Assembly (NCBI RefSeq): GCF_003019035.1
Contig: NZ_CP027447.1
DNA from: Escherichia coli
GTDB lineage: Bacteria; Pseudomonadota; Gammaproteobacteria; Enterobacterales; Enterobacteriaceae
DNA length: 64,000 nucleotides
Reading direction: 5' to 3' (one strand)
Shown here: positions 1 to 64,000 of the stretch, one piece after another
Layout: the number at the start of each line of letters is the position of its first letter
Position numbering within the stretch: position 1 is the stretch's first letter
Notes under the pieces: model-generated
What the model saw: only the letters and a program-made list of their open reading frames with translations
Told to the model about the DNA's origin: nothing
Databases searched by the model: none
Position numbers and translations under genes: made by a program

Positions 1-192
1 CACACGCCCCTGCTGCGTTCCGACCAGAACGCCGCAACCCGTACCGCAGAAACGGCACGGCGCTTTATCCCATTTAATGGCTTCCTGCTGACCAACAACG
101 GCGCGGGCAACGCCCGGCACGCTGAGACCGGCAGCCGCCGCAGCGGCCGCAACGGCGTTAGCTTTCATAAAGCTACGACGACTGAGTTTCAT
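1..192 (-). CDS. napA: Periplasmic nitrate reductase catalytic subunit NapA, N-terminal 64 codons only (gene continues past window start)
   Basis: Reverse complement of 1..192 translates [28 protein letters not shown]... with a twin-arginine (RRSFMK) Tat signal; ATG at 192..190 overlaps the napD stop (ATGA). Confidence 0.9.
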
Positions 193-452
193 GGTGTTTC
201 CTCACCTTGCTCTTCCTGCTGGTGATAAACCAGCGACACCGCCAGCACGCCCTCTACGTTGCGTACTGACTCAATGGTTTGGATCAGCGTTTCGCTGTCT
301 TCTGCTTCCACCACCACAATCAACTGACCGCTCGGCGCGTCGCTGACAGCAACTTCACAGCCGGTAAAGGCGTTCAGTTGGGTGCTGATGTCTGAAATTC
401 GTTCGCTTTTGGCCTGCACGACCAGGCTGCAAACTTGCCAGTTAGTGTGCAT
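189..452 (-). CDS. napD: NapD, NapA signal-peptide-binding chaperone
   Basis: 87-aa [25 protein letters not shown]...; position between napF and napA. Confidence 0.92.
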
Positions 453-936
453 GGAGATACTCCGCAGTTATGGCTGATACCGGACAGCTGGCTGCACATG
501 CTCCACATCCGTTGCAAAGTTGGCTATTAAGTTGCGGCTGGTAGATCCCGGAGAGCGTCGGGCGAAAGATAATTGCCATTGGCTCACAGCTATCCTGACA
601 GCGGCGGCATTCAACTGACTGATACGCCAGGCACGCGTCCCCAATGGTGAACTGCAAATCCCAGGCCCTGGTGTGGCGCGGAGAAAATAGCGATTCGGGG
701 CAAGCCTGCGCGCAGGCGTAACAGAAGCTGCACTCGTTATTTTTGAAATTAACGCTCGGATAGCCACCCGCGCCGCGTTGCAGAATGTTGTTTTCACAAG
801 CATTAATACAGACATCACAGCGGGTGCAATGGGTCAGAAAATGAGATTCATCACCGGACCAGGGCGGACGGATACCGTTACTGGCTTTGCGCCAGCGACC
901 AGTGAGTATGCCCCGACGGGATGCATCAATCTTCAC
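442..936 (-). CDS. napF: NapF ferredoxin-type iron-sulfur protein
   Basis: 164-aa ORF with several CxxCxxCxxxCP 4Fe-4S motifs; overlaps napD start. Confidence 0.92.
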   Translation of the reverse strand: MKIDASRRGILTGRWRKASNGIRPPWSGDESHFLTHCTRCDVCINACENNILQRGAGGYPSVNFKNNECSFCYACAQACPESLFSPRHTRAWDLQFTIGDACLAYQSVECRRCQDSCEPMAIIFRPTLSGIYQPQLNSQLCNGCGACAASCPVSAITAEYLHAH

Positions 937-1322
937 ATTGACCTTCCATCATTAACGCGCTCTGAAAATTGAGAGCGACCAAATAAACCGCATAATTAAT
1001 AAGCCATTTTTATAGCCGCTAAGATATTAAAGGATGTGTCAAAGATGCATACCCCGATCGGGGTAAAACCTGTAGCAGGATCAAAAGAGTGGCGGGAAGC
1101 GTGGCAAAAACGGGCTTTTGCTCACATTTCAAATGGTTATAAACATATTTATATAGCGATTAATTCGCCAGAGATATTTCTGCTGGTTTGTTTTCTCATC
1201 AGAATTTAACACTAAAAGAGCAGGTAAAATTATCTGAATGTTCTTTAAGTTATTCATAAAGCAAATTAATAAATCTGATGAATATGTTAACCTTCAGCGA
1301 CATCATCGGTGAAAACCTATAA
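937..1322. promoter_or_regulatory. Divergent napF / eco promoter region (AT-rich intergenic)
   Basis: About 390 bp non-coding AT-rich DNA between divergent napF and eco; individual FNR/NarP sites not resolved by eye. Confidence 0.5.
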
Positions 1323-1343
1323 ATGAAGAAGGAAAGCAAAAAA

Positions 1344-1832
1344 ATGAAGACCATTCTACCTGCAGTATTGTTTGCCGCTTTCGCCACCACTTCCGCCTGG
1401 GCGGCAGAAAGCGTCCAGCCACTGGAAAAAATCGCACCTTATCCACAAGCTGAAAAAGGCATGAAGCGTCAGGTGATTCAGTTAACTCCGCAAGAAGATG
1501 AATCTACCCTGAAAGTAGAACTGTTAATCGGTCAGACGCTGGAAGTCGACTGCAATTTGCATCGTCTCGGCGGGAAGCTGGAAAGCAAAACGCTGGAAGG
1601 CTGGGGCTATGATTATTATGTCTTTGATAAAGTTAGCTCGCCGGTTTCCACGATGATGGCTTGCCCGGATGGCAAGAAAGAGAAGAAATTTGTCACCGCG
1701 TATCTGGGCGATGCTGGAATGCTGCGTTACAACAGCAAGCTGCCGATCGTGGTGTATACGCCAGACAATGTGGATGTGAAGTACCGTGTCTGGAAGGCGG
1801 AAGAGAAAATTGACAACGCGGTTGTCCGCTAA
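1344..1832 (+). CDS. eco: Ecotin, periplasmic serine protease inhibitor
   Basis: ORF track starts at 1323 (MKKESKK...); the second ATG at 1344 gives the canonical 162-aa protein [20 protein letters not shown] with signal peptide. Confidence 0.93.
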
Positions 1833-1849
1833 ACTGCTGTGAAGTGCTG

Positions 1850-1980
1850 CAACCTGTAGGCCGAATAAGGCGGTTACGCCGCATCCGACATCTAACGCCC
1901 GAGCCGGTTGCCTGATGCGACGCTGACGCGTCTTATTAGCATACGCCACATCCGGCAAACCATGCCGGATGTGGCACATC
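1850..1980. repeat. REP/BIME palindromic units between eco and mqo
   Basis: Tandem imperfect palindromes of the gccggatg...catccggc / aggcctacag class visible in sequence. Confidence 0.7.
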
Positions 1981-1981
1981 A

Positions 1982-3640
<1,659 letters not shown>

Positions 3641-3845
3641 TTACTTTTAGTCGCTTTATTGCAGGTGAGATTTGCGCGGCATCAACGGTAACACTTAAGT
3701 AACAACATTTAAATAATGTTTATAAATTATATTCTAATTTTAGAAACATTATAATTTCGTTGATTAATTATAGGGTTATTAGAAATGAAGGGATTTTTAG
3801 AATATTGACCTGGCGGCAGCAGTCCGCCAGGTCAGCGTCGAAATA

Positions 3846-5489
3846 TTATGCCGTCCGGGCAACGGCATCACGCGAAGCAGCATCGCGCTCTTCGCCTGTC
3901 AGCTCGCTAAGTTGCCCGTTGCGCATTTCCAGCAGGCGGTCAGCGTGGATAAAGTAATGATCATCATGACTGATGGCGAAAATCGTTTTACCCATCTCCT
4001 GCATCAGCGGTAGCAGCACCTGATAAAACTCACGGCGGAAGTGTGGGTCCTGATCCGCCGCCCATTCATCCAGCAGGATAATATCGCGTTCTTCTGCCAG
4101 CGCCAGCAACAGCGCGACGCGTTTTTTCTGCCCTTTTGATAACTTCAGGTTAACAATACGCCCGTTACTTAACTCAAGCTTATGAGCCATTTTCAGCTGC
4201 GCCAGCCACTTCTCAACCAGTTGCGGGTTAGCGGGTTGCCCCTCCGGCCCCAGCAGTTGATCAAACAGCCAGACATCGGTAAACACTGCCGAAAACAGTT
4301 TGCGATAATCTTCCGGTTGTTCGCCGCTGACAGGTTTGCCATCCAGCAAGATTTCGCCGCTTTGTGGCTGATACAAGCCCGTCAGCAACATCGCCAGCGT
4401 CGATTTTCCGCTACCGTTGCCACCAATCAGAAACAGCAGTTCGCCACGTTTGATGGTGAGGTTAATCGGCCCAACGGAAAACGCGTTATCCTGATAAGCA
4501 AACGTCACGTTACGCAGCTCCAGCGTTTGCCAGTTGGGAAACGCCTGCGGGCGCGGAAACTCTGCTTTGAAAGGCGCGAGCGCGAATTTGTTCAGCTTGT
4601 TAAACGCCACCTGCGCCGTCAGCAGCGTCGGCAATGCGCCAACTGCCGAAAGCAGCGGCGTACGCAGGAATAACAGCGTCAACGAATAGGTCGCGGCAAC
4701 GTTGGTATCAGCCCAACCGAGACTGTTCGCCATCCAGAACACCAGGCCGATAGCGCCCAGCATCATGATGTTTGACCAGTTCACGGCACTAAGATGGAAG
4801 GTGTCTGCGCGGATAATATGATGGCGATACTCTTGCGCATCAGGAATGTAGAGGTTGTTAAACACATACTCGGCGCGTTCCCGGTTCAGAGTCAGCTCTT
4901 TGCGCCCTTCGAGTACGGTTTGAAAATCCGTGTACAGCTTATCTTCGGTTTCACGCAGGGTCGCCATATGTTTGTACACCCGCGCCACCAGCACAAAACC
5001 GCCCCAGATGGTGACTGCCATCCAGATAGCCGTTACCAGCAACATTTTGCCCGACAGCATCCACAAATACGCCGCGGAACCGATAGTGAGAATGATCCCC
5101 TGCACCAGTTCCGGCAGACGCACAAAAGCAATGGTGATATTGCGCACATCGCTGGTTAACCCCGCCAGCAACGAAGCGCTACCAAGTTGTTCAATGCGCT
5201 CGACGTGGGTATCCAGAATCCGCTTGATAAATTCACTACGCAGTCGGTAAACGAAGTGATGCCCCAAAGTGGTGAGCGCCAGTTGCGATCCGAGAGTGAC
5301 TGCCATCAACAGCAACAATAATCCCAGAAACTCCGGCAACACCAGCAGACTGGTATCCGCCGTTTCGATAAGGCGCTGATTGATAAAAGCAATTAAGCCA
5401 ATGCCTAATGCCGCACTGGCGAGGCTTAGCGCCATCACACTGATAAATGGCCAGCGATACTGCCGCCAGACAAGTACAAGAAGTTCCAT
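3846..5489 (-). CDS. yojI: ABC transporter (fused permease/ATPase), microcin J25 efflux type
   Basis: 547-aa ORF; N-terminal TM domain, C-terminal Walker [10 protein letters not shown] and Walker [12 protein letters not shown]. Confidence 0.9.
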
Positions 5490-5564
5490 GCAGAAAACCC
5501 GGACAATGAATTACAGCCCGCAGTTTAAACATCTTCGCGCGCACAGCAATAATAATTCTTATTT

Positions 5565-6215
5565 TTATTCTTTTTTACCTGCCTGACGGAATGTCAGGTT
5601 GTAGCGGCAGTCGGTGGTGAGTGGATGAAACCCCGCTTTCAACGGTTGAATGCCATGATAAAACAGCCGCGATTCACCGCCCCATACCACCACATCGCTA
5701 TGTTCCAACAACAATCTTTTTAGCGGATCATTTCGTTTCAGGCCGCCAAATTGAAAAATCGCGGGTAAGCCCAGAGAAACAGAAACAATTGGCGCGCGCA
5801 GATCCGGTTCGTCTTTATCCTGATGCAGCGACAGTTTCGCGCCAGGAACGTAGCGGTTGATCAAACAGGCATCTGGCTGGAAATCTGGATAGCCCGCCGC
5901 CGTAGCCGCACGTTGGCATAAATCATGAAAACTCTGCGGCATGGCGGGCCACGGTTTATTTGTTTGCGGATCAATGGGCGAATAGAGATAACCTTGCCGA
6001 TGGGTCGTCCAGCCCAGATGCCCACAGTTGGTCATCGCCACCGACATGGTATATCCGCCTGGAGTGACCATCTGGCGAAACGGCGACTGGCTGGCAACGT
6101 CATTAATATCGCGTATCAGTTGCTCCGCAGCGTTAAAAGCAAAACGGTGCAAAATCACCGCTCCAGCCGCCAGTGGTTCTTGCCACGGTTCAGCATCAGC
6201 AAACAGATCCAACAT
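5565..6215 (-). CDS. alkB: AlkB, Fe(II)/2-oxoglutarate-dependent DNA/RNA demethylase
   Basis: 216-aa ORF MLDLFADAEPWQEPLAAGAVIL...; downstream of and overlapping ada. Confidence 0.95.
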   Translation of the reverse strand: MLDLFADAEPWQEPLAAGAVILHRFAFNAAEQLIRDINDVASQSPFRQMVTPGGYTMSVAMTNCGHLGWTTHRQGYLYSPIDPQTNKPWPAMPQSFHDLCQRAATAAGYPDFQPDACLINRYVPGAKLSLHQDKDEPDLRAPIVSVSLGLPAIFQFGGLKRNDPLKRLLLEHSDVVVWGGESRLFYHGIQPLKAGFHPLTTDCRYNLTFRQAGKKE

Positions 6216-7279
6216 TACCTTTCCTCATTTTCAGCTTCGCGGCGCAGCAGTTGCGCTTTGCGCGACACGCCCCAGCGGTAACCGGAAAGTGTGCCATCAC
6301 CACGGACCACCCGATGACAGGGTATTATGATAGCCAGCTTGTTGGCGGCACAGGCACTGGCAACGGCCCGTACCGCTTTCGGTTTGCCGATGGCATTAGC
6401 CAGTTGCTGATAACTGACGGTTTCACCGCAAGGTATCGTGCGCAGGGCCTGCCAGACTTGTTGCTGAAAAGCAGTGCCGCGAATGTCCAGCGGTAACGTC
6501 AGCGGCGTATCGCGTTGATTGAGGCTGGCGATCACTTCACGCACATGTTGCTGAAACGTAAGATCAGCAGGCGCGCTGTCGGCAGCGGGAAACATCTGCT
6601 GCAACTCGCTGATTAATGTCGCGTCATCATCGCCCAGCAATATCGCGCAAATCCCCCGCTCGCTTTCTGCCACCAGGCAACGACCCAGCTCACAATCAGC
6701 CAGCGCGTAACGCACCGCCAGATTTTCGCCACCGTGACGGAATTGTTTAGCCGTCATGCCCAGCGTTTCGTCGGCTTTGCGGTAGTAACTGCTGCTGTCG
6801 GGGAATCCGGCGTTAAGAATAGATGTAGTCACGCTCTCCCCTTTCGCCAGCAATTCGCGCAAACGGCGAGCGCGCCAGGCCTGTTGCCAGGCTTTAGGCG
6901 TCATTCCGGTAGTCGCTTTAAACAACCGATGCAAATGAAATGGACTCATCGCCACCTGGTCGGCTAAGGCTTCCAGCGTTACAGGCGTTTCCTGTTCCAG
7001 AAGTCGGCAGGCGTGGGTAATTTTATCAAGGCGATGTTGCTGGGCATTGGCTTTGTCTGGCTGACAACGTTTGCAGGGGCGAAATCCGGCGGCGAGTGCC
7101 TCGCTGGCATTTGCGTAGAAGGAGACATTTTCCCGCAAGGCATGTCTGGCGCGGCAAGACGGACGGCAAAAGATACCTGTGGTGCGCACGGCGAAAACGA
7201 ATTCGCCGTCGGCATTCGGGTCGCGGGCTAAGACAGATTGCCAGCGTTGATCGTCTGTTAAGCATGTGGCGTTTTTCAT
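6215..7279 (-). CDS. ada: Ada, bifunctional methyltransferase / transcriptional activator
   Basis: 354-aa ORF with N-terminal Cys-rich FCRPSCRAR and C-terminal PCHRV active-site motif. Confidence 0.95.
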   Translation of the reverse strand: MKNATCLTDDQRWQSVLARDPNADGEFVFAVRTTGIFCRPSCRARHALRENVSFYANASEALAAGFRPCKRCQPDKANAQQHRLDKITHACRLLEQETPVTLEALADQVAMSPFHLHRLFKATTGMTPKAWQQAWRARRLRELLAKGESVTTSILNAGFPDSSSYYRKADETLGMTAKQFRHGGENLAVRYALADCELGRCLVAESERGICAILLGDDDATLISELQQMFPAADSAPADLTFQQHVREVIASLNQRDTPLTLPLDIRGTAFQQQVWQALRTIPCGETVSYQQLANAIGKPKAVRAVASACAANKLAIIIPCHRVVRGDGTLSGYRWGVSRKAQLLRREAENEER

Positions 7280-7346
7280 AATCTGCTCCCTGGTTAAGGA
7301 TAGCCTTTAGTCTGCCCGGTCACCATCGCGCAAAAACCAACAATCT

Positions 7347-7359
7347 TGCGCTTTAATTT
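7347..7359 (-). promoter_or_regulatory. Ada box in the ada promoter
   Basis: Reverse complement reads AAATTAAAGCGCA (AAANNAAAGCGCA consensus), about 70 bp upstream of the ada ATG. Confidence 0.7.
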
Positions 7360-8408
7360 TTTTCGCTGATAAGGAAGCTTTTAAACTGCGGCGACATCCA
7401 GGTTTTAAAGCTATCGCCCTCTTTGGTGATCATATAGACCGCCAGCCCTTCCCGGCGAACAACTTCTTTGGCTTTATCCGGCCCGAGCACCATCAAACCT
7501 GTGTCCCAGGCGTCGGCTTCCAGCGCCGTCGGGGCAATCACCGTCACGGATACCAGATTATGTTCAATGGGACGCCCGGTTTGCGGATCGATAACATGAG
7601 AAAGACGTTTGCCGTCCAGTTCGTAATAGTTACGGTAGCTGCCAGAGGTGCTAATGCCATGACCGTTGATATCCACCACGGCCTGAACCGCGTTTTCTTT
7701 ATCGGTTGGTTTTTGAATCGCTACCCGCCACGGCTGGCCTTCACCGTTCATACCACGGCTGTTCAGCGCGCCGCCCACCGACACCAGATAGCGGGAAATC
7801 CCTTCCTGCTCCATCAAGCGTGCCAGATGATCCGCCGCATAGCCTTCGCCGACGGTAGAGAGATCGACATATAAATCCGGCAGGTTTTTTTGCAGATATT
7901 GCTGATGCGACTGATTAATGACCGTCAGGTGCTGTAAGCCGGTTTTGGCTTTCATCGCATCGATCTGTTCCTGACTCGGAATTTGAACCGGCTGTTGTTC
8001 CGGACCGAAACCCCACAGATTCACCAGCGGCCCGACGGTTATATCCATCGCGCCATCGGTCTTCGCGCCAATGCGTAGCGAGGTGGTGACGATATCGGCC
8101 ATCGCTTCACTTACTGGCCACGGCGACAAACTTTGCGAGTCGTTAAAGCGCATCAGCGCGGAATCTTTTTTATAGGTCGAAAGCAGCTGATCGTCGGCGT
8201 CCAGCTGGGTCTGAATCTTTTCTTTAAGTTCGGCACTGCGTTTGGCGTCAATGCCCGGGATGCTGGCACGCCAGAAGGTACCCATAGTTTTGCCTTCAAG
8301 AACGGTAACTTCAGTAGCGTGGGTTTTGGCGGGTTGTGGTTTTTGATCGCAACCAACAAAGAAGAGCGCGGCAGCCAGCAGTGCCACGCGGGTAAAGCTT
8401 ATTTCCAT
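7353..8408 (-). CDS. apbE: FAD:protein FMN transferase lipoprotein (ApbE/Ftp)
   Basis: 351-aa ORF; N-terminus MEISFTRVALLAAALFFVGC has a lipobox (VGC). Confidence 0.9.
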   Translation of the reverse strand: MEISFTRVALLAAALFFVGCDQKPQPAKTHATEVTVLEGKTMGTFWRASIPGIDAKRSAELKEKIQTQLDADDQLLSTYKKDSALMRFNDSQSLSPWPVSEAMADIVTTSLRIGAKTDGAMDITVGPLVNLWGFGPEQQPVQIPSQEQIDAMKAKTGLQHLTVINQSHQQYLQKNLPDLYVDLSTVGEGYAADHLARLMEQEGISRYLVSVGGALNSRGMNGEGQPWRVAIQKPTDKENAVQAVVDINGHGISTSGSYRNYYELDGKRLSHVIDPQTGRPIEHNLVSVTVIAPTALEADAWDTGLMVLGPDKAKEVVRREGLAVYMITKEGDSFKTWMSPQFKSFLISEKN

Positions 8409-8478
8409 ACGTGATTATCCTCATGCGAACGGTCGCAAGAGTACACCAAAAAACTGAGTTTGTACGCTGAAAACAATG

Positions 8479-8502
8479 AAAAAAGGGCCCGCAGGCCCTT
8501 TG
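8479..8502 (-). terminator. Rho-independent terminator of ompC
   Basis: GGGCCTGCGGGCCC hairpin followed by a T-run on the minus strand just after the ompC stop. Confidence 0.8.
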
Positions 8503-8519
8503 TTCGATATAAATCGAGA

Positions 8520-9629
<1,110 letters not shown>

Positions 9630-9719
9630 TTATATGCCTTTATTTGCTTTTTTATGCCACTGCATACTGATTAACCCTCATTAATCAGTCGGCAGGTCCA
9701 TTCTCCCCAAAAATGCAGA

Positions 9720-9800
9720 ATAATCCAACACGAATATGATACTAAAACTTTTAAGATGTTTCATTTATCGCTATAGATGTTTCAAAATGTAAATGCAAGG
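9720..9800 (-). promoter_or_regulatory. ompC promoter with OmpR-binding sites
   Basis: Minus strand reads TTTACATTTTGAAACATCTATAGCGATAAATGAAACATCTTAAAAGTTTTAGTATCAT, matching the ompC OmpR-box region. Confidence 0.7.
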
Positions 9801-9948
9801 GAACTTTTTAAGATTATTGCGGAATGGCGAAATAAGCACCTAACATCAAGCAATAATAATTCAAGGTTAAAATCAATAACTTATTCTTAAGTATTTGACA
9901 GCACTGAATGTCAAAACAAAACCTTCACTCGCAACTAGAATATCTCCC

Positions 9949-10041
9949 GCTATCATCATTAACTTTATTTATTACCGTCATTCATTTCTGAATGTCTGTT
10001 TACCCCTATTTCAACCGGATGCCTCGCATCCGGTTTTTTTT
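9949..10041 (+). ncRNA. micF: MicF antisense sRNA (represses ompF)
   Basis: GCTATCATCATTAACTTTATTTATTACCGTCATTCATTTCTGAATGTCTGTTTACCCCTATTTCAACCGGATGCCTCGCATCCGGTTTTTTTT; divergent from ompC, ends in hairpin plus T-run. Confidence 0.9.
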
Positions 10042-10352
10042 ACCCTTCTTTACACACTTTTCATTATTCTGTGCTACCACAGAAAAACTATAACGCTTGT
10101 TAACTATTTCACAAATAATTAACATCAGCATAATTTCCAGCAATCTTCGTTTATTTGCAATTAATTTCATTGGGCTTTTTGTAGGTTATTTGTACAGCAA
10201 AATGGCGCTTGTACATCTATTTCCCCCAATGCAGGATGATAAATATCACGGGAGAATAGAAAATCATCAATCAGGTAAGAGTCTGGAATTTCACACTGTA
10301 CCCTTTATACTGCCCTATCACTTCGCGAAGTTTTAACAGGTCATAAACACGA

Positions 10353-13025
10353 ATGCGTCAGAAAGAGACAACGGCCACGACCCGCTTTTCACTCCTACCG
10401 GGGAGCATTACCCGCTTCTTTTTACTGTTGATCATTGTGTTACTGGTGACGATGGGGGTAATGGTACAAAGTGCCGTTAACGCCTGGCTGAAAGATAAAA
10501 GTTACCAGATTGTCGACATTACCCACGCAATCCAAAAGCGCGTCGATACCTGGCGTTACGTGACCTGGCAGATCTACGACAACATTGCCGCGACGACCTC
10601 CCCCTCCTCCGGCGAAGGTTTACAAGAGACGCGCCTGAAACAGGATGTCTACTATCTGGAGAAACCACGCCGCAAAACGGAAGCGTTAATCTTTGGCTCT
10701 CACGACAACTCAACGCTTGAGATGACTCAACGGATGTCCACCTATCTGGACACATTGTGGGGCGCAGAAAATGTACCGTGGTCGATGTATTACCTGAATG
10801 GTCAGGATAACAGTCTGGTGCTGATCTCAACCCTGCCCCTCAAAGATCTCACCTCCGGATTTAAAGAATCGACCGTCAGCGACATTGTTGATTCACGTCG
10901 TGCAGAGATGTTGCAACAGGCCAACGCCCTCGATGAACGCGAAAGTTTTTCTAACATGCGCCGCCTGGCCTGGCAGAACGGTCATTACTTTACCTTGCGT
11001 ACCACGTTCAACCAGCCAGGACATCTGGCAACGGTCGTGGCTTTTGATCTGCCGATTAATGATTTGATCCCACCGGGTATGCCGCTGGACAGTTTCCGCC
11101 TTGAGCCAGACGCGACGGCAACGGGAAACAATGATAATGAGAAAGAAGGGACGGATAGCGTCAGTATCCACTTTAACAGTACGAAGATTGAAATCTCCTC
11201 GGCACTCAACTCTACCGATATGCGCCTGGTCTGGCAGGTTCCTTATGGCACCTTATTGCTGGATACGTTGCAAAACATTCTGCTGCCACTGCTGCTGAAC
11301 ATCGGTTTGCTGGCGCTGGCGTTATTTGGCTATACCACATTCCGCCATTTCTCCAGCCGCAGTACAGAAAGCGTCCCCAGCACGGCGGTCAATAACGAAT
11401 TGCGCATTTTACGGGCAATTAATGAAGAGATAGTCTCACTGCTGCCGCTCGGCCTGCTGGTTCACGATCAGGAATCGAACCGCACAGTCATAAGTAACAA
11501 AATTGCCGATCATTTGCTGCCGCATTTGAATCTGCAAAACATCACCACCATGGCGGAACAGCATCAGGGGATTATTCAGGCGACGATCAATAACGAGCTG
11601 TATGAGATCCGCATGTTCCGCAGCCAGGTTGCGCCGCGCACACAAATTTTCATTATTCGCGATCAGGATCGCGAAGTGCTGGTAAACAAGAAACTCAAGC
11701 AGGCGCAGCGTCTGTATGAGAAAAACCAGCAGGGGCGGATGACCTTTATGAAAAACATTGGCGATGCGCTGAAAGAACCCGCACAGTCCCTGGCGGAGAG
11801 CGCGGCTAAACTCAACGCCCCGGAAGGCAAACAACTGGCGAATCAGGCAGATGTGCTGGTGCGGCTGGTCGATGAAATACAGTTAGCGAACATGCTTGCG
11901 GACGATAGCTGGAAAAGTGAGACGGTGCTGTTCTCCGTGCAGGATTTGATTGATGAAGTTGTGCCTTCAGTGTTGCCTGCCATCAAGCGTAAAGGTCTGC
12001 AACTGCTGATTAACAATCATCTGAAAGCACACGATATGCGCCGCGGCGATCGCGATGCCTTACGACGTATTTTGCTGCTACTGATGCAATATGCCGTGAC
12101 CTCAACGCAATTAGGAAAAATCACCCTTGAGGTTGATCAGGATGAGTCCTCCGAAGACCGCCTGACGTTCCGCATTCTGGACACGGGAGAAGGCGTAAAT
12201 ATTCATGAAATGGATAATTTGCACTTCCCGTTTATCAACCAGACCCAAAACGATCGCTATGGCAAGGCGGACCCGCTGGCATTCTGGCTGAGCGATCAAC
12301 TGGCGCGTAAACTGGGCGGTCATTTAAACATCAAAACGCGGGATGGGCTTGGTACACGCTACTCTGTGCATATCAAAATGCTCGCAGCTGACCCGGAAGT
12401 TGAAGAGGAAGAAGAGCGTTTACTGGATGATGTCTGCGTAATGGTGGATGTTACTTCGGCAGAAATTCGGAATATTGTCACTCGCCAGTTAGAAAATTGG
12501 GGTGCAACCTGTATCACACCCGATGAAAGATTAATTAGTCAAGATTATGATATCTTTTTAACGGATAATCCGTCTAATCTTACTGCCTCTGGCTTGCTTT
12601 TAAGCGATGATGAGTCTGGCGTACGGGAAATTGGGCCTGGTCAATTGTGCGTCAACTTCAATATGAGCAACGCTATGCAGGAAGCGGTCTTACAATTAAT
12701 TGAAGTGCAACTGGCGCAGGAAGAGGTGACAGAATCGCCTCTGGGCGGAGATGAAAATGCGCAACTCCATGCCAGCGGCTATTATGCGCTCTTTGTAGAC
12801 ACAGTACCGGATGATGTTAAGAGGCTGTATACTGAAGCAGCAACCAGTGACTTTGCTGCGTTAGCCCAAACGGCTCATCGTCTTAAAGGCGTATTTGCCA
12901 TGCTAAATCTGGTACCCGGCAAGCAGTTATGTGAAACGCTGGAACATCTGATTCGTGAGAAGGATGTTCCAGGAATAGAAAAATACATCAGCGACATTGA
13001 CAGTTATGTCAAGAGCTTGCTGTAG
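10353..13025 (+). CDS. rcsD: RcsD phosphotransfer protein of the Rcs phosphorelay
   Basis: 890-aa ORF MRQKETTATTRFSLLPGSITRFF...; C-terminal HPt domain (AQTAHRLKG). Confidence 0.93.
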   Translation: MRQKETTATTRFSLLPGSITRFFLLLIIVLLVTMGVMVQSAVNAWLKDKSYQIVDITHAIQKRVDTWRYVTWQIYDNIAATTSPSSGEGLQETRLKQDVYYLEKPRRKTEALIFGSHDNSTLEMTQRMSTYLDTLWGAENVPWSMYYLNGQDNSLVLISTLPLKDLTSGFKESTVSDIVDSRRAEMLQQANALDERESFSNMRRLAWQNGHYFTLRTTFNQPGHLATVVAFDLPINDLIPPGMPLDSFRLEPDATATGNNDNEKEGTDSVSIHFNSTKIEISSALNSTDMRLVWQVPYGTLLLDTLQNILLPLLLNIGLLALALFGYTTFRHFSSRSTESVPSTAVNNELRILRAINEEIVSLLPLGLLVHDQESNRTVISNKIADHLLPHLNLQNITTMAEQHQGIIQATINNELYEIRMFRSQVAPRTQIFIIRDQDREVLVNKKLKQAQRLYEKNQQGRMTFMKNIGDALKEPAQSLAESAAKLNAPEGKQLANQADVLVRLVDEIQLANMLADDSWKSETVLFSVQDLIDEVVPSVLPAIKRKGLQLLINNHLKAHDMRRGDRDALRRILLLLMQYAVTSTQLGKITLEVDQDESSEDRLTFRILDTGEGVNIHEMDNLHFPFINQTQNDRYGKADPLAFWLSDQLARKLGGHLNIKTRDGLGTRYSVHIKMLAADPEVEEEEERLLDDVCVMVDVTSAEIRNIVTRQLENWGATCITPDERLISQDYDIFLTDNPSNLTASGLLLSDDESGVREIGPGQLCVNFNMSNAMQEAVLQLIEVQLAQEEVTESPLGGDENAQLHASGYYALFVDTVPDDVKRLYTEAATSDFAALAQTAHRLKGVFAMLNLVPGKQLCETLEHLIREKDVPGIEKYISDIDSYVKSLL

Positions 13026-13041
13026 CAAGGTAGCCTATTAC

Positions 13042-13692
13042 ATGAACAATATGAACGTAATTATTGCCGATGACCATCCGATAGTCTTGTTCGGTATTCG
13101 CAAATCACTTGAGCAAATTGAGTGGGTGAATGTTGTCGGCGAATTTGAAGACTCTACAGCACTGATCAACAACCTGCCGAAACTGGATGCGCATGTGTTG
13201 ATTACCGATCTCTCCATGCCTGGCGATAAGTACGGCGATGGAATTACCTTAATCAAGTACATCAAGCGCCATTTCCCAAGCCTGTCGATCATTGTTCTGA
13301 CCATGAACAACAACCCGGCGATTCTTAGTGCGGTATTGGATCTGGATATCGAGGGGATCGTGCTGAAACAAGGTGCACCGACCGATCTGCCGAAAGCTCT
13401 CGCCGCGCTGCAGAAAGGGAAGAAATTTACCCCGGAAAGCGTTTCTCGCCTGTTGGAAAAAATCAGTGCTGGTGGTTACGGTGACAAGCGTCTCTCGCCA
13501 AAAGAGAGTGAAGTTCTGCGCCTGTTTGCGGAAGGCTTCCTGGTGACCGAGATCGCTAAAAAGCTGAACCGCAGTATTAAAACCATCAGTAGCCAGAAGA
13601 AATCTGCGATGATGAAGCTGGGTGTCGAGAACGATATCGCTCTGCTGAATTATCTCTCTTCAGTGACGTTAAGTCCGGCAGATAAAGACTAA
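13042..13692 (+). CDS. rcsB: RcsB response regulator (LuxR/FixJ family)
   Basis: ORF track starts at 12997; the ATG at 13042 gives the canonical 216-aa MNNMNVIIADDHPIVLFGIRKSLEQ... Confidence 0.93.
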   Translation: MNNMNVIIADDHPIVLFGIRKSLEQIEWVNVVGEFEDSTALINNLPKLDAHVLITDLSMPGDKYGDGITLIKYIKRHFPSLSIIVLTMNNNPAILSAVLDLDIEGIVLKQGAPTDLPKALAALQKGKKFTPESVSRLLEKISAGGYGDKRLSPKESEVLRLFAEGFLVTEIAKKLNRSIKTISSQKKSAMMKLGVENDIALLNYLSSVTLSPADKD

Positions 13693-13694
13693 TC

Positions 13695-13777
13695 ACCTGT
13701 AGGCCAGATAAGACGCGTCAGTGTCTTATCTGGCATTTGCACTGAATGCCAGATGCGGCGTAAACGCCTTATCCGTC
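13695..13777. repeat. REP palindromic units between convergent rcsB and rcsC
   Basis: cctgtaggccagataagacgcg...gccagatgcggcgtaaacgccttatcc imperfect palindromes. Confidence 0.65.
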
Positions 13778-16627
13778 CTACGATTCCCGCGATTTCCTGA
13801 CCCTCTCGGCATATACCGTCAGCGTCTGTTTTATCACATCCAGCGTTACCGGCTTCGACAGGCAGCTGTCCATACCGGACTCCAGACACCGCTGCTTCTC
13901 TTCAGCCAACGCATTAGCAGTTACTCCGATTACCGGCAACGTCAGTCCCAACTGACGAATGCGTTGCGTCAAGCGGTAACCATCCATATTTGGCATGTTG
14001 ACGTCGCTAAGCACGATATCAATATGATTCTTGCTAAGTACATTAAGCGCATCGACGCCATCATTCGCGGTTTTACATTGATAGCCCAACGATCCCAACT
14101 GATCTGCCAGCAGACGCCGGTTAATCGGATGATCATCCACGACCAGAATCATCATATCGTCATTATCGCTGACCGCTTTGTCCGTCGACGGCAGAGCGTT
14201 AGCAGGATCGTCGCTCTCCATCTCGATCAAATAAATACGCGCCAACAATGCCGGTAGCTCATGCGGGGCAGCCACACTGTGTACCCACTCCCCTGGCGCT
14301 TTCTCCAGCGGAATACCAATATGGCGACGACAGAAGGTCACTACCGCTCTACCCTGCCATTTTTTACTCACTACCTCGTCAGTAATTAACACATCTTCGG
14401 GAGTCGGTTCCTGCCCTTCGTATGTTGTAACGACGATGCCGCTGCGCTGCAAACTGGTTTCCAGGAACTGACAGAGCGACGCATTGCGGACCGCCAGCCA
14501 GCAGCGTTTACCACTCAACCCTTCCACGCCTTTTTTCTGCGGGTACTGAGCGCCGTACAACGGAATACGCACGGTAAACTGGCTGCCCATTCCCGGTTCT
14601 GAATCTACCGAGATGTCGCCGTCCATCATGCTGATCAGTTTTTCACAAATCGCCAGACCCAGACCGGTCCCCTGGAAGTTTCGCTGTACGCCCGTTCCGA
14701 CCTGGAAGAAGGGATCAAACAAGCGCACGACTTCTTTCGCCGGAATCCCCACGCCGGTATCGCGAACACGGATAGAGAGATAATCGCCATCAGCGCGAAC
14801 ATGCAAAACTATACAGCCGGTATCGGTGAATTTTATGGCGTTACTCAACAGGTTGGAGATGACCTGCTGTAAACGCATCGGGTCGCCATTTAAGGCCACT
14901 GGCACATCCGGTTCAATAAAGCAGTACAAGCCTAACTGCTTGCGTACCACCAGCGGTAAATAGTTGGCGGTGATGTGGTTCATCACTTCACGCGGTGAAA
15001 ACTCACGCGGTTCGATCTTCAACTGTTCTGATTCAATTTTCGAGAAATCGAGAATATCGCTGATAATTTTCAACAACAGGCTGGAAGAGTTGTTCATTGC
15101 CGTCACCAGACGATCGACGCCTTTCGGTAACTCTTTGGTTTGCAACAGATCCAGGTTACCGATAATGCCATACAGCGGCGTTCGCAGCTCATGACTGACG
15201 GTGGCAAGGAACATCGATTTTGACTGGCTCGCCTGTTCCGCTGCTTGTGCCATCTCCTGCAACGACTCTTCCATCTTCACGCGCGAAGATACATCCACCA
15301 GCACACAAATGGCCACGTTTTCATTACGATAGCGCGAATGGACGAAGCTGATTTGCAGATTGGTATTGTTGCTGGTCAGGACATCAACAAAATTGACCTG
15401 CTGCCCACAGATAATTTGTGTCAGCCGTTGGCGATCCTCATGCGTAAGCATATTGAGATAGGTATGCGCCAGTTCGTTACTTAAAATATTGACGCCATCA
15501 GCGGTACGCAAAATGCAGATACCCACTGGCGCGGAGGCGACAATCTTGCGATTAAACTGCTCATGTTCTTCCAGTCGCAGGGCGTCGCTTTCCGCCGGAA
15601 TGAAAATACGTCGCTCGTACATCCGCGCGAGAGTAAACAATGCAGCTCCGGCAAGCACATTCAGCAAAATTGCGTTAAGGATCAACATGCGAATGCGTTC
15701 CAGCACCTTATCAACCGGCACCGAATACACGATGCTTAGCGATGAGGGTGGCAGATTTTTCTTCAGCACCAGCTCCCGGAACCCTTCCGTATAGCCAAAC
15801 CAGGAGCGTTCCTGCATCCAGCGAGGATCGCCCTTAATTTTGCTTTCTGGTCCGGTAAGCGAAATCAGGGTATGACCATTTTCATCAAGAATGGTAACCC
15901 CCATCGGCAACGTACCAGGTAAGAAAAAGTTCTCCATCCGGATGGTCTGCTCGACACCCAAAAGCGCCTGCAACCGGTTCGCCAGATAAACTGGCGTCAA
16001 CGCGTAAAAATACCCGACGCCAGGGCGCGGACCTTCGCTGATCCAGTAGAGGTTACTGCCACTATCATCTTGTGGTGCATTTCGATATTTATTAATGCGT
16101 TCATGCAACGCTTTTAGCGCGGTATCGCGTTCCACTGGCATATCACGCAGACCGAAATTGGCCATGCAGAGGTTATCGCTGCCGATTAAAAATACCCGGT
16201 TGAGATCGTAAGCCGCAGAAAAATTATCGCGCCAGTAGCGCATAAACCACGCCAATGACTCCAGAGAACCTCGCCAGGTGTTACTCATTGCGGAACAATC
16301 AGAGTCAGCAAACAGCGGTTCAAACGCAGGCACATCCGTCTGCGTTTCTCGTCCACGCGGGGAAAGCACACCGTTTTCTGCCGATAAGCGATTTTCGGCG
16401 ATGTACTTCAGCTCTTTCATCACATCAGAGGTGCGTTGAATAAAGCGCTGAGCCTGATCGGAACTCAGATTAAATTCCTGACGAATTTCCGATTCTCGCT
16501 GATGTAACGCATTAACGATGTAAAAAACGGATGAAAAAGCAATCAACAGCCAGAGCACTAACGCCAATGCTCTGAACATGTAGCGCGAGGCTTTCAGGGT
16601 TGTACGAAAAGAAGCAAGGTATTTCAA
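13778..16627 (-). CDS. rcsC: RcsC hybrid sensor histidine kinase
   Basis: 949-aa ORF MKYLASFRTTLKASRYMFRAL...; HisKA motif SHELRTP and C-terminal receiver domain. Confidence 0.93.
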   Translation of the reverse strand: MKYLASFRTTLKASRYMFRALALVLWLLIAFSSVFYIVNALHQRESEIRQEFNLSSDQAQRFIQRTSDVMKELKYIAENRLSAENGVLSPRGRETQTDVPAFEPLFADSDCSAMSNTWRGSLESLAWFMRYWRDNFSAAYDLNRVFLIGSDNLCMANFGLRDMPVERDTALKALHERINKYRNAPQDDSGSNLYWISEGPRPGVGYFYALTPVYLANRLQALLGVEQTIRMENFFLPGTLPMGVTILDENGHTLISLTGPESKIKGDPRWMQERSWFGYTEGFRELVLKKNLPPSSLSIVYSVPVDKVLERIRMLILNAILLNVLAGAALFTLARMYERRIFIPAESDALRLEEHEQFNRKIVASAPVGICILRTADGVNILSNELAHTYLNMLTHEDRQRLTQIICGQQVNFVDVLTSNNTNLQISFVHSRYRNENVAICVLVDVSSRVKMEESLQEMAQAAEQASQSKSMFLATVSHELRTPLYGIIGNLDLLQTKELPKGVDRLVTAMNNSSSLLLKIISDILDFSKIESEQLKIEPREFSPREVMNHITANYLPLVVRKQLGLYCFIEPDVPVALNGDPMRLQQVISNLLSNAIKFTDTGCIVLHVRADGDYLSIRVRDTGVGIPAKEVVRLFDPFFQVGTGVQRNFQGTGLGLAICEKLISMMDGDISVDSEPGMGSQFTVRIPLYGAQYPQKKGVEGLSGKRCWLAVRNASLCQFLETSLQRSGIVVTTYEGQEPTPEDVLITDEVVSKKWQGRAVVTFCRRHIGIPLEKAPGEWVHSVAAPHELPALLARIYLIEMESDDPANALPSTDKAVSDNDDMMILVVDDHPINRRLLADQLGSLGYQCKTANDGVDALNVLSKNHIDIVLSDVNMPNMDGYRLTQRIRQLGLTLPVIGVTANALAEEKQRCLESGMDSCLSKPVTLDVIKQTLTVYAERVRKSRES

Positions 16628-16793
16628 AGGGGCGAAGCTCCGCCTCAGGTGACCGATGGAGTGTGGTTAAGGTAGCGGTAAAAGCGTGTTACCGCAATGT
16701 TCTCTCTTCTCTGGAATATGATACACCGCCGAGAAATCATCACCTTAACCTCTGATAATCGTCATATACCGGACAAGACTAGTGGATTTCAGC

Positions 16794-18620
16794 ATGCATT
16801 ATATGAAGTGGATTTATCCACGCCGCTTACGCAATCAAATGATCCTGATGGCAATCCTGATGGTCATTGTCCCAACGCTTACTATTGGTTATATCGTAGA
16901 AACGGAAGGACGTTCAGCAGTCTTATCTGAAAAAGAGAAAAAACTTTCTGCCGTGGTCAACCTGCTTAATCAGGCGCTAGGCAATCGCTACGATCTCTAC
17001 ATCGACTTACCGCGTGAGGAGCGTATCCGCGCATTAAATGCAGAACTTGCCCCCATTACCGAAAATATCACTCACGCCTTCCCTGGCATCGGCGCTGGTT
17101 ATTATAACAAAACGCTGGATGCGATAATCACCTACGCGCCTTCAGCGCTATATCAGAATAATGTCGGCGTTACCATTGCCGCAGATCACCCTGGTCGCGA
17201 AGTCATGCGTACAAATACCCCTTTGGTTTATTCAGGCAGGCAGGTGCGCGGCGATATTTTGAATTCAATGATCCCCATTGAGCGTAATGGTGAAATCCTC
17301 GGCTATATCTGGGCCAATGAATTAACCGAAGATATTCGCCGCCAGGCCTGGAAAATGGATGTGAGGATTATCATTGTGCTCACCGCCGGTTTGCTGATAA
17401 GCCTGCTGTTGATTGTCCTTTTCTCCCGTCGCCTGAGCGCCAATATAGATATCATCACCGATGGCCTCTCGACTCTGGCACAAAATATTCCCACTCGATT
17501 ACCACAATTGCCCGGTGAAATGGGGCAAATCAGTCAGAGTGTTAACAACCTCGCCCAGGCACTGCGTGAAACGCGGACACTTAACGATCTGATTATTGAA
17601 AACGCTGCCGATGGCGTCATTGCCATTGACCGCCAGGGTGATGTAACCACCATGAACCCGGCAGCAGAAGTCATCACTGGCTATCAACGTCATGAACTGG
17701 TAGGGCAGCCTTACTCCATGTTGTTCGACAATACTCAGTTCTACAGTCCAGTACTGGATACGCTGGAACATGGCACCGAACATGTAGCGCTGGAGATCAG
17801 TTTTCCAGGCCGTGACCGCACCATTGAACTCAGTGTCACTACCAGTCGTATTCATAACACGCACGGTGAAATGATAGGTGCTTTGGTGATTTTCTCTGAT
17901 TTAACTGCCCGCAAAGAAACCCAGCGCCGCATGGCGCAAGCAGAACGCCTCGCCACACTGGGTGAGCTGATGGCTGGCGTGGCGCATGAAGTACGTAATC
18001 CGCTAACGGCTATTCGTGGTTATGTACAGATCTTGCGCCAACAAACCAGCGACCCAATACATCAGGAATATCTGTCCGTAGTACTCAAAGAAATCGATTC
18101 AATTAACAAAGTTATTCAGCAATTGCTCGAATTTTCACGTCCACGCCACAGTCAATGGCAACAAGTCAGCCTCAATGCATTGGTTGAAGAAACTCTGGTA
18201 CTGGTACAAACCGCCGGCGTACAAGCGCGGGTCGACTTCATAAGCGAACTGGATAATGAATTAAGCCCGATTAACGCCGATCGTGAACTGCTCAAACAGG
18301 TACTACTGAATATCCTGATCAATGCCGTCCAGGCTATCAGTGCACGAGGGAAAATTCGCATTCGAACCTGGCAATACAGCGACTCACAACAGGCCATTTC
18401 GATAGAGGACAACGGCTGTGGCATTGATCTCTCGCTGCAAAAAAAGATCTTCGATCCCTTTTTCACCACCAAAGCCTCAGGAACCGGGCTTGGTCTGGCG
18501 TTAAGTCAACGCATCATTAATGCCCATCAGGGTGATATTCGCGTCGCCAGTTTGCCGGGCTACGGCGCAACCTTCACGCTTATTTTACCGATCAACCCGC
18601 AGGGAAATCAGACTGTATGA
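16794..18620 (+). CDS. atoS: AtoS sensor histidine kinase
   Basis: ORF track begins at a GTG (16782); the ATG at 16794 gives MHYMKWIYPRRLRNQ...; H-box AHEVRNP. Confidence 0.9.
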   Translation: MHYMKWIYPRRLRNQMILMAILMVIVPTLTIGYIVETEGRSAVLSEKEKKLSAVVNLLNQALGNRYDLYIDLPREERIRALNAELAPITENITHAFPGIGAGYYNKTLDAIITYAPSALYQNNVGVTIAADHPGREVMRTNTPLVYSGRQVRGDILNSMIPIERNGEILGYIWANELTEDIRRQAWKMDVRIIIVLTAGLLISLLLIVLFSRRLSANIDIITDGLSTLAQNIPTRLPQLPGEMGQISQSVNNLAQALRETRTLNDLIIENAADGVIAIDRQGDVTTMNPAAEVITGYQRHELVGQPYSMLFDNTQFYSPVLDTLEHGTEHVALEISFPGRDRTIELSVTTSRIHNTHGEMIGALVIFSDLTARKETQRRMAQAERLATLGELMAGVAHEVRNPLTAIRGYVQILRQQTSDPIHQEYLSVVLKEIDSINKVIQQLLEFSRPRHSQWQQVSLNALVEETLVLVQTAGVQARVDFISELDNELSPINADRELLKQVLLNILINAVQAISARGKIRIRTWQYSDSQQAISIEDNGCGIDLSLQKKIFDPFFTTKASGTGLGLALSQRIINAHQGDIRVASLPGYGATFTLILPINPQGNQTV

Positions 18621-20002
18621 CTGCTATTAATCGCATCCTTATTGTGGATGATGAAGATAATGTTCGCCGTATGCTGAGCACCGCTTTTGCACTACAAGGT
18701 TTCGAAACACATTGTGCGAACAACGGACGCACAGCATTACACCTGTTTGCTGATATTCACCCTGACGTGGTGTTGATGGATATCCGCATGCCAGAGATGG
18801 ACGGCATCAAGGCGCTAAAGGAGATGCGCAGTAATGAGACCCGGACACCCGTTATTCTGATGACGGCCTATGCTGAAGTGGAAACCGCCGTCGAAGCGCT
18901 ACGCTGCGGGGCCTTCGACTATGTTATTAAACCGTTTGATCTCGATGAGTTGAATTTAATCGTTCAGCGCGCTTTACAACTCCAGTCAATGAAAAAAGAG
19001 ATCCGTCATCTGCACCAGGCACTGAGCACCAGCTGGCAATGGGGGCACATTCTCACCAACAGCCCGGCGATGATGGATATCTGCAAAGACACCGCCAAAA
19101 TTGCCCTTTCTCAGGCCAGCGTCTTGATTAGCGGTGAAAGCGGCACCGGGAAAGAGTTGATTGCCAGAGCGATTCACTACAATTCGCGGCGGGCAAAGGG
19201 GCCGTTCATTAAAGTCAACTGCGCGGCGCTGCCGGAATCGTTGCTCGAAAGTGAACTGTTTGGTCATGAAAAAGGTGCATTTACTGGTGCACAAACCTTG
19301 CGTCAGGGATTATTTGAACGTGCCAACGAAGGTACTCTGCTCCTCGACGAAATTGGTGAAATGCCGCTGGTACTGCAAGCCAAATTACTACGCATTCTGC
19401 AGGAACGGGAATTTGAACGGATTGGCGGCCATCAGACCATAAAAGTTGATATCCGCCTCATTGCTGCCACCAACCGCGACTTGCAGGCAATGGTGAAAGA
19501 AGGCACCTTCCGTGAAGATCTCTTTTATCGCCTTAACGTTATTCATTTAATACTGCCGCCTCTGCGCGATCGCCGGGAAGATATTTCCCTGTTAGCTAAT
19601 CACTTTTTGCAAAAATTCAGTAGTGAGAATCAGCGCGATATTATCGACATCGATCCGATGGCAATGTCACTGCTTACCGCCTGGTCATGGCCGGGAAATA
19701 TTCGAGAGCTTTCCAACGTTATTGAACGCGCCGTCGTGATGAATTCAGGCCCGATCATTTTTTCTGAGGATCTTCCGCCGCAGATTCGTCAGCCAGTCTG
19801 TAATGCTGGTGAAGCAAAAACAGCCCCTGTCGGTGAGCGTAATTTAAAAGAGGAAATTAAACGCGTCGAAAAACGCATCATTATGGAAGTGCTGGAACAA
19901 CAAGAAGGAAACCGAACCCGCACTGCTTTAATGCTGGGCATCAGTCGCCGTGCATTGATGTATAAACTCCAGGAATACGGTATCGATCCGGCGGATGTAT
20001 AA
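18617..20002 (+). CDS. atoC: AtoC sigma-54-dependent response regulator
   Basis: 461-aa ORF; receiver domain, AAA+ GESGTGKE and GAFTGA motifs, C-terminal HTH; ATGA overlap with atoS. Confidence 0.93.
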   Translation: MTAINRILIVDDEDNVRRMLSTAFALQGFETHCANNGRTALHLFADIHPDVVLMDIRMPEMDGIKALKEMRSNETRTPVILMTAYAEVETAVEALRCGAFDYVIKPFDLDELNLIVQRALQLQSMKKEIRHLHQALSTSWQWGHILTNSPAMMDICKDTAKIALSQASVLISGESGTGKELIARAIHYNSRRAKGPFIKVNCAALPESLLESELFGHEKGAFTGAQTLRQGLFERANEGTLLLDEIGEMPLVLQAKLLRILQEREFERIGGHQTIKVDIRLIAATNRDLQAMVKEGTFREDLFYRLNVIHLILPPLRDRREDISLLANHFLQKFSSENQRDIIDIDPMAMSLLTAWSWPGNIRELSNVIERAVVMNSGPIIFSEDLPPQIRQPVCNAGEAKTAPVGERNLKEEIKRVEKRIIMEVLEQQEGNRTRTALMLGISRRALMYKLQEYGIDPADV

Positions 20003-20136
20003 CGCCAAAACTTGCTATGCAGAAATTTGCACAGTGCGCAATTTTCTGCATAGCCGCTCATTCTCCTTATAAACCCCCATCTAATTTATCCTTTTCTATT
20101 CAATTAGTTAAATAACAACCCCCAATAATCTCATTC

Positions 20137-20151
20137 TGGCACTCCCCTTGC
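20137..20151 (+). promoter_or_regulatory. Sigma-54 (-24/-12) promoter of atoDAEB
   Basis: TGGCACtccccTTGC matches TGGCAC-N5-TTGC, about 45 bp upstream of atoD and downstream of the activator gene atoC. Confidence 0.8.
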
Positions 20152-20197
20152 TATTCCCTGACTGTACCCACAACGGTGTATGCAAGAGGGATAAAAA

Positions 20198-20860
20198 ATG
20201 AAAACAAAATTGATGACATTACAAGACGCCACCGGCTTCTTTCGTGACGGCATGACCATCATGGTGGGCGGATTTATGGGGATTGGCACTCCATCCCGCC
20301 TGGTTGAAGCATTACTGGAATCTGGTGTTCGCGACCTGACATTGATAGCCAATGATACCGCGTTTGTTGATACCGGCATCGGTCCGCTCATCGTCAATGG
20401 TCGAGTCCGCAAAGTGATTGCTTCACATATCGGTACCAACCCGGAAACAGGTCGGCGCATGATTTCTGGTGAGATGGACGTCGTTCTGGTGCCGCAAGGT
20501 ACGCTAATCGAGCAAATTCGCTGTGGTGGAGCTGGACTTGGTGGTTTTCTCACCCCAACAGGTGTCGGTACCGTCGTAGAGGAAGGCAAACAGACACTGA
20601 CACTCGACGGTAAAACCTGGCTGCTCGAACGCCCGCTGCGCGCCGACCTGGCGCTAATTCGCGCTCATCGTTGCGACACACTTGGCAACCTGACCTATCA
20701 ACTTAGCGCCCGCAACTTTAACCCCCTGATAGCCCTTGCGGCTGATATCACGCTGGTAGAGCCAGATGAACTGGTCGAAACCGGCGAGCTACAACCTGAC
20801 CATATTGTCACCCCTGGTGCCGTTATCGACCACATCATCGTTTCACAGGAGAGCAAATAA
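20198..20860 (+). CDS. atoD: Acetate CoA-transferase alpha subunit
   Basis: 220-aa [29 protein letters not shown]... Confidence 0.93.
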
Positions 20861-21510
20861 TGGATGCGAAACAACGTATTGCGCGCCGTGTGGCGCAAGA
20901 GCTTCGTGATGGTGACATCGTTAACTTAGGGATCGGTTTACCCACAATGGTCGCCAATTATTTACCGGAGGATATTCATATCACTCTGCAATCGGAAAAC
21001 GGCTTCCTCGGTTTAGGCCCGGTCACGACAGCGCATCCAGATCTGGTGAACGCTGGCGGACAACCGTGCGGCATTTTACCCGGCGCAGCCATGTTTGATA
21101 GCGCCATGTCATTTGCGCTAATCCGTGGCGGTCATATTGATGCCTGCGTGCTCGGCGGTTTGCAAGTGGACGAAGAAGCAAACCTCGCGAACTGGGTAGT
21201 GCCTGGGAAAATGGTGCCCGGTATGGGTGGCGCGATGGATCTGGTAACCGGGTCGCGCAAAGTGATCATCGCCATGGAACATTGCGCCAAAGATGGTTCA
21301 GCAAAAATTTTGCGCCGCTGCACCATGCCACTCACTGCGCAACATGCGGTGCATATGCTGGTTACTGAACTGGCTGTCTTTCGTTTTATTGACGGCAAAA
21401 TGTGGCTCACCGAAATTGCTGACGGGTGTGATTTAGCCACCGTGCGTGCCAAAACAGAAGCTCGGTTTGAAGTAGCTGCCGATCTGAATACGCAACGGGG
21501 TGATTTATGA
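20860..21510 (+). CDS. atoA: Acetate CoA-transferase beta subunit
   Basis: 216-aa [32 protein letters not shown]...; overlaps atoD stop. Confidence 0.93.
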   Translation: MDAKQRIARRVAQELRDGDIVNLGIGLPTMVANYLPEDIHITLQSENGFLGLGPVTTAHPDLVNAGGQPCGILPGAAMFDSAMSFALIRGGHIDACVLGGLQVDEEANLANWVVPGKMVPGMGGAMDLVTGSRKVIIAMEHCAKDGSAKILRRCTMPLTAQHAVHMLVTELAVFRFIDGKMWLTEIADGCDLATVRAKTEARFEVAADLNTQRGDL

Positions 21511-22829
21511 TTGGTCGCATATCGCGTTTTATGACGCGTTTTGTCAGCCGGTGGCTTCCCGATCCACTGATCTTTGCCATGTTGCTGACATTGCTAACAT
21601 TCGTGATCGCGCTTTGGTTAACACCACAAACGCCGATCAGCATGGTGAAAATGTGGGGTGACGGTTTCTGGAACTTGCTGGCGTTTGGTATGCAGATGGC
21701 GCTTATCATCGTTACCGGTCATGCCCTTGCCAGCTCCGCTCCGGTGAAAAGTTTGCTGCGTACTGCCGCCTCCGCCGCAAAGACGCCCGTACAGGGCGTC
21801 ATGCTGGTTACTTTCTTCGGTTCAGTCGCTTGTGTCATCAACTGGGGATTTGGTTTGGTTGTCGGCGCAATGTTTGCCCGTGAAGTCGCCCGCCGAGTAC
21901 CCGGTTCTGATTATCCGTTGCTCATTGCCTGCGCCTACATTGGTTTTCTCACCTGGGGTGGCGGTTTCTCTGGCTCAATGCCTCTGTTGGCTGCAACACC
22001 GGGCAACCCGGTTGAGCATATCGCCGGGCTGATCCCGGTGGGCGATACTCTGTTCAGTGGTTTTAACATTTTCATCACTGTGGCGTTGATTGTGGTGATG
22101 CCATTTATCACCCGCATGATGATGCCAAAACCGTCTGACGTGGTGAGTATCGATCCGAAACTACTCATGGAAGAGGCTGATTTCCAAAAGCAGCTACCGA
22201 AAGATGCCCCACCATCCGAGCGACTGGAAGAAAGCCGCATTCTGACGTTGATCATCGGCGCACTCGGTATCGCTTACCTTGCGATGTACTTCAGCGAACA
22301 TGGCTTCAACATCACCATCAATACCGTCAACCTGATGTTTATGATTGCGGGTCTGCTGCTACATAAAACGCCAATGGCTTATATGCGTGCTATCAGCGCG
22401 GCAGCACGCAGTACTGCCGGTATTCTGGTGCAATTCCCCTTCTACGCGGGGATCCAACTGATGATGGAGCATTCCGGTCTGGGCGGACTCATTACCGAAT
22501 TCTTCATCAATGTTGCGAACAAAGACACCTTCCCGGTAATGACCTTTTTTAGTTCTGCACTGATTAACTTCGCCGTTCCGTCTGGCGGCGGTCACTGGGT
22601 TATTCAGGGACCTTTCGTGATACCCGCAGCCCAGGCGCTGGGCGCTGATCTCGGTAAATCGGTAATGGCGATCGCCTACGGCGAGCAATGGATGAACATG
22701 GCACAACCATTCTGGGCGCTGCCAGCACTGGCAATCGCCGGACTCGGTGTCCGCGACATCATGGGCTATTGCATCACTGCCCTGCTCTTCTCCGGCGTCA
22801 TTTTCGTCATTGGTTTAACGCTGTTCTGA
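21507..22829 (+). CDS. atoE: Short-chain fatty acid transporter
   Basis: 440-aa polytopic membrane ORF; overlaps atoA stop. Confidence 0.9.
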   Translation: MIGRISRFMTRFVSRWLPDPLIFAMLLTLLTFVIALWLTPQTPISMVKMWGDGFWNLLAFGMQMALIIVTGHALASSAPVKSLLRTAASAAKTPVQGVMLVTFFGSVACVINWGFGLVVGAMFAREVARRVPGSDYPLLIACAYIGFLTWGGGFSGSMPLLAATPGNPVEHIAGLIPVGDTLFSGFNIFITVALIVVMPFITRMMMPKPSDVVSIDPKLLMEEADFQKQLPKDAPPSERLEESRILTLIIGALGIAYLAMYFSEHGFNITINTVNLMFMIAGLLLHKTPMAYMRAISAAARSTAGILVQFPFYAGIQLMMEHSGLGGLITEFFINVANKDTFPVMTFFSSALINFAVPSGGGHWVIQGPFVIPAAQALGADLGKSVMAIAYGEQWMNMAQPFWALPALAIAGLGVRDIMGYCITALLFSGVIFVIGLTLF

Positions 22830-22859
22830 CGGCAACCCTACAGACAGAAGGAATATAAA

Positions 22860-24044
22860 ATGAAAAATTGTGTCATCGTCAGTGCGGTACGTACTGCTAT
22901 CGGTAGTTTTAACGGTTCACTCGCTTCCACCAGCGCCATCGACCTGGGGGCGACAGTAATTAAAGCCGCCATTGAACGTGCAAAAATCGATTCACTACAC
23001 ATTGATGAAGTGATTATGGGTAACGTGTTGCAAGCCGGGCTGGGGCAAAATCCGGCGCGTCAGGCACTGTTAAAAAGCGGGCTGGCAGAAACGGTGTGCG
23101 GATTCACGGTCAATAAAGTGTGTGGTTCGGGTCTTAAAAGTGTGGCGCTTGCCGCCCAGGCAATTCAGGCAGGTCAGGCGCAAAGCATTGTGGCGGGGGG
23201 TATGGAAAATATGAGTTTAGCGCCCTACTTACTCGATGCAAAAGCACGCTCTGGTTATCGTCTTGGAGACGGACAGGTTTATGACGTAATCCTGCGCGAT
23301 GGTCTGATGTGCGCCACTCATGGTTATCATATGGGGATTACCGCCGAGAACGTGGCCAAAGAGTACGGAATTACCCGAGAAATGCAGGATGAACTGGCGC
23401 TACATTCACAGCGTAAAGCGGCAGCCGCAATTGAGTCCGGTGCTTTTACAGCCGAAATCGTCCCGGTAAATATTGTCACCCGGAAGAAAACCTTCGTCTT
23501 CAGTCAAGACGAATTCCCGAAAGCGAATTCAACGGCTGAAGCGTTAGGTGCATTGCGCCCGGCCTTCGATAAAGCAGGAACAGTCACCGCCGGGAACGCG
23601 TCTGGTATTAACGACGGTGCTGCCGCTCTGGTGATTATGGAAGAATCTGCGGCGCTGGCAGCAGGCCTTACCCCCCTGGCTCGCATTAAAAGTTATGCCA
23701 GCGGTGGCGTGCCCCCCGCATTGATGGGTATGGGGCCAGTACCTGCCACGCAAAAAGCGTTACAACTGGCGGGGCTGCAACTGGCGGATATTGATCTCAT
23801 TGAGGCTAATGAAGCATTTGCCGCACAGTTCCTTGCCGTTGGGAAAACCCTGGGCTTTGATTCTGAGAAAGTGAATGTCAACGGCGGGGCCATCGCGCTC
23901 GGGCATCCTATCGGTGCCAGTGGTGCTCGTATTCTGGTCACACTATTACATGCCATGCAGGCACGCGATAAAACGCTGGGGCTGGCAACACTGTGCATTG
24001 GTGGTGGCCAGGGAATTGCGATGGTGATTGAACGGTTGAATTAA
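22860..24044 (+). CDS. atoB: Acetyl-CoA acetyltransferase (thiolase II)
   Basis: 394-aa [24 protein letters not shown]...; thiolase active-site motifs. Confidence 0.95.
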
Positions 24045-24054
24045 CCAATAAAAA

Positions 24055-24090
24055 CACCCGATAGCGAAAGTTATCGGGCGTTTTCTTGAA
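24055..24090. terminator. Bidirectional rho-independent terminator between convergent atoB and yfaP
   Basis: Hairpin CCCGATAGCGAAAGTTATCGGG flanked by T-runs on both strands. Confidence 0.75.
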
Positions 24091-24117
24091 CATCGACGGC
24101 GAAGGTAACCCCATTAA

Positions 24118-24894
24118 TCACCAGTCAAAACTTTTCACCAGCGTCAGCTCGCCAGCATTACGCATCGGTACAATAAATGTTTCCTGTTTCTCATTGACCG
24201 ATCCTTCATCGGTGATCAGCGTCAGTTGGGCGGTGGTTAATTCCGTTTCGCTGCGTCCGCCATAGTAGTTGATATACACCTGATAGCGCCCGTGAACTGG
24301 CGCTGGCATGGCGAAAATCTCGGGGCCGTACCCCGTCGTGACATCCATATCCAGTGCACCACTGTTGTTCAGCACGGTGTTACCGTACCAGGCGTGTTCG
24401 CCATCGGGCGTAACAACGTGAAGGTCGAGGTCGGTATTGTCCGTATCCCACGAGAGAACCAGCCGTAAACGTGCACGAATCGTTCCTGTACCCGGCGTTG
24501 AGTAAAACTGCATTTTTTGCCGGCTTTGCCCATCCGGGCTGATGACCTGCACGCTGTTGCTGCCTTCAGTGAAAATATAAGGGCGTGCAAATGAACCATC
24601 GGATTCAATTCTCTGCGGCATACTGGCACCGTTGACCACCAGCCGGCCCTGCTGAACTTTACCCGCCGCAGCATAATTCTTTATTTTGCCGCGGATCTGC
24701 GCTGAGATATTTTGATCATCTGCCATGTTGACGGACGACGCCGGGTAATTGATCGATTGTGAAAAACTGGCATCTTCGCCCTCTGCCGGATGCCAGCCAG
24801 AGAGCGGTGCATCAATCTCGACTTCCTGCACACCTTCACTGTGAGCGACAGGCGAAAGCGCCACCAGTAACAACGGAAGAAAAATCTTTCGCAT
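24118..24894 (-). CDS. yfaP: YfaP, secreted protein of unknown function (DUF2135-type), last gene of the alpha-2-macroglobulin operon
   Basis: 258-aa ORF with signal peptide MRKIFLPLLLVALSPVAHS. Confidence 0.85.
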   Translation of the reverse strand: MRKIFLPLLLVALSPVAHSEGVQEVEIDAPLSGWHPAEGEDASFSQSINYPASSVNMADDQNISAQIRGKIKNYAAAGKVQQGRLVVNGASMPQRIESDGSFARPYIFTEGSNSVQVISPDGQSRQKMQFYSTPGTGTIRARLRLVLSWDTDNTDLDLHVVTPDGEHAWYGNTVLNNSGALDMDVTTGYGPEIFAMPAPVHGRYQVYINYYGGRSETELTTAQLTLITDEGSVNEKQETFIVPMRNAGELTLVKSFDW

Positions 24895-24898
24895 AGCA

Positions 24899-26548
24899 TT
24901 AGTCCATTAATAATTGTCGGGTCAGCGTTTCGATATAGTTCTCATCAAGCCCGGTGGGATAACCATCAAAGGCCAGGTGCAGATACTCATGGGTTAAATC
25001 CAGCCGATCCTGAAGCGTAAAGAAGTTACGAATAAACAGCCGTTTCTGCTGCCGATCGGTATAGGGGAAACCTGAGACTAAACGACAGACCGCAAACACG
25101 TCTGGTTCGTTGTAGCCCGTCTCGCCTTGCAATATACGCCGCCACTGCGGCATTTTTTTCGCCAGCCAGGCTTTCGCTTTGGGTAATAACTGACAGGTTG
25201 AGCGTGGCGCTCCCCAGCGGCTAAGGCTGTTATCGGGATAAGCAAACGCGAGTATCTGGTCGTAACGCTCTCCCTGCCCCGCCTGGGCCGTGGCTTGCCG
25301 CCAGGAAAGCGTCCCTTCGGTAGCGCGACTGCCGTGATAATGAACCGGATCGCCCGCATAGATAAGATCCTGCGTCCAGGCGGTCATCGTTCGCGCCCCC
25401 GTGGTAGCTGGCGAAGCAGAAACACGCTGCGTGGCGCTGCTGTCAGGGATGGTCAGGCAATCGCCTTCCCGATTGGCATTTTGCTGTAAAAAAGTGCGTA
25501 TCGCCACGGTCATGGCTTTCGCTGCCTCAGGTGGCGTACTTTTCGCCTCACGATCCAGAACTCTGGCAACGTACTCTTCACGATCGAGATGCGACTGCAA
25601 TTTCAGTTTGCCCTTTTCGGTCAGTAAGGTCGTCTCACCGTGGCTGACAAACGTAATGTGGTTACCATTGGCAAACGTCACACGATAGTGCCCATTAAGT
25701 ACGCCGGGTTTTACTGCCGTCGAACTCTTTTCCGCCGTGATTTTCTTCAGCGGATAGCGGGCAAACAGCTCCACCAGGACACATTGCCCACTGGCAACTT
25801 GCGTCGGCACTGGCAAAACCCGATTAAGCACCGTCGCATAACGGGTCAGTACCGTTTTGCTGGTGCCACTGCCAGTCACCCACAGCGGTGTACCATCGGT
25901 TAACCAGCCGGCAAAACCACCCTGACGGATTTCCTGTTTATCATCGGCAAACCAGCTCCAGGTTTTCACCCGTACCCGACTACCGAGCATGGATGCGACA
26001 CCGATTTTCGCCTCGTCCAGCACCACATCCAGTAAGACTTCCTGAGCTTTGTTTTGCGCAGGTAACGTCGCTAATGAATCAAGCAGCGATTTAACCGTTA
26101 CCGAGGTTTCTGGCTTCAGCGTAGTAAGAGACGCTAACCACGCAGGTGCCTGACGCTGTTGCCAGTATTGCCCCCACACATCTGCGCCAATATGCAACCG
26201 CTGCGGCGCAAAATAGAGCCCACAGGAACGTACCAGCGCGGTATCGCGCGTTATACTCTCCCCAGCCTGACAACAATAAACCTCTTCCGGGGAGTTTCCG
26301 CGACACTGGTAGGGCTGCTCCGGTTGATGGGTATCCTCCAGCCAGGCGTAAACATACAGTTTCCATAAACTCCCTAACGGCGTGGTGAGCGTGTCAGGTA
26401 ATGCCGAGACTTTGGTCACGCCTGATGACGACAGCTGATACAGTTGATCGTGCTGCGCGCCCCGCAGCGCCAGTTGTAACGGCGTCTCCTCCGCAAGCGT
26501 TGGCAGAGTAACCAACGCCAATAGCCAGACGATTCTGCGCCAGTTCAC
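24899..26548 (-). CDS. yfaQ: YfaQ, secreted protein of unknown function (DUF2300-type)
   Basis: 549-aa ORF with signal peptide MNWRRIVWLLALVTLPTLA; 4-bp gap to yfaP, abuts yfaS. Confidence 0.85.
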   Translation of the reverse strand: MNWRRIVWLLALVTLPTLAEETPLQLALRGAQHDQLYQLSSSGVTKVSALPDTLTTPLGSLWKLYVYAWLEDTHQPEQPYQCRGNSPEEVYCCQAGESITRDTALVRSCGLYFAPQRLHIGADVWGQYWQQRQAPAWLASLTTLKPETSVTVKSLLDSLATLPAQNKAQEVLLDVVLDEAKIGVASMLGSRVRVKTWSWFADDKQEIRQGGFAGWLTDGTPLWVTGSGTSKTVLTRYATVLNRVLPVPTQVASGQCVLVELFARYPLKKITAEKSSTAVKPGVLNGHYRVTFANGNHITFVSHGETTLLTEKGKLKLQSHLDREEYVARVLDREAKSTPPEAAKAMTVAIRTFLQQNANREGDCLTIPDSSATQRVSASPATTGARTMTAWTQDLIYAGDPVHYHGSRATEGTLSWRQATAQAGQGERYDQILAFAYPDNSLSRWGAPRSTCQLLPKAKAWLAKKMPQWRRILQGETGYNEPDVFAVCRLVSGFPYTDRQQKRLFIRNFFTLQDRLDLTHEYLHLAFDGYPTGLDENYIETLTRQLLMD

Positions 26549-33395
<6,847 letters not shown>

Positions 33396-33504
33396 TGCCA
33401 CATTCCTTGTGTAAAGCCAGCCATTTTTTACGAGCACAGCAAAACTTTACCGCGCCCTAATACGACAAAAGCCCAGACTTTGCAGCCTGGACTTTTCAAT
33501 TCAA

Positions 33505-33530
33505 ACAAGGGAGATATCTCCCTTTTGGCA
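33505..33530 (-). terminator. Putative terminator after gyrA
   Basis: Perfect palindrome AGGGAGATATCTCCCT just past the gyrA stop, with T-rich flank. Confidence 0.5.
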
Positions 33531-33543
33531 TGAAGACGTAAAA

Positions 33544-36171
33544 TTATTCTTCTTCTGGCTCGTCGTCAACGTCCACTTCCGGAGCGATTTCATCGTCCCC
33601 TTCCGCGGCACTGCCGTCGATGGTATCCAGATCTTCCTCGTCAACCGGTTCAGCAACACGTTGCAGACCCACTACGTTTTCATCTTCCGCAGTACGGATG
33701 AGGATCACACCCTGGGTGTTACGGCCCACGATGCTGATTTCTGAAACGCGAGTACGTACCAGCGTACCGGCATCGGTGATCATCATGATCTGGTCGCAGT
33801 CATCTACCTGCACTGCGCCAACCACTAAACCGTTACGTTCGGTAACCTTGATGGAAATAACCCCTTTCGTCGCACGCGACTTGGTTGGGTATTCCGCCAC
33901 TGCGGTACGTTTACCATAACCGTTCTGCGTTGCGGTGAGGATTGCGCCATCACCACGAGGTACGATCAGAGAGACGACTTTATCGCCTTCGCCTAAACGA
34001 ATACCGCGAACACCGGTGGTGTTGCAGCCCATCGCACGGACAGAAGACTCTTTAAAGCGCACCACTTTACCTTCAGCGGAGAACAGCATTACTTCATCTT
34101 CGCCACTGGTCAGGTCAACGCCGATCAGCTCATCGCCTTCAACCAGTTTGATCGCCACTTTACCGGCAGTACGCAGACGGTTGAATTCGGTGAGGACGGT
34201 TTTCTTCACAGTTCCGTTAGCGGTCGCCATGAAGACTTTCACGCCTTCTTCAAACTCGGTCACTGGCAGGATCGCAGTGATACGTTCGTCTTGCTCCAGC
34301 GGCAGCAGGTTGACGATCGGACGACCGCGCGCGCCACGAGTAGCTTCTGGCAACTGGTAGACCTTCATCGAATAGACGCGACCACGGCTGGAGAAGCACA
34401 GAATATGGTCGTGGGTATTCGCCACCAGCAGTCGGTCGATAAAGTCTTCTTCTTTAATACGTGCGGCAGATTTACCTTTACCGCCACGACGCTGCGCTTC
34501 GTATTCAGAAAGCGGCTGATACTTCACGTAGCCCTGGTGAGAGAGCGTCACGACCACATCTTCCTGGGTGATCAGATCTTCCAGGTTGATGTCTGCGCTG
34601 TTGGCGGTGATTTCAGTACGACGTTTGTCACCGAACTGTTCACGAACCAGCTCCAGCTCTTCGCGGATCACTTCCATCAGACGATCGGCGCTACCAAGAA
34701 TACGCAACAGTTCCGCGATCTGATCCAGCAGCTCTTTGTATTCGTCGAGCAGTTTTTCGTGCTCAAGGCCGGTCAGTTTCTGCAGACGCAGATCCAGAAT
34801 CGCCTGAGCTTGCTGTTCGGTCAGGTAGTACAGACCATCGCGCACGCCGAACTCTGGCTCCAGCCATTCCGGACGCGCAGCATCGTCGCCAGCACGTTCC
34901 AGCATCGCGGCAACGTTGCCCAGCTGCCACGGATTAGCAACCAGCGCGGTTTTCGCTTCTGCAGGCGTCGGCGCATGACGGATCAGTTCGATGATCGGGT
35001 CAATGTTCGCCAGCGCCACGGCTAATGCTTCAAGGATATGAGCACGATCGCGAGCTTTACGCAGTTCGAAAATAGTACGACGGGTCACCACTTCACGGCG
35101 GTGACGAACAAACGCCGCGATGATGTCTTTCAGGTTCATGATCTTCGGCTGACCATGGTGCAATGCCACCATGTTAATACCGAAAGAAACCTGCAACTGG
35201 GTCTGGGAGTAGAGGTTGTTGAGCACCACTTCACCGACCGCATCGCGTTTCACTTCAATCACGATGCGCATACCGTCTTTGTCAGACTCGTCACGCAGCG
35301 CGCTGATACCTTCCACGCGTTTTTCTTTTACCAGTTCCGCAATCTTCTCGATCAGGCGCGCTTTGTTCACCTGATACGGAATTTCATGGACGATAATGGT
35401 TTCACGTCCGGTTTTGGCGTCAACTTCCACTTCAGCACGGGCGCGGATATATACCTTGCCGCGACCGGTACGGTAAGCTTCTTCAATACCGCGACGACCA
35501 TTAATGATTGCCGCCGTCGGGAAGTCCGGCCCAGGAATGTGTTCCATCAGCCCTTCAATGCTGATGTCTTCATCATCGATATACGCCAGACAACCGTTGA
35601 TAACTTCCGTCAGGTTGTGCGGCGGGATGTTGGTTGCCATACCTACGGCGATACCGGAGGAACCGTTCACCAGCAGGTTAGGAATTTTGGTTGGCATGAC
35701 GTCCGGAATTTTTTCCGTGCCGTCATAGTTATCAACGAAATCGACCGTCTCTTTTTCGAGATCGGCCATCAGTTCATGGGCAATTTTCGCCAGACGGATT
35801 TCCGTATAACGCATTGCCGCCGCAGAGTCGCCGTCGATGGAACCGAAGTTACCCTGACCGTCTACCAGCATGTAACGCAGCGAGAATGGCTGCGCCATAC
35901 GGACGATCGTGTCATAAACCGCCGAGTCACCATGGGGATGGTATTTACCGATTACGTCACCAACGACACGGGCAGATTTTTTATAGGCTTTGTTCCAGTC
36001 ATTGCCTAGTACGTTCATGGCGTAAAGTACGCGACGGTGTACCGGCTTCAGGCCATCTCGGACATCCGGCAGCGCACGGCCAACAATGACCGACATCGCA
36101 TAATCCAGATAGGAGCTCTTCAGCTCTTCCTCAATGTTGACCGGTGTAATTTCTCTCGCAAGGTCGCTCAT
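33544..36171 (-). CDS. gyrA: DNA gyrase subunit A
   Basis: 875-aa [50 protein letters not shown]...; QRDR reads [10 protein letters not shown] (Ser83 = TCG at 35925..35923, Asp87 = GAC at 35913..35911). Confidence 0.97.
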
Positions 36172-36215
36172 CTAACCGCTATCCCTCTACTGTATCCCGG
36201 ATTCAAAGGTCGGAG

Positions 36216-36221
36216 ATTATA
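36216..36221 (-). promoter_or_regulatory. Candidate gyrA -10 hexamer (TATAAT)
   Basis: Minus strand reads TATAAT about 45 bp upstream of the gyrA ATG; no mapped transcription start. Confidence 0.4.
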
Positions 36222-36429
36222 ACACAATCGCTTGCGGACGGGTAAACGTAATGCAGGCTTCCGGGCGCTGTAGATCTACTGCGTTTTACCCCACCGCCAG
36301 CACACATCGCGCTGGCGGTGAACGACAAAGGAACAAAGACCGCAACACGCTTCCTGTGCCTCAATAAACACCAGAAATAATGGCTATACTCGTCATACTT
36401 CAAGTTGCATGTGCTGCGTCTGCGGGTTA

Positions 36430-36598
36430 TTCGGCCCATCCATGGGCCTCACCCCTTACGGGGCCGCTGCAAGCAGCGTTCAAATCCGCTCCATGCGGAT
36501 TTGTCGCTCACCCCAGTCACTTACTTATGTAAGCTCCTTGGGATTCACTCGCTTGTCGCCTTCCTGCAACTCGAATTATTTAGAGTATATAAATCGCC
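36430..36598. repeat. ERIC-like (enterobacterial repetitive intergenic consensus) element
   Basis: Core at 36505..36548 is the reverse complement of GTGAATCCCaAGGAGCTTACATAAGTAAGTGACTGGGGTGAGCG, the conserved ERIC central inverted repeat; outer boundaries approximate. Confidence 0.7.
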
Positions 36599-36599
36599 G

Positions 36600-37802
36600 T
36601 TATTTGATCACATAGGCAAGATATTGTTGTACGATTTCATCGTTTAATTCCTGACCAAGCCCAGGCAACTCTGGCGCGACATAATAGCCATTCTCGGGTT
36701 GATAATCGTAAGTACAAAGTTCCCGAATACATGCTTTCATCGCATTGGTATGATGTTCATGAATAATAAAGTTAGGTATTGCAGTTTCCATATGCAGCGC
36801 CGCTACTGTTGAAACAGGCCCGCCACAAACATGTACCTGAACGGTTGTGTCATATATATTGGCATAATCACAAATTTTCTTTCCCTCTGTAATGCCACCA
36901 CAAAGACACAAATCAGGTTGAGCTACCGCAATTGATTGTTTTTCCAGTAAATCACGATATCCCCAGCGAGTATAAGAACGCTCACCTGTTGCTATCGGAA
37001 TCGATGTTGAACGGGCAACTTTCTGCATATTATCCGAATTTAATGGATGAATTGGCTCCTCATAGAGAAAAATACGATATTTCTCTATTGCTTTGGCAAA
37101 CTGGATCGCTGAATTTGTTCCTAGAAGAGAATGAATCTCTACAATAATATCAGCATCGTCGCCCATTGCTTCACGCATAGCGGCAATTCTTGTCTCGCCC
37201 ATTTTTAATTGTTCGGCCAGTAATAAGCCAGAGTAATTTCTATTTTTGTTCTGAAAGACACAATCGCCGCCATGCAGATCGATTTCAAGCGGATCAACTT
37301 TTATCGCATTATAACCTTCTGCAATAGCGGCACGCGCTGCCTCTGCATACTCTTCAGGCGTTACTAATATTTGCCTTTTTTCGCCCCAACCAAATTGTAA
37401 CTGACTGGCGTAAGTTCTCAATTTATCGTTAGTCTTTCCCCCCAGTAGTTGATAAACCGGCACGTTTAAATATTTACCTTTAATATCCCATAAGGCAATA
37501 TCAATAGCGCTCATACCTGCGTAAAAAACATTACCACCGCCCATTCCCCAAAATGTTTTCCTGAAGAGGAATTCCCAAATCTTCTCAATGTTCAACGGAT
37601 CTTCACCAATGATGAGAGGGGCTAAATCTCTGATAATACCAACACCAGATTTTGCACCTGCGCCATAGGCTAATCCTACTTCGCCAACACCACTTATTCC
37701 AGCATCGGTATTAACCCGAATAAGTACTGGATTATAAGAGGCCATAGTTTGATCTCTTTTTTTGAGTTCGCAGTCAAAAATTTCTACAGATGTAATCTTC
37801 AT
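36600..37802 (-). CDS. Enolase-superfamily dehydratase (mandelate racemase / galactonate dehydratase-like); substrate unknown
   Basis: 400 aa from the ATG at 37802 (GAGG Shine-Dalgarno 7 nt upstream; ORF track starts at 37814). Motifs ALWDIKGK, QLLGG, EEP, ATGER, QPDL, GGITE shared with DgoD/RhmD-type enzymes. Confidence 0.8.
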   Translation of the reverse strand: MKITSVEIFDCELKKRDQTMASYNPVLIRVNTDAGISGVGEVGLAYGAGAKSGVGIIRDLAPLIIGEDPLNIEKIWEFLFRKTFWGMGGGNVFYAGMSAIDIALWDIKGKYLNVPVYQLLGGKTNDKLRTYASQLQFGWGEKRQILVTPEEYAEAARAAIAEGYNAIKVDPLEIDLHGGDCVFQNKNRNYSGLLLAEQLKMGETRIAAMREAMGDDADIIVEIHSLLGTNSAIQFAKAIEKYRIFLYEEPIHPLNSDNMQKVARSTSIPIATGERSYTRWGYRDLLEKQSIAVAQPDLCLCGGITEGKKICDYANIYDTTVQVHVCGGPVSTVAALHMETAIPNFIIHEHHTNAMKACIRELCTYDYQPENGYYVAPELPGLGQELNDEIVQQYLAYVIK

Positions 37803-37814
37803 AAATAACCTCAT

Positions 37815-39143
37815 TTATTTAGCATGTGAAATAACATTGTCTTTCTGGGCGTTATCTTTTTTATTATCAATTTTCATTGATAACAAAATAGCTACGGCGA
37901 TAAAGCAAAGAATCGCCTCAACAATAAATATCCCCGTGGCTCCATAATGTGTAGAAACATAGCCAAGTGATTTATTGATCAGAAAACCACCCAAACTTGA
38001 ACAAGAGTTAATAAACGCAATACTGATTGCCAGGCCTGATGGTGAAAGTAAAGCTGAGGGTAAAGCCCAGTACGGACCGTAATAACTGAGAATGCCTACA
38101 CCGTATAATGTTAATCCCATCATGCGCAGCGTCATCGAAGGTACAAGTGCGATCATTAAAAAACCGCAACCTGCAACCAACATCGGTAGTGCGGCATGCC
38201 ATTTCCTTTCATTCTTTTTATCGGAATGCCATCCCCATAATGGCATACTGAACATCGCGAAAATAAACGGAATACTCATAATCAAACCGACATCGGTATC
38301 TGTGAAATCCGATGAAAATCCTTTAACCAACCCCGGTAACCAGTAATTTGCCGCCAACGCCGCTGCCTGAATAAACATATAAGCAAATGAGAGTTGTAGT
38401 AATACTGGATTTTTAATGATTGACAGAAAAGATGCATTTGTATTTTTATTTAATGCTGCGGCTTTTTCGTTATCAGAATTAAGTTTATCGACCAATGCGG
38501 TGACTTGCGATGGTGTAAGCCAGCGGGCTTTTTCCGGACGATCTGGCAGTAAATAAAAGGTCAGCGCCCCCAATAACACCGTAGGAATGCCTTCAATAGC
38601 AAAAAGCCAGCGCCATCCTTCATAGTTACCGGTATTCATATGTTCAATAATCCAACCAGACATTGGTGCCGCCAGCACAGATGCAACTGCGATTGATAAC
38701 ATAAAAAAGCTATTCACTTTTCCACGTTCACGCGCCGGGAACCAACATGCCAGGTAGTAAACCATGCCAGGGAAAAAACCCGCTTCAAATATTCCCAAAA
38801 AGACCCGAGCGAGCAATATATGCTGGGTGTCTTTGGCAAAGAAAATTAACGTTGTTACTGTTCCCCAACCAACAATAATGGCGCTAATCCATTTTCTTGC
38901 ACCTAACTTTTGCAATCCAATACTGCTCGGAATTTGAAAAATCAAATAGGACACAAAAAATATTGAAGATATATTAGCAAAATCCTCTGGAGTAATACCA
39001 AGGGATTCATTCATGCGTAAAGCGGCAAATCCGATGTTAACACGATCCATATAGTTAAAAAAATACAGAATAAATGCTAACGGAATAATCTTCCTTTTCA
39101 CAATAGAAATGGCGTCATACAAATCTTTCTGAGGACTGCTCAT
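37815..39143 (-). CDS. MFS transporter, anion:cation symporter family (sugar-acid type)
   Basis: 442-aa polytopic ORF; conserved DRxNIGFA and GIFEAGFFPG motifs as in RhmT/DgoT-type transporters; AAGGTG Shine-Dalgarno; 12-bp gap to the dehydratase gene. Confidence 0.8.
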   Translation of the reverse strand: MSSPQKDLYDAISIVKRKIIPLAFILYFFNYMDRVNIGFAALRMNESLGITPEDFANISSIFFVSYLIFQIPSSIGLQKLGARKWISAIIVGWGTVTTLIFFAKDTQHILLARVFLGIFEAGFFPGMVYYLACWFPARERGKVNSFFMLSIAVASVLAAPMSGWIIEHMNTGNYEGWRWLFAIEGIPTVLLGALTFYLLPDRPEKARWLTPSQVTALVDKLNSDNEKAAALNKNTNASFLSIIKNPVLLQLSFAYMFIQAAALAANYWLPGLVKGFSSDFTDTDVGLIMSIPFIFAMFSMPLWGWHSDKKNERKWHAALPMLVAGCGFLMIALVPSMTLRMMGLTLYGVGILSYYGPYWALPSALLSPSGLAISIAFINSCSSLGGFLINKSLGYVSTHYGATGIFIVEAILCFIAVAILLSMKIDNKKDNAQKDNVISHAK

Positions 39144-39380
39144 TTTGTTTCACCTTTTGTGCTTCAATGAATAAGAGTACTGCCCGAAGTGGATATTACG
39201 TAAAAAATAATCCAGTTCAAAAGGTGATGTGTTATATCTGATATATCAGCTTGATCATTGATTGAAACACTAAGCTACAACAATAAGATATATCATTTTT
39301 GTCATATCTGATATATTAGACACCTTCATTGATAAAATGATTACATATAATGGACCAGCAGCTTAATAAGGGGCAAAGGA

Positions 39381-40079
39381 ATGAGAGATAAAGCGAAACG
39401 TGACTTAAGTCACATATCAATTGAGATACCAAAATCCGTAACACAGGTCATCAAAGAAAAAATCAGGGATATGATAATTCATGGCGATCTCAGTCTTGGG
39501 CAACCGATAAGTGAAAATGAACTTTCGAATATCCTGGCGGTAAGTAAAACACCTATTCGTGAAGCTTTTATTTTACTTAGTCACAATGAAAATCTGATCA
39601 ATATCATTCCACGCAGCGGAACATTCGTTTTTTCCGTAACAGATAAAGATATTAATGACCTCATAAAAATGCGAGTAATTCTGGAGCAGGGTGCAATTCG
39701 TGAAGCAATGGAAAAGAATGAAAACAATGTCATCATTGAATTAAGTAGCATACTATCAAAATCAGCAAAAATTAATGCCGAGCGTGATACTCAGGCTTAT
39801 CTTAAATTGGATCATGATTTTCATTATGTGTTTGTTAAATACGCTGCTAATAAATACATCTCTCAGGCACACCAATTGATATCCGCACGTTTACTTGCTA
39901 TTCGTTATCGACTGGATTTCACTACGGAATATATTACCAATTCAAATCGTGGCCATGCCACTATTTTAGATATGCTAAAAAATAATAACGTTGAAGGTGT
40001 TTGTAATTTTATTACTCATCACGTAAGTAGTGGATTTACCGAGCGTGCACGAAAAATTCTCTCGTTATCTACACAGTAA
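39381..40079 (+). CDS. GntR-family transcriptional regulator (FadR/FCD-type C-terminal domain)
   Basis: 232-aa ORF; N-terminal winged HTH (ENELSNILAVSKTPIREAF); divergent from the MFS-dehydratase pair; AAGGGG Shine-Dalgarno 7 nt upstream. Confidence 0.8.
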   Translation: MRDKAKRDLSHISIEIPKSVTQVIKEKIRDMIIHGDLSLGQPISENELSNILAVSKTPIREAFILLSHNENLINIIPRSGTFVFSVTDKDINDLIKMRVILEQGAIREAMEKNENNVIIELSSILSKSAKINAERDTQAYLKLDHDFHYVFVKYAANKYISQAHQLISARLLAIRYRLDFTTEYITNSNRGHATILDMLKNNNVEGVCNFITHHVSSGFTERARKILSLSTQ

Positions 40080-40156
40080 AATGTGAATGAGTTTATAACA
40101 CTGGCACTTTTCACCTGCTATACTGCCCGACAACCTTTATAGACTCTTATGTAACA

Positions 40157-40879
40157 ATGAACACTGAAAATCTCCTTAAAAACAATAACGTAGACCACGA
40201 AGAGATCGCTAAATTTGAAGCCGTCGCCTCCCGCTGGTGGGATCTTGAAGGTGAGTTCAAACCGCTGCACCGCATTAACCCGCTGCGTCTGGGCTATATT
40301 GCCGAGCGTGCTGGCGGTTTATTTGGCAAAAAGGTGCTCGATGTCGGTTGTGGCGGCGGCATTCTGGCCGAGAGTATGGCGCGCGAAGGCGCGACGGTGA
40401 CCGGTCTGGATATGGGCTTTGAGCCATTGCAGGTGGCAAAGTTGCACGCGCTGGAAAGTGGCATTCAGGTAGAGTACGTGCAGGAAACCGTGGAAGAGCA
40501 CGCGGCAAAACATGCCGGGCAGTATGACGTGGTGACCTGCATGGAGATGCTGGAGCACGTGCCCGATCCGCAGTCAGTGGTCAGAGCCTGTGCGCAACTG
40601 GTGAAACCGGGCGGCGATGTCTTTTTCTCGACGCTTAACCGCAACGGCAAGTCATGGCTGATGGCGGTAGTCGGCGCAGAATATATTTTGCGCATGGTGC
40701 CTAAAGGTACACATGATGTGAAGAAGTTTATTAAACCGGCAGAATTGCTGGGCTGGGTGGATCAGACAAGCCTTAAAGAGCGGCATATGACTGGGCTGCA
40801 TTACAACCCGATCACTAATTCCTTTAAGCTCGGCCCCGGCGTGGATGTGAACTATATGCTGCATACGCAGAATAAGTGA
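40157..40879 (+). CDS. ubiG: UbiG, ubiquinone biosynthesis O-methyltransferase
   Basis: 240-aa ORF with SAM-binding [13 protein letters not shown] motif; N-terminus [16 protein letters not shown] differs from the recalled K-12 N-terminus, the rest is near-identical. Confidence 0.93.
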
Positions 40880-40884
40880 GGTTG

Positions 40885-41015
40885 TTGTTTGGATTCAGCC
40901 GACGACCGAGCCAAGCCTGATGCGACGCTTGCCGCGTCTTATCAGGCCTACAAATGCTCCCGTAGGCCAGATAAGGCGTTTACGCCGCATCCGGCAACAG
41001 TGCCGGTCAGACAGC
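40885..41015. repeat. REP/BIME palindromic units between convergent ubiG and yfaL
   Basis: gcctgatgcgacgcttgccgcgtcttatcaggcctacaa... / ggccagataaggcgtttacgccgcatccggc palindromes; spurious ORFs 40889..41236 and 40920..41114 lie in it. Confidence 0.7.
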
Positions 41016-41017
41016 GA

Positions 41018-44000
41018 TTACCATTTCACTGTCATCGACAAAAACCCTGCCGTCTGGGCAAAATCATCACTCCCTTTCTGCCACGCCACGCTACCACGCA
41101 GCGAAACTCGCTGACTGATATTGCCCGTTATTCCCACTTTTATTTCACCCCGTTGCTTCACCGCATCGTCACTGATAGTGCTGCCATCTTCTTCAATTTC
41201 CGTCGCATGGGGATCGTGATAATAATTCAGATCTAATGTTGGTATGACACCAACCGCGGTACGCCATTCGCTGTGTAAACCCAGCCGCGTTTGAATATCA
41301 TCACCCTGCGATTGTGACACCCGCGCATGGTTAGCAGCGGTGAAATCATCCTGCTGCACGCCCTGATAAATCACCTGCGCCTGTGGTTCAATCACCACTC
41401 CATGCCCCGGTAACCACTGATACCCGGCTTCCAGCGAGGCGATAATCCCCGATGAGTGGTAATGATCCGCGCCATCTTCATGTTCGGAAACATCATTGTT
41501 AAACCACGCGTATTGCAGCCAGCTATCCAGCCAGGCCCCCTGCTTCTGATTACCGTGCTGGAACCAGCTTGAGGTCAGACCAACGGCATAACCGTGGTTC
41601 TGGTTATCGGCGCGAGTTCCGGTCATATTCGAGCGGCTGTCGCCCTGGTTATCACTGTAGCCACCAACCGCCCCAAGCATCCACTCGCCATCCATGCCCC
41701 AGCGCCCGCTAAACAAGTCGCCGCTAAGCTGCACCGTAGAAGTGTCTTCATGCTGAGCCAGTTGCCCCGCTGCTGTGTAATGATAATCTCCGCCGATAAC
41801 ACGTAAATTCAGCGTCTGACCATCGCCACCAGCGTGATCGCGTCGCTCCATCACAAATGCCTGATTTGCCGCACGTAGGTTATTGAGATAGCCACCAACT
41901 TTGGCATTCAGCACCGGCTGGTAGGCAGGCGTAGGGGCTGGAGCCGGGTCGGGTGTTGGATCAGGATCCGGCGTAGGATCAGGATCTGGAGTCGGGTCTG
42001 GATCGGGCGGCGATGGTGGCGTTACTTCTTGCGATCGCAGATACCAGTCGTTGTTATCTTCCACCAGCGTGTAGTCATACGCTCCCATATTGACGTAGCC
42101 GCTGCCCGCCAGACTGAACTGCGCATTGTTTTGAAATTGCGTTGGATCGGCTGCGAAATCAACCACTTTAATGCCCGTAGATGTCGGCTCACCAATACCC
42201 GTAATGGGATTAATTACCACGGTCGTGTTGCCAGCAGTATTACCGTTCAACACCAGTTGGTCGCTTGCCGAGTCATCGCCGTTTAATTCGCTGTCGAGAA
42301 ACAACGTACCGCCACCGGTGTAATCACCGTTTACCGTGAGCGTGTCGCCAGCAACGCCATTTTGCAGACTGACAGCACCGGAAGTATTAGTTAGATCACC
42401 ATTGACCGTCACGTCTGAAAGATAAGTCAGGCTGTCAGTTTCAAGGTTGGTATTAAGCTCGCCTGTCAGCGTCACACCATCGGTGGCATTCACCAACGTA
42501 CCGTCGCCGCTAAACAGCGAGGCATCCAGCGCCTGGTTCGTATCCTGCTGCGTCAATCGCAACACAGTACCATCGGTTATGTCGATATCGCCGCCAGAGG
42601 TGGCATCGATTGAACGAATATCCTGATTTTGCCCGGTTTCAAAAACACCGTCTTCCCCCACCCACAGTGAAGAAACATAAGGAATAATATTCTCCGCTTC
42701 ACCTTTTAGCGTTCCGTCCTCCACACGTACCGCAGACGTCGCAGTGCCGCTGGCGGTCAACTCCAGCGTCCCGCCGCCACTTTTAGTCAACGTGCTTACG
42801 CTATCCAGTTGTTGCCCGGTACTATCCGCCATCAACCCGCCCCATTGCGTATCTACGCCATCCTCAACGTGTATTTCGCCATCAGCGCGCATTTCAATAT
42901 TCCTGCCCTGACCTGTTGTAGCCGAGCGAGTGTCAACATCAGTCGTCACATCCATTTCACTGTGTTGTTGGGGATCTGTGAAGATCACTGAACGGTTGTA
43001 ACTTGTGTCCCCCAATTGCGAATTATCGCTGACTTCAAGCGTACCGGAGGCGATTTGCGTATTACCGAGATAACCGTTGTTATTCGCCAGCGTTACGCGC
43101 TGATCCCCCGCATTAATGACGACATAAACGCCATTCTGGCTGGCATCACTGCCGCCAATATGTAAATCATCGCCACTGCTGATATCAACGACATCATTAC
43201 TACCAATCACTGTCCCCCCGCTGCCGCTGATTTGCAGACCGTCATTGTATGAGCTATCGCCATCCCAGGTGGTGAAATCAGAGAGATCCAATACTCCGCC
43301 ATTTAGCACGATCGATTGCGGATCGCTCTGCATTGCCCGTAAATCGGCCTGATTCCCCGCCAGCGACAATACGGCGTTATCTTCCACCACAATATCGCCG
43401 GTTAATGCCATCGACTGCGCCCCTGTCAGGAGATAGCTGCCATCTTGCGCTACCGTCAACTGTCCTTCACCCTGAATCGAGCCGGAAAAACCGCCCTGGT
43501 TTACGGTAACATTGCCGCCTGCGTCGATATTCAAAATGCCATTAGCAAAACCGGTTAATGAGTGCACAAACGTTTGTTGTGTATTGCCAACATTCAGTTC
43601 TGCCTGATACTCAGAATGAACAGTGCTGCCGACCATCAGACCAAAGCAATCCTGCGGATCGCTCTGACAGTGCGTGTCGCCGACATTCATTAACTCATCG
43701 CTGCGCCCCAACGTCACCTCGCCATTCTGGATACTCATCTCGCCGGTAAACGCATTATTGTCGGCATTGAGGACTAACTCTCCCGCTCCCTCTTTAACGA
43801 TGACTCCCGTTCCGGCAAGAGAATCAATCGCGCCATCGTTGCTGGTATTGCCTATTACCAGCGTTTTATCGGCGGCAATGTTAAATTCAGCCACACTATG
43901 ACCGATATACATAAAGCCCCCCGCCGCTGCCGTCGCCGAATGGTCATATCCCGAGGCGCTGTTATTTTCATCAATCATCACACCATTGTTTTGGTCATAA

Positions 44001-44782
44001 TTATCATCAACAGAAATATCAATAAGATACGGGGATGTGGTGCTGCTGGTATAAATTGCTCCGCCATAACCTTCTGCATAGTTATTGGTAAAGGAGGTAT
44101 TATTAATTATCGTTTTTCCTGAAAGATGTGTGTTATCCGTACTATTATCCGTAACATCAATGGCACCGCCGTCCCCATCACTATAGCTGGTTGATGTATA
44201 TGCCTGATTATTATCAAAAATGACATCACTTAAATAAATATCATTATTGATAGAATAAATAGCGCCACCTTTACCATCATTGGCGATATTATTCGCAAAT
44301 ATTGCATTAGTGATATTTAAATCCATATCACCGGCATCGTTTGTTCCCGCAGAATAGATTGCTCCGCCATAGCCTCCTGCAACGTTACTGTCGAAAATAA
44401 CATTCGCAAGATTTATCATTGAGTTTTCTTTAGCAAAGATAGCTCCGCCATTATTATATTCGCCACTAATCGAGTTATTAGCAAACAGGGTCATCCCTGT
44501 TTCATTTTGTGGTGATATCGTAAATTCAGCACTTTGCTGCAAAAATACGGCGCCACCGCTGGCATTATTGGCCATACCCGAAAAAATCACCCATTGCCCA
44601 TCGGCGATGCTCCAGTCCTGCGTAATGCCTGAAAGGCTTTGCCTGCTGGCCTGACAACTCGCTTTGATATCATATCCCTGGCATGAATCCAAAACCTCCG
44701 CGACACTGTTAACAGAGAAAAGAGATGCAATCATTGACGGGAGTAAAGATAAATACTCCTTGCGTAGAAAAATAATCCGCAT
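41018..44782 (-). CDS. yfaL: YfaL-type autotransporter adhesin (type Va secretion)
   Basis: 1254-aa ORF; N-terminal signal, Gly/Asn/Thr-rich passenger repeats, proline-rich PPSPPDPDPTPDPDPTPDPDPTPDPAPAPTP linker, C-terminal beta-barrel ending ...MTVKW. Confidence 0.88.
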   Translation of the reverse strand: MRIIFLRKEYLSLLPSMIASLFSVNSVAEVLDSCQGYDIKASCQASRQSLSGITQDWSIADGQWVIFSGMANNASGGAVFLQQSAEFTISPQNETGMTLFANNSISGEYNNGGAIFAKENSMINLANVIFDSNVAGGYGGAIYSAGTNDAGDMDLNITNAIFANNIANDGKGGAIYSINNDIYLSDVIFDNNQAYTSTSYSDGDGGAIDVTDNSTDNTHLSGKTIINNTSFTNNYAEGYGGAIYTSSTTSPYLIDISVDDNYDQNNGVMIDENNSASGYDHSATAAAGGFMYIGHSVAEFNIAADKTLVIGNTSNDGAIDSLAGTGVIVKEGAGELVLNADNNAFTGEMSIQNGEVTLGRSDELMNVGDTHCQSDPQDCFGLMVGSTVHSEYQAELNVGNTQQTFVHSLTGFANGILNIDAGGNVTVNQGGFSGSIQGEGQLTVAQDGSYLLTGAQSMALTGDIVVEDNAVLSLAGNQADLRAMQSDPQSIVLNGGVLDLSDFTTWDGDSSYNDGLQISGSGGTVIGSNDVVDISSGDDLHIGGSDASQNGVYVVINAGDQRVTLANNNGYLGNTQIASGTLEVSDNSQLGDTSYNRSVIFTDPQQHSEMDVTTDVDTRSATTGQGRNIEMRADGEIHVEDGVDTQWGGLMADSTGQQLDSVSTLTKSGGGTLELTASGTATSAVRVEDGTLKGEAENIIPYVSSLWVGEDGVFETGQNQDIRSIDATSGGDIDITDGTVLRLTQQDTNQALDASLFSGDGTLVNATDGVTLTGELNTNLETDSLTYLSDVTVNGDLTNTSGAVSLQNGVAGDTLTVNGDYTGGGTLFLDSELNGDDSASDQLVLNGNTAGNTTVVINPITGIGEPTSTGIKVVDFAADPTQFQNNAQFSLAGSGYVNMGAYDYTLVEDNNDWYLRSQEVTPPSPPDPDPTPDPDPTPDPDPTPDPAPAPTPAYQPVLNAKVGGYLNNLRAANQAFVMERRDHAGGDGQTLNLRVIGGDYHYTAAGQLAQHEDTSTVQLSGDLFSGRWGMDGEWMLGAVGGYSDNQGDSRSNMTGTRADNQNHGYAVGLTSSWFQHGNQKQGAWLDSWLQYAWFNNDVSEHEDGADHYHSSGIIASLEAGYQWLPGHGVVIEPQAQVIYQGVQQDDFTAANHARVSQSQGDDIQTRLGLHSEWRTAVGVIPTLDLNYYHDPHATEIEEDGSTISDDAVKQRGEIKVGITGNISQRVSLRGSVAWQKGSDDFAQTAGFLSMTVKW
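41930..42012. repeat. Short imperfect tandem DNA repeat inside yfaL encoding the (D/P)(P/T) linker
   Basis: Repeated ggatc(a/c/t)gg(a/c)gt(a/c/g)gg-type units visible across about 80 bp. Confidence 0.7.
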
Positions 44783-45315
44783 ATTAATCTGACCATCATT
44801 TTCTATAAGACGGCATATTTAATCGCATTATACGATATGGGTTATTTTTCTTTTGTAAATTGTTCAACCCGGTGCAATGGCTATTTTGTTATTATTTCAT
44901 GAATAATATCAGTGCGTCATAATTCAAGTTAATCACCTTAAGGGATATCAGTTATGTTTAAACTGAATTAAAGTAATGAATAATTTTCTTATAATATAAG
45001 GTAAATTAACAAAATGGCTTCGCATTTAACAACAACCGAAGAGAAAACAACCATTTCGACATCAACAATCGCTTACATTCGCTTATATATTGACCATAAC
45101 TGATACATCAGATTATGTGATGACTCGTGCTTAGATCAATTTTTGCAATCATTAGCCAAAAGATTAATAAACCATCTATATCAATTTATCTAACCTATTC
45201 TTCCGTTCAAGAAATCGCCGAACAGTTATTTTTAACAAATTTTTCTCTTCCCATTGACTTTCCCGGACACCTTGTCTGACCTAAGGTGCGCGAAAGCCAC
45301 TTTTTCCTTCCTGAG

Positions 45316-45324
45316 TTATCCACA
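45316..45324 (+). promoter_or_regulatory. DnaA box in the nrdAB promoter region
   Basis: Exact TTATCCACA consensus. Confidence 0.7.
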
Positions 45325-45353
45325 AAGTTATGCACTTGCAAGAGGGCCATTTT

Positions 45354-45400
45354 CACACTATCTTGCAGTGAATCCCAAACATACCCCCTATATATAGTGT
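45354..45400 (+). promoter_or_regulatory. Pair of NrdR boxes in the nrdAB promoter
   Basis: CACACTATCTTGCAGTG and CCCCTATATATAGTGT, partial palindromes of the acaCwAtATaTwGtgt type, centres about 31 bp apart and about 90 bp upstream of the nrdA ATG. Confidence 0.65.
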
Positions 45401-45477
45401 TCTAAGCAGCTTCCCTCACTACAGGTAGTCTGCATGAAACTATTGCGGAAAGAATTCCAAAAACAGGTACGACATAC

Positions 45478-47763
45478 ATGAATCAGAATCTGCTGGTGAC
45501 AAAGCGCGACGGTAGCACAGAGCGCATCAATCTCGACAAAATCCATCGCGTTCTGGATTGGGCGGCAGAAGGACTGCATAACGTTTCGATTTCCCAGGTC
45601 GAACTGCGCTCCCACATTCAGTTTTATGACGGTATCAAGACCTCTGACATCCACGAAACCATTATCAAGGCTGCCGCAGACCTGATCTCCCGTGATGCGC
45701 CGGATTATCAGTATCTCGCCGCGCGCCTGGCGATCTTCCACCTGCGTAAAAAAGCCTACGGCCAGTTTGAGCCGCCTGCGCTGTACGACCACGTGGTGAA
45801 AATGGTCGAGATGGGCAAATACGATAATCATCTGCTGGAAGACTACACGGAAGAAGAGTTCAAGCAGATGGACACGTTTATCGATCACGACCGTGATATG
45901 ACCTTCTCTTATGCTGCCGTTAAGCAGCTGGAAGGCAAATATCTGGTGCAGAACCGTGTGACCGGCGAAATCTACGAAAGCGCCCAGTTCCTTTATATTC
46001 TGGTTGCCGCGTGCCTGTTCTCGAACTACCCGCGTGAAACGCGCCTGCAATACGTGAAGCGTTTTTACGACGCGGTTTCCACATTTAAAATTTCGCTGCC
46101 GACGCCAATCATGTCCGGCGTGCGTACCCCGACTCGTCAGTTCAGCTCCTGCGTACTGATCGAGTGCGGCGACAGCCTGGATTCCATCAACGCCACCTCC
46201 AGCGCGATTGTTAAATACGTTTCCCAGCGTGCCGGGATCGGCATCAACGCCGGGCGTATTCGTGCGCTGGGTAGCCCGATTCGCGGTGGCGAAGCGTTCC
46301 ATACCGGTTGTATTCCGTTCTATAAGCATTTCCAGACAGCGGTGAAATCCTGCTCTCAGGGCGGTGTGCGTGGCGGTGCGGCTACGCTGTTCTACCCGAT
46401 GTGGCATCTGGAAGTTGAAAGCCTGCTGGTGTTGAAAAACAACCGTGGGGTGGAAGGCAACCGCGTGCGTCATATGGACTACGGGGTACAAATCAACAAA
46501 CTGATGTATACCCGTCTGCTGAAAGGTGAAGATATCACTCTGTTCAGCCCGTCCGACGTACCGGGGTTGTACGACGCGTTCTTCGCCGATCAGGAAGAGT
46601 TTGAACGCCTGTATACCAAATATGAGAAAGACGACAGCATCCGCAAGCAGCGTGTGAAAGCCGTTGAGCTGTTCTCGCTGATGATGCAGGAACGTGCGTC
46701 TACCGGTCGTATCTATATTCAGAACGTTGACCACTGCAATACCCATAGCCCGTTTGATCCGGTCATCGCGCCAGTGCGCCAGTCTAACCTGTGCCTGGAA
46801 ATCGCCCTGCCGACCAAACCGCTGAACGACGTCAACGACGAGAACGGTGAAATCGCGCTGTGTACGCTGTCTGCTTTCAACCTGGGCGCAATTAACAGCC
46901 TGGATGAACTGGAAGAGCTGGCAATTCTGGCGGTTCGCGCACTCGACGCACTGCTGGATTATCAGGATTACCCGATCCCGGCCGCTAAACGTGGAGCGAT
47001 GGGGCGTCGTACGCTGGGTATTGGTGTGATCAACTTCGCTTACTACCTGGCGAAGCACGGTAAACGCTACTCCGACGGCAGCGCCAACAACCTGACGCAT
47101 AAAACCTTCGAAGCCATTCAGTATTACCTGCTGAAAGCGTCTAATGAGCTGGCGAAAGAGCAAGGCGCGTGCCCGTGGTTTAACGAAACCACTTACGCGA
47201 AAGGGATCCTGCCGATCGATACCTATAAGAAAGATCTGGATGCCATCGCTAATGAGCCGCTGCATTACGACTGGGAAGCACTGCGTGAGTCAATCAAAAC
47301 GCACGGCCTGCGTAACTCCACGCTTTCTGCTCTGATGCCGTCAGAGACTTCTTCGCAGATCTCTAACGCCACTAACGGTATTGAACCGCCGCGTGGTTAC
47401 GTCAGCATCAAAGCGTCGAAAGACGGTATTCTGCGCCAGGTGGTGCCGGACTACGAGCATCTGCACGACGCCTATGAGCTGCTGTGGGAAATGCCGGGTA
47501 ACGATGGCTATCTGCAACTGGTGGGTATCATGCAGAAATTTATCGATCAGTCGATCTCTGCTAACACCAACTACGATCCATCACGTTTCCCGTCAGGAAA
47601 AGTGCCGATGCAGCAGTTGCTGAAAGACCTGCTCACCGCCTACAAATTCGGGGTCAAAACGCTGTATTATCAGAACACCCGTGACGGTGCTGAAGACGCA
47701 CAAGACGATCTGGTGCCGTCAATCCAGGACGATGGCTGCGAAAGCGGCGCATGTAAGATCTGA
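45478..47763 (+). CDS. nrdA: Ribonucleoside-diphosphate reductase 1 alpha subunit
   Basis: 761-aa ORF MNQNLLVTKRDGSTERINLDKIHRVLDWAAEGL... Confidence 0.97.
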   Translation: MNQNLLVTKRDGSTERINLDKIHRVLDWAAEGLHNVSISQVELRSHIQFYDGIKTSDIHETIIKAAADLISRDAPDYQYLAARLAIFHLRKKAYGQFEPPALYDHVVKMVEMGKYDNHLLEDYTEEEFKQMDTFIDHDRDMTFSYAAVKQLEGKYLVQNRVTGEIYESAQFLYILVAACLFSNYPRETRLQYVKRFYDAVSTFKISLPTPIMSGVRTPTRQFSSCVLIECGDSLDSINATSSAIVKYVSQRAGIGINAGRIRALGSPIRGGEAFHTGCIPFYKHFQTAVKSCSQGGVRGGAATLFYPMWHLEVESLLVLKNNRGVEGNRVRHMDYGVQINKLMYTRLLKGEDITLFSPSDVPGLYDAFFADQEEFERLYTKYEKDDSIRKQRVKAVELFSLMMQERASTGRIYIQNVDHCNTHSPFDPVIAPVRQSNLCLEIALPTKPLNDVNDENGEIALCTLSAFNLGAINSLDELEELAILAVRALDALLDYQDYPIPAAKRGAMGRRTLGIGVINFAYYLAKHGKRYSDGSANNLTHKTFEAIQYYLLKASNELAKEQGACPWFNETTYAKGILPIDTYKKDLDAIANEPLHYDWEALRESIKTHGLRNSTLSALMPSETSSQISNATNGIEPPRGYVSIKASKDGILRQVVPDYEHLHDAYELLWEMPGNDGYLQLVGIMQKFIDQSISANTNYDPSRFPSGKVPMQQLLKDLLTAYKFGVKTLYYQNTRDGAEDAQDDLVPSIQDDGCESGACKI

Positions 47764-47764
47764 T

Positions 47765-47905
47765 TTTGAGATGCCGGATGCGGCGTGAACGCCTTATCTG
47801 GCCTACGGCTCGGTTTGTAGGCCTGATAAGACGCGCCAGCGTCGCATCAGGCACAGGATGCGGCGTAAAATGCCTTATCCGGCATTAAACTCCCAACAGG
47901 ACACA
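47765..47905. repeat. REP/BIME palindromic units between nrdA and nrdB
   Basis: gccggatgcggcgtgaacgccttatctggcctac... and aggcctgataagacgcgccagcgtcgcatcagg palindromes; spurious ORF 47654..47854 and the 5' extension of the nrdB track ORF lie in it. Confidence 0.75.
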
Positions 47906-47908
47906 TTC

Positions 47909-49039
47909 ATGGCATATACCACCTTTTCACAGACGAAAAATGATCAGCTGAAAGAACCGATGTTCTTTGGTCAGCCGGTCAACGTGGCTCGCTACGATCA
48001 GCAAAAATATGACATCTTCGAAAAGCTGATCGAAAAGCAGCTCTCTTTCTTCTGGCGTCCGGAAGAAGTTGACGTTTCTCGTGACCGTATCGATTACCAG
48101 GCACTACCTGAACACGAAAAACACATCTTTATCAGCAACCTGAAATATCAGACGCTGCTGGACTCCATTCAGGGTCGCAGCCCGAACGTGGCACTGCTGC
48201 CGCTGATCTCGATCCCGGAACTGGAAACCTGGGTAGAAACCTGGGCGTTCTCAGAAACGATTCATTCCCGCTCCTATACCCATATCATCCGTAATATCGT
48301 TAACGATCCGTCGGTTGTGTTTGACGATATCGTCACTAACGAGCAGATCCAGAAACGTGCGGAAGGGATCTCCAGCTATTACGATGAACTGATCGAAATG
48401 ACCAGCTACTGGCATCTGCTGGGCGAAGGCACCCACACCGTCAACGGTAAAACCGTGACCGTTAGCCTACGTGAGCTGAAGAAAAAACTGTATCTCTGCC
48501 TGATGAGCGTTAACGCGCTGGAAGCGATTCGTTTCTATGTCAGCTTTGCTTGTTCTTTCGCATTTGCGGAACGCGAACTGATGGAAGGCAACGCCAAGAT
48601 TATTCGCTTGATTGCCCGTGACGAAGCCCTACACCTGACCGGCACCCAGCATATGCTGAATCTGCTGCGCAGCGGCGCGGATGATCCGGAGATGGCGGAA
48701 ATTGCCGAAGAATGTAAGCAGGAGTGCTATGACCTGTTTGTCCAGGCGGCACAGCAAGAGAAAGACTGGGCGGATTATCTGTTCCGTGATGGTTCGATGA
48801 TTGGTCTGAATAAAGACATCCTCTGCCAGTACGTTGAATACATCACCAATATCCGTATGCAGGCAGTCGGTTTGGATCTGCCGTTCCAGACGCGCTCCAA
48901 CCCGATCCCGTGGATCAACACCTGGCTGGTGTCTGATAACGTGCAGGTTGCTCCGCAGGAAGTGGAAGTCAGTTCTTATCTGGTCGGTCAGATTGACGCG
49001 GAAGTGGACACCGACGATTTGAGTAACTTCCAGCTCTGA
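47909..49039 (+). CDS. nrdB: Ribonucleoside-diphosphate reductase 1 beta subunit
   Basis: ORF track starts at 47858 inside REP DNA; the ATG at 47909 gives the canonical 376-aa [22 protein letters not shown]... Confidence 0.95.
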
Positions 49040-49293
49040 TGGCCCGCGTTACCCTGCGCATTACTGGCACACAACTGCTGTGCCAGGATGAACACCCTTC
49101 CCTTCTGGCGGCGCTGGAATCCCACAATGTGGCGGTTGAGTACCAGTGCCGCGAAGGTTACTGCGGCTCCTGTCGCACCCGACTGGTCGCAGGCCAGGTG
49201 GACTGGATTGCCGAACCGTTAGCTTTTATTCAGCCGGGGGAAATTTTGCCCTGTTGTTGCCGGGCAAAAGGCGATATTGAAATCGAGATGTGA
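49039..49293 (+). CDS. yfaE: YfaE 2Fe-2S ferredoxin (NrdB cofactor maintenance)
   Basis: 84-aa ORF with CREGYCGSC and CCC Cys clusters; ATGA overlap with the nrdB stop. Confidence 0.9.
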   Translation: MARVTLRITGTQLLCQDEHPSLLAALESHNVAVEYQCREGYCGSCRTRLVAGQVDWIAEPLAFIQPGEILPCCCRAKGDIEIEM

Positions 49294-49295
49294 AT

Positions 49296-49346
49296 TGGTT
49301 TTAACGCCAGATACGACGCTTATACGTCTTATCTGGCCTACAACGA
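49296..49346. repeat. REP-like palindrome between yfaE and inaA
   Basis: cgccagatacgacgcttatacgtcttatctggcctaca. Confidence 0.55.
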
Positions 49347-49997
49347 TTACATAGCGTAGTAATATGCTTTCACCTGCTCCCAGTCCGCTTTGGGGATCGG
49401 CTCCAGATATTTTTCCAGCTGGCGGAAGTCATGATTAATCGCTTTATCACGACGCAAGCGGCGACGACTTTTCTCCAGGTCAAGAAATCCAGCTTCTGCC
49501 TTACCTTCTGTTTTCACATAGATATGGCGAACATAACAACAGCCATGCTGACGATTAACGCTATGCATTTTCTTAAACGCCAGCGCCACTGCTTTCAACA
49601 TGGCTTGCCGTACTTCGTCAGAATAAGGCGATACTGCATGCCGGGCATACCAGTCAGCAATGCTGATGAACCCCGCCATATCTTCAGTCACCAGCAACGC
49701 GCGCCATTCCCCCTCAATTTTCACCGCTTCACCAAAAACGATCTTCGGCACGATGACACCAGCCCGTTCCAGTTCTTTAATTACCGCAACCTCACGGACA
49801 ATCGTTGGTCGACCGAACGGATAACGTACGGAATGAAACAGATGATGCGTCATGCGCTTTACATATAGCTTTTTGCCGTTGCGCTCGACGCATTGCACCC
49901 CGCTCATACCATTACGGCGATAGTTAGGCTCTTCAACCCAGTCGCCCTCTGTTGCCCACCAGTGATTAAATTCGTCGTGCTTTGCTGAAACTGCCAT
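49347..49997 (-). CDS. inaA: InaA, acid-inducible Kdo/WaaP-family kinase-like protein
   Basis: 216-aa ORF MAVSAKHDEFNHWWATEGDWVEEPNYRRNGMSGVQ... Confidence 0.9.
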   Translation of the reverse strand: MAVSAKHDEFNHWWATEGDWVEEPNYRRNGMSGVQCVERNGKKLYVKRMTHHLFHSVRYPFGRPTIVREVAVIKELERAGVIVPKIVFGEAVKIEGEWRALLVTEDMAGFISIADWYARHAVSPYSDEVRQAMLKAVALAFKKMHSVNRQHGCCYVRHIYVKTEGKAEAGFLDLEKSRRRLRRDKAINHDFRQLEKYLEPIPKADWEQVKAYYYAM

Positions 49998-50077
49998 ACC
50001 CTATCGCCTGTCATTTTTTATTTACGACAATGACTATAGGTGGTTACCTGCGAAAAATCTTAATGAAACGTGTCGTA

Positions 50078-51268
50078 TTAATGAATTTCTTTTGCCGCTA
50101 CTAGCATGACACCGCTTTTGCCCTTCATTTGCAGCGCATAGACTCCACCAGCCACTACCACTAATAGTGCACCCAGCAGATAAATCATTCGGTAGCCAGT
50201 ATGTGCAACCATCATCCCCATCACACAGGCTCCCAGCGCCAGGCCTGCATCCATCGCATTGAAGAAGAGGGAGTTTGCGACACCGATTTTATGCGGTTCC
50301 ACTGAACTGATAATCTGCGTCTGAAAAACTGGCGTCACGGAACCATACCCGATACCAATCAACGCGCCAGAAACAACCATCATTATGCTTCCCTGGGTGT
50401 AGCCGAGAACCACCAGTCCAACCGTAAAGAACACAAGGCAAGGGTAAACCACATATTTCGGTCCTTTTTTGTCGCAGACATTGCCGGTAAAGGTACGGCA
50501 GATCATCAGGAAGATAGCGTAGCAAAGCAGGAAATTACTGGCTGCCGACATCAGGTTAAGTTCGCGTGCATAAAGCGCCAGAAAAGCAGAAACCCCGGCA
50601 TACGAAAAGGTCATAAAAAAGGTGACCATCGCAAATGGCAACGCCGCGCGATCGAACATGGCGGCGAAGCCCATTTTCGGCGTTGAACCATCAGCATGGC
50701 TGATAACCGGCGGCACTGTCATAATCAGCGACAGAATAATCCCCACCGCTGCCACGCCGGTGCATAACCAGAAAGCCATATTAAAGGCCTCCCAGCGCGC
50801 CATATTCAGGCCAATCCACGGCCCGACCACCATTGCCAGCCCCATTGCCAGAGAGAAAAAACTGATGCCCTCCCCACGTCGGGAGGCCGGGATCAGCCGC
50901 GCGGAAATCGTTCCTTTTACCGTAGTGATAACCCCGAAGGTAATACCATGAAGCACCCGAATAAAAAGCAGTGATTCAATTGAGTGGCAAAAAGGATACA
51001 GCGCAGTGACCACCAAGAAGGCCAGAGAAGAGAGCCCCAGAATAGTTTTATTCGAATATTTGCCCACCCATTGCCCGGCAAAGGGGCGAATAACAATGGC
51101 GGCAATTAAAAATAAAGTCACCAACAAACCTGCTTTATCAGGAGAGGCATGCAAGCGGTCTGAGATATAAATTGGCAACAATGTTAGTAAAACATAAAAG
51201 ACGAAGAAAATAATAAAACTGATGATGGTTATTGCCCAAAAATCCTTCGTCCATAACTTCTCTTTCAT
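50078..51268 (-). CDS. MFS transporter (12-TM, efflux-type)
   Basis: 396-aa polytopic ORF MKEKLWTKDFWAITIISFIIFFVF...; divergent from the adjacent LysR gene. Confidence 0.8.
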   Translation of the reverse strand: MKEKLWTKDFWAITIISFIIFFVFYVLLTLLPIYISDRLHASPDKAGLLVTLFLIAAIVIRPFAGQWVGKYSNKTILGLSSLAFLVVTALYPFCHSIESLLFIRVLHGITFGVITTVKGTISARLIPASRRGEGISFFSLAMGLAMVVGPWIGLNMARWEAFNMAFWLCTGVAAVGIILSLIMTVPPVISHADGSTPKMGFAAMFDRAALPFAMVTFFMTFSYAGVSAFLALYARELNLMSAASNFLLCYAIFLMICRTFTGNVCDKKGPKYVVYPCLVFFTVGLVVLGYTQGSIMMVVSGALIGIGYGSVTPVFQTQIISSVEPHKIGVANSLFFNAMDAGLALGACVMGMMVAHTGYRMIYLLGALLVVVAGGVYALQMKGKSGVMLVAAKEIH

Positions 51269-51419
51269 ACCCTACCGCCTGTCAGGATGACGCACGCAGA
51301 CAACACTCCCGTTACTGCGGTTGCGTCAAATTGTGATGTACTTTGCAGAACAGAAGTATAAATGGCGGCATGCTATTAGAGAAATTAATCGTTTTAATAT
51401 TATTGATTAGCAAACTCTA

Positions 51420-52319
51420 ATGACTCTTACCCAAATAAATTCTTTACTCGCCGTGCTGGATTACGGTGGCTTTACTGAAGCCAGCAAGCGATTGTTCATG
51501 ACGCAGTCGGCGGTAAGTCAGGCAATTGCTGCCCTCGAACAAGAACTTGGCGTGAATATACTGTTACGCGATCGCCGTAAAGCTATACAACTGACCTCTG
51601 CAGGTCACCGCATTATGCATCATCTGCGCGCCATTAATCGGGAAGTGAACGCAGTAAAAGAGATAGCCGAGCAGGAAAAGCAGAACCCTCAAAGAACGCT
51701 GAGACTTGGTTGTTTCCCCAGCGTCTGCGCCTGTATCTTACCGGCTGTGATTCGCTACTTTGAAATTCATCATCCGAATATAAAAATTATTCCTTTTGAG
51801 GAAAATAGCACAGCGATTATTGATTCCCTTCAGAATGAATCCATTGATGCCGGTTTTGTTCATTTTCCGGTGAGCGGAATGTACTCCGTGCCCATTTATC
51901 AGGATAAATTCACCGTAGTGTTACCGCCCAACCATGCTCTGGCAAAAAACAGCACTATTACAGTGGAAGAGTTAATGGGTGAACCATTAATTATTAGTAA
52001 AGGACGCTATGAATTAAGCATTATGGCACTATTTAAAGAAAAGAATATTACCCCACAGATAAAATATGAATTTAATCACCCGGATACAGCGATCAGTTTT
52101 ATTCGACAGGGATTAGGCATCGCCTTATTACCAGAGTTAACGCTGAAAACCATTGCAGATGAATTGTGTTCCGTTCCTCTCGAACCAACCTTCTATCGAC
52201 AGATTTCGTTGCTGACTAAAGAAAAGCCGGTAGAAGGCAGTCCACTGTTTTTACTACAAATGTGCACAGAACAATTAGTGGAGAGTGGAAAATTTGATAT
52301 GAGACAGGATGGCGCATGA
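51420..52319 (+). CDS. yfaH: LysR-family transcriptional regulator (full-length counterpart of the K-12 yfaH fragment)
   Basis: 299-aa ORF with N-terminal HTH (FTEASKRLFMTQSAVSQAIAALE) and LysR substrate-binding domain. Confidence 0.8.
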   Translation: MTLTQINSLLAVLDYGGFTEASKRLFMTQSAVSQAIAALEQELGVNILLRDRRKAIQLTSAGHRIMHHLRAINREVNAVKEIAEQEKQNPQRTLRLGCFPSVCACILPAVIRYFEIHHPNIKIIPFEENSTAIIDSLQNESIDAGFVHFPVSGMYSVPIYQDKFTVVLPPNHALAKNSTITVEELMGEPLIISKGRYELSIMALFKEKNITPQIKYEFNHPDTAISFIRQGLGIALLPELTLKTIADELCSVPLEPTFYRQISLLTKEKPVEGSPLFLLQMCTEQLVESGKFDMRQDGA

Positions 52320-52338
52320 ACGCCATCCTGCAGTAGCA

Positions 52339-53415
52339 TTACTCTTTATTAAGGAATTTTACTGCCTTATCAGGGAAATCAGTAAACAGCCCATTTACAC
52401 CCGCTTTGTTATACAGAGCATCATATAACTGATTCACATCAGTAGTGTATTCAGGCAGCTTATCTGACCGCACGGTGTAAGGATGTACTACCAGTTTATT
52501 CTGCTGAGCATCCTGCACCATGCCAGTGAGTTTGATATTACCCGGCTGCGATGTCTCCTCAATCAACATATGGTAATCCGGACCAATACCATCAGCATAT
52601 TCCGCCACCTGTTTCATGGCCCCCGGCGTAAACATCCAGTCGTAGTTGTAATTAACCCAGCTTCCGTCCGGTTGTTTCTGCTGAGTTTCGTTCCAGTCGG
52701 TATAGGCAATCAGCTGTACCAGATTGAGGTCCATGCCCATTTTAGGTTCCAGCTCATTCTTAATACGCTTCAGTTCATCGGCATCAAAACATTGCAAATA
52801 AACTTTGTCGTCCTTATCGGTGTAACCATATTTCTTCAGCACTTCCAGCGTTTTTGCCGCAATATCCTTCCCCTCCTGATGATGGAACCACGGCGCTTTA
52901 ATTTCTGGATAGATACCGATATTTTTCCCGGTAGAGTGATTTAACCCCTGAACAAATTCAATCTCTTCTTCGAAAGTGTGTACCCGGAAGTCAGATTTAC
53001 CCATCGGGAAACGCCCCGGATAAGTCTGTACTTTCTTACCGTTTTCAATATCGAAACCTTCGGTAAATTTCAGTGACTTAATTTCATCGAGCGTGAAATC
53101 TATCGCGTAGTAACGACCGTCTTTGCGCGCCCGATCCGGGAAACGATCGGCAACATCAGTAACACGATCGAGATAATGGTCATGCAGAACAACCAGATGG
53201 TCGTCTTTGGTCATCACCAAATCCTGTTCCAGATAATCCGCTCCCTGCGCATACGCCATCGCTTTTGCTGGCAGCGTATGCTCCGGCAAATATCCACTGG
53301 CACCGCGATGGGCGATGACTATTTTTTCGTTGCTGTCCGCCGCCATTGCACTGCTTCCCATGATCATTCCACTCATCATGATCGCCATGCTAAGGTTTTT
53401 CAGCGTCAATTTCAT
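52339..53415 (-). CDS. glpQ: Periplasmic glycerophosphodiester phosphodiesterase
   Basis: ORF track starts at 53472; the ATG at 53415 gives the canonical 358-aa MKLTLKNLSMAIMMSGMIMGSSAMA... (signal peptide). Confidence 0.93.
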   Translation of the reverse strand: MKLTLKNLSMAIMMSGMIMGSSAMAADSNEKIVIAHRGASGYLPEHTLPAKAMAYAQGADYLEQDLVMTKDDHLVVLHDHYLDRVTDVADRFPDRARKDGRYYAIDFTLDEIKSLKFTEGFDIENGKKVQTYPGRFPMGKSDFRVHTFEEEIEFVQGLNHSTGKNIGIYPEIKAPWFHHQEGKDIAAKTLEVLKKYGYTDKDDKVYLQCFDADELKRIKNELEPKMGMDLNLVQLIAYTDWNETQQKQPDGSWVNYNYDWMFTPGAMKQVAEYADGIGPDYHMLIEETSQPGNIKLTGMVQDAQQNKLVVHPYTVRSDKLPEYTTDVNQLYDALYNKAGVNGLFTDFPDKAVKFLNKE

Positions 53416-53419
53416 GCCA

Positions 53420-54778
53420 TTAGCCTCCGTTGCGTTTTTGCAGTAATTCCTGATGGCGACGTTTTTCGCCAATCATCACAACAATCAACAAGATAACCGC
53501 CAGAATGCTGCCGCCAATCATTACCATAAAGCCGCCATCCCAGCCGAAGAAGTCCACGGTGTAGCCAACAATCGCGCTCGCCGCCACCGAACCGCCCAGG
53601 TAACCAAACAGCCCGGTAAAGCCCGCTGCCGTACCTGCCGCTTTTTTCGGTGCCAGTTCCAGCGCATGCAGACCGATCAGCATCACAGGGCCGTAGATCA
53701 GGAAGCCGATAACAATCATACAAATCATATCTACGGTTGGGTTACCTGCCGGGTTCATCCAGTAAACGATAGTCGCGATGGTCACCAGTGTCATAAAGAA
53801 GACGCCGGTGGCCCCACGGTTGCCACGGAAGACTTTATCCGACATCCAGCCGCACAGCAGGGTGCCCGGAATGCCCGCATACTCATAGAAGAAGTAGGCC
53901 CAGGAGGATTTATCCAGCGCGAAGTGTTTCACCTCTTTCAGATAAGTCGGTGACCAGTCGAGGATGCCGTAACGCAGCAGATAAACGAACACGTTGGCGA
54001 TAGCGATGTACCACAGCAGTTTGTTCGGCAGCACGTACTGCATGAAGATTTGCTTCGCCGTCAGCTCCTGTTCCGCTTTTTCGTTATAGTCGTCCGGATA
54101 ATCATTTTTGTACTCTTCGATCGGCGGCAGGCCACAGGATTGCGGGGTATCGCGCATCATCGCAAAGGCGAACAGTGCCACCAGAATGGCGCAGAAAGCG
54201 GGCATATAGAGCGCCGCGTGCCAGTCATTGAACCAGGCCATCCCCAGCAGGAACAGCAGCGGCGGAATACCACCACCGACGTTGTGCGCACAGTTCCACA
54301 CTGACACAATGCCGCCACGTTCTTTCTGCGACCACCAGTGCACCATAGTACGACCGCACGGCGGCCATCCCATCCCCTGGAACCAACCGCAGAGGAACAA
54401 CAGTACAAACATCACCGCGATGCTCGACGTCGCCCACGGCACAAAGCCCATAAACAACATCACTGCCGCCGCCAGAATCAAACCTGCGGGCAGGAAAACG
54501 CGCGGATTCGAGCGATCCGATACCGAACCCATGATGAATTTCGAAAATCCATAAGCAATCGAGATCCCCGAAAGGGCAAAACCTAAATCACCGCGTGAGA
54601 ATCCCTGCTCAACCAGATAAGGCATAGCGAGCGCAAAGTTCTTACGAACCAAATAGTAAGCAGCATAGCCAAAGAATATCCCCAGGAAAATTTGCCAGCG
54701 CAATCGACGATAAGTCGGATCGATCTCCGCGGCAGGTAAGCGCGCTTTGTGTGGCGCTGGTTTAAAAATACTCAACAT
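53420..54778 (-). CDS. glpT: Glycerol-3-phosphate:phosphate antiporter
   Basis: 452-aa [37 protein letters not shown]... Confidence 0.95.
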
Positions 54779-55050
54779 TGATAGCCTCCGTGGCCCGTGG
54801 TCTTATTTATGATTAACAGCCTGATTCAGTGGGAGAACCTGCCGTTTCTTGAGTTGCCGCGATGTTAAGAAAACATTCATAAATTAAATGTGAATTACCG
54901 CACACATTATTAAATACGATGGTTTAAATGTTCAGAATGACGCATGAAATCACGTTTCACTTTCGAATTGTGAGCGAATATGCGCGAAATCAAACAATTC
55001 ATGTTTTTACTATGGCTAAATGGTAAAAAACGAACTTCAGAGGGATAACA
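54779..55050. promoter_or_regulatory. Divergent glpTQ / glpACB control region
   Basis: Intergenic between divergent operons; contains a CRP-like site and repeated aATGTTC / TTTCGAA-like half-sites consistent with GlpR operators. Confidence 0.7.
54889..54904. promoter_or_regulatory. CRP-binding site
   Basis: TGTGAattaccGCACA matches TGTGA-N6-TCACA at 9 of 10 half-site positions. Confidence 0.65.
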
Positions 55051-59115
<4,065 letters not shown>

Positions 59116-59128
59116 ACTCCTTTCTGAT

Positions 59129-59162
59129 GCCCGGTAAGCATGTTGTTACCGGGCATTTTTGC
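59129..59162 (+). terminator. Rho-independent terminator of glpACB
   Basis: GCCCGGTAAgcatgttgTTACCGGGC hairpin followed by ATTTTTG. Confidence 0.8.
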
Positions 59163-59307
59163 GTACACGATTCCGTGCCCAATGTATACGTTGCAACGCA
59201 GTGAAAATTCCTCTGAAAACGTCTCGCAAAGGCTGAAACTGGCAGATGTCAAAGGCCCGGGATAACCGTAATGTCGCGTCATCATAAATATCAGGTGACG
59301 GACAACC

Positions 59308-60222
59308 ATGACCGAATCAACAACCTCCTCCCCGCATGATGCGGTATTTAAAACCTTTATGTTCACACCCGAAACCGCACGGGATTTTCTGGAAATACAT
59401 CTACCAGAGCCGCTGCGCAAGCTTTGCAACCTGCAAACCTTACGCCTGGAACCCACCAGTTTTATTGAAAAAAGTTTACGCGCTTACTACTCGGATGTTT
59501 TGTGGTCTGTGGAAACCAGCGACGGTGACGGCTATATCTACTGCGTGATTGAACATCAAAGCTCTGCAGAAAAGAATATGGCTTTTCGGCTAATGCGCTA
59601 TGCCACTGCCGCCATGCAACGTCATCTGGACAAAGGCTATGACAGAGTCCCGCTGGTGGTACCATTGCTGTTTTATCATGGCGAAACCTCGCCCTACCCG
59701 TACTCACTCAACTGGCTGGATGAGTTTGACGATCCGCAACTTGCCCGGCAGTTGTACACCGAAGCTTTTCCGTTGGTGGATATCACCATCGTACCTGACG
59801 ATGAGATCATGCAACATCGGCGTATAGCTCTGCTGGAACTGATTCAAAAGCATATTCGCGACCGCGATTTAATCGGTATGGTCGACAGGATCACCACGCT
59901 TTTGGTTAGAGGCTTCACTAATGACAGCCAGCTACAAACACTGTTTAATTATCTGCTGCAATGCGGCGATACCTCCCGTTTCACCCGTTTTATTCAGGAG
60001 ATTGCCGAACGTTCACCACTACAAAAGGAGAGATTAATGACTATTGCTGAACGGCTACGGCAGGAAGGACATCAAATTGGCTGGCAGGAGGGTAAATTAG
60101 AAGGCATGCATGAACAAGCCATTAAAATTGCCTTGCGCATGCTGGAACAGGGCATTGATCGTGACCAGGTGCTCGCGGCCACTCAGCTAAGCGAAGCCGA
60201 TCTGGCAGCGAATAACCACTAA
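59308..60222 (+). CDS. yfaD: Rpn-family recombination-promoting nuclease / putative transposase (YfaD/RpnE)
   Basis: 304-aa [39 protein letters not shown]... (Rpn/YhgA-like N-terminus). Confidence 0.85.
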
Positions 60223-60262
60223 TTAACACAGGCCCACAGCCGATCCCCATGGGCCTTTGATA

Positions 60263-61066
60263 TCAATAACTACCTTTTACGCGTGGCCCATTTTTGCCTG
60301 ATTCAAACATCGCCAGTCGTTGATCCAGGGCATCGCTGTAGAGCATCGTGTCAACGCCAACAGCGACAAAGTTCGCTCCCCACGCCAGGCATTGCTGCGC
60401 CATATCAGGAGCCACAGCCAGAAAACCAGCAGCTTTACCCGCAGCACGGATCCGCCGAATACTGGTTTCAATAATTCGCTGCACTTCCGGGTGCCCGGCG
60501 TTATCCGGGTAGCCCAACGACGCAGAAAGATCCGCAGGTCCAATAAACACGCCATCAATCCCTTCGACGTCGAGGATTTCGTCCAGGTTATCCAGTGCCG
60601 TCTTACTTTCCACCTGCACCAACAGACAAAGCGAATCGTTGACGTGCGCCATGTAATTCTCAATGCGTCCCCAGCGAGCAGCCCGTGCCACACTGGCCCC
60701 AACACCACGCTCACCGTAGGGAGGATAGCGCGTGGCAGACACCACCTGACGTGCCTGATCGGCAGTATCGACCATCGGGATCAGTAGAGTTTGCGCGCCA
60801 ATATCCAGGACTTGTTTAATCAGCGACTTACTGGCTTCCACCGGACGGATCACGGGTTGGCTGGCATAGGGCGCTACCGCCTGTAGCTGGTGATAAAGAT
60901 CCTGAATGGTGTTTGGCGCGTGCTCCCCGTCAATCAGCAACCAGTCATAACCGGAGGTGGCGGCAATTTCTGCCATATAAGAAGTAGTCGAGCTTAACCA
61001 CAGACCAATTTGCACTTCGCCCTTGCGTAAACGTTCTTTAAAGGGATTGCTTAATAATGCGTTCAT
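60263..61066 (-). CDS. rhmA: 2-keto-3-deoxy-L-rhamnonate aldolase
   Basis: ORF track over-extends to 61369; the ATG at 61066 gives the canonical 267-aa [26 protein letters not shown]... (HpcH/HpaI aldolase family). Confidence 0.92.
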
Positions 61067-61083
61067 CGTGTTCCTTAACCTAT

Positions 61084-62373
61084 TTAATGATGTGCCACGT
61101 CGGTCTGCGCAACAGTGCGATTTACACGCAGAGTGAAAATAATCAGCGAACCGATGACCGCCACCGCTGCCAGCGTCAGTAATCCCGCCGCATCGCTGGA
61201 AAATAACGTTTCTGCTTTCACGCGCAGGATCGGGGCAATAAACCCGCCCACTGCACCAAACAGGTTTACAAAACCAATCCCCGCAGCCAGCGCCGTACCG
61301 GAAAGCAGTTGTGTCGGCATCGTCCAGAACACCGGCTGCACGGCAATAAACCCGATGGCTGCAACACACAGCGCTACGATCGCCAGTACTGGAGAAAGCA
61401 GCCCGGACAGACCAATACCAATGCCCGCCGCCAGTAATGTCAGCGCTGCGACATTACGCCGTTCGCCGGTTTTATCGGAATAGCGCGGAATAAGCCAGGT
61501 TCCAAACAAGGCCGCAACCCACGGAATGGCGGTGACCACCGACGCCGTAAAGCCCACTTTTGTCCCCAGCAATGCAGCAACCTGGGTCGGCAGGAAGAAA
61601 ATTAATCCGTAAACCGCTACCTGAATGGTCAGGTAGATAATCGCCAGTTGCCAGACTCGCCCATTACGCAGCGCATCGCTCAGTCGGGAAGTCACTTTCT
61701 GTTGTTCTTCACTTGCCAGTTGGTTGATAAGCAACGTTTTTTCTTCTTTACTCAGAAAACGTGCCTGCTCCGGTGTGTCATCAAGCCAAAAGAATGTGAA
61801 TACCCCAGCGCCGACTGCCAACAATCCTTCAATAACAAACATCCAGAACCAGCCGGGATGCCCCATAAATCCATGCATCTCCAGCAGCGCGCCAGAAAGC
61901 GGTGATCCCAGTGTTAACGCCAGCGGTGCGCCCATATAGAACAGCCCCATAATGCTGGCGCGATTACGCTGCGGAAACCATTGCGAGGTGAGATAAATCA
62001 TACCAGGGAAAAACCCAGCCTCCGCAGCACCAAGCAGAGTGCGAACAATCAGAAATTTCGCTTCAGTATCGGCCCATGCCATGGCAGCCGAAAGAAATCC
62101 CCACAGCAGTGTTGTCGTACCAATCCAGGTTCTTGCCCCCAGTTTGCGCATCAAAAGATTCGCCGGAACCCCCAGAAACGCGTATACCACAAAGAAAATG
62201 CCTGCTCCCAGCGCATAAGCTTCATTACTCAGCCCGGTATCAATCTGGTAGGTCTGTTTGGCAAAACCAATATTCGAACGGTCGAGAAACGCCAGCACAT
62301 ACAGCGCCAACATAAACGGAATTAAACGCGCGCGGTTTTTCTTCACCACGGCGTCAAGCAAAGCGGTGCTCAT
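61084..62373 (-). CDS. rhmT: L-rhamnonate MFS transporter
   Basis: ORF track starts at 62412; the ATG at 62373 with AAGGAG Shine-Dalgarno gives 429 aa [22 protein letters not shown]... Confidence 0.9.
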
Positions 62374-62429
62374 AAAAAGCTCCTTAGAATATGTGGGCGT
62401 TACCGTTGTCACAGCAACGCCCGGAGTGA

Positions 62430-63635
62430 TTAGTGGCTGTAGGGGCGTTTCAAATTGCAGTCACGATTGAGTTCGACGCCGAAACCGGGTTTATCAAGCA
62501 CTGATTTATGAATACGACCATTCACCGGAACCGGCTCATTAAGCAGAATCGGATCAAATTGCGGACGCATCGTTGAACAATCCGGGCTGGTCATCAGGAA
62601 TTCACTGAATGGCGTATTGGTGAAGGTGATCACCGCATGGTGGGAGTAAACAGACGAACCGTGCGGCACCACCAGTTGCCCTCTGGATTTGGCGATTGCG
62701 GCAATTTCCACCAGCGTGGTTAAGCCACCGCACCAGCCAACATCCGGCTGCATAATGTCGATACCGGTTTCTGAAAGCGTACGGAAAGATTGCAATGTGC
62801 CGTGGTGCTCACCGCTGGTGACCATCATCCCCGCTGGTGCGTTGCGTTTCAGTTCGCGATAACCTTCATACTGCTGTGGCGGCAGGCACTCTTCGATCCA
62901 TTTCAGGTTATAGGGCGCGCAAGCGTGGGCCAGTTTGGTGGCATAGTTCACGTCCTGACTCATCCAGCAGTCGAGCATTAACCAGAAATCCTCACCGCAT
63001 TTTTCACGCATATCCGCGACCATAGCGGCATCTTTGCGGATCCCCGCATCGCCATCATGTGGCCCCCAGTGCGTCGGCATTTTGCCACCGATAAAGCCCA
63101 TCTCTTTTGCCAGATCCGGACGCGCACCTGTGGCGTAGAACTGAATCTCATCACGAACCGCGCCGCCTAAAAGTTTATAAACCGGAAGCCCAACCACTTT
63201 GCCGAACAGATCCCACAGAGCCAGATCGACACAGGAAATCGTATTCATCACCAGGCCACCAGAGCCGGAGTAATACAGGGTGGCATTGAGCATTTGATCG
63301 TGGATCAGTTTGATATCACTGACACATTTACCCTCAATGAAACGGTTAAGGTGTTTTTCGACAATAAAACAGCCCATTTCACCGGCTGTCGAAACGGCGA
63401 ATCCGGTCTGGCCGTTTTCTGCTTCGACTTCAACAATCAACGTGCCAAGAACGTTAATGCCAAATGACTGGCGTGACTGCTCATAATCGCGGTATTTACT
63501 CATCGGGGTGGCAATATGATCGTCAATCCAGTGATTCGCCCCCTGGTCGTGATAATCACCGCCGCCAGCGCCTTTTTCTGCTGTCGCACCGCCAGTAAAC
63601 CAGGCGCGAACCTGTTTGATTTTTGGTAGGGTCAT
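62430..63635 (-). CDS. rhmD: L-rhamnonate dehydratase (enolase superfamily)
   Basis: ORF track starts at 63647; the ATG at 63635 is preceded by GGAGAA and gives 401 aa [30 protein letters not shown]... Confidence 0.92.
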
Positions 63636-63649
63636 GCTGTTCTCCATTG

Positions 63650-64000
63650 TTATGAGGCCTGTAAGTCAAAGGGACTTTTCCATCCCAACAGACGTGAAAT
63701 ATCCCTGGCGCAGGCAATGGCCTTGCCCGCCAGATAATCACGGTATTCTTCATTGATTTGTAAGCGGGTACCGACCACCGAGATCGCAGCGGTAAGCTCG
63801 TTATTGGCGTTAAACACCGGCGCAGCGACACAACGGACATCGGCGTAATCTTCGCCGTTGTCATAGCTCCAGCCCTGACGGCGAATACGCGCCAGTTCTT
63901 CGTGAAGTTGCTGTGGATGAGTAATCGTTGTGGGTGTCGCCTGCTCCCAGATCAGCCCTTCGATAATACTTTGCTGTACAGCTGCAGGTTGCCAGGCAAG
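63650..64000 (-). CDS. rhmR: IclR-family regulator RhmR, C-terminal 116 codons (gene starts beyond window end)
   Basis: Hand translation of the reverse complement of 63650..64000 gives ...[116 protein letters not shown], an IclR effector domain; not present in the ORF track. Confidence 0.85.

Follow-up and report, generated by a model that had tools for sequence, protein, structure and literature searches.

The autotransporter adhesin YfaL of Escherichia coli carries a proline-rich spacer, and we consider it likely that rare in-frame gains and losses by slippage have produced, at a slow tempo, a series of alleles that differ in the length of this linker. We analysed the linker in a stretch of 64,000 nucleotides of E. 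coli DNA (the window; contig NZ_CP027447.1) and compared it with alleles from complete E. coli genomes.

The yfaL gene and the position of the linker

The open reading frame at 41018-44782 on the minus strand is a classical (type Va) AIDA-I-family autotransporter adhesin, YfaL/EhaC. It matches the NCBIfam equivalog profile NF007285, 'AIDA-I family autotransporter adhesin YfaL/EhaC', with 2746 bits against a cut-off of 1459; the match is full-length (residues 1-1254 on profile positions 1-1250) and, together with the location between ubiG and nrdA, it bears out the gene name given in the preliminary description. The locus order ubiG-yfaL-nrdA is that of annotated E. coli genomes (ubiG adjoins yfaL in one annotated genome), yfaL is the RefSeq annotation of the region in all matches listed, and the region is present in 5,419 of 5,426 complete E. 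coli genomes. The Pfam domains of the protein are PATR, Chlam_PMP, AC_1 and the autotransporter beta-domain, and its N-terminus, MRIIFLRKEYLSLLPSMIASLFSVNSVAEV, looks like a candidate Sec signal peptide. The locus and the region around the linker comprise the following features:

40157-40879, plus strand: ubiG (UbiG equivalog), flanking yfaL
41018..44782, minus strand: yfaL/ehaC coding sequence, 1254 aa (open reading frame, NCBIfam NF007285 and Pfam)
41087..41806, minus strand: autotransporter beta-barrel domain, residues 993-1232 (Pfam PF03797, E = 5e-33)
41861..41905, minus strand: predicted alpha-helix, residues 960-974, filling the barrel pore (AlphaFold, fragment residues 170-184)
41927..42031, minus strand: proline-rich linker, Q918-P952, 35 aa, length-variable, QEVTPPSPPDPDPTPDPDPTPDPDPTPDPAPAPTP (translation)
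42065..42397, minus strand: autochaperone AC_1, residues 796-906 (Pfam PF18883, E = 4.8e-18)
45478-47763, plus strand: nrdA (NrdA equivalog), flanking yfaL

The linker segment is delimited by GACTGGTATCTGCGATC and GCYTAYCAGCCGGTG, and its 35 residues hold 17 of the 32 prolines of YfaL. The AlphaFold model (pLDDT 94) has beta-strands over residues 791-921, coil over 922-952 and a helix over 960-974, followed by the barrel, whose strands are modelled at high confidence. The beta-helix carries on from AC_1 as far as the WYLRS motif (residues 913-917), and the linker is modelled as coil with a pLDDT of 77-88. Two features of type Va autotransporters are present: a beta-helical passenger ending in an autochaperone (AC_1, PATR, Chlam_PMP and the modelled strands), and a C-terminal 12-stranded beta-barrel with a helix in its pore (PF03797 and the model). 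The modelled coil lies between AC_1 and the beta-domain, in agreement with the earlier placement of the linker between passenger and beta-barrel.

The closest solved structure to the C-terminal part of YfaL is the AIDA-I transport unit (PDB 4MEE), which aligns with the beta-domain and the end of the autochaperone at E = 6.9e-27, including the GAYDYTL...WYL motif. The YfaL sequence GAYDYTLVEDNNDWYLRSQ aligns with the corresponding AIDA-I stretch of 4MEE, and the YfaL model matches that structure with a TM score of 0.91 and an rmsd of 2.0 A. The spacing from WYL to the helix, however, is about 11 residues in AIDA-I, which is without a proline-rich insertion, and 43 in YfaL. The proline-rich stretch of YfaL is therefore an insertion at this joint.

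A similar layout is found in TibA, a self-associating autotransporter of enterotoxigenic E. coli, whose proline-rich domain separates the junction/autochaperone region from the membrane-embedded domain (PMC3835316). In YfaL, too, the coil (residues 918-952) comes after the autochaperone/junction region and before the pore helix and the barrel. TibA is a different protein, glycosylated and with another passenger, and its segment has about 50 residues; the likeness is one of layout, since similarity between low-complexity segments would mean little. Proline-rich segments of this kind are common in related autotransporters: of 149 diverse homologous C-terminal domains, 76% contain at this joint a stretch of 15 aa or more with a proline content of 25% or more, and tandem repeats of their own are frequent among them. 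We found no published series of allele lengths for the proline-rich segment of TibA, and a literature search recovered no paper combining 'YfaL' with 'proline-rich'; a survey of autochaperones mentions EhaC, though not the linker (PMC5767081).

The linker consists of some 35 residues without regular secondary structure, made up of Asp-Pro and Thr-Pro dipeptides; it follows the final rung of the beta-helix of the autochaperone (WYLRS) and precedes the pore helix. Its composition, its position and the analogy with related proteins suggest an extended polyproline-like tether, which would hold the passenger at a set distance from the barrel in the outer membrane; with some 0.3 nm for each residue, 21-39 residues would span roughly 6-12 nm. 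Linker length may affect the display of the YfaL passenger, as proposed in the preliminary description. Since the pLDDT of the coil is fairly high, the linker might pack against the passenger instead of extending freely.

The repeat in the window's allele

On the minus strand, 41927-42019 reads CCA CCA TCG CCG CCC (GAT CCN GAY CCN ACN CCN)x3 GAC CCG GCT CCA GCC CCT ACG CCT. It translates to PPSPPDPDPTPDPDPTPDPDPTPDPAPAPTP, identical to the peptide that the preliminary description had given for the linker. The interval named there, 41930-42012, lies within the repeat stretch and, read along the coding strand, leaves out its first 7 nt and its last 3 nt. The elements of the repeat are:

41951..42004, minus strand: three 18-bp units, each encoding DPDPTP, residues 927-944, GATCCAGACCCGACTCCA / GATCCTGATCCTACGCCG / GATCCTGATCCAACACCC
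41958..42009, plus strand: tandem array of period 18, 2.9 copies, 79% match, score 62 (Tandem Repeats Finder)
41976..41986, minus strand: longest perfect direct repeat, GATCCTGATCC (11 bp), first copy
41958..41968, minus strand: second copy of GATCCTGATCC, 18 bp downstream of the first

The Tandem Repeats Finder run confirms the imperfect short tandem repeat that had been described. The array is free of indels, has a 6-bp sub-period within the period of 18, and is the only one scoring at least 50 in the 64-kb window. Its unit length is a multiple of 3 and it lies within a coding region, as expected of an in-frame coding tandem repeat. The repeat is visible only by Tandem Repeats Finder and direct reading; a seeded repeat search (7-bp seed, 10-bp minimum) on 41850-42100 found nothing. 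The repeat stretch is overlapped by no other open reading frame of at least 60 aa on either strand, and an Rfam scan of 40800-45400 gave no match within it; a role of the plus strand at the repeat was ruled out on these two grounds. The same scan gave sub-threshold REP/naRNA4-like matches downstream of yfaL.

The peptide repeat is clearly non-random, with three perfect DPDPTP units. At the DNA level the units are identical at 13-15 of 18 positions (72-83%), and all differences fall on synonymous third positions. Measured against random back-translation of the peptide, the window's allele has 28 of 36 lag-18 matches (29.1 +/- 1.7 expected) and a longest perfect direct repeat of 11 bp (11.7 +/- 3.2 expected). 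Its DNA repeat is no stronger than its peptide repeat forces. The pair of GATCCTGATCC copies is the likeliest slippage substrate of the window's allele, to judge from the sequence, and slippage products predicted at this pair were also observed, namely a duplication in strain CFS3246 and a deletion of the O169:H41 type.

The periodicity of the peptide gives the DNA short direct repeats at spacings of 6 and 18 bp. Slippage during replication, or recombination through the short homology of such repeats, would occasionally add or remove 6 or 18 bp in frame, and these occasional gains and losses would therefore lead to a series of linker-length alleles in E. coli. The window's allele would be an old one, whose three units have come to differ through synonymous drift.

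The retention of the peptide repeat in spite of synonymous drift suggests selection on the linker peptide. The linker could then be a functional motif, whether a ligand or antibody epitope, an element of a secretion hairpin or a release site at acid-labile Asp-Pro bonds, with its length under selection. Asp-Pro bonds are indeed acid-labile. Proline-rich repeats of other adhesins bind host proteins or vary among alleles, polymorphic examples being R1/R2 of pertactin (PMC8931430) and the side loops of Pmp proteins (PMC11166332). We nevertheless regard this reading as unlikely. Across the 149 homologues the joint keeps its composition and not its sequence (PEPT, PDPT, PEPVPPP, PEPEKPG and others). 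A physical tether therefore fits better than a specific binding motif.

Linker-length alleles across E. coli

An identical repeat number in all alleles, which the preliminary description had named as contrary to its proposal, is not what we found: the linker occurs in ten lengths, from 21 to 39 aa, in 5,419 complete E. coli genomes and the protein database. We measured linker length relative to K-12 in two systematic samples of 60 genomes each. In both samples together the linker had the K-12 length in 80 genomes; it was 18 bp shorter in 26, 6 bp longer in 7, 24 bp shorter in 3, and 12 and 36 bp shorter in a single genome each. Both samples also included one and the same genome with a large deletion. 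Variant counts given from outside the two samples are those among the matches listed, and hence lower bounds. Every indel among the E. coli alleles falls within the repeat and has a length divisible by 6 bp, which agrees with the proposal that length changes without a break of the frame. The deletion of one strain extends into the autochaperone. Among the matches listed, the only frameshift allele in more than 5,400 genomes is that of GPEC60, where a 7-bp duplication inside the repeat shifts the frame of yfaL.

Several length differences amount to whole units on matched flanks. The 18-bp unit CCCGATCCTGACCCAACA is present in one copy in strain 90-1, in two copies in hundreds of genomes (e.g. 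600468) and in three copies in at least 7 genomes (e.g. CFIAFB20190157 and MLI107), with 0 mismatches among the three alleles over the 539 bp that they have in common. Alleles with the flank haplotype of K-12 (about 550 bp, 1 mismatch) show a perfect 18-bp duplication in CFS3246, an 18-bp deletion in UTME-3, a 6-bp gain (GATCCT) in WP2-S18 and a 6-bp loss in UMNF18 and 5 porcine ETEC strains. Copy number in the sister alleles differs on the same flanks, as in a coding repeat of variable copy number. Recently duplicated alleles carry perfect direct repeats of 20-38 bp, far beyond the length that the peptide forces (P <= 0.007); the direct repeats of the window and K-12 alleles are no longer than that. 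A synthetic K-12 slippage product with an additional 18 bp was found in genomes. A synthetic K-12 allele minus unit 2 had no match at 99% identity or more in the genome search, and a synthetic four-copy allele of the B1 type (perfect repeat) had no exact match in 5,426 genomes. Clean unit changes on identical or nearly identical flanks are the signature of replication slippage.

The variant lengths might be sequencing or assembly errors in a region of low complexity, as some of them are singletons (UTME-3, WP2-S18 and 90-1; the allele of VTB97022v is another singleton) and the frameshift of GPEC60, taken from a 'CM' chromosome record, could reflect an indel error of long reads. The probability of this is close to negligible: the in-frame variants are exact multiples of 6 bp at the boundaries of repeat units, homopolymer errors of long reads do not yield clean 18-bp steps, and several of the variants recur in independent genomes (three-copy alleles in at least 7, the porcine 6-bp loss in at least 6, the O169:H41 type in at least 21 and two-copy alleles in hundreds).

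The alleles fall into deep families, the K-12/window type ending in ...DPEPTP or DPAPAPTP and the B1 type ending in ...DPIP, with many flank substitutions between them. Because these substitutions accompany them, the length differences between the deep families may spread by homologous recombination instead of arising on the spot. It could be argued that recombination does no more than shuffle old allelic types and that the repeat has no mutational role. The main length classes do go with distinct flank haplotypes (29 flank differences between 33E and 600468, and 33 between KGu016 and K-12), and the passenger upstream is strongly dimorphic, with about 77.5% or at least 95% nucleotide identity and almost nothing between, which indicates that old alleles persist at yfaL. 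Import of a foreign allele, however, would carry flank substitutions along, whereas several variants equal their parent plus or minus one exact unit, and over some 540-570 bp of flank they differ from it by 0-1 substitutions. Moreover, the duplicated units are identical at synonymous sites, and direct repeats of up to 38 bp flank every indel. We therefore hold recombination alone to be rather unlikely as an explanation.

Tempo of change and comparison with other repeat loci

All 37 genomes with at least 99.7% identity to the window's region have one linker length; strains with the window's allele include SCU-301 and SMS-3-5. On the K-12 background, 1,916 genomes match the region at 99% or more without a gap, against at least about 10 length variants, so that about 99.5% of the K-12-type genomes have the same linker length. 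No length variation was seen among the K-12 laboratory derivatives or among the O157:H7 isolates sampled. Among 22 clusters of protein backbones at no more than 2% divergence, none is mixed for linker length, and the closest pair of proteins with different linker lengths differs at no fewer than 28 residues. The length change is slow and mostly fixed within lineages. The stricter statement that length never varies within a lineage was dropped, because genome-level searches recovered rare unit-sized variants on identical flanks. Alleles with perfect repeats have more variants per genome than the others (about 2% against about 0.5%, both rough lower bounds), and the rate of slippage appears to depend on the perfection of the DNA repeat.

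The earlier description of the repeat as prone to slippage is supported, with qualifications. Sister alleles show exact unit changes on identical flanks, but the window's own allele is degenerate, and since its 37 relatives show no variation, its proneness to slippage is an extrapolation from the sister alleles.

Hypermutable repeats that switch length or expression within a clone are the hallmark of contingency loci of phase or antigenic variation, and the yfaL repeat could be read as one: it is a tandem repeat within a surface adhesin gene, signals of positive selection have been reported for yfaL among E. coli genes (PMC9110714), and the GPEC60 duplication does shift the frame. This reading is very improbable and is largely refuted already. 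A long perfect tract is absent, the imperfect units of the window's allele sharing at most an 11-bp perfect repeat, and the four-copy perfect-repeat allele is missing from the genomes searched. The unit changes are all in frame and coding and give no ON/OFF switching; with units of 6 and 18 bp, slippage cannot switch the frame. Because most lineages are uniform, including that of the window's allele, the repeat is not a phase-variation switch. The simple-sequence contingency loci of Neisseria and Haemophilus are similar in that repeats mediate slippage in surface-protein genes. They have, however, long perfect tracts with units of 1-7 bp and frequent shifts of frame or promoter spacing, whereas the units of YfaL are 6 and 18 bp long, few, mostly imperfect, in frame and rarely changed.

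A parallel to the slow in-frame change at YfaL is offered by the R1/R2 repeats of Bordetella pertactin, a classical autotransporter in which the copy number of proline-rich in-frame repeats varies among alleles. Variation of the pertactin repeats is described as far slower than phase variation (PMC8931430), and its tempo and in-frame character are the same as in YfaL. The differences are that R1/R2 are described as loops on the beta-helix passenger and not as a linker after the autochaperone, that the repeat peptides differ, and that the pertactin variation is tied to vaccine-era immunity, for which no counterpart is known in YfaL. Variation in linker length is commonplace in surface proteins of this class and reveals no new mechanism.

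One might imagine linker length as an adaptive ruler matched to the thickness of the O-antigen or capsule of each lineage, with the passenger just clearing the polysaccharide and the perfect-unit (B1-type) alleles favoured for quick re-tuning after a serotype switch; we think this quite improbable. YfaL/EhaC is a nearly universal adhesin of E. coli, and the biological importance of the finding is modest. The protein is also a popular scaffold for surface display, and the natural tolerance of 21 to 39 residues at the joint is useful for the engineering of display constructs. Sized by PCR, the length classes offer an inexpensive marker that follows E. coli lineages in part. Finally, the alleles offer a natural comparison within one peptide repeat, where degenerate DNA is stable across deep lineages and perfect 18-bp units gain and lose copies.

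The YfaL linker and its coding repeat

The repeat lies in a single open reading frame, and an ORF scan found no second ORF of at least 60 aa overlapping it. The features concerned are:

41018..44782, - strand: yfaL, 1254 aa, the single ORF containing the repeat
41927..42031, - strand: proline-rich linker, residues Q918-P952, 35 aa
41951..42004, - strand: units 1-3, 18 bp each, encoding DPDPTP, residues 927-944

The protein is a full-length match to the NCBIfam equivalog NF007285, 'AIDA-I family autotransporter adhesin YfaL/EhaC' (2746 bits, cut-off 1459), and contains Pfam passenger repeats, an AC_1 autochaperone (796-906) and an autotransporter beta-domain (993-1232). Its neighbours in the window, UbiG and NrdA, are the usual chromosomal setting, and the region is annotated yfaL in every one of the RefSeq E. 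coli matches listed. YfaL is included among the autotransporters of the enterobacterial adhesin group (PMC9289746) and among genes reported to carry signals of positive selection (PMC9110714). Directly downstream of its stop codon, the ubiG-yfaL intergenic region (40880-41034) gives three overlapping sub-threshold Rfam matches to naRNA4/CssrE (best 45.4 bits, gathering score 59.5), which look like REP-type palindromic elements.

Translation of 42019-41927 on the - strand gives PPSPPDPDPTPDPDPTPDPDPTPDPAPAPTP, identical to the peptide claimed in the preliminary description, whose coordinates for the repeat, 41930-42012, lie inside this encoding stretch but clip a few bases at either end. The peptide is in itself far from random, the 35-residue linker holding 17 of the 32 prolines of YfaL. 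Tandem Repeats Finder, the check proposed there, reports an array at 41958-42009 (period 18, 2.9 copies, 79% matches, score 62), the sole tandem array scoring at least 50 within the 64-kb window. The units of the window allele, GATCCAGACCCGACTCCA, GATCCTGATCCTACGCCG and GATCCTGATCCAACACCC, encode the same peptide and differ at most synonymous third positions. As a null for DNA periodicity we used random back-translation of the linker, with codons weighted by the gene's own usage or by a general E. coli table. The observed 28 of 36 lag-18 matches compare with an expected 29.1 +/- 1.7, and the longest perfect direct repeat, GATCCTGATCC of 11 bp, with 11.7 +/- 3.2 bp. The peptide fully accounts for the DNA periodicity of the window allele, and neither test gives a sign of recent DNA duplication in it. 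The densest cluster of GATC (Dam) sites of the window, at 41959-42036 (6 sites per 100 bp, mean 4.9 per kb), probably arises as a side effect of the GAT-CCN coding of Asp-Pro.

A structure prediction for residues 791-1254, based on 70 aligned diverse homologues (mean pLDDT 94.4, pTM 0.89), has beta-strands to residue 921, no secondary structure over 922-952 (pLDDT 77-88) and then a short strand, a helix at 960-974 and the barrel strands. Among solved structures the AIDA-I transport unit 4MEE comes nearest (TM 0.91, rmsd 2.0 A; sequence E = 6.9e-27), and in the alignment to it YfaL GAYDYTLVEDNNDWYLRSQ is paired with AIDA-I GAYDYTLQK...WYLTSH. The distance on to the helix is ~11 residues in AIDA-I and 43 in YfaL, so the proline-rich stretch is an insertion at the joint of the autochaperone end and the pore helix. 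The Pfam domains, the model and the 4MEE alignment all bear out the place between passenger and beta-barrel proposed for it.

Linker length alleles in E. coli

The linker region was found in 5,419 of 5,426 complete E. coli genomes; it is absent from seven, and one match sits on a record classed as plasmid. Lengths were surveyed in two systematic samples.

Linker length relative to K-12 in two samples of 60 genomes each
0 bp: 80/120 genomes
-18 bp: 26/120 genomes
+6 bp (the window's class): 7/120 genomes
-24 bp: 3/120 genomes
-12 bp: 1/120 genomes
-36 bp: 1/120 genomes
Large in-frame deletion: 1 genome, drawn in both samples

In the aligned representative alleles all indels fall within the repeat and are multiples of 6 bp. 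Targeted searches, together with the protein database, contribute further linkers of 31, 37 and 39 residues, which brings the number of lengths seen to ten (21 to 39 residues), all in frame. Repeat number is clearly not identical among alleles, as the preliminary claim of length variation had it. The commonest linker among protein-database representatives (...DPDPTPDPDPSRDPDPTPDPAPTP, 57 representatives) has Ser-Arg instead of Thr-Pro in the second unit, which could reflect two substitutions or a compensated frameshift; O157:H7 has Thr-Gln there (CCG -> CAG).

The alleles fall into two families. Family B, whose linkers end ...DPIP (O121 strains and many commensals), bears a perfect 18-bp unit, CCCGATCCTGACCCAACA. 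A three-copy family-B query matches hundreds of genomes at 96.9% (exactly 18 gap columns, no mismatch over 557 bp) and at least 7 genomes at >=99.7%; three perfect copies also occur on a slightly different flank in at least four genomes. Strain 90-1 carries a one-copy form with zero mismatches over 539 bp, found with one extra substitution in at least three further genomes, and no four-copy allele was found in the genome collection. That such length classes are artefacts of assembly is scarcely credible. In family A (K-12, O157, B2 strains and the window) the units are degenerate, and variants on the K-12 flank haplotype show just 1 mismatch in ~550 bp. Unit 2 is perfectly duplicated in CFS3246, unit 1 is lost in UTME-3, GATCCT is gained in WP2-S18 and lost in UMNF18 and five other porcine strains. 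The CFS3246 allele is, save for one substitution, a slippage product that we had predicted beforehand and searched for. The O169:H41-type allele, carried by at least 21 genomes, is the E118-type allele without unit 2 and matches the product expected of slippage at the 11-bp repeat; their flanks differ at 17 positions, which makes this change older.

Recently duplicated alleles contain perfect direct repeats of 20-38 bp, far above the peptide-forced length (P = 0.0003 to 0.007); the same test found none beyond that length in the K-12 allele and the diverged 33E allele. Together, unit-sized changes, bounding direct repeats, otherwise unchanged flanks and synonymously identical units are the marks classically expected of replication slippage or of unequal exchange at short homologies, a process read here from allele structure. 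Recombination alone, which would bring in the length differences from other lineages, is unlikely: several variants stand on haplotypes 0-1 substitutions apart, and the linker is thus an indel hot spot relative to its flanks.

The tempo is nevertheless slow. All 37 genomes listed at >=99.7% to the window's 581-bp region, SMS-3-5 included, have one linker length, and no 6-bp or 18-bp variant of the window allele was found among the matches listed, at ranks where it would be expected. For the window allele, the proneness to slippage proposed for this site is extrapolated from sister alleles. At least 1,916 genomes give ungapped matches to the K-12 region at >=99%, and at least about 10 records are variants on the K-12 background; in family B, at least roughly 16 of about 700 genomes are not two-copy. 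In a set of 108 full-length YfaL proteins, not one of 22 backbone clusters (<=2% divergence) mixes linker lengths. Phase variation, in which slippage would switch expression, is highly improbable, as slippage by units cannot switch the YfaL reading frame and the linker is quieter by orders of magnitude than a contingency locus.

In L009 (GPEC60-12-649, NZ_CM160084.1) yfaL is frameshifted by a 7-bp duplication within the repeat (TGACCCA) and annotated as a pseudogene; the duplication could be real out-of-frame slippage or a long-read assembly error. L006 (VTB97022v, NZ_CP178670.1) has an in-frame deletion of ~56-60 residues joining ...FAADPT (near residue 881) straight to PDPDPTPDPEPTP of the linker, with the join appearing to use an ADPT/DPT match. 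The deletion takes out the autochaperone end including the WYL motif, and the gene is still annotated intact (1194 aa).

Proline-rich segments at the same joint

Residues 791-1254 served as query against 1.84 billion representative proteins, and the 149 best matches (30-56% identical) were aligned. In 76% of these, the conserved WYL is followed at the same joint by a segment of 15 residues or more with at least 25% proline, and in 33% by one of 20 residues or more with at least 35% proline. Many have tandem repeats of their own (PEPVPPP x5, PDPDPx, PEPEKPG, PVEPPVN and others); examples among the database proteins are P0136 (PEPVPPP x5), P0219 (PEPEKPG repeats) and P0238 (a 17-residue repeat, ITDPIEPIDPSMPEVGP, x3-4). 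Judging from these alignments, the segment may represent a module general to this autotransporter subfamily that has received little discussion. Composition and position are kept and sequence is not, which would fit a physical tether expanded independently many times; a specific motif rather than a spacer is accordingly a doubtful reading, slightly more so than recombination alone.

We consider it probable that the linker is an extended tether whose periodic peptide makes short direct repeats in the DNA, at which slippage would on rare occasions generate in-frame length variants that are then maintained within lineages. The window allele would be an old, synonymously diverged, stable form, and linker length might affect passenger display. 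Assuming textbook polyproline-II geometry, in which each residue adds about 0.31 nm, 21-39 residues would span an estimated 6-12 nm, roughly.

TibA is reported to contain 'an additional proline-rich domain' between its junction region and membrane domain (PMC3835316), the same layout as in YfaL. In pertactin, copy number in two proline-rich repeat regions varies by allele, at a pace reported to be far below that of phase variation, and a role as a polyproline stalk has been proposed (PMC8931430). Among known proline-rich repeat autotransporters the YfaL linker is an unremarkable case; among the papers searched, none was found that links YfaL with its proline-rich linker or the length polymorphism of that linker.

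More distant Escherichia-like proteins have linkers of at least 50 residues of PPxPPA repeats. In P0113, P0116 and P0117, YfaL-like proteins from metagenome assemblies (69-70% identical), linkers of 35-55 residues carry an extra repeat, PPxPPA/PPTPP, before a short DPDPDPTPDP(I/T)P tail, a pattern that shows that a second type of repeat has expanded independently at this joint.

The passenger itself (42100-44782, - strand) is sharply dimorphic in E. coli: relative to the window passenger DNA, 1,244 genomes are at least 95% identical, 4,173 about 77.5%, and 8 lie between. The C-terminal 450 residues keep ~90-99% protein identity across passenger classes, and it appears that two old types of passenger have a single translocator in common.

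Follow-up and report, generated by a model that had tools for sequence, protein, structure and literature searches.

The spacer between yfaL and nrdA of Escherichia coli is probably a composite of the nrdAB control region and the flank of a yfaL cassette

The spacer between the divergent yfaL and nrdA genes of Escherichia coli is best explained as a composite, very probably one in which the nrdAB control region (~45203..45477) is placed back to back with the flank of a yfaL cassette (~44783..45202). Positions are those of the window, the whole stretch of 64,000 nucleotides that was analysed. The nrdAB promoter is a textbook case of the coupling of dNTP supply to replication via DnaA and NrdR. 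The central content is already in the literature, where both the nrdAB promoter and an H-NS-bound promoter island have been described, and the main use of the present analysis is a clean map parting the nrd control block from the yfaL-linked DNA. In the proposed scheme, ~45203..45477 would serve as the promoter and leader of nrdAB, on which RNA polymerase would use TTGCAA-17-TATCTT. DnaA bound to two boxes abutting the -35 element would activate or repress transcription depending on its nucleotide state and level, and expression would further be modulated by HusR, Fis, IciA and an AT-rich upstream element. The other part, ~44783..45202, would be the 5' flank of a yfaL autotransporter cassette found in few lineages. 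An H-NS coat over this AT-rich flank, which is packed with promoter hexamers, would keep yfaL nearly silent under laboratory conditions, and the flank would supply one or more usable sigma-70 promoters, among them 45139..45112 on the minus strand, together with a conserved Fis-type site. The protein binding and regulatory effects in this two-module scheme are those of the literature, in which the H-NS, Fis and SELEX data are for K-12, and the published Fis and AT-rich elements have been matched to coordinates of the window by our own assignment.

The ORFs of the window define the locus as follows.

40157..40879, plus strand, ubiG
41018..44782, minus strand, yfaL
44783..45477, divergent spacer between yfaL and nrdA, 695 bp
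45478..47763, plus strand, nrdA

The product of yfaL gives matches to an autotransporter beta-domain, autochaperone and PATR. The spacer is 100% identical in E. coli strain 1190 and is found in 5422 of the 5426 complete E. coli genomes. Its G+C content is 34.4%, as compared with 50.6% for the whole window; together with the ORF coordinates, this bears out the first-pass annotation of the DNA, which had described an AT-rich spacer between divergent yfaL and nrdA. The distal 450 bp of the spacer have a G+C content of 29.8%, the minimum among the full 450-bp bins of the window. A search for direct and inverted repeats in the spacer detected tandem DnaA boxes and otherwise short low-identity pairs only, and a published '45 bp inverted repeat' was not located with confidence in this search. 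Another AT-rich stretch with many promoter-like sites (38700..40100, 34-35% G+C) is present just upstream of ubiG, and within it lies an ORF encoding a protein of 232 aa with GntR and FCD domains (39381..40079, plus strand). K-12 presumably has no gene at this position, and the ORF may be a strain-specific insertion.

The two parts of the spacer can be distinguished by comparison of 80 Enterobacterales nrdA loci, which were obtained from a scan with the NrdA N-terminus using one genome per species (Salmonella is not among them). In 66 species, ubiG immediately precedes nrdA, and the two genes are separated by 320-605 bp (~350 bp in Enterobacteriaceae). Only five sampled species have yfaL between ubiG and nrdA, with yfaL-nrdA spacers of 653-702 bp: E. 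coli, E. albertii, Pseudocitrobacter, Enterobacteriaceae bacterium RIT691 and Rahnella bonaserana. The amino acid identity of YfaL is 68% for Pseudocitrobacter, 54% for RIT691 and 53% for Rahnella bonaserana. In a multiple alignment, 44783..~45142 has no counterpart in the spacers of yfaL-less species; homology to them begins at ~45143 and becomes clear from ~45203. Within Escherichia and Pseudocitrobacter, a highly conserved block starts at 45196..45204. When loci with and without the cassette are compared, Rahnella has a segment of 4113 bp in place of 116 bp, with its right junction 410 bp upstream of the nrdA ATG, and the right junction of the cassette in RIT691 is 281 bp upstream of the ATG. 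The conserved block of E. coli starts 274-282 bp upstream of nrdA, which is the same place as the RIT691 junction. What these sequences show directly comprises coordinates and motif scores as well as how conservation is patterned, how patchily yfaL is distributed and where the junction lies.

The same boundary appears within the genus. Against an E. albertii-type allele, the window shows 96-100% identity from ~45232 rightwards and only ~40-60% leftwards, and this low identity extends ~200 bp into yfaL. The E. albertii-type allele is also present in the strain behind locus L004. Compared with K-12, the spacer has 24 differences, of which 21 fall within 44783..45202 (~5% of positions there), and there are only three substitutions in 45203..45477. 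Nissle 1917 shows 78-84% identity to the window over 44833..45082, a region in which B2 strains differ at 16-22% of positions.

The first ~200 bp of yfaL, encoding the signal-peptide region, and ~450 bp of the DNA upstream of it exist in Escherichia as two barely alignable alleles covering 44583..45232, one of the K-12/B2 type and the other of the E. albertii type, and the breakpoint between them is sharp, near 45204..45232. Over its first 500 aa, YfaL of the window has its nearest counterpart in Nissle 1917 (94.8%, as compared with 78.2% for K-12), whereas the spacer is closest to K-12 (96.5%, as compared with ~88-90% for Nissle). Since YfaL is nearest to that of Nissle 1917 and the spacer is nearest to that of K-12, this mismatch of relatedness between the two sequences indicates recombination near the start of yfaL.

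The right module contains the following elements; unstranded means that no strand is assigned.

45204..45261, plus strand, conserved upstream element recognised by cross-species motifs, consisting of CGTTCAAGAAATCGCCGAACAG, an AT tract (45226..45249) and then ATTGACT
45207..45350, minus strand, ypaB, a 47-aa ORF annotated by RefSeq, overlapping the DnaA boxes and the nrdA -35; missed in the first-pass annotation
45263..45278, unstranded, HusR (YnfL) box CCGGACACCTTGTCTG, whose sequence, given in Table 1 of PMC12844172, was found in the window
45298..45313, unstranded, HusR (YnfL) box CACTTTTTCCTTCCTG, from the same table and located in the window
45316..45324, plus strand, DnaA box TTATCCACA, an exact match to TTWTNCACA
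45328..45336, plus strand, DnaA box TTATGCACT with one mismatch, abutting the -35, its last base being the first base of the -35
45336..45364, plus strand, nrdAB core promoter read from the sequence, with -35 TTGCAA (45336..45341), a 17-bp spacer and -10 TATCTT (45359..45364)
45353..45368, unstranded, NrdR box 0 TCACACTATCTTGCAG, classically the upstream box, sharing bases with the -10; rank 21 among the 63,985 window positions at 7.8 bits
45385..45400, unstranded, NrdR box 1 CCCCTATATATAGTGT; 16.9 bits, rank 1 of 63,985 window positions
45416..45431, unstranded, NrdR box 2 TCACTACAGGTAGTCT (GTACTACAGGTAGTCT in K-12), starting 31 bp after box 1; 11.2 bits, rank 3

This module (45203..45477) shows hardly any variation within Escherichia, and the same motifs are met across Enterobacterales. 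It corresponds to the K-12 nrdAB promoter region in locus and motifs, with the three substitutions mentioned above. Box 2 of the window starts with TC where that of K-12 starts with GT, which brings the window slightly nearer to the NrdR consensus, and nothing else is notable in this comparison. The -35 and -10 hexamers are conserved in those species that share the arrangement of E. coli (type A, described below). Transcription of nrdAB presumably starts near 45368..45372, on the assumption of a leader of ~110 nt. Nearly all sampled Enterobacterales species have the motifs cgNNNAAGAAATCAGC and ATTGACA, which occur in both of the promoter architectures found among them. The conserved upstream element (45204..45261) probably corresponds to the AT-rich upstream region with Fis and IciA that figures in papers from the Fuchs laboratory, if our mapping of coordinates is right; these papers reportedly describe an upstream AT-rich sequence as well as binding of Fis and DnaA at nrd.

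The exact DnaA 9-mer occurs in two copies in the window as against ~0.5 expected, and a single 9-mer is not significant alone. A consensus DnaA box is found at the same position upstream of the -35 in 30 species. The DnaA site of the nrd promoter has been documented in K-12, where DnaA binds and affects transcription (review, PMC8203912). The exact DnaA box that had been noticed earlier at 45316..45324 is confirmed by this recurrence and by its identity with the documented site (PMC8203912). In the published view of nrd regulation, the nucleotide state of DnaA decides whether it activates or represses, the activators otherwise being Fis and IciA and the repressors H-NS and NrdR.

The conservation of the proximal part might alternatively reflect a coding sequence, in that ypaB would be a genuine small-protein gene. 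Most E. coli genomes carry it as a RefSeq annotation, and its mRNA, a minus-strand transcript, has been reported to be HusR-dependent and induced by azidothymidine (PMC12844172 among the sources). Against this, the reading frame is not intact in relatives: it is cut short by a premature stop in E. albertii, its ATG is no longer present in Nissle 1917, and other genera have no ypaB ORF, though the DNA motifs are conserved there. The product has no Pfam match, and the phenotypes of CRISPRi against ypaB have been explained in the literature by the nrdA promoter embedded in it. A protein-coding origin of the proximal conservation is quite unlikely, and ypaB was rejected as a real gene on account of its broken frame in relatives. 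It is probably a non-conserved ORF lying over regulatory DNA rather than a conserved protein gene, and the conserved block is better read as the control region of nrdAB.

To locate the NrdR boxes, a matrix was built from the four boxes of E. coli nrdHIEF and nrdDG (PMC12176259), which makes it independent of nrdAB. Box 1 is the best site of the window and hardly varies in 74 of 78 species; when it is mutated, NrdR no longer binds (PMC12176259). An NrdR operator would be expected to have a palindromic 16-bp box upstream of a ribonucleotide reductase operon and a second box 31-32 bp, or three helical turns, away, and there are two candidates for this second box, because box 0 starts 32 bp before box 1 and box 2 starts 31 bp after it. 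In vitro, the KD of NrdR is >6000 nM for boxes 0 and 1, the classical pair, and ~100 nM for box 1 with the newly recognised box 2 (PMC12176259), and the NrdR-binding oligonucleotides of that study match the window except for two bases of box 2. For comparison across species, 78 Enterobacterales nrdA upstream regions were anchored on box 1 and every offset was scored. The sole offset with an elevated score is -32, corresponding to box 0 (mean 7.4 bits, >7 bits in 73% of the 78 species), whereas the offset +31, corresponding to box 2, has a mean of -11.8 bits and exceeds 7 bits in 4% of species. Box 2 is confined to Escherichia and Pseudocitrobacter. Because -32 is elevated and +31 is not across the 78 species, box 0 rather than box 2 appears to be the partner of box 1 that has been kept by evolution, with the reservation that the -10/start region overlapped by box 0 is conserved separately. 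Thus, in vitro affinity, which favours box 2, and conservation, which favours box 0, disagree on the partner of box 1. Two NrdR-like boxes had been proposed at first sight. One of them (45385..45400) is genuine, being box 1, and the other (45354..45370) is box 0, for which the best register is 45353..45368 and which is conserved at -32; on the other hand, the proposed pair, boxes 0 and 1, binds weakly in vitro, and box 2 had been overlooked.

The left module contains the following elements.

44783..45202, unstranded, distal AT-rich segment linked to yfaL, with the yfaL promoter and leader, assigned from comparison, site density and the K-12 literature
45081..45095, unstranded, Fis-consensus site GCTTATATATTGACC, an exact match to GNNYAWWWWWTRNNC
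45112..45139, minus strand, candidate yfaL promoter TTGATC-16-CATAAT, found by a consensus scan and with the same hexamers in a SELEX table

The consensus scan detects promoter-like sites on both strands of the distal segment. There are six sigma-70-like sites in the distal 450 bp, or 13.3/kb as compared with 0.95/kb window-wide, which makes it the densest 450-bp stretch of the window. Its K-12 counterpart is the promoter island 2342143_534 'yfaL/ypaB', for which the three ChIP studies that have been compiled all report H-NS binding (PMC3661553). Panyukov and Ozoline (2013) list this island among their 78 'promoter islands' and mark it as associated with foreign genes. The present segment is orthologous to this island and shares the traits of promoter islands, namely low G+C content, the densest promoter-like sites of the window and association with a patchily distributed, and in this sense horizontally mobile, gene. 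It differs from the island in that H-NS binding has been reported for the K-12 allele, from which the allele of this strain differs at ~5% of positions (B2 strains at 16-22% over 44833..45082). In the RpoD genomic SELEX map of K-12, the yfaL promoter is flagged HNS, and the accompanying table gives TTGATC-16-CATAAT for yfaL (PMC3946193). Silencing by H-NS would also be expected for the present allele by analogy with K-12, whose distal segment differs from it at 21 positions. A search with the H-NS 10-mer motif TCGATAAATT, allowing up to two mismatches, gave two weak and uninformative matches in the spacer; in this region, neither H-NS nor Fis sites exceed shuffled sequences in simple consensus scans.

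It had been supposed that the distal part might hold sites for nucleoid proteins that silence yfaL, which agrees with the H-NS data on K-12 (PMC3661553, PMC3946193). By contrast, the accompanying statement that the distal ~500 bp have no assigned function does not hold, since ypaB, the HusR sites, the conserved upstream element, the yfaL promoter of the SELEX table and the promoter island all lie there. The sole GATC of the spacer (45134..45137) is situated in the -35 (TTGATC) of the SELEX-assigned yfaL promoter; it is not conserved in E. albertii or Pseudocitrobacter. In one paper, yfaL is among the genes with differentially methylated GATC sites.

A promoter-rich segment of this kind might instead encode an unannotated small regulatory RNA, as had also been suggested from the sequence at first sight. 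The promoter-like sites on its two strands would be consistent with such a gene, promoter islands are reported to yield short abortive oligonucleotides, and RT-qPCR and RNA-seq have both picked up transcripts of the ypaB region. However, even with a permissive threshold no Rfam match came near the threshold of any family, the only hits being chance-level ones to snoRNA and IS605 far below the gathering scores. A terminator scan detected no intrinsic-terminator-like site. Sliding-window RNA folding gave z-scores from -1.9 to +2.2 over both strands, which is not unusual, and the distal sequence is not conserved even between the E. coli and E. albertii alleles. A small-RNA gene in the distal segment is highly improbable, and the suggestion was dropped in favour of a flank that serves the control of yfaL.

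The Fis-consensus site at 45081..45095 has a bearing on which gene the distal segment serves. It is one of three exact matches to GNNYAWWWWWTRNNC in 64 kb, and the window-wide count of such matches is no higher than in shuffled sequences. On the other hand, it lies within 45073..45097, the only well-conserved patch of the distal segment, which is kept among three diverged yfaL-bearing alleles: the site aligned to 45081..45095 is exact in Pseudocitrobacter and has one mismatch in E. albertii, while the flanks are diverged. The comparison makes 45081..45095 a reasonable candidate for a Fis site acting on yfaL, nrd or both. Work by Augustin in 1994 is said to have found that Fis binds the nrd region, and the binding documented there may have involved this very site.

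The distal segment might alternatively be, in the main, a far-upstream activating region for nrdAB, working through Fis, DNA bending or supercoiling coupling, rather than a region for the control of yfaL. The position of the exact consensus site, ~280 bp upstream of the presumed nrd start, and its retention in three otherwise diverged alleles would fit such a role, as would the documented binding of Fis to the nrd regulatory region. Nevertheless, the distal segment is absent in the 66 sampled yfaL-less species, which keep the conserved proximal nrd elements. In E. albertii, it is replaced by a barely alignable allele and the nrd block is still 96-100% identical, and the conserved Fis-like site is present only where yfaL is present. 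A distal segment devoted mainly to nrdAB is unlikely for these reasons, and its assignment to the yfaL cassette is preferred. The left edge given for the nrd-relevant DNA is approximate, and Fis sites far upstream might act on nrd and yfaL alike.

The placement of DnaA boxes divides Enterobacterales into two groups. From the DNA around NrdR box 1 (90 bp on its upstream side and 75 bp on its downstream side), 75 species could be classified: in 30 of them (type A), DnaA boxes are located upstream of the -35, in 42 (type B) they form an inverted pair, TTATCCACA...TGTGGATAA, on the downstream side of NrdR box 1, and no species has both. The upstream type is found in Yersiniaceae, Pectobacteriaceae, Hafniaceae, Budviciaceae and Morganellaceae as well as in Escherichia and Pseudocitrobacter, while the downstream type is found in all the other sampled Enterobacteriaceae and in Erwiniaceae. 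Type B promoters resemble that of E. coli in having NrdR box 1 with a second box 32 bp before it, in retaining the conserved upstream element and in being regulated via DnaA boxes. They differ in two respects: the DnaA pair is situated in the leader, downstream of box 1, and the -10 (TAGAAT) is found on the upstream side of box 0. With its DnaA boxes upstream of the -35, E. coli resembles Yersiniaceae and Pectobacteriaceae.

Escherichia and Pseudocitrobacter, the only sampled Enterobacteriaceae of the upstream type, both have closely related yfaL cassettes adjoining the promoter. The identity of the E. coli promoter region is 51-59% to species of the first type and 43-50% to those of the second, whereas the nrdA coding sequence ranks them in the opposite order, and blastn with the spacer gave matches in first-type species only. 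The nrdAB promoter of Escherichia, which drives an essential gene, might, as a tentative and rather doubtful idea, be non-native, having been replaced by horizontal transfer of regulatory DNA with the adhesin cassette. The pattern is compatible with replacement along with the yfaL cassette and is no proof of it, as the identities are low and Salmonella is not in the sample. If replacement did occur, it would have changed the DnaA coupling of dNTP synthesis to replication, with an activator/repressor at the -35 as against boxes in the leader. Both the dichotomous placement of DnaA boxes, with Escherichia in the unexpected group, and the conflict between box 0 and box 2 are small points for specialists. 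The idea that the nrd region of E. coli is a mosaic of a type B upstream part and a type A core was also considered; it was weakened because the E. albertii allele shares ATCCAGATCAATA upstream with type A species, and the 'type B-like' match rests on two bases.

Part of the nrdA upstream region is also found in mobile elements. Phage-plasmids of the P1/P7/SJ46 type have a 115-130-bp copy of 45225/45240..45354, which adjoins hot, a gene homologous to that of the theta subunit of DNA polymerase III. It contains the AT tract, the HusR boxes, both DnaA boxes and the -35, and is already annotated in GenBank as 'nrdA-like promoter' and 'dnaA box'. The copy stops just before box 0 and the -10, and so differs from the chromosomal locus in lacking the NrdR boxes and nrdA. 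It is present in ~300 PLSDB plasmids and 15 phage records, with 95.4% identity in P7/SJ46-type elements and 82.6% in P1, and among the loci collected here it occupies 4001..4115 of L003, 2501..2629 of L084 and 1501..1615 of both L085 and L086.

Follow-up and report, generated by a model that had tools for sequence, protein, structure and literature searches.

We identify positions 47768-47888 of the window (the whole 64,000-nt stretch of Escherichia coli DNA analysed here), with high confidence, as a BIME-2-type cluster of three E. coli REPs located in the intercistronic spacer of the nrdA-nrdB-yfaE operon, the ORFs of which are not genes and downstream of which nrdB starts at position 47909. 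This stretch displays the characters of E. coli REPs (Y/Z2) and of BIME-2s, namely a palindrome, a tetranucleotide end, an alternating orientation with a variable number of units, and extragenic occurrence in multiple copies. A first-pass annotation of the same DNA had interpreted ORFs at this and other REP sites as repeat artefacts rather than genes. That interpretation is supported, and the underlying observation is partly confirmed, being essentially correct with one quantitative overstatement (the REP share of its example ORFs). The repeat is a textbook one and the annotation artefact belongs to a known class; both are already known biology and bring no new principle.

Genomic context and REP sites of the window

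A query of approximately 1 kb around the spacer matched 5,415 of 5,426 complete E. coli genomes over most of the query length and was 100% identical to E. coli strain SCU-301. Alignment of the whole window with the SCU-301 chromosome was gap-free, at 99.99-100% identity. Transfer of the RefSeq annotation to the window yielded 45 intact CDS, the gene order being napD, eco, mqo, ompC, rcsDBC, the ato genes, gyrA, ubiG, yfaL, nrdA, nrdB, yfaE, inaA, and the glp and rhm genes. Two intervals hold genes that are missing from these positions in K-12: the gyrA-ubiG interval (36600-40079) carries a mandelate-racemase-family enzyme, an MFS transporter and a frameshifted GntR regulator, and the inaA-glpQ interval (50078-52319), in which the yfaH pseudogene is located in K-12, an MFS transporter and a LysR regulator. 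The lowest codon score among the annotated genes of the window (-0.21, a value that non-coding ORFs also show) was that of ypaB, a 47-aa gene on the minus strand opposite and upstream of nrdA (45207-45350). The MicF sRNA was located upstream of ompC (9948-10041, plus strand; 116.8 bits, the whole model being covered). Rfam Rev24 (RF02738) also matched at 15370-15824 on the plus strand, with E = 8e-30 and 118.7 bits, which falls short of the gathering score of 246. Rev24 is an antisense RNA of soft-rot Enterobacteriaceae, and the match, which is antisense to rcsC, probably reflects the conserved rcsC coding sequence.

A blastn-short search of the window with the REP consensus sequences (Y, Z1 and Z2) returned matches at E <= 0.001 in only four places (1856-1956, 13699-13781, 40915-40995 and 47773-47883) and a weaker match at a fifth (49325-49341, E = 0.021), the other consensus matches in the window being chance matches of 9-14 nt with E >= 0.3. 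The REP tail CTTATCMGGCCTAC, with up to two mismatches allowed, was observed eight times against 0.4 expected, a count reached by none of 100 shuffles, and all eight occurrences were confined to the five REP sites. These strong and weak consensus matches, together with the exclusive location of the CTTATCMGGCCTAC hits, bear out the five places at which the first-pass annotation had reported REP DNA; the sites were correctly chosen, but the limits given for the clusters exceed the REP DNA by up to about 30 nt. The five sites are all intergenic (P about 8e-6 given that 90.5% of the window is coding), every one of them stands at the 3' end of at least one gene, and each forms a much more stable fold than shuffled controls (z from -2.9 to -6.4).

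Two of the sites show further detail at their junctions with genes. Between eco and mqo, the mqo stop codon is followed after 6 nt by the perfect 13-bp hairpin (GCCACATCCGGCA ... TGCCGGATGTGGC, 1943-1975), which is formed from REP half-sites. In the rcsB-rcsC interval, the REP pair lies 6 nt from the end of rcsB and has zero spacing to rcsC, the stop codon of which (TAG, minus strand, 13778-13780) is part of the conserved GTAG end of the REP.

Anatomy and variation of the nrdA-nrdB spacer

The spacer between the end of nrdA (47763) and the true nrdB ATG is 145 nt long and was found to contain both inverted and direct repeats, which resolve into the three REPs listed in Table 1. The first base of REP 1 lies 9 nt after the nrdA stop codon. 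The GTAG/CTAC tetranucleotide is present at the end of REP 1 (CCTAC, 47802-47806) and at the beginning of REP 2 (GTAGG, from 47817), and is lost in REP 3. The hairpins of the Y and Z2 REPs in the spacer have folding energies of -19.1 and -22 kcal/mol, and the spacer RNA as a whole folds at -69 kcal/mol (z = -5.1). When a query containing the spacer was compared with 5,425 E. coli genomes, the median number of matching places per genome was at least 22-34.

Table 1. Features of the nrdA-nrdB region and of the other REP sites in the window
Feature	Position	Strand	Remarks
nrdA, ribonucleotide reductase alpha subunit	45478..47763	+	stop codon TGA 47761-47763
BIME-2-type REP cluster of the nrdA-nrdB spacer (whole)	47768..47888		consensus search, repeats, fold
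REP 1, Y type, ends CTAC	47773..47806	+	97% of consensus over 34 nt, E = 1e-12
10-nt linker GGCTCGGTTT between tail-to-tail REPs	47807..47816
REP 2, Z2 type, inverted	47817..47852	-	100% of consensus over 36 nt, E = 4e-16
REP 3, degenerate Y (1-nt insertion, CTAC decayed to TTA)	47853..47887	+	in-frame false ATGs 47858 and 47870
False 51-nt (17-codon) 5' extension of nrdB	47858..47908	+	ATG is that of REP motif GGATGCGGCG
AGGA Shine-Dalgarno, 7 nt before true nrdB ATG	47898..47901	+	conserved in Salmonella, Klebsiella and Edwardsiella
True nrdB, 376 aa	47909..49039	+	annotation, PDB chains, codon usage
yoaM homologue, 11 aa/codons (K-12 b4779)	47875-47910	-	last four codons and stop in REP 3; overlaps nrdB start codon
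REP cluster eco-mqo (Y, Z2, perfect 13-bp hairpin from REP halves)	1856..1977		consensus search
REP pair rcsB-rcsC	13699..13781		consensus search; reaches Rfam naRNA4 gathering score
REP pair (Z2 + Y) ubiG-yfaL	40915..40995		consensus search
Single degenerate Z2-like REP yfaE-inaA	49305..49341	+	hairpin -18.3 kcal/mol, z = -6.4
Spurious 66-aa ORF	47654..47854	-	43% REP DNA, 55% antisense to nrdA 3' end
Spurious 40-aa ORF	47766..47888	+	98% REP DNA
Spurious 115-aa ORF	40889..41236	+	23% REP DNA, 63% antisense to yfaL
Spurious 64-aa ORF	40920..41114	+	39% REP DNA, 50% antisense to yfaL
Spurious 31-aa ORF	40895..40990	-	79% REP DNA; start is a REP-internal ATG
Spurious 66-aa ORF	13689..13889	-	41% REP DNA; remainder in rcsC span, different reading frame
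Spurious 63-aa ORF	1693..1884	-	REP-internal ATG start; 73% antisense to eco

The number of units in the spacer differs between strains. In K-12 MG1655 the spacer measures 233 nt, which corresponds to that of the window plus exactly one 88-nt Y/Z2 unit, and five E. coli alleles were found to be 145, 190, 226, 233 and 241 nt long, the 190-nt allele having a different set of REPs. These alleles derive from sampled record spans and five retrieved alleles out of 5,426 genomes, query coverage being unsuited to the counting of alleles because tandem units allow two pieces to span the whole query in short alleles. The length differences between alleles are not multiples of three. BIME-2s are described as differing between strains in their number of tandem units (PMC3333891), and the variation seen in the spacer matches this behaviour and thus supports its identity as a BIME-2. 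At the DNA level, the spacer would accordingly be viewed as a repeat of changing unit number.

The start of nrdB

The long nrdB ORF of the six-frame track begins at ATG 47858, inside REP 3 and 51 nt upstream of 47909, as the first-pass annotation had reported for an nrdB ORF starting too early in REP DNA. The true start of nrdB is 47909, which gives the N-terminus of the class Ia RNR beta subunit found in PDB chains and in orthologues. All solved E. coli R2 chains in the PDB (375/376 aa) begin with (M)AYTTF, equivalent to residue 19/18 of the long ORF. The short form of 376 aa is annotated in K-12 and in SCU-301, and almost all named members of the 90% cluster from Salmonella, Klebsiella, Edwardsiella, Leclercia, Enterobacter and Phytobacter have this same length. 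The peptide MAYT(T/I)FSQ and an AGGA situated 6-8 nt before the ATG are conserved across the E. coli alleles, Salmonella, Klebsiella and Edwardsiella.

Upstream of this start, the longest in-frame extension is 51 nt in the window and in TUM9757, 60 nt in Klebsiella, 132 nt in O157:H7 and 231 nt in K-12; it is 0 nt in E. coli GN05476, where a stop codon lies four codons upstream, and none exists in Salmonella or Edwardsiella. The E. coli alleles with these variable extensions encode identical or near-identical NrdB proteins. The codon score of the 17-codon extension was 0.009 vs 0.455 for nrdB. In K-12 the 80 codons upstream of nrdB are free of in-frame stops, as far back as the nrdA stop region (K-12 record span 5152-5384), so that a caller choosing the longest ORF would extend the gene by 231 nt in that strain instead of 51.

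One could consider that ATG 47858 or ATG 47870 is a real alternative start from which a minor NrdB isoform with an extended N-terminus (393 or 389 aa) is made, and we judge this to be very improbable. Both ATGs are in frame in the window, K-12, O157:H7 and TUM9757, the ATG at -39 has an AGGA 11 nt upstream (duplex energy -4.5 kcal/mol), and the 393-aa form has been deposited on at least 24 contigs; these deposits are, however, gene-caller output rather than experiments. The uniform (M)AYTTF beginning of the solved chains, the low codon score of the extension, its range of 0-231 nt and its loss in GN05476, Salmonella and Edwardsiella all argue against such an isoform. In addition, the REP 3 hairpin holds both ATGs in base pairs (P(paired) 0.98-1.00); the long-context RNA fold, on account of its doubtful long-range pairings with the 3' end of nrdA, was consulted for this pairing state and for nothing else. 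The start at 47909 thus remains the one adopted throughout.

The energy of the Shine-Dalgarno duplex was tried as a discriminator of starts and rejected, the values for the true ATG (-4.0 kcal/mol) and for the ATGs at -51 and -39 (-2.5 and -4.5 kcal/mol) separating true and false nrdB starts poorly.

ORFs seeded by REPs

The origin of the spurious ORFs is explained by the composition of the REPs. These GC-rich imperfect palindromes are free of stop codons in several frames on both strands, and each has an ATG within the conserved motif GGATGCGGCG, so that REPs seed ORFs in the six-frame track. Some of these ORFs continue from the REP into the antisense strand of the adjacent gene, and ATG 47858, being in frame with nrdB, adds 17 false codons before 47909. 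The REP-internal GGATGCGGCG ATG that falsely starts nrdB also starts two ORFs at other sites, 40895..40990 and 1693..1884 (minus strand).

The two ORFs given as examples in the first-pass annotation, 47654..47854 (minus strand, 66 aa) and 40889..41236 (plus strand, 115 aa), do exist at these coordinates. Their description as largely repeat sequence was overstated: only 43% and 23% of their lengths are REP DNA, and 55% and 63% are antisense to nrdA and yfaL, respectively. ORFs that are 79-100% REP are only the shorter ones, of 23-40 aa. The description of the ORFs as conserved-looking, on the other hand, was apt, REP ORFs of different clusters having in common peptide blocks of 10-26 aa with 69-92% identity, on both strands. 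Recurring peptides include MRRxRLI[RW]PT, VGxIRRxRRI[RW]H (also given in the form VGxIRRLRRIRH) and MPDxTLxRLI. These peptides recur because the underlying DNA is repeated, and their resemblance mimics that of a conserved protein family.

By the measures of codon usage, Pfam matching and frame conservation, the REP-seeded ORFs are not protein-coding. Their codon log-odds per codon ranged from -0.03 to -0.52. Unannotated ORFs with a length of 60 aa or more (n = 180) gave -0.19 +/- 0.18, whereas real genes gave +0.28 +/- 0.13 and nrdB itself +0.455; the codon-bias check suggested in the first-pass annotation has thus been carried out and places the REP ORFs in the non-coding range. A Pfam scan of eight REP ORFs gave no family match, the exact sequences of all eight were absent from 15 billion proteins, and the ORFs carry no annotation in K-12 or in SCU-301. 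The frames of the REP ORFs in the spacer are broken by insertions and deletions of 88-nt units between alleles.

That one or more of these ORFs (47654..47854 or 40889..41236, for example) encodes a real small protein is, in our estimation, exceedingly improbable. The recurrence of peptide blocks between loci might be taken in its favour, and yet this recurrence follows the repetition of the DNA on both strands and in several frames. An annotated counterpart with 89% identity to the 66-aa ORF in another E. coli genome, a GAGGT Shine-Dalgarno-like sequence (-9.1 kcal/mol) before the TTG start of the 115-aa ORF, and the precedent of yoaM, a tiny translated ORF in the same spacer, could also be invoked. 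Against these points stand the non-coding codon scores, the lack of any Pfam match, the absence of the exact sequences from the protein collection, and the disruption of frames by the 88-nt unit in the spacer. Moreover, the bulk of each ORF is antisense to an expressed gene, and K-12 lacks any annotation of these ORFs despite intensive small-protein work. We accordingly retain the reading of the REP-seeded ORFs as artefacts.

The small ORF yoaM was predicted from start-site ribosome profiling and chosen for study by Weaver et al. 2019 (10.1101/511675), who found a yoaM-lacZ fusion to be more active than its out-of-frame control. The homologue in the window has a strong Shine-Dalgarno sequence (-8.5 kcal/mol). 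Since yoaM overlaps a REP and yet has translation evidence, overlap with a REP does not in itself mean that an ORF is untranslated. It was absent from the ORFs listed in the first-pass annotation, the finding of which is therefore not refuted by yoaM.

Mis-calls in public data

The warning that such ORFs would be mis-called by gene finders was well founded. The exact 393-aa NrdB has been deposited under GenBank accessions ACB18086.1, AKK33769.1, CDK50869.1 and EFU45287.1 and in a JGI metagenome, on at least 24 contigs in all. In E. coli CP007393.1 (span 1501-1701), a 66-aa protein has been called at the same place as ORF 47654..47854, to which it is 89% identical, and bears the clearly wrong name 'mannitol-1-phosphate 5-dehydrogenase'. 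In another strain, the genes called in a polysaccharide-synthesis locus include a REP-only 'hypothetical protein' of 66 aa. The REP ORFs themselves have seldom been mis-called, these being the two relatives found among 5.8 billion proteins by a word-indexed search, which may miss divergent REP ORFs. A literature search returned nothing directly on REP-derived spurious ORFs or on the nrdAB REP. For annotation, caution is warranted in that REP/BIME DNA seeds false starts and look-alike ORFs, and that the false 393-aa NrdB persists in databases; masking of REPs, or comparison of start sites with orthologues, offers a remedy.

Possible roles of the spacer RNA

The functional roles considered for the spacer are drawn from the literature. 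REPs have been described as barriers to mRNA decay, as binding sites for gyrase, Pol I and IHF, and as substrates for cleavage by TnpA-REP (PMC3333891, PMC12306157). The RNA of the spacer is predicted to form very stable hairpins starting 9 nt after the nrdA stop codon, and two effects may be expected from published work: REP hairpins would stabilise the nrdA segment upstream of them by blocking 3'-to-5' exonucleases, and a REP within 15 nt of a stop codon would stall terminating ribosomes, the upstream gene being translated less. The REP of the nrdAB transcript is named as a reported case of REP-lowered translation in the passage of PMC12306157 that cites Liang, Rudd and Deutscher 2015. The position of a REP just after the nrdA stop codon fits this published mechanism for tuning the expression of an upstream gene.

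The corresponding spacers of other genera were compared at this position. Between nrdA and nrdB, Salmonella and Klebsiella each possess REP-type palindromes of their own, which end in GTAG/CTAC, and the Edwardsiella spacer has GC-rich hairpins unrelated to REP; a stem begins 5-9 nt after the nrdA stop in all three (spans L005 1089-1200, L006 1100-1200 and L007 1110-1200). Hairpins after the nrdA stop in three other genera are consistent with a role for structure at that position, and the same picture would arise from a preference of REPs for insertion at the 3' ends of genes.

Judging from sequence, the spacer might be proposed as a lineage-variable regulatory module, in which differences in the number and type of REPs would set NrdA translation, mRNA stability and the R1:R2 ratio, and which would include a yoaM partly born from REP DNA. 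We put this forward as a speculative and rather unlikely proposal. If it were true, the ratio of R1 to R2 subunits would differ between E. coli lineages through the REP hairpins that follow the nrdA stop, and yoaM would be a gene partly born from REP DNA, the antisense strand of which would supply its last codons and stop.

A further possibility, compatible with the identification of the spacer as a BIME-2-type cluster, is that the clusters serve in the first place as genes for non-coding, nucleoid-associated RNAs like naRNA4/REP325, which condense DNA together with HU, and less as passive repeats or mRNA elements. The Rfam naRNA4 model (RF02564) matched only four of the five REP sites and nothing else in the window, the fifth site being a single REP. 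Only the rcsB-rcsC copy (13702-13778, minus strand) passed the gathering score of 59.5 bits, with 64.8 bits; the nrdA-nrdB copy (47820-47884) scored 53.7 bits, which is below that threshold, and the two other clusters 33.8-48.5 bits. These scores, and the statement in PMC4550694 that about 80% of E. coli REPs are transcribed, lend some weight to this possibility. The model, however, is in effect one Y/Z2 BIME-2 unit and behaves as a generic BIME-2 detector, for which reason any BIME-2 would score. The nrdAB copy is under the gathering score, a search around the spacer for a promoter-like site found none, and the spacer lies inside the operon transcript. We therefore regard a primary role as naRNA4 genes as unlikely.

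Comparison with known systems

The yoaM homologue of the window is the same ORF as YoaM (b4779) of 10.1101/511675, from which it differs by one substitution, S2N. Other alleles depart further from the published YoaM, the ORF being shortened to 5 codons in E. coli GN05476 and its ATG start codon missing in Salmonella. As regards translational down-regulation by REPs (Liang et al. 2015, as cited in PMC12306157), the nrdA REP is alike in beginning within the 15-nt limit described in that citing text; the allele of the window is a shorter one. The naRNA4/REP325 RNA (RF02564; Qian et al. 2015, PMC4550694) shares the two-hairpin Y/Z2 architecture, and the rcsB-rcsC copy scores as a member of the family. 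The nrdA-nrdB copy is unlike it in falling short of the gathering score, in lying within an mRNA and in being away from the REP325 locus.

The closest likeness is to the BIME-2 of the Bachellier/Hofnung classification, as reviewed by Ton-Hoang et al. 2012 (PMC3333891). The nrdA-nrdB cluster resembles it in its Y and Z2 sequences at 97-100% of consensus, in its GTAG/CTAC ends, alternating orientation and short linkers, and also in being extragenic at gene 3' ends, in having many copies per genome and in its strain-variable number of units. It is unlike the typical BIME-2 in that its third REP is degenerate, CTAC being lost and one nucleotide inserted; compared with the K-12 spacer, the window allele lacks one Y/Z2 unit.

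Follow-up and report, generated by a model that had tools for sequence, protein, structure and literature searches.

The locus lies within a 64-kb stretch of Escherichia coli DNA that was analyzed at its full length (the window). Two genes, coding for a Major Facilitator Superfamily (MFS) protein and a LysR-type regulator, are arranged divergently between inaA and glpQ:

50078..51268, minus strand: MFS transporter gene (ORF, 396 aa, ATG start)
51269..51419: divergent control region common to both genes (151 bp between the ORFs)
51420..52319, plus strand: LysR-type regulator gene (ORF, 299 aa, ATG start)
49347..49997, minus strand: inaA, flank
from 52339, minus strand: glpQ, flank, convergent with the LysR gene

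The gene lengths, the strands, the 151-bp gap, and the position between inaA and glpQ given by an earlier, sequence-only reading of this DNA are reproduced exactly in the ORF list. Identical sequences from strain SCU-301 are annotated in RefSeq as WP_096987104.1 ("MFS transporter") and WP_096987103.1 ("LysR family transcriptional regulator"). Together with the Pfam matches and dN/dS values given below, this annotation indicates that both ORFs are real genes and not chance ORFs. They form an ordinary regulator-transporter pair, already annotated, and nothing about them goes against current understanding. More than 500 homologs in databases carry only generic names, and the literature contained no evidence on the regulation, binding, or substrate of the LysR-MFS pair. 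The K-12 gene yfaH, found at the same place, receives incidental mentions only, and searches with the RefSeq accessions or with STM2280/STM2281, which we take to be the Salmonella locus tags of the pair, returned nothing.

The transporter and its direction of transport

The MFS protein matches Pfam MFS_1 (PF07690) with an E value of 2.2e-59 and 201.6 bits (gathering cut-off 33.4) over residues 14-346, which correspond to model positions 2-346 of 347; its membership in the superfamily is clear from the profiles. In a simple hydropathy scan, the N half shows six clear segments; the C half shows five to six, TM11 (approximately aa 334-354) being below threshold. About 12 TM segments are predicted. 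Motif A was sought as a G-x-x-x-D-[RK]-x-G-[RK]-[RK]-like pattern in the TM2-3 and/or TM8-9 loop. A motif-A-like GNVCDKKGPK is present at aa 262-271, and the N-half copy is degenerate (GQWVGKYSNK, aa 65-74, where G replaces D). Predicted TM5 contains GP, and a GP-containing TM5 motif is typical of antiporters. Orthologs in outgroups are full length (1-396), with dN/dS of 0.05-0.09; within E. coli, comparison with O157 gave 0.05.

When compared with named transporter families, the protein fell far below every NCBIfam family cut-off. Its closest characterized or solved relatives (NorA, SotB, and YhhS) are exporters, at low identity, and CntE and other efflux models are among its NCBIfam matches. 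This weak family resemblance suggests that the protein more probably exports its substrate than imports it.

A possible, if rather unlikely, alternative leaves the module and its history the same and has the MFS protein take up a nutrient or signal by proton symport, with LysR inducing the transporter when the compound is present. MFS_1 proteins of similar size do include importers, weak NCBIfam matches to aromatic-acid, sialate, galactonate, and MhpT symporter models were obtained, and LysR-type transcriptional regulators (LTTRs) often control uptake or catabolic genes. The symporter matches, however, span just half of the MFS protein, whereas the best full-length or solved relatives are the exporters YhhS, CntE, NorA, and SotB, and in none of the lineages examined does the pair have a linked gene for a catabolic enzyme.

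The regulator and the shared control region

Pfam matches place HTH_1 at aa 3-63 of the LysR protein (65.5 bits, E 4e-18) and the LysR_substrate domain at aa 88-268 (128 bits, E 4e-37). The domain order of LTTRs (N-terminal HTH_1, C-terminal LysR_substrate) and their size of approximately 300 aa are thus both present, as is the typical divergent target gene with a shared control region (151 bp). The dN/dS of the regulator is 0.04-0.08 versus outgroups and 0.22 within E. coli, versus O157. Apart from PRK09729, treated below, no NCBIfam equivalog model reached its cut-off with this protein, the best being GltC (130 versus 350 bits).

Alignment of the control region over 24 orthologous loci revealed two conserved blocks:

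51375..51410: operator-like block ATTAGAGAAATTAATCGTTTTAATATTATTGATTAG, near-invariant, 10-45 bp upstream of the LysR ATG
51322..51338: second conserved block TGCGTCAAATTGTGAT, TGTGA invariant

The search for T-N11-A LysR boxes that the sequence-only reading had proposed did find sites in the control region, but their number (13, compared with 11.7 ± 2.5 in shuffles) is uninformative. For this reason, we relied on conservation and on the stricter ATTA-N7-TAAT dyad. The operator-like block, whose conservation was seen in about 15 genus-level representatives, contains two such dyads that overlap (51375-51389 and 51384-51398) and each fit T-N11-A; these are the sole ATTA-N7-TAAT matches in the 64-kb window. 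Likewise, the window has a single copy of the 24-nt operator core, and chance would give 0. The block is presumed to be the LysR recognition site, at which the regulator would bind. When it was sought in the Firmicutes relatives, it was not found.

On the MFS strand, the second conserved block reads ATCACAATTTGACGCA and contains a -35-like TTGACG. It could represent the -35 element of the MFS promoter, an LTTR activation site, or a site for another factor. A sigma-70 promoter scan of the 151-bp region detected no consensus-like promoter, which is compatible with activator dependence. No Rfam family scored above threshold in the control region, and a sub-threshold match (to a Drosophila lncRNA) was dismissed as chance. 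A riboswitch or leader structure 5' of the MFS gene was also considered and rejected: RNAalifold applied to 13 orthologous leaders returned -0.18 kcal/mol and three pairs, with no covariation.

The divergent LysR-MFS arrangement is found in all enterobacterial orthologs and in the Neobacillus and Desulfosporosinus relatives. Next to the distant MFS relatives (Neobacillus, Desulfosporosinus, and Leminorella), the LysR gene is the sole conserved neighbor. Distant neighborhoods were also inspected for hints of the substrate and discarded for that use, as the neighbors vary (radical SAM and dienelactone hydrolase; Usp and SDR; DsbB).

It could be argued that LysR mainly regulates other genes (glpQ-glpT, inaA, or distant ones) and that its adjacency to the MFS gene is incidental. 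LTTR regulons can exceed the divergent gene, and the pair has long been embedded beside glpTQ. Yet the single occurrence of the conserved operator core falls in the shared control region, the LysR-MFS adjacency persists with different flanks (in Leminorella and Neobacillus), and K-12 and B2 strains have lost both genes together while glpTQ and inaA stay. We consider this possibility improbable.

Ancestry of the pair and its repeated loss in E. coli

The same divergent pair with the same flanks is present in an Escherichia cryptic-clade genome, E. whittamii, Kluyvera, Klebsiella spallanzanii, Pluralibacter, Superficieibacter, Phytobacter, Pseudocitrobacter, six Citrobacter, and Salmonella enterica (subsp. 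arizonae, subsp. diarizonae, and a third S. enterica assembly). In the outgroups, it is located between glpQ/glpT and yfaE/nrdB. As judged by this synteny, the intact pair is ancestral at exactly this site in Enterobacteriaceae, and dN/dS values of 0.04-0.09 versus outgroups indicate that it is under purifying selection.

In MG1655 (NC_000913.3), the pseudogene yfaH (b2238, 207 bp) is the sole gene between inaA and glpQ, as the sequence-only reading had stated for K-12. The alignment to MG1655 that had been proposed as a check detected no full-length copy of either gene and defined a deletion. The segments missing from K-12 and from B2-type strains, and a hairpin at the edge of the latter, are as follows:

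50185..52063: segment missing in K-12 MG1655, 1,879 bp (pairwise alignment)
50098..52306: segment missing in B2-type strains (e.g., NC101), 2,209 bp, with approximately 70 bp of unrelated filler instead
52305..52330: hairpin CAGGATGGCG-CATGAA-CGCCATCCTG between the convergent LysR and glpQ genes, with the LysR stop in its loop

The K-12 junction is an 8-bp direct repeat, CAGATAAA, copies of which occupy 50177-50184 and 52056-52063 of the window. Approximately 361 MFS codons, the entire 151-bp control region, and approximately 215 LysR codons are lost. What remains is the 3' end of each gene (approximately 107 nt in the case of MFS), which shows that the K-12 state arose by deletion. Hence the proposal that the window preserves an ancestral intact state deleted in K-12 is sustained, by the remnants of both genes and by outgroup synteny. 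To judge from the junction, K-12 and most A/B1-type strains carry a single 1,879-bp deletion that occurred via microhomology. The B2 deletion is judged to be independent of it. All that B2-type strains retain is the hairpin and a stretch that agrees in fixed register with the final 20 nt of the MFS gene at 14 of 20 positions. The filler of approximately 70 bp was examined as a possible LysR remnant and rejected, its local alignment being no better than that of shuffles (72/300 reach the score).

A census of 5,426 complete E. coli genomes found the intact pair in approximately 23%, the K-12 junction in 3,132 (approximately 58%), and the B2-type junction, a separate and larger deletion, in 1,058 (approximately 19.5%). 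IS insertions and an internal stop are present at the locus in other strains. O157:H7, ST69, and many commensals carry the pair; B2 ExPEC lineages and the standard laboratory strain do not. That it has been lost repeatedly in E. coli (approximately 77% of genomes) shows that the species can dispense with it in many niches.

Three observations go beyond what had been noted before: the MFS remnant in K-12, the second, independent deletion in B2, and an extra gene inserted in many pair-bearing strains. The inserted gene is an orphan of 356 aa that follows LysR in approximately 19% of the 5,426 genomes and is absent from the window and from all true outgroups; it matched no family in Pfam, NCBIfam, or PADLOC. 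At the left edge of the hairpin (52306/52307), the B2-type deletion has its right breakpoint, and O157-type strains have the third gene inserted at the same point. The hairpin is stable, folding with -19.6 kcal/mol on the plus strand (z -3.9) and -22.5 kcal/mol on the minus strand (z -6.0). It was not called by a terminator scan because it has no T-run. The stem is conserved in E. whittamii and the cryptic-clade genome, where the loop differs, and in Escherichia outgroups the LysR stop, the hairpin, and glpQ follow in the same order as in the window. The architecture of the window (both genes of the pair, LysR directly next to the hairpin and glpQ, no third gene) is therefore, by comparison with the outgroups, the ancestral one.

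The regulator of the window differs from its orthologs at the C terminus, due to a single run of A residues:

52289..52292, plus strand: A4 run, A5 in other alleles (3' junction alignment and translated C-termini)

The LysR protein has 292 aa in O157:H7, E. whittamii, the Escherichia cryptic-clade genome, and Salmonella, and 292 aa is, by this comparison, the ancestral length. The window protein has 299 aa because the 1-nt shorter run skips the normal stop: the last ancestral residue is replaced by a frameshifted eight-residue tail, FDMRQDGA (net gain of seven residues), that ends at a TGA within the loop of the downstream hairpin. This 1-nt deletion, as well as the loss or disruption of the locus in most E. 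coli (including the IS insertions and internal stop seen elsewhere), would be expected if the window copy were decaying, recently inactivated and heading for loss. Such a state appears quite improbable, however, since neither ORF is truncated and the domains are intact, the LysR_substrate domain stops (at approximately aa 268) short of the altered tail, and dN/dS is low even within E. coli. We give next to no credence to a horizontally acquired islet in this strain, with the K-12 or B2 state as the original empty site: the LysR G+C of about 0.39-0.44 (below the flanks), Firmicutes relatives at 55% identity, and B2 strains without a recognizable internal remnant would be in line with it, but on the E. 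coli time-scale it is, as we read the remnants and the outgroup synteny, refuted by the two 3' ends joined at microhomology in K-12, the MFS-end match and hairpin retained in B2, and a pair syntenic over more than 10 enterobacterial genera, which leaves room for an ancient acquisition, before the Enterobacteriaceae radiation.

Proposed mechanism and comparison with known systems

We propose, as the probable explanation of the whole, that the locus is an ancestral, self-contained module of two genes, an LTTR divergent from an MFS transporter, that was deleted in K-12 and in which an operator would control a probable exporter. Autoregulation and co-inducer-dependent activation are expected in the LTTR family. 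LysR would bind the conserved ATTA-N7-TAAT dyads, which lie shortly before its start codon, and, when bound, would repress its own transcription. Together with a small-molecule co-inducer, it would activate a weak MFS promoter approximately 60-110 bp away, and the MFS protein would move the co-inducer, or a related molecule, over the inner membrane in a proton-coupled manner. A further step, which we regard as doubtful, would make the pair a sensor-exporter dedicated to one particular metabolite of host or microbiota origin and conserved across Enterobacteriaceae, its repeated losses in E. coli reflecting niche-dependent selection (antagonistic pleiotropy) and not neutral decay. If so, presence or absence of the pair should predict a measurable tolerance or colonization phenotype that is invisible to K-12-based studies.

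The value of these findings is mainly one of bookkeeping. They show that K-12 yfaH is what is left of an ancient enterobacterial module of regulator and transporter, and they define the deletion exactly; K-12-centered catalogs and screens could not assign a function to the module because it is missing from K-12. The multi-state polymorphism (intact; intact with the extra gene; two deletions; a divergent allele) is a convenient lineage marker, and on a small scale the locus illustrates reductive evolution and recombination at one site.

Of known systems, yfaH is at the same locus. Its 68-codon frame corresponds to about residues 226-292 of the window LysR, and translated MG1655 yfaH aligns with the LysR C-terminus. 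The YfaH equivalog model PRK09729 matches LysR residues 226-291 (model 2-67 of 68) with 139.6 bits versus a cut-off of 139. Compared with the window gene, yfaH is a C-terminal remnant only, devoid of the HTH, most of the effector domain, the promoter/operator, and the partner transporter.

For the MFS protein, the best full-length family models are those of YfcJ (PRK05122; 109.3 bits versus a cut-off of 374) and YhhS (PRK12382; 85.1 versus 364), and it is a member of neither. YhhS aligns over approximately 376 residues (24% identity, E 2e-12), whereas the match to YfcJ is weak and partial (approximately 120 residues). Both resemble the MFS protein in length and predicted 12-TM layout, but in K-12 their genes have no adjacent divergent LysR gene. 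The closest solved chains by sequence, at low similarity, are Staphylococcus aureus NorA (7LO7, 8TTF), whose N-domain matches the N-terminal half only (E 2.4e-13), and the E. coli sugar efflux transporter SotB (6KKI), which matches over the full length (E 7e-5). Like the MFS protein, these DHA1-type exporters belong to the MFS_1 fold family and have a TM5 motif with GP.

The regulator has the same domain order, size, and divergent arrangement as the classical LTTRs CysB, BenM/CatM, CynR, and OxyR, and, as at their loci, an A/T-rich T-N11-A dyad is located in the shared region. Compared with those systems, the operator-like block, at 10-45 bp from the regulator's own start codon, is unusually close.

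The MFS/LysR pair and its deletion in K-12

Between inaA and glpQ the window carries a divergent gene pair, with nrdA, nrdB, yfaE and inaA upstream and glpQ and glpT downstream. The ORF listing agrees exactly with the coordinates, lengths, strands and gap given for the pair in the sequence-only reading. The features, together with a hairpin between the convergent LysR and glpQ genes, are:

50078..51268, minus strand: MFS transporter gene, 396 aa (MFS_1 full length, E 2.2e-59)
51269..51419: divergent gap between the MFS and LysR genes, 151 bp
51420..52319, plus strand: LysR-type regulator gene, 299 aa (HTH_1 and LysR_substrate)
52305..52330: stable hairpin (fold -19.6 and -22.5 kcal/mol, z -3.9 and -6.0, for the plus and minus strands, respectively)

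No T-run is present in the hairpin. The 4.2-kb region is 100% identical in SCU-301, a human commensal E. coli, in which RefSeq labels the genes "MFS transporter" and "LysR family transcriptional regulator". These are ordinary, previously annotated genes, and their absence from K-12 is already signalled by the annotation of the pseudogene yfaH. The LysR allele of the window has A4 at 52289..52292 instead of the A5 of other alleles, whose 292-aa product ends in ...SGKI*; as a result, it gains eight codons (FDMRQDGA) and stops at a TGA that lies within the loop of the hairpin. The altered tail lies beyond the effector domain.

The locus had been proposed to represent an ancestral intact state that was deleted in K-12. 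MG1655 does not contain both full-length genes; between inaA and glpQ it carries only yfaH (b2238). Alignment to MG1655 defines the missing segment as window 50185..52063 (1,879 bp), with the K-12 junction inside a microhomology, the 8-bp direct repeat CAGATAAA, found in the window at 50177-50184 and 52056-52063. About 361 MFS codons, the entire control region and about 215 LysR codons are lost; what remains is the 3'-terminal 107 nt of MFS and the 3' end of LysR. The MG1655 yfaH translation aligns with the C terminus of the window LysR, and the NCBIfam equivalog model of K-12 YfaH matches LysR residues 226-291. Because remnants of both genes remain, the K-12 state is derived.

Ancestry of the pair

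To examine synteny, we scanned species-representative genomes and then ran tblastn with the flanking proteins. The same divergent pair lies between glpT-glpQ and yfaE-nrdB in an Escherichia cryptic-clade genome and in E. whittamii. It occupies the same site in Salmonella enterica (subsp. arizonae, subsp. diarizonae and a third assembly), six Citrobacter, Kluyvera, Klebsiella spallanzanii, Pluralibacter, Superficieibacter, Phytobacter and Pseudocitrobacter. At a second cryptic-clade locus the sequence ends before glpQ, and the gene order on the other side is the same. This synteny across genera proves that the pair is ancestral; with the remnants in K-12, it bears out the proposal of an intact ancestral locus. 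Pairwise dN/dS values against the outgroups (0.05-0.09 for MFS, 0.04-0.08 for LysR) indicate that the module is old and under purifying selection.

At this site inaA (window copy 49347-49997) was found in Escherichia and in one Pseudocitrobacter MAG. No inaA separates MFS from yfaE in Salmonella, Citrobacter, Kluyvera, Klebsiella spallanzanii and other genera, so that in most non-Escherichia genera the MFS gene adjoins yfaE directly. Hence the pair is more widely conserved here than inaA.

Distant MFS relatives occur in Firmicutes, with 55% identity in Desulfosporosinus and Bacillus sp. EB600 and ~34% in Neobacillus; a divergent LysR gene adjoins the copies in Desulfosporosinus and Neobacillus, where the other neighbours are unrelated. 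The 55% identity in Desulfosporosinus sp. FKB and Bacillus sp. EB600 is far closer than the ~34% in other Bacilli, making these genes candidates for cross-phylum transfer. A 3.5-kb contig labelled "MAG: Collinsella sp." (JAIJJM010000334.1) carries E. coli MFS (99%), LysR (99%) and the third gene described below (93%), and almost certainly reflects E. coli DNA that contaminated the bin.

Allelic states across E. coli

Alleles were counted in 5,426 complete E. coli genomes, a biased sample, and the locus is a multi-state polymorphism. The core deleted in K-12 was found in 1,232 genomes (1,216 at >=80% coverage), the K-12 junction in 3,132 and a B2-type junction (exemplified by B2 strain NC101) in 1,058; these classes combined cover about 5,406 of the 5,426. 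B2-type strains have ~70 bp in place of window 50098..52306. This filler shows no significant similarity to the pair, and its reading as a recognisable LysR remnant was rejected. B2 strains nevertheless keep a 14/20 fixed-register match to MFS over its final 20 nt, as well as a hairpin copy that has diverged; together with the outgroup data, these features identify the B2 state as a second, independent deletion.

In O157:H7 (Z1813, locus 3507-5215), a 1,709-bp insertion with an orphan 356-aa gene (product WP_001301786.1) separates the LysR stop from the hairpin, at the point that corresponds to window 52306/52307; in all, 1,053 of the 5,426 genomes carry it. LysR is not shortened by the insertion, whose ends show only an imperfect ~16-bp repeat (TAAGACATGAGATTG / TTAGCAGAGGATGG). 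The product matched no Pfam, NCBIfam or PADLOC family. The third gene was absent from all true outgroups examined, and Escherichia outgroups have the order LysR stop, hairpin, glpQ, identical to that of the window. We conclude that the window architecture is ancestral and that the orphan gene was inserted later than the pair. The pair without the third gene, contiguous as in the window, was found in 507 genomes; approximate counts by subtraction are 600-700 for the pair with the third gene and 350-450 for the K-12 deletion with it, a combination for which example genomes exist.

The B2 deletion has its right breakpoint, and the third gene its insertion site, at one position, the left edge of the hairpin (52306/52307); the frameshifted LysR tail of the window likewise terminates within the loop. 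Rearrangement appears to recur at this edge. IS1, IS5 and IS66-family insertions in or beside the MFS, LysR or third gene of several E. coli genomes are additional independent disruptions.

Synonymous divergence from the O157 allele is ~3.6-fold higher in MFS (50078-51268, dS 0.17) than in LysR (51420-52295, dS 0.047), which points to a mosaic, recombinant history inside the pair. A deeply divergent allele is present in E. coli LR-48 (NZ_AP027543.1, 2379-4612); about 100 genomes that matched at 80-90% identity in the core search are linked with this type. Its LysR gene has only ~75% nucleotide identity to every sampled allele, Salmonella and Citrobacter included; its control region looks Salmonella-like, its hairpin before glpQ differs, and an internal stop interrupts its MFS gene. 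These features suggest either that the allele was imported from a lineage that has not been sampled or that it is very old.

Control region and predicted function

A search of 51269..51419 for T-N11-A boxes, proposed earlier as a route to the LysR site, returned bare sites at chance frequency. Phylogenetic footprinting of 24 loci gave three conserved blocks:

51375..51410: near-invariant block ATTAGAGAAATTAATCGTTTTAATATTATTGATTAG, candidate operator, 10-45 bp upstream of the LysR ATG
51322..51338: second block TGCGTCAAATTGTGAT with invariant TGTGA and, on the MFS strand, a -35-like TTGACG
51288-51300: block GACGCACGCAG, reading CTGCGYGCGYC on the MFS strand

The first block holds two overlapping ATTA-N7-TAAT dyads, the only two matches to this pattern in the 64-kb window, and its 24-nt core is unique there (0 expected by chance). 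We consider it a well-conserved candidate operator. The other two blocks, in the MFS-proximal half, together form a GACGCA...TGCGTC inverted repeat. Conserved RNA structure was neither supported for this repeat nor found in the MFS leader, the promoter scan detected no consensus sigma-70 promoter in the control region, and no Rfam family was found there.

The pair is best read as a classical LTTR-controlled transporter module. As inferred from the family, the regulator would bind the conserved dyads and repress its own transcription; when bound by co-inducer, it would activate the weak divergent MFS promoter, and the transporter would export the co-inducer or a related compound by proton antiport. 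That the transporter imports rather than exports is a serious alternative. The names of >500 database homologs are all generic, and a literature search found no paper on the pair.

The window LysR resembles many LTTRs (CysB, BenM, OxyR, GltC, CidR), none at equivalog level. The MFS protein contains a loop resembling motif A (GNVCDKKGPK), and its predicted TM5 includes a GP. Its best family matches are the YfcJ/YhhS-type models PRK05122 and PRK12382, with scores far under the cut-offs; YhhS itself is 24% identical over ~376 residues, and YfcJ matches weakly. Of the solved structures, two exporters are nearest to it: NorA, in the N half (E 2e-13), and SotB (E 7e-5).

Follow-up and report, generated by a model that had tools for sequence, protein, structure and literature searches.

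The chromosomal rpnE (yfaD) gene of Escherichia coli is an intact, long-resident gene with a nested small-protein frame

We analyzed a 64,000-nucleotide stretch of an Escherichia coli genome (RefSeq assembly GCF_003019035.1, contig NZ_CP027447.1; hereafter, the window), in which an intact, ATG-started open reading frame (ORF) of 304 amino acids plus a stop codon lies at 59308..60222 on the plus strand. This gene is the known chromosomal E. coli rpnE (yfaD), intact and long resident. A sequence-only reading of the window had placed it in the Rpn/YhgA-like family between the glp and rhm operons, and both assignments were borne out. It is preceded by glpC and followed by rhmA, rhmT and rhmD, and its product scored well above the cut-offs for Pfam PF04754 (Transposase_31, YhgA-like; residues 8-209, E = 5.4e-88, 294 bits versus a cut-off of 21), the Rpn subfamily TIGR01784 (176 versus 52 bits) and the NCBIfam equivalog NF007418, the RpnE model (715 versus 583 bits). 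The RpnA equivalog NF007361 was not reached (428 bits, cut-off 583), and equivalog score and position after glpC together place the gene in the RpnE orthologous group (NF007418). In E. coli SCU-301 (NZ_CP051751), a 1.6-kb stretch around the gene is 100% identical and carries the RefSeq annotation rpnE. The main features of the locus were already published between 2017 and 2023, and the current understanding is unchanged. Their positions in the window are as follows:

57925-59115, plus strand: glpC, same strand as and upstream of rpnE (TIGR03379, 766 bits)
59127..59156, plus strand: glpC terminator hairpin (ATGCCCGGTAA / TTACCGGGCAT, then a T-run), an 11-nt perfect inverted repeat (I6) at the left edge of the rpnE cassette
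59157..59307, plus strand: rpnE upstream region (inferred promoter and 5' UTR), with blocks conserved in Escherichia, Citrobacter and Salmonella
59272..59304, plus strand: predicted 5'-UTR hairpin (minimum free energy -13.5 kcal/mol)
59308..60222, plus strand: full-length rpnE (yfaD) coding sequence, RpnE_L (ORF, Pfam, NCBIfam and RefSeq match)
59332..59679, plus strand: PD-(D/E)XK nuclease core, residues about 9-124
59494-59496, 59551-59553 and 59557-59559, plus strand: active-site codons D63, E82 and Q84
59338-59340 and 59587-59589, plus strand: further key codons of the nuclease core, D11 and R94
59794..59808, plus strand: PDDEI motif, residues 163-167, containing D165
60025..60030, plus strand: Shine-Dalgarno sequence AAGGAG for the internal start, 6 nt before the ATG at 60037
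60037..60222, plus strand: rpnE_S, nested in frame, 61 amino acids from M244; predicted antitoxin and oligomerization domain
60070..60105, plus strand: hypervariable four-residue repeat region, 3 units, inside the long helix 237-280
60230..60256, no strand assigned: GC-rich hairpin between the convergent rpnE and rhmA, 10 pairs (inverted repeat I7), at the right edge of the cassette
60263-61066, convergent with rpnE: rhmA/yfaU, downstream
61084-62373, convergent with rpnE: major facilitator superfamily (MFS) transporter (rhmT/yfaV), downstream
62430-63647, convergent with rpnE: rhmD, downstream

The product name attached to NF007418 is 'ISNCY family transposase'. This RefSeq label is misleading, and the nested 61-amino-acid gene has no annotation. 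Only one genome was ≥99% identical over 58900-60500, and we suspected unusual divergence of the locus; this was rejected as a rare-lineage effect, since a glpA-glpB control also had few near-identical genomes (36). An Rfam scan of the same interval (E up to 1) returned no match.

Modeling of the RpnE N-domain predicted a PD-(D/E)XK nuclease fold; a PDB sequence search with full-length RpnE returned nothing at E 0.01. Residues D11, D63, E82, Q84, R94 and D165 are all present at the RpnA positions, each of which matters functionally according to RpnA mutagenesis, with alanine at the D165 position yielding a hyperactive enzyme. The catalytic residues on which a nuclease assignment depends are thus intact. 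Across 69 representatives that were 29-65% identical to RpnE, D11, D63, E82, Q84 and R94 were retained in 58-68 sequences and D164 in 64, while position 165 varied more (E in 29 and D in 23). Within the Rpn family, Mg2+-dependent endonuclease activity is known from RpnA only. For RpnE itself, nuclease activity, toxicity, neutralization and phage defense would be expected purely by homology.

The main biology of the locus, which the sequence-only reading had missed, is the published gene-within-gene antitoxin and its hypervariable repeats. In the window, an in-frame internal start (M244) with its own ribosome-binding site is predicted to give a C-terminal small protein, and its anti-Shine-Dalgarno duplex is much more stable than that of the full-length start (-8.7 versus -3.8 kcal/mol). 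An identical 12 nt (AAGGAGAGATTA) is found upstream of ypaA in K-12 and at the internal start in the window, and M244 was retained in 60 of the 69 representatives. When compared with the crystallized RpnA-S (7TH0), RpnE_S aligned residue 1 on residue 1 over span 1-59 (E = 1.1e-4), with a Foldseek probability of 1.00 and a TM score of 0.75 on the target. Together with PF27070 (HTH_Rpn_C), precomputed on close homologs, this match identifies a C-terminal helical RpnS-type domain. By sequence, 7TH0 was matched only with the 61-amino-acid module as query.

Published data from K-12 bear on expression of the nested gene. Ribo-RET start peaks occur in all K-12 rpn genes, with the yfaD internal start conserved; tagging detected the RpnE_S, RpnE_L and YpaA proteins; and dRNA-seq reported an internal transcription start for all K-12 rpn genes. 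Our scan for consensus sigma-70 promoters found none upstream of rpnE or inside the gene. Zhong et al. (2023) established RpnS as the antitoxin to the full-length Rpn nuclease, with L toxic and S neutralizing for RpnA, RpnB and RpnC.

The four-residue repeats begin 11 residues past M244, within the published range of 8-20 residues after the internal methionine. Among nine E. coli alleles, the number of units ranged from 2 to 10, and allele lengths differed by multiples of 12 nt. In RpnC, repeat number sets the specificity of L-S pairing and cognate neutralization. Tandem Repeats Finder reported no array in the window allele, whose three degenerate 12-nt units do not suffice for detection; the repeats are visible only by comparison with other alleles.

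The window allele lacks a separate ypaA, and its only S module is of the K-12 YpaA type. Nucleotide identity of this module is 96.5% with the ypaA module of K-12 and 78.3% with the 3' end of K-12 rpnE itself. A duplicated S-module junction was found in 3,134 of 5,426 genomes (~58% of complete E. coli genomes); from strain to strain, S modules can be duplicated, fused or chimeric. Single-module rpnE alleles like this one, and loss or fusion of the downstream copy, have already been described, and databases contain many examples (P0002, 592 member sequences). A single module is also present in the outgroups E. albertii, Salmonella and Citrobacter, with a tail similar to the YpaA type in E. albertii and Salmonella. 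Judged from these sequences, the evidence favors an ancestral single-module state for the window allele; a precise recombinational deletion (secondary re-fusion) would give an identical allele. The downstream S copies of E. coli differ in repeat number, and their tails diverge abruptly. In the 58% of E. coli that carry them, they might be more than simple duplicates and serve as reserve antitoxins against Rpn toxins that are non-cognate or incoming.

The cassette is bounded on its left by the glpC terminator hairpin; orthologous loci and empty sites alike have a hairpin at this place after the stop codon of glpC. On its right, the hairpin between rpnE and rhmA is probably a bidirectional terminator. 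In a nine-sequence alignment of the upstream region (A2), mean column identity was 71%, with invariant blocks CGCAAAG and GGTGACGGA..ACCATG. The 3' arm of the predicted 5'-UTR hairpin (GGTGACGG) covers the sole Shine-Dalgarno-like sequence before the full-length start codon. Its 6-bp core pairs in all nine orthologs, where one-sided changes all lead to G-U and no pair is broken; double compensatory changes were not seen in this set. A regulatory function of the hairpin is inferred only. Toxin dosage might also be set in translation, with the hairpin, which is conserved across genera, hiding a weak RpnE_L ribosome-binding site while that of the nested antitoxin stays open and strong, a suggestion that we consider doubtful. 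If true, a cis-RNA layer would hold the L:S ratio low and could open on a trigger; we did not find such a layer described in the Rpn papers that we consulted.

Next, we examined how widely and how stably the gene is carried. With N-domain coverage of at least 80%, rpnE was present in 5,420 of 5,426 E. coli genomes, at a median of one place per genome (maximum of 2) and never on a plasmid. The N-domain is under purifying selection (dN/dS 0.046-0.085), and synonymous divergence from E. albertii (dS = 0.53) is similar to that of flanking genes (0.49-0.73). In E. albertii, Citrobacter and Salmonella, orthologs with the conserved upstream non-coding region immediately follow glpC, and synteny-based RpnE orthology within Escherichia was previously reported. 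In C. youngae ATCC 29220, a small tandem duplication has shifted the frame of the ortholog. Homologs of 65-67% identity in C. koseri and Salmonella were rejected as orthologs, being at other loci (with yjiR/yjiS-like neighbors, or at feoC-bioH, the rpnA site), so identity alone does not define RpnE orthologs. Based on these results, rpnE is an old, vertically inherited resident after glpC, and neither a mobile element nor a marker of rhm.

We favor the reading, with a probability of roughly 75%, that one rpnE frame makes two proteins, as a gene-within-gene toxin-antitoxin system that is an old, vertically inherited resident. RpnE_L would be a Mg2+-dependent DNA endonuclease with an N-terminal PD-(D/E)XK domain (D63, E82, Q84), followed by a helical linker, a C-terminal long helix and a small helix-turn-helix-like bundle. 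The internal start at M244, with its much stronger Shine-Dalgarno sequence than the main start, would supply the 61-amino-acid RpnE_S, that is, the C-terminal module of RpnE_L made alone. By analogy with RpnA and RpnC, RpnE_S would pair through the long helix with RpnE_L and keep the nuclease inactive, and the number of four-residue repeats (3 here) would decide which S pairs with which L. Phage infection or stress may then free the nuclease, leading to DNA damage that would limit phage spread. The present analysis itself demonstrates anatomy, residue conservation, fold, allele type, population frequencies, synteny and selection. In the Rpn papers that we consulted, we found no nuclease, toxicity or phage-defense assay for RpnE, and PADLOC 2.0 gave no match, as no model recognizes RpnE. 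Near-universal presence at a fixed E. coli site is unusual for a defense gene and counts against a toxin-antitoxin or defense role.

That near-universal presence, together with purifying selection and vertical inheritance, fits a domesticated, non-toxic Rpn with a housekeeping or regulatory role, such as DNA binding by the C-terminal helix-turn-helix-like module with S as a modulator. Zhong et al. allow housekeeping roles for some Rpn proteins, and the S module gives weak helix-turn-helix-type Pfam matches. Moreover, overexpressed K-12 RpnE was without effect on recombination, viability (toxicity) and SOS, the sole paralog to behave in this way (Kingston et al. 2017). However, this inactivity is not decisive because the constructs still carried the internal antitoxin. 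In addition, all residues needed for RpnA catalysis are kept and conserved, and a spread of 2-10 repeat units with duplicated, fused or chimeric S modules fits conflict-driven diversification better than housekeeping. We therefore regard domestication as unlikely.

A still less probable explanation, proposed by the sequence-only reading, is that the rpnE product is a recombination nuclease related to transposases that promotes rearrangement nearby, with the gene marking an old boundary of rhm acquisition. Part of this idea stood, as synteny at the glpC-rhmA junction does vary: rhm has a patchy distribution among species and 29% of E. coli lack it (rhmD was found in 3,835 of 5,426 genomes), the sequence from mid-rhmA to yfaY is deleted in one EHEC lineage and, in one divergent strain, a fimbrial operon replaces both cassettes. 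Rpn paralogs other than RpnE also raise RecA-independent recombination when overexpressed. Nonetheless, rpnE and rhm are independent across Enterobacteriaceae, so rpnE does not mark rhm. At the species level, the glpC...yfaY locus contained neither cassette in 24 cases, rhm only in 6, rpnE only in 3 and both in 2, with further rpnE-only and both-present cases in Salmonella and Citrobacter. Genomes with rhm and not rpnE, and the reverse, largely refute the boundary explanation. Within E. coli, rpnE is effectively core and rhmD is the variable part, and the EHEC deletion ends in mid-rhmA, not next to rpnE. Neither cassette stands out in GC content (rpnE 49.0%, rhm 52-54%, window mean 50.6%), and the dS of rpnE is like that of the flanking genes.

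The two other elements of that explanation fared no better. Promotion of local rearrangement is disfavored by the recombination assay of Kingston et al. (2017), in which RpnE was the one K-12 paralog with no effect on overexpression. Kinship with transposases is an annotation legacy: conserved terminal repeats are absent, the gene is single-copy, chromosomal and never plasmid-borne, and the fold is of the PD-(D/E)XK type, unlike that of an autonomous transposase. Zhong et al. (2023) judged Rpn proteins highly unlikely to be transposases. A flanking inverted repeat (I3; 59245-59258 / 60251-60264, 13/14 nt) was considered as a terminal repeat and rejected because the Citrobacter and Salmonella orthologs lack it and the terminator stem accounts for its right arm. 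Direct repeats or a target-site duplication were not seen at the cassette edges, and the locus showed neither the terminal inverted repeats with target duplication nor the multiple copies or variable positions of an insertion sequence.

Finally, a pseudogene or decaying remnant left by an old mobile element and now functionless, suggested by the RefSeq transposase name and the frameshifted C. youngae ortholog, has a negligible probability and is already refuted by selection and expression evidence: the window frame is intact, the N-domain is present at ≥80% coverage in 5,420 genomes, dN/dS is 0.05-0.09 and both protein products were detected in K-12.

If rpnE is the toxin-antitoxin gene that we favor, it shows that stable, vertically inherited core genes can include genes of the defense type. 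The locus unites the main Rpn features (a nested gene, repeats that expand in 12-nt steps and antitoxin modules that are duplicated or fused), and the single-module window allele offers a clean substrate for testing RpnE as an active toxin or nuclease.

Among known systems, insertion-sequence transposases share with rpnE only the database name and a patchy, single-gene presence between species. Unlike them, rpnE lacks terminal inverted repeats and target duplications that are conserved outside Escherichia, occurs as one fixed copy per genome with a PD-(D/E)XK fold and gives no sign of autonomous transposition. The plasmid-encoded RpnP2_LS of E. coli ECOR13 (Zhong et al.) belongs to the same family and has the same L/S architecture. 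It is the only Rpn system for which anti-phage protection was demonstrated (against T-even phages), whereas rpnE is chromosomal and core, and a defense role there would follow by homology.

RpnA (YhgA), with RpnA_S, is the biochemically and structurally characterized exemplar. It shares with RpnE the Pfam domain, the D11/D63/E82/Q84/R94/PDDE residues and the nested C-terminal small protein, whose crystal structure (7TH0) is matched by RpnE_S. It differs in being a paralog, not an ortholog, at the feoC-yhgA-bioH locus. RpnA also shows nuclease, toxin and recombination-promoting activity, and in the same assays K-12 RpnE had none. The closest system is K-12 RpnE (YfaD, b2244) with YpaA (RpnE_Ss), which occupies the same glpC-rhmA locus, has an N-domain protein 98.8% identical to that of the window and has the same internal start and Shine-Dalgarno sequence. 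K-12 has two S modules: a nested one with 2 repeat units and a diverged ...TDADIPNCH tail, and a second one, the separate ypaA gene, with 3 units and a tail different from the nested one. In the window there is only one module, nested and of the ypaA type, and the locus is 183 nt shorter than in K-12.

The gene at 59308-60222 and its neighbours are arranged as follows.

57925-59115, + strand: glpC, upstream neighbour of rpnE
59308-60222, + strand: rpnE (yfaD) coding sequence in the ORF list, ATG start, 304 codons
60263-61066, convergent with rpnE: rhmA/yfaU, downstream neighbour, 40 nt from the end of rpnE
beyond rhmA, convergent with rpnE: genes for an MFS transporter (rhmT) and rhmD

The rpnE product matched PF04754 (Transposase_31, 'YhgA-like') in Pfam over residues 8-209 (E = 5.4e-88) and scored 715 bits against the NCBIfam equivalog NF007418 (cut-off 583), the model that NCBI attaches to rpnE despite the product name 'ISNCY family transposase'. 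It also exceeded the cut-off of the general Rpn subfamily model, TIGR01784, and scored 428 bits, under the cut-off, against the RpnA equivalog of NCBIfam. Over 55200-56800, 58900-60500 and 62430-63647 the window matches E. coli strain SCU-301 (NZ_CP051751) at 100% identity, and the annotation of that strain names the gene rpnE. The exact ORF, both family matches and the neighbours fully bear out the sequence-only reading of an Rpn-family gene between glp and rhm. Judged on all testable sequence-level criteria, the gene belongs to the RpnE orthologous group and to the RpnL/RpnS gene-within-gene class, and we regard the identity and architecture of the locus as nearly certain.

Purified RpnA is a Mg2+-dependent endonuclease stimulated by Ca2+; D11A, D63A, E82A or Q84K abolishes every phenotype, R94A and Q84A alter phenotypes, and D165A, inside the PDDE motif, is hyperactive (Kingston et al., PMC5350276). 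At RpnA numbering, D11, D63, E82, Q84, R94 and P163-D-D-E-I are all present in the window RpnE. Searching 1.84 billion cluster representatives gave 8003 relatives at E <=0.001, and we counted conservation over 69 aligned full-length representatives sharing 29-65% identity with RpnE, which kept D11 in 68, D63 in 67, E82 in 66, H83 in 65, R94 in 61 and Q84 in 58. An AlphaFold2 model built from this alignment was confident (mean pLDDT 90.9) and placed helices at 9-31 and 91-108 and strands at 40-47, 63-70, 76-84 and 116-123, so that the predicted secondary-structure order of the N-domain is that expected for a PD-(D/E)XK core. Absence of the catalytic residues had been named as a ground for rejecting the sequence-only reading; they are present, and mostly kept across the 69 representatives.

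The earlier reading missed a gene within the gene, marked by two features.

60025-60039, + strand: Shine-Dalgarno and in-frame internal start at rpnE codon 244 (AAGGAG AGATTA ATG)
60070-60105, + strand: repeat units of RpnE (residues 255-266), beginning 11 residues past M244

Predicted pairing with the 16S 3' end was -8.7 kcal/mol for the internal Shine-Dalgarno versus -3.8 for the best site ahead of the main ATG, and diverse family members kept M244 (60/69) and T245 (54/69). The resulting 61-residue protein, RpnE_S, aligns residue 1 to residue 1 with crystallised RpnA-S (7TH0; E = 1.1e-4), and the C-terminus of the RpnE model matched the same structure with a Foldseek probability of 1.00 and a TM of 0.75 on the target. 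In retapamulin ribosome profiling, each of the five E. coli rpn genes gave peaks at in-frame starts within the gene, the yfaD start being conserved (Meydan et al. 2019), and tagged RpnE_S, full-length RpnE_L and YpaA, the product of a separate downstream copy, were all detected in K-12 (Zhong et al., PMC10400941). The anatomy of the gene, its catalytic residues, its fold class and the nested start with its strong ribosome-binding site are direct observations.

Ahead of the main start lies a hairpin (59272-59304). The one Shine-Dalgarno-like sequence upstream of ATG 59308 is covered by its 3' arm, GGTGACGG. The 6-bp core of the hairpin pairs in 9/9 orthologs, which come from Escherichia, Citrobacter and Salmonella; each of the eight one-sided changes yields a G-U pair, no pair is broken, and double compensatory changes were absent among the nine. 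As a lead only, the hairpin may limit toxin translation by occluding the ribosome-binding site.

We fetched and translated nine other E. coli rpnE alleles for comparison with the window. Their N-domains are nearly identical, they hold 2, 3, 4, 7, 8 or 10 repeat units with length differences in multiples of 12 nt, and the tail takes two forms, one ending ...GFEREIVLATTQLTDADIPNCH and the other ending differently. K-12-type genomes carry rpnE with the GFEREIVLATTQLTDADIPNCH tail, a stop, the 12 nt AAGGAGAGATTA and then ypaA, a second copy of the C-terminal S module bearing the second tail; because AAGGAGAGATTA and ypaA directly follow the stop, the duplicated unit begins exactly at the internal Shine-Dalgarno. 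The window gene has one S module only, whose DNA shares 96.5% identity with the ypaA module of K-12 and 78.3% with the 3' end of K-12 rpnE itself. A probe for the K-12 duplication junction was covered at >=80% in 3134/5426 complete E. coli genomes and in most others matched only over its Shine-Dalgarno-plus-start part, placing the duplicated state at roughly 58% and the non-duplicated state at 42%. A chimeric tail occurs in the E. coli representative of GTDB (locus L009, 12114-12347), and one homologous protein (P0001, 361 aa) is a read-through fusion of rpnE and ypaA containing both modules.

In E. albertii, Citrobacter and Salmonella the orthologs have a single module each; the tail in E. 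albertii is closely like the window's, and that in Salmonella shares the ...AANNH ending. The single-module state is therefore probably ancestral, although precise recombinational loss of one module would give the same picture; the downstream copy is already described as inserted in some cases and as lost or fused in others (Zhong et al., PMC10400941). In a K-12-type locus (L001, 4126-4506), the two modules agree at 61/63 of the first aligned positions and at only 48/73 over the tail, a sharp switch that points to gene conversion in the 5' part, or to one of the tails having come from a foreign source. RefSeq tags the downstream module of three E. coli loci (L002, 5405-5662; L006, 1881-2090; L008, 2869-3078) as an 'incomplete, missing N-terminus' pseudogene, which is probably an annotation artefact, since their AAGGAGAGATTA-ATG start context is identical to that of K-12 ypaA. 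Several single-member metagenome proteins (P0006-P0009) join part of RpnE to part of another Rpn paralog and could be real recombinants or assembly chimeras.

Across 5426 complete E. coli genomes, rpnE N-domain DNA was present at >=80% coverage in 5420 (99.9%), at a median of one copy and a maximum of two, and none was on a plasmid. N-domain dN/dS was 0.070 against K-12, 0.046 against E. albertii and 0.085 against C. farmeri; dS against E. albertii (0.53) lay inside the flanking-gene range (0.49-0.73), and GC was 49.0% compared with 50.6% for the whole window. Taken together, these values indicate that rpnE is functional, old and vertically inherited in Escherichia. Kinship with transposases, also proposed from sequence alone, was borne out by none of the insertion-sequence criteria (terminal inverted repeats with target-site duplication; several copies or varying positions within a species). 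We found no transposon-like ends, in agreement with Zhong et al. (PMC10400941). The sole flanking inverted repeat (59245-59258 / 60251-60264) was rejected as a transposon end, being unconserved in Citrobacter and Salmonella orthologs and having a terminator stem as its right arm.

A GlpC scan of species-representative genomes gave 80 loci, each typed by tblastn with RpnE, RhmA, RhmT, RhmD, RhmR, YfaY and YfaZ.

Junction states among loci having the glpC...yfaY frame
yfaY directly after glpC: 24 loci (Enterobacter, Leclercia, Lelliottia, Kosakonia, Kluyvera, Cedecea, Buttiauxella, Superficieibacter, Pseudocitrobacter, Citrobacter sp. R56)
rhm only: 6 loci (Klebsiella pneumoniae, K. oxytoca, Trabulsiella, two Citrobacter, one Enterobacter)
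rpnE only: 3 loci (two C. youngae genomes, ATCC 29220 being frameshifted; Citrobacter sp. wls619)
rpnE and rhm: 2 loci (E. coli, E. albertii)

Context look-ups added Salmonella enterica (protein in >3000 collection blocks) and another Citrobacter as rpnE only, and C. farmeri and two further assemblies as carrying both. Wherever rpnE occurs it follows immediately on the terminator of glpC, and the place of rhm is invariably between the rpnE position and yfaY. Non-coding DNA 5' of rpnE is alignable over three genera (71% mean column identity), which suggests that rpnE arose once and was later lost in places, or that it moved together with its flanks through homologous recombination. Within E. 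coli, rhmD occurs in only 3835/5426 complete genomes (71%) and an O103:H2 strain (L007, 1853-2314) has kept of rhmA only a 462-nt piece from the 3' end, which is joined to yfaY, so the accessory part is rhm, not rpnE. The divergent E. coli 06-00048 (L099, NZ_CP015229, 1587-6538) lacks both; its glpC-yfaY interval is occupied by a chaperone-usher fimbrial operon of four genes, a third cargo type. In C. youngae ATCC 29220 (L012, about 11380-12360), a short tandem duplication encoding ...SGTAVQRYSGTAVQRY... shifts the frame of the rpnE ortholog, a case of the gene decaying in place.

The interval is thus a variable spot, and the synteny variation anticipated at the glpC-rhmA junction was found. 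The sequence-only reading stands as to family and junction variability; its view of rpnE as a boundary of rhm acquisition is unsupported, as the two are gained and lost independently and rpnE is the stable element in E. coli. Small-module homology to the solved antitoxin, repeat polymorphism, allele type, frequencies, selection and synteny were likewise observed directly.

Other rpn genes occur nearby or elsewhere. Genomes of Klebsiella, Leclercia, Enterobacter and Kosakonia without rpnE beside glpC carry a different paralog, sharing 57-60% identity with the N-domain of RpnE, 0.5-2 kb past yfaZ and on the opposite strand (L018, 8563-9288; L020, 7892-8599; L023, 15044-15751; L027, 14838-15542; L030, 11612-12340; L037, 7066-7764). 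A Salmonella enterica Rpn protein (L094, 7001-7927) 65% identical to E. coli RpnE is encoded at the feoC-bioH (rpnA) locus, and a C. koseri protein at 67% adjoins yjiR/yjiS-like genes; Rpn orthologs are therefore wrongly assigned if only the degree of similarity is used.

In RpnA, RpnB and RpnC, a toxic full-length nuclease is blocked by the small protein; the RpnA_S structure is solved, the first long helix contains four-residue repeats that differ among strains and decide which S neutralises which L, and plasmid-encoded RpnP2 protects against T-even phages (Zhong et al., PMC10400941). The corresponding long helix in the RpnE model spans residues 237-280. By analogy with these paralogs, RpnE_L would be a DNA endonuclease toxin restrained by RpnE_S via the shared helix, with a putative role in phage defence. 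K-12 RpnE, which makes both proteins (Zhong et al., PMC10400941), did not promote recombination, cause toxicity or induce SOS (Kingston et al., PMC5350276), a result that is not decisive because the constructs kept the nested inhibitor. We lean slightly towards RpnE itself acting as a toxin-antitoxin or defence module, and give the overall reading of identity, architecture and behaviour a probability of roughly 0.75. The essentials of rpnE, including single-module alleles, are already published (Kingston 2017, Meydan 2019, Zhong 2023); to these known systems we add the frequencies (58% duplicated; rpnE 99.9% versus rhmD 71%), the table of independent rpnE and rhm presence and absence across Enterobacteriaceae, evidence that rpnE and its flanks have diverged to a matching extent, and a small conserved 5'-UTR hairpin possibly occluding the toxin ribosome-binding site.
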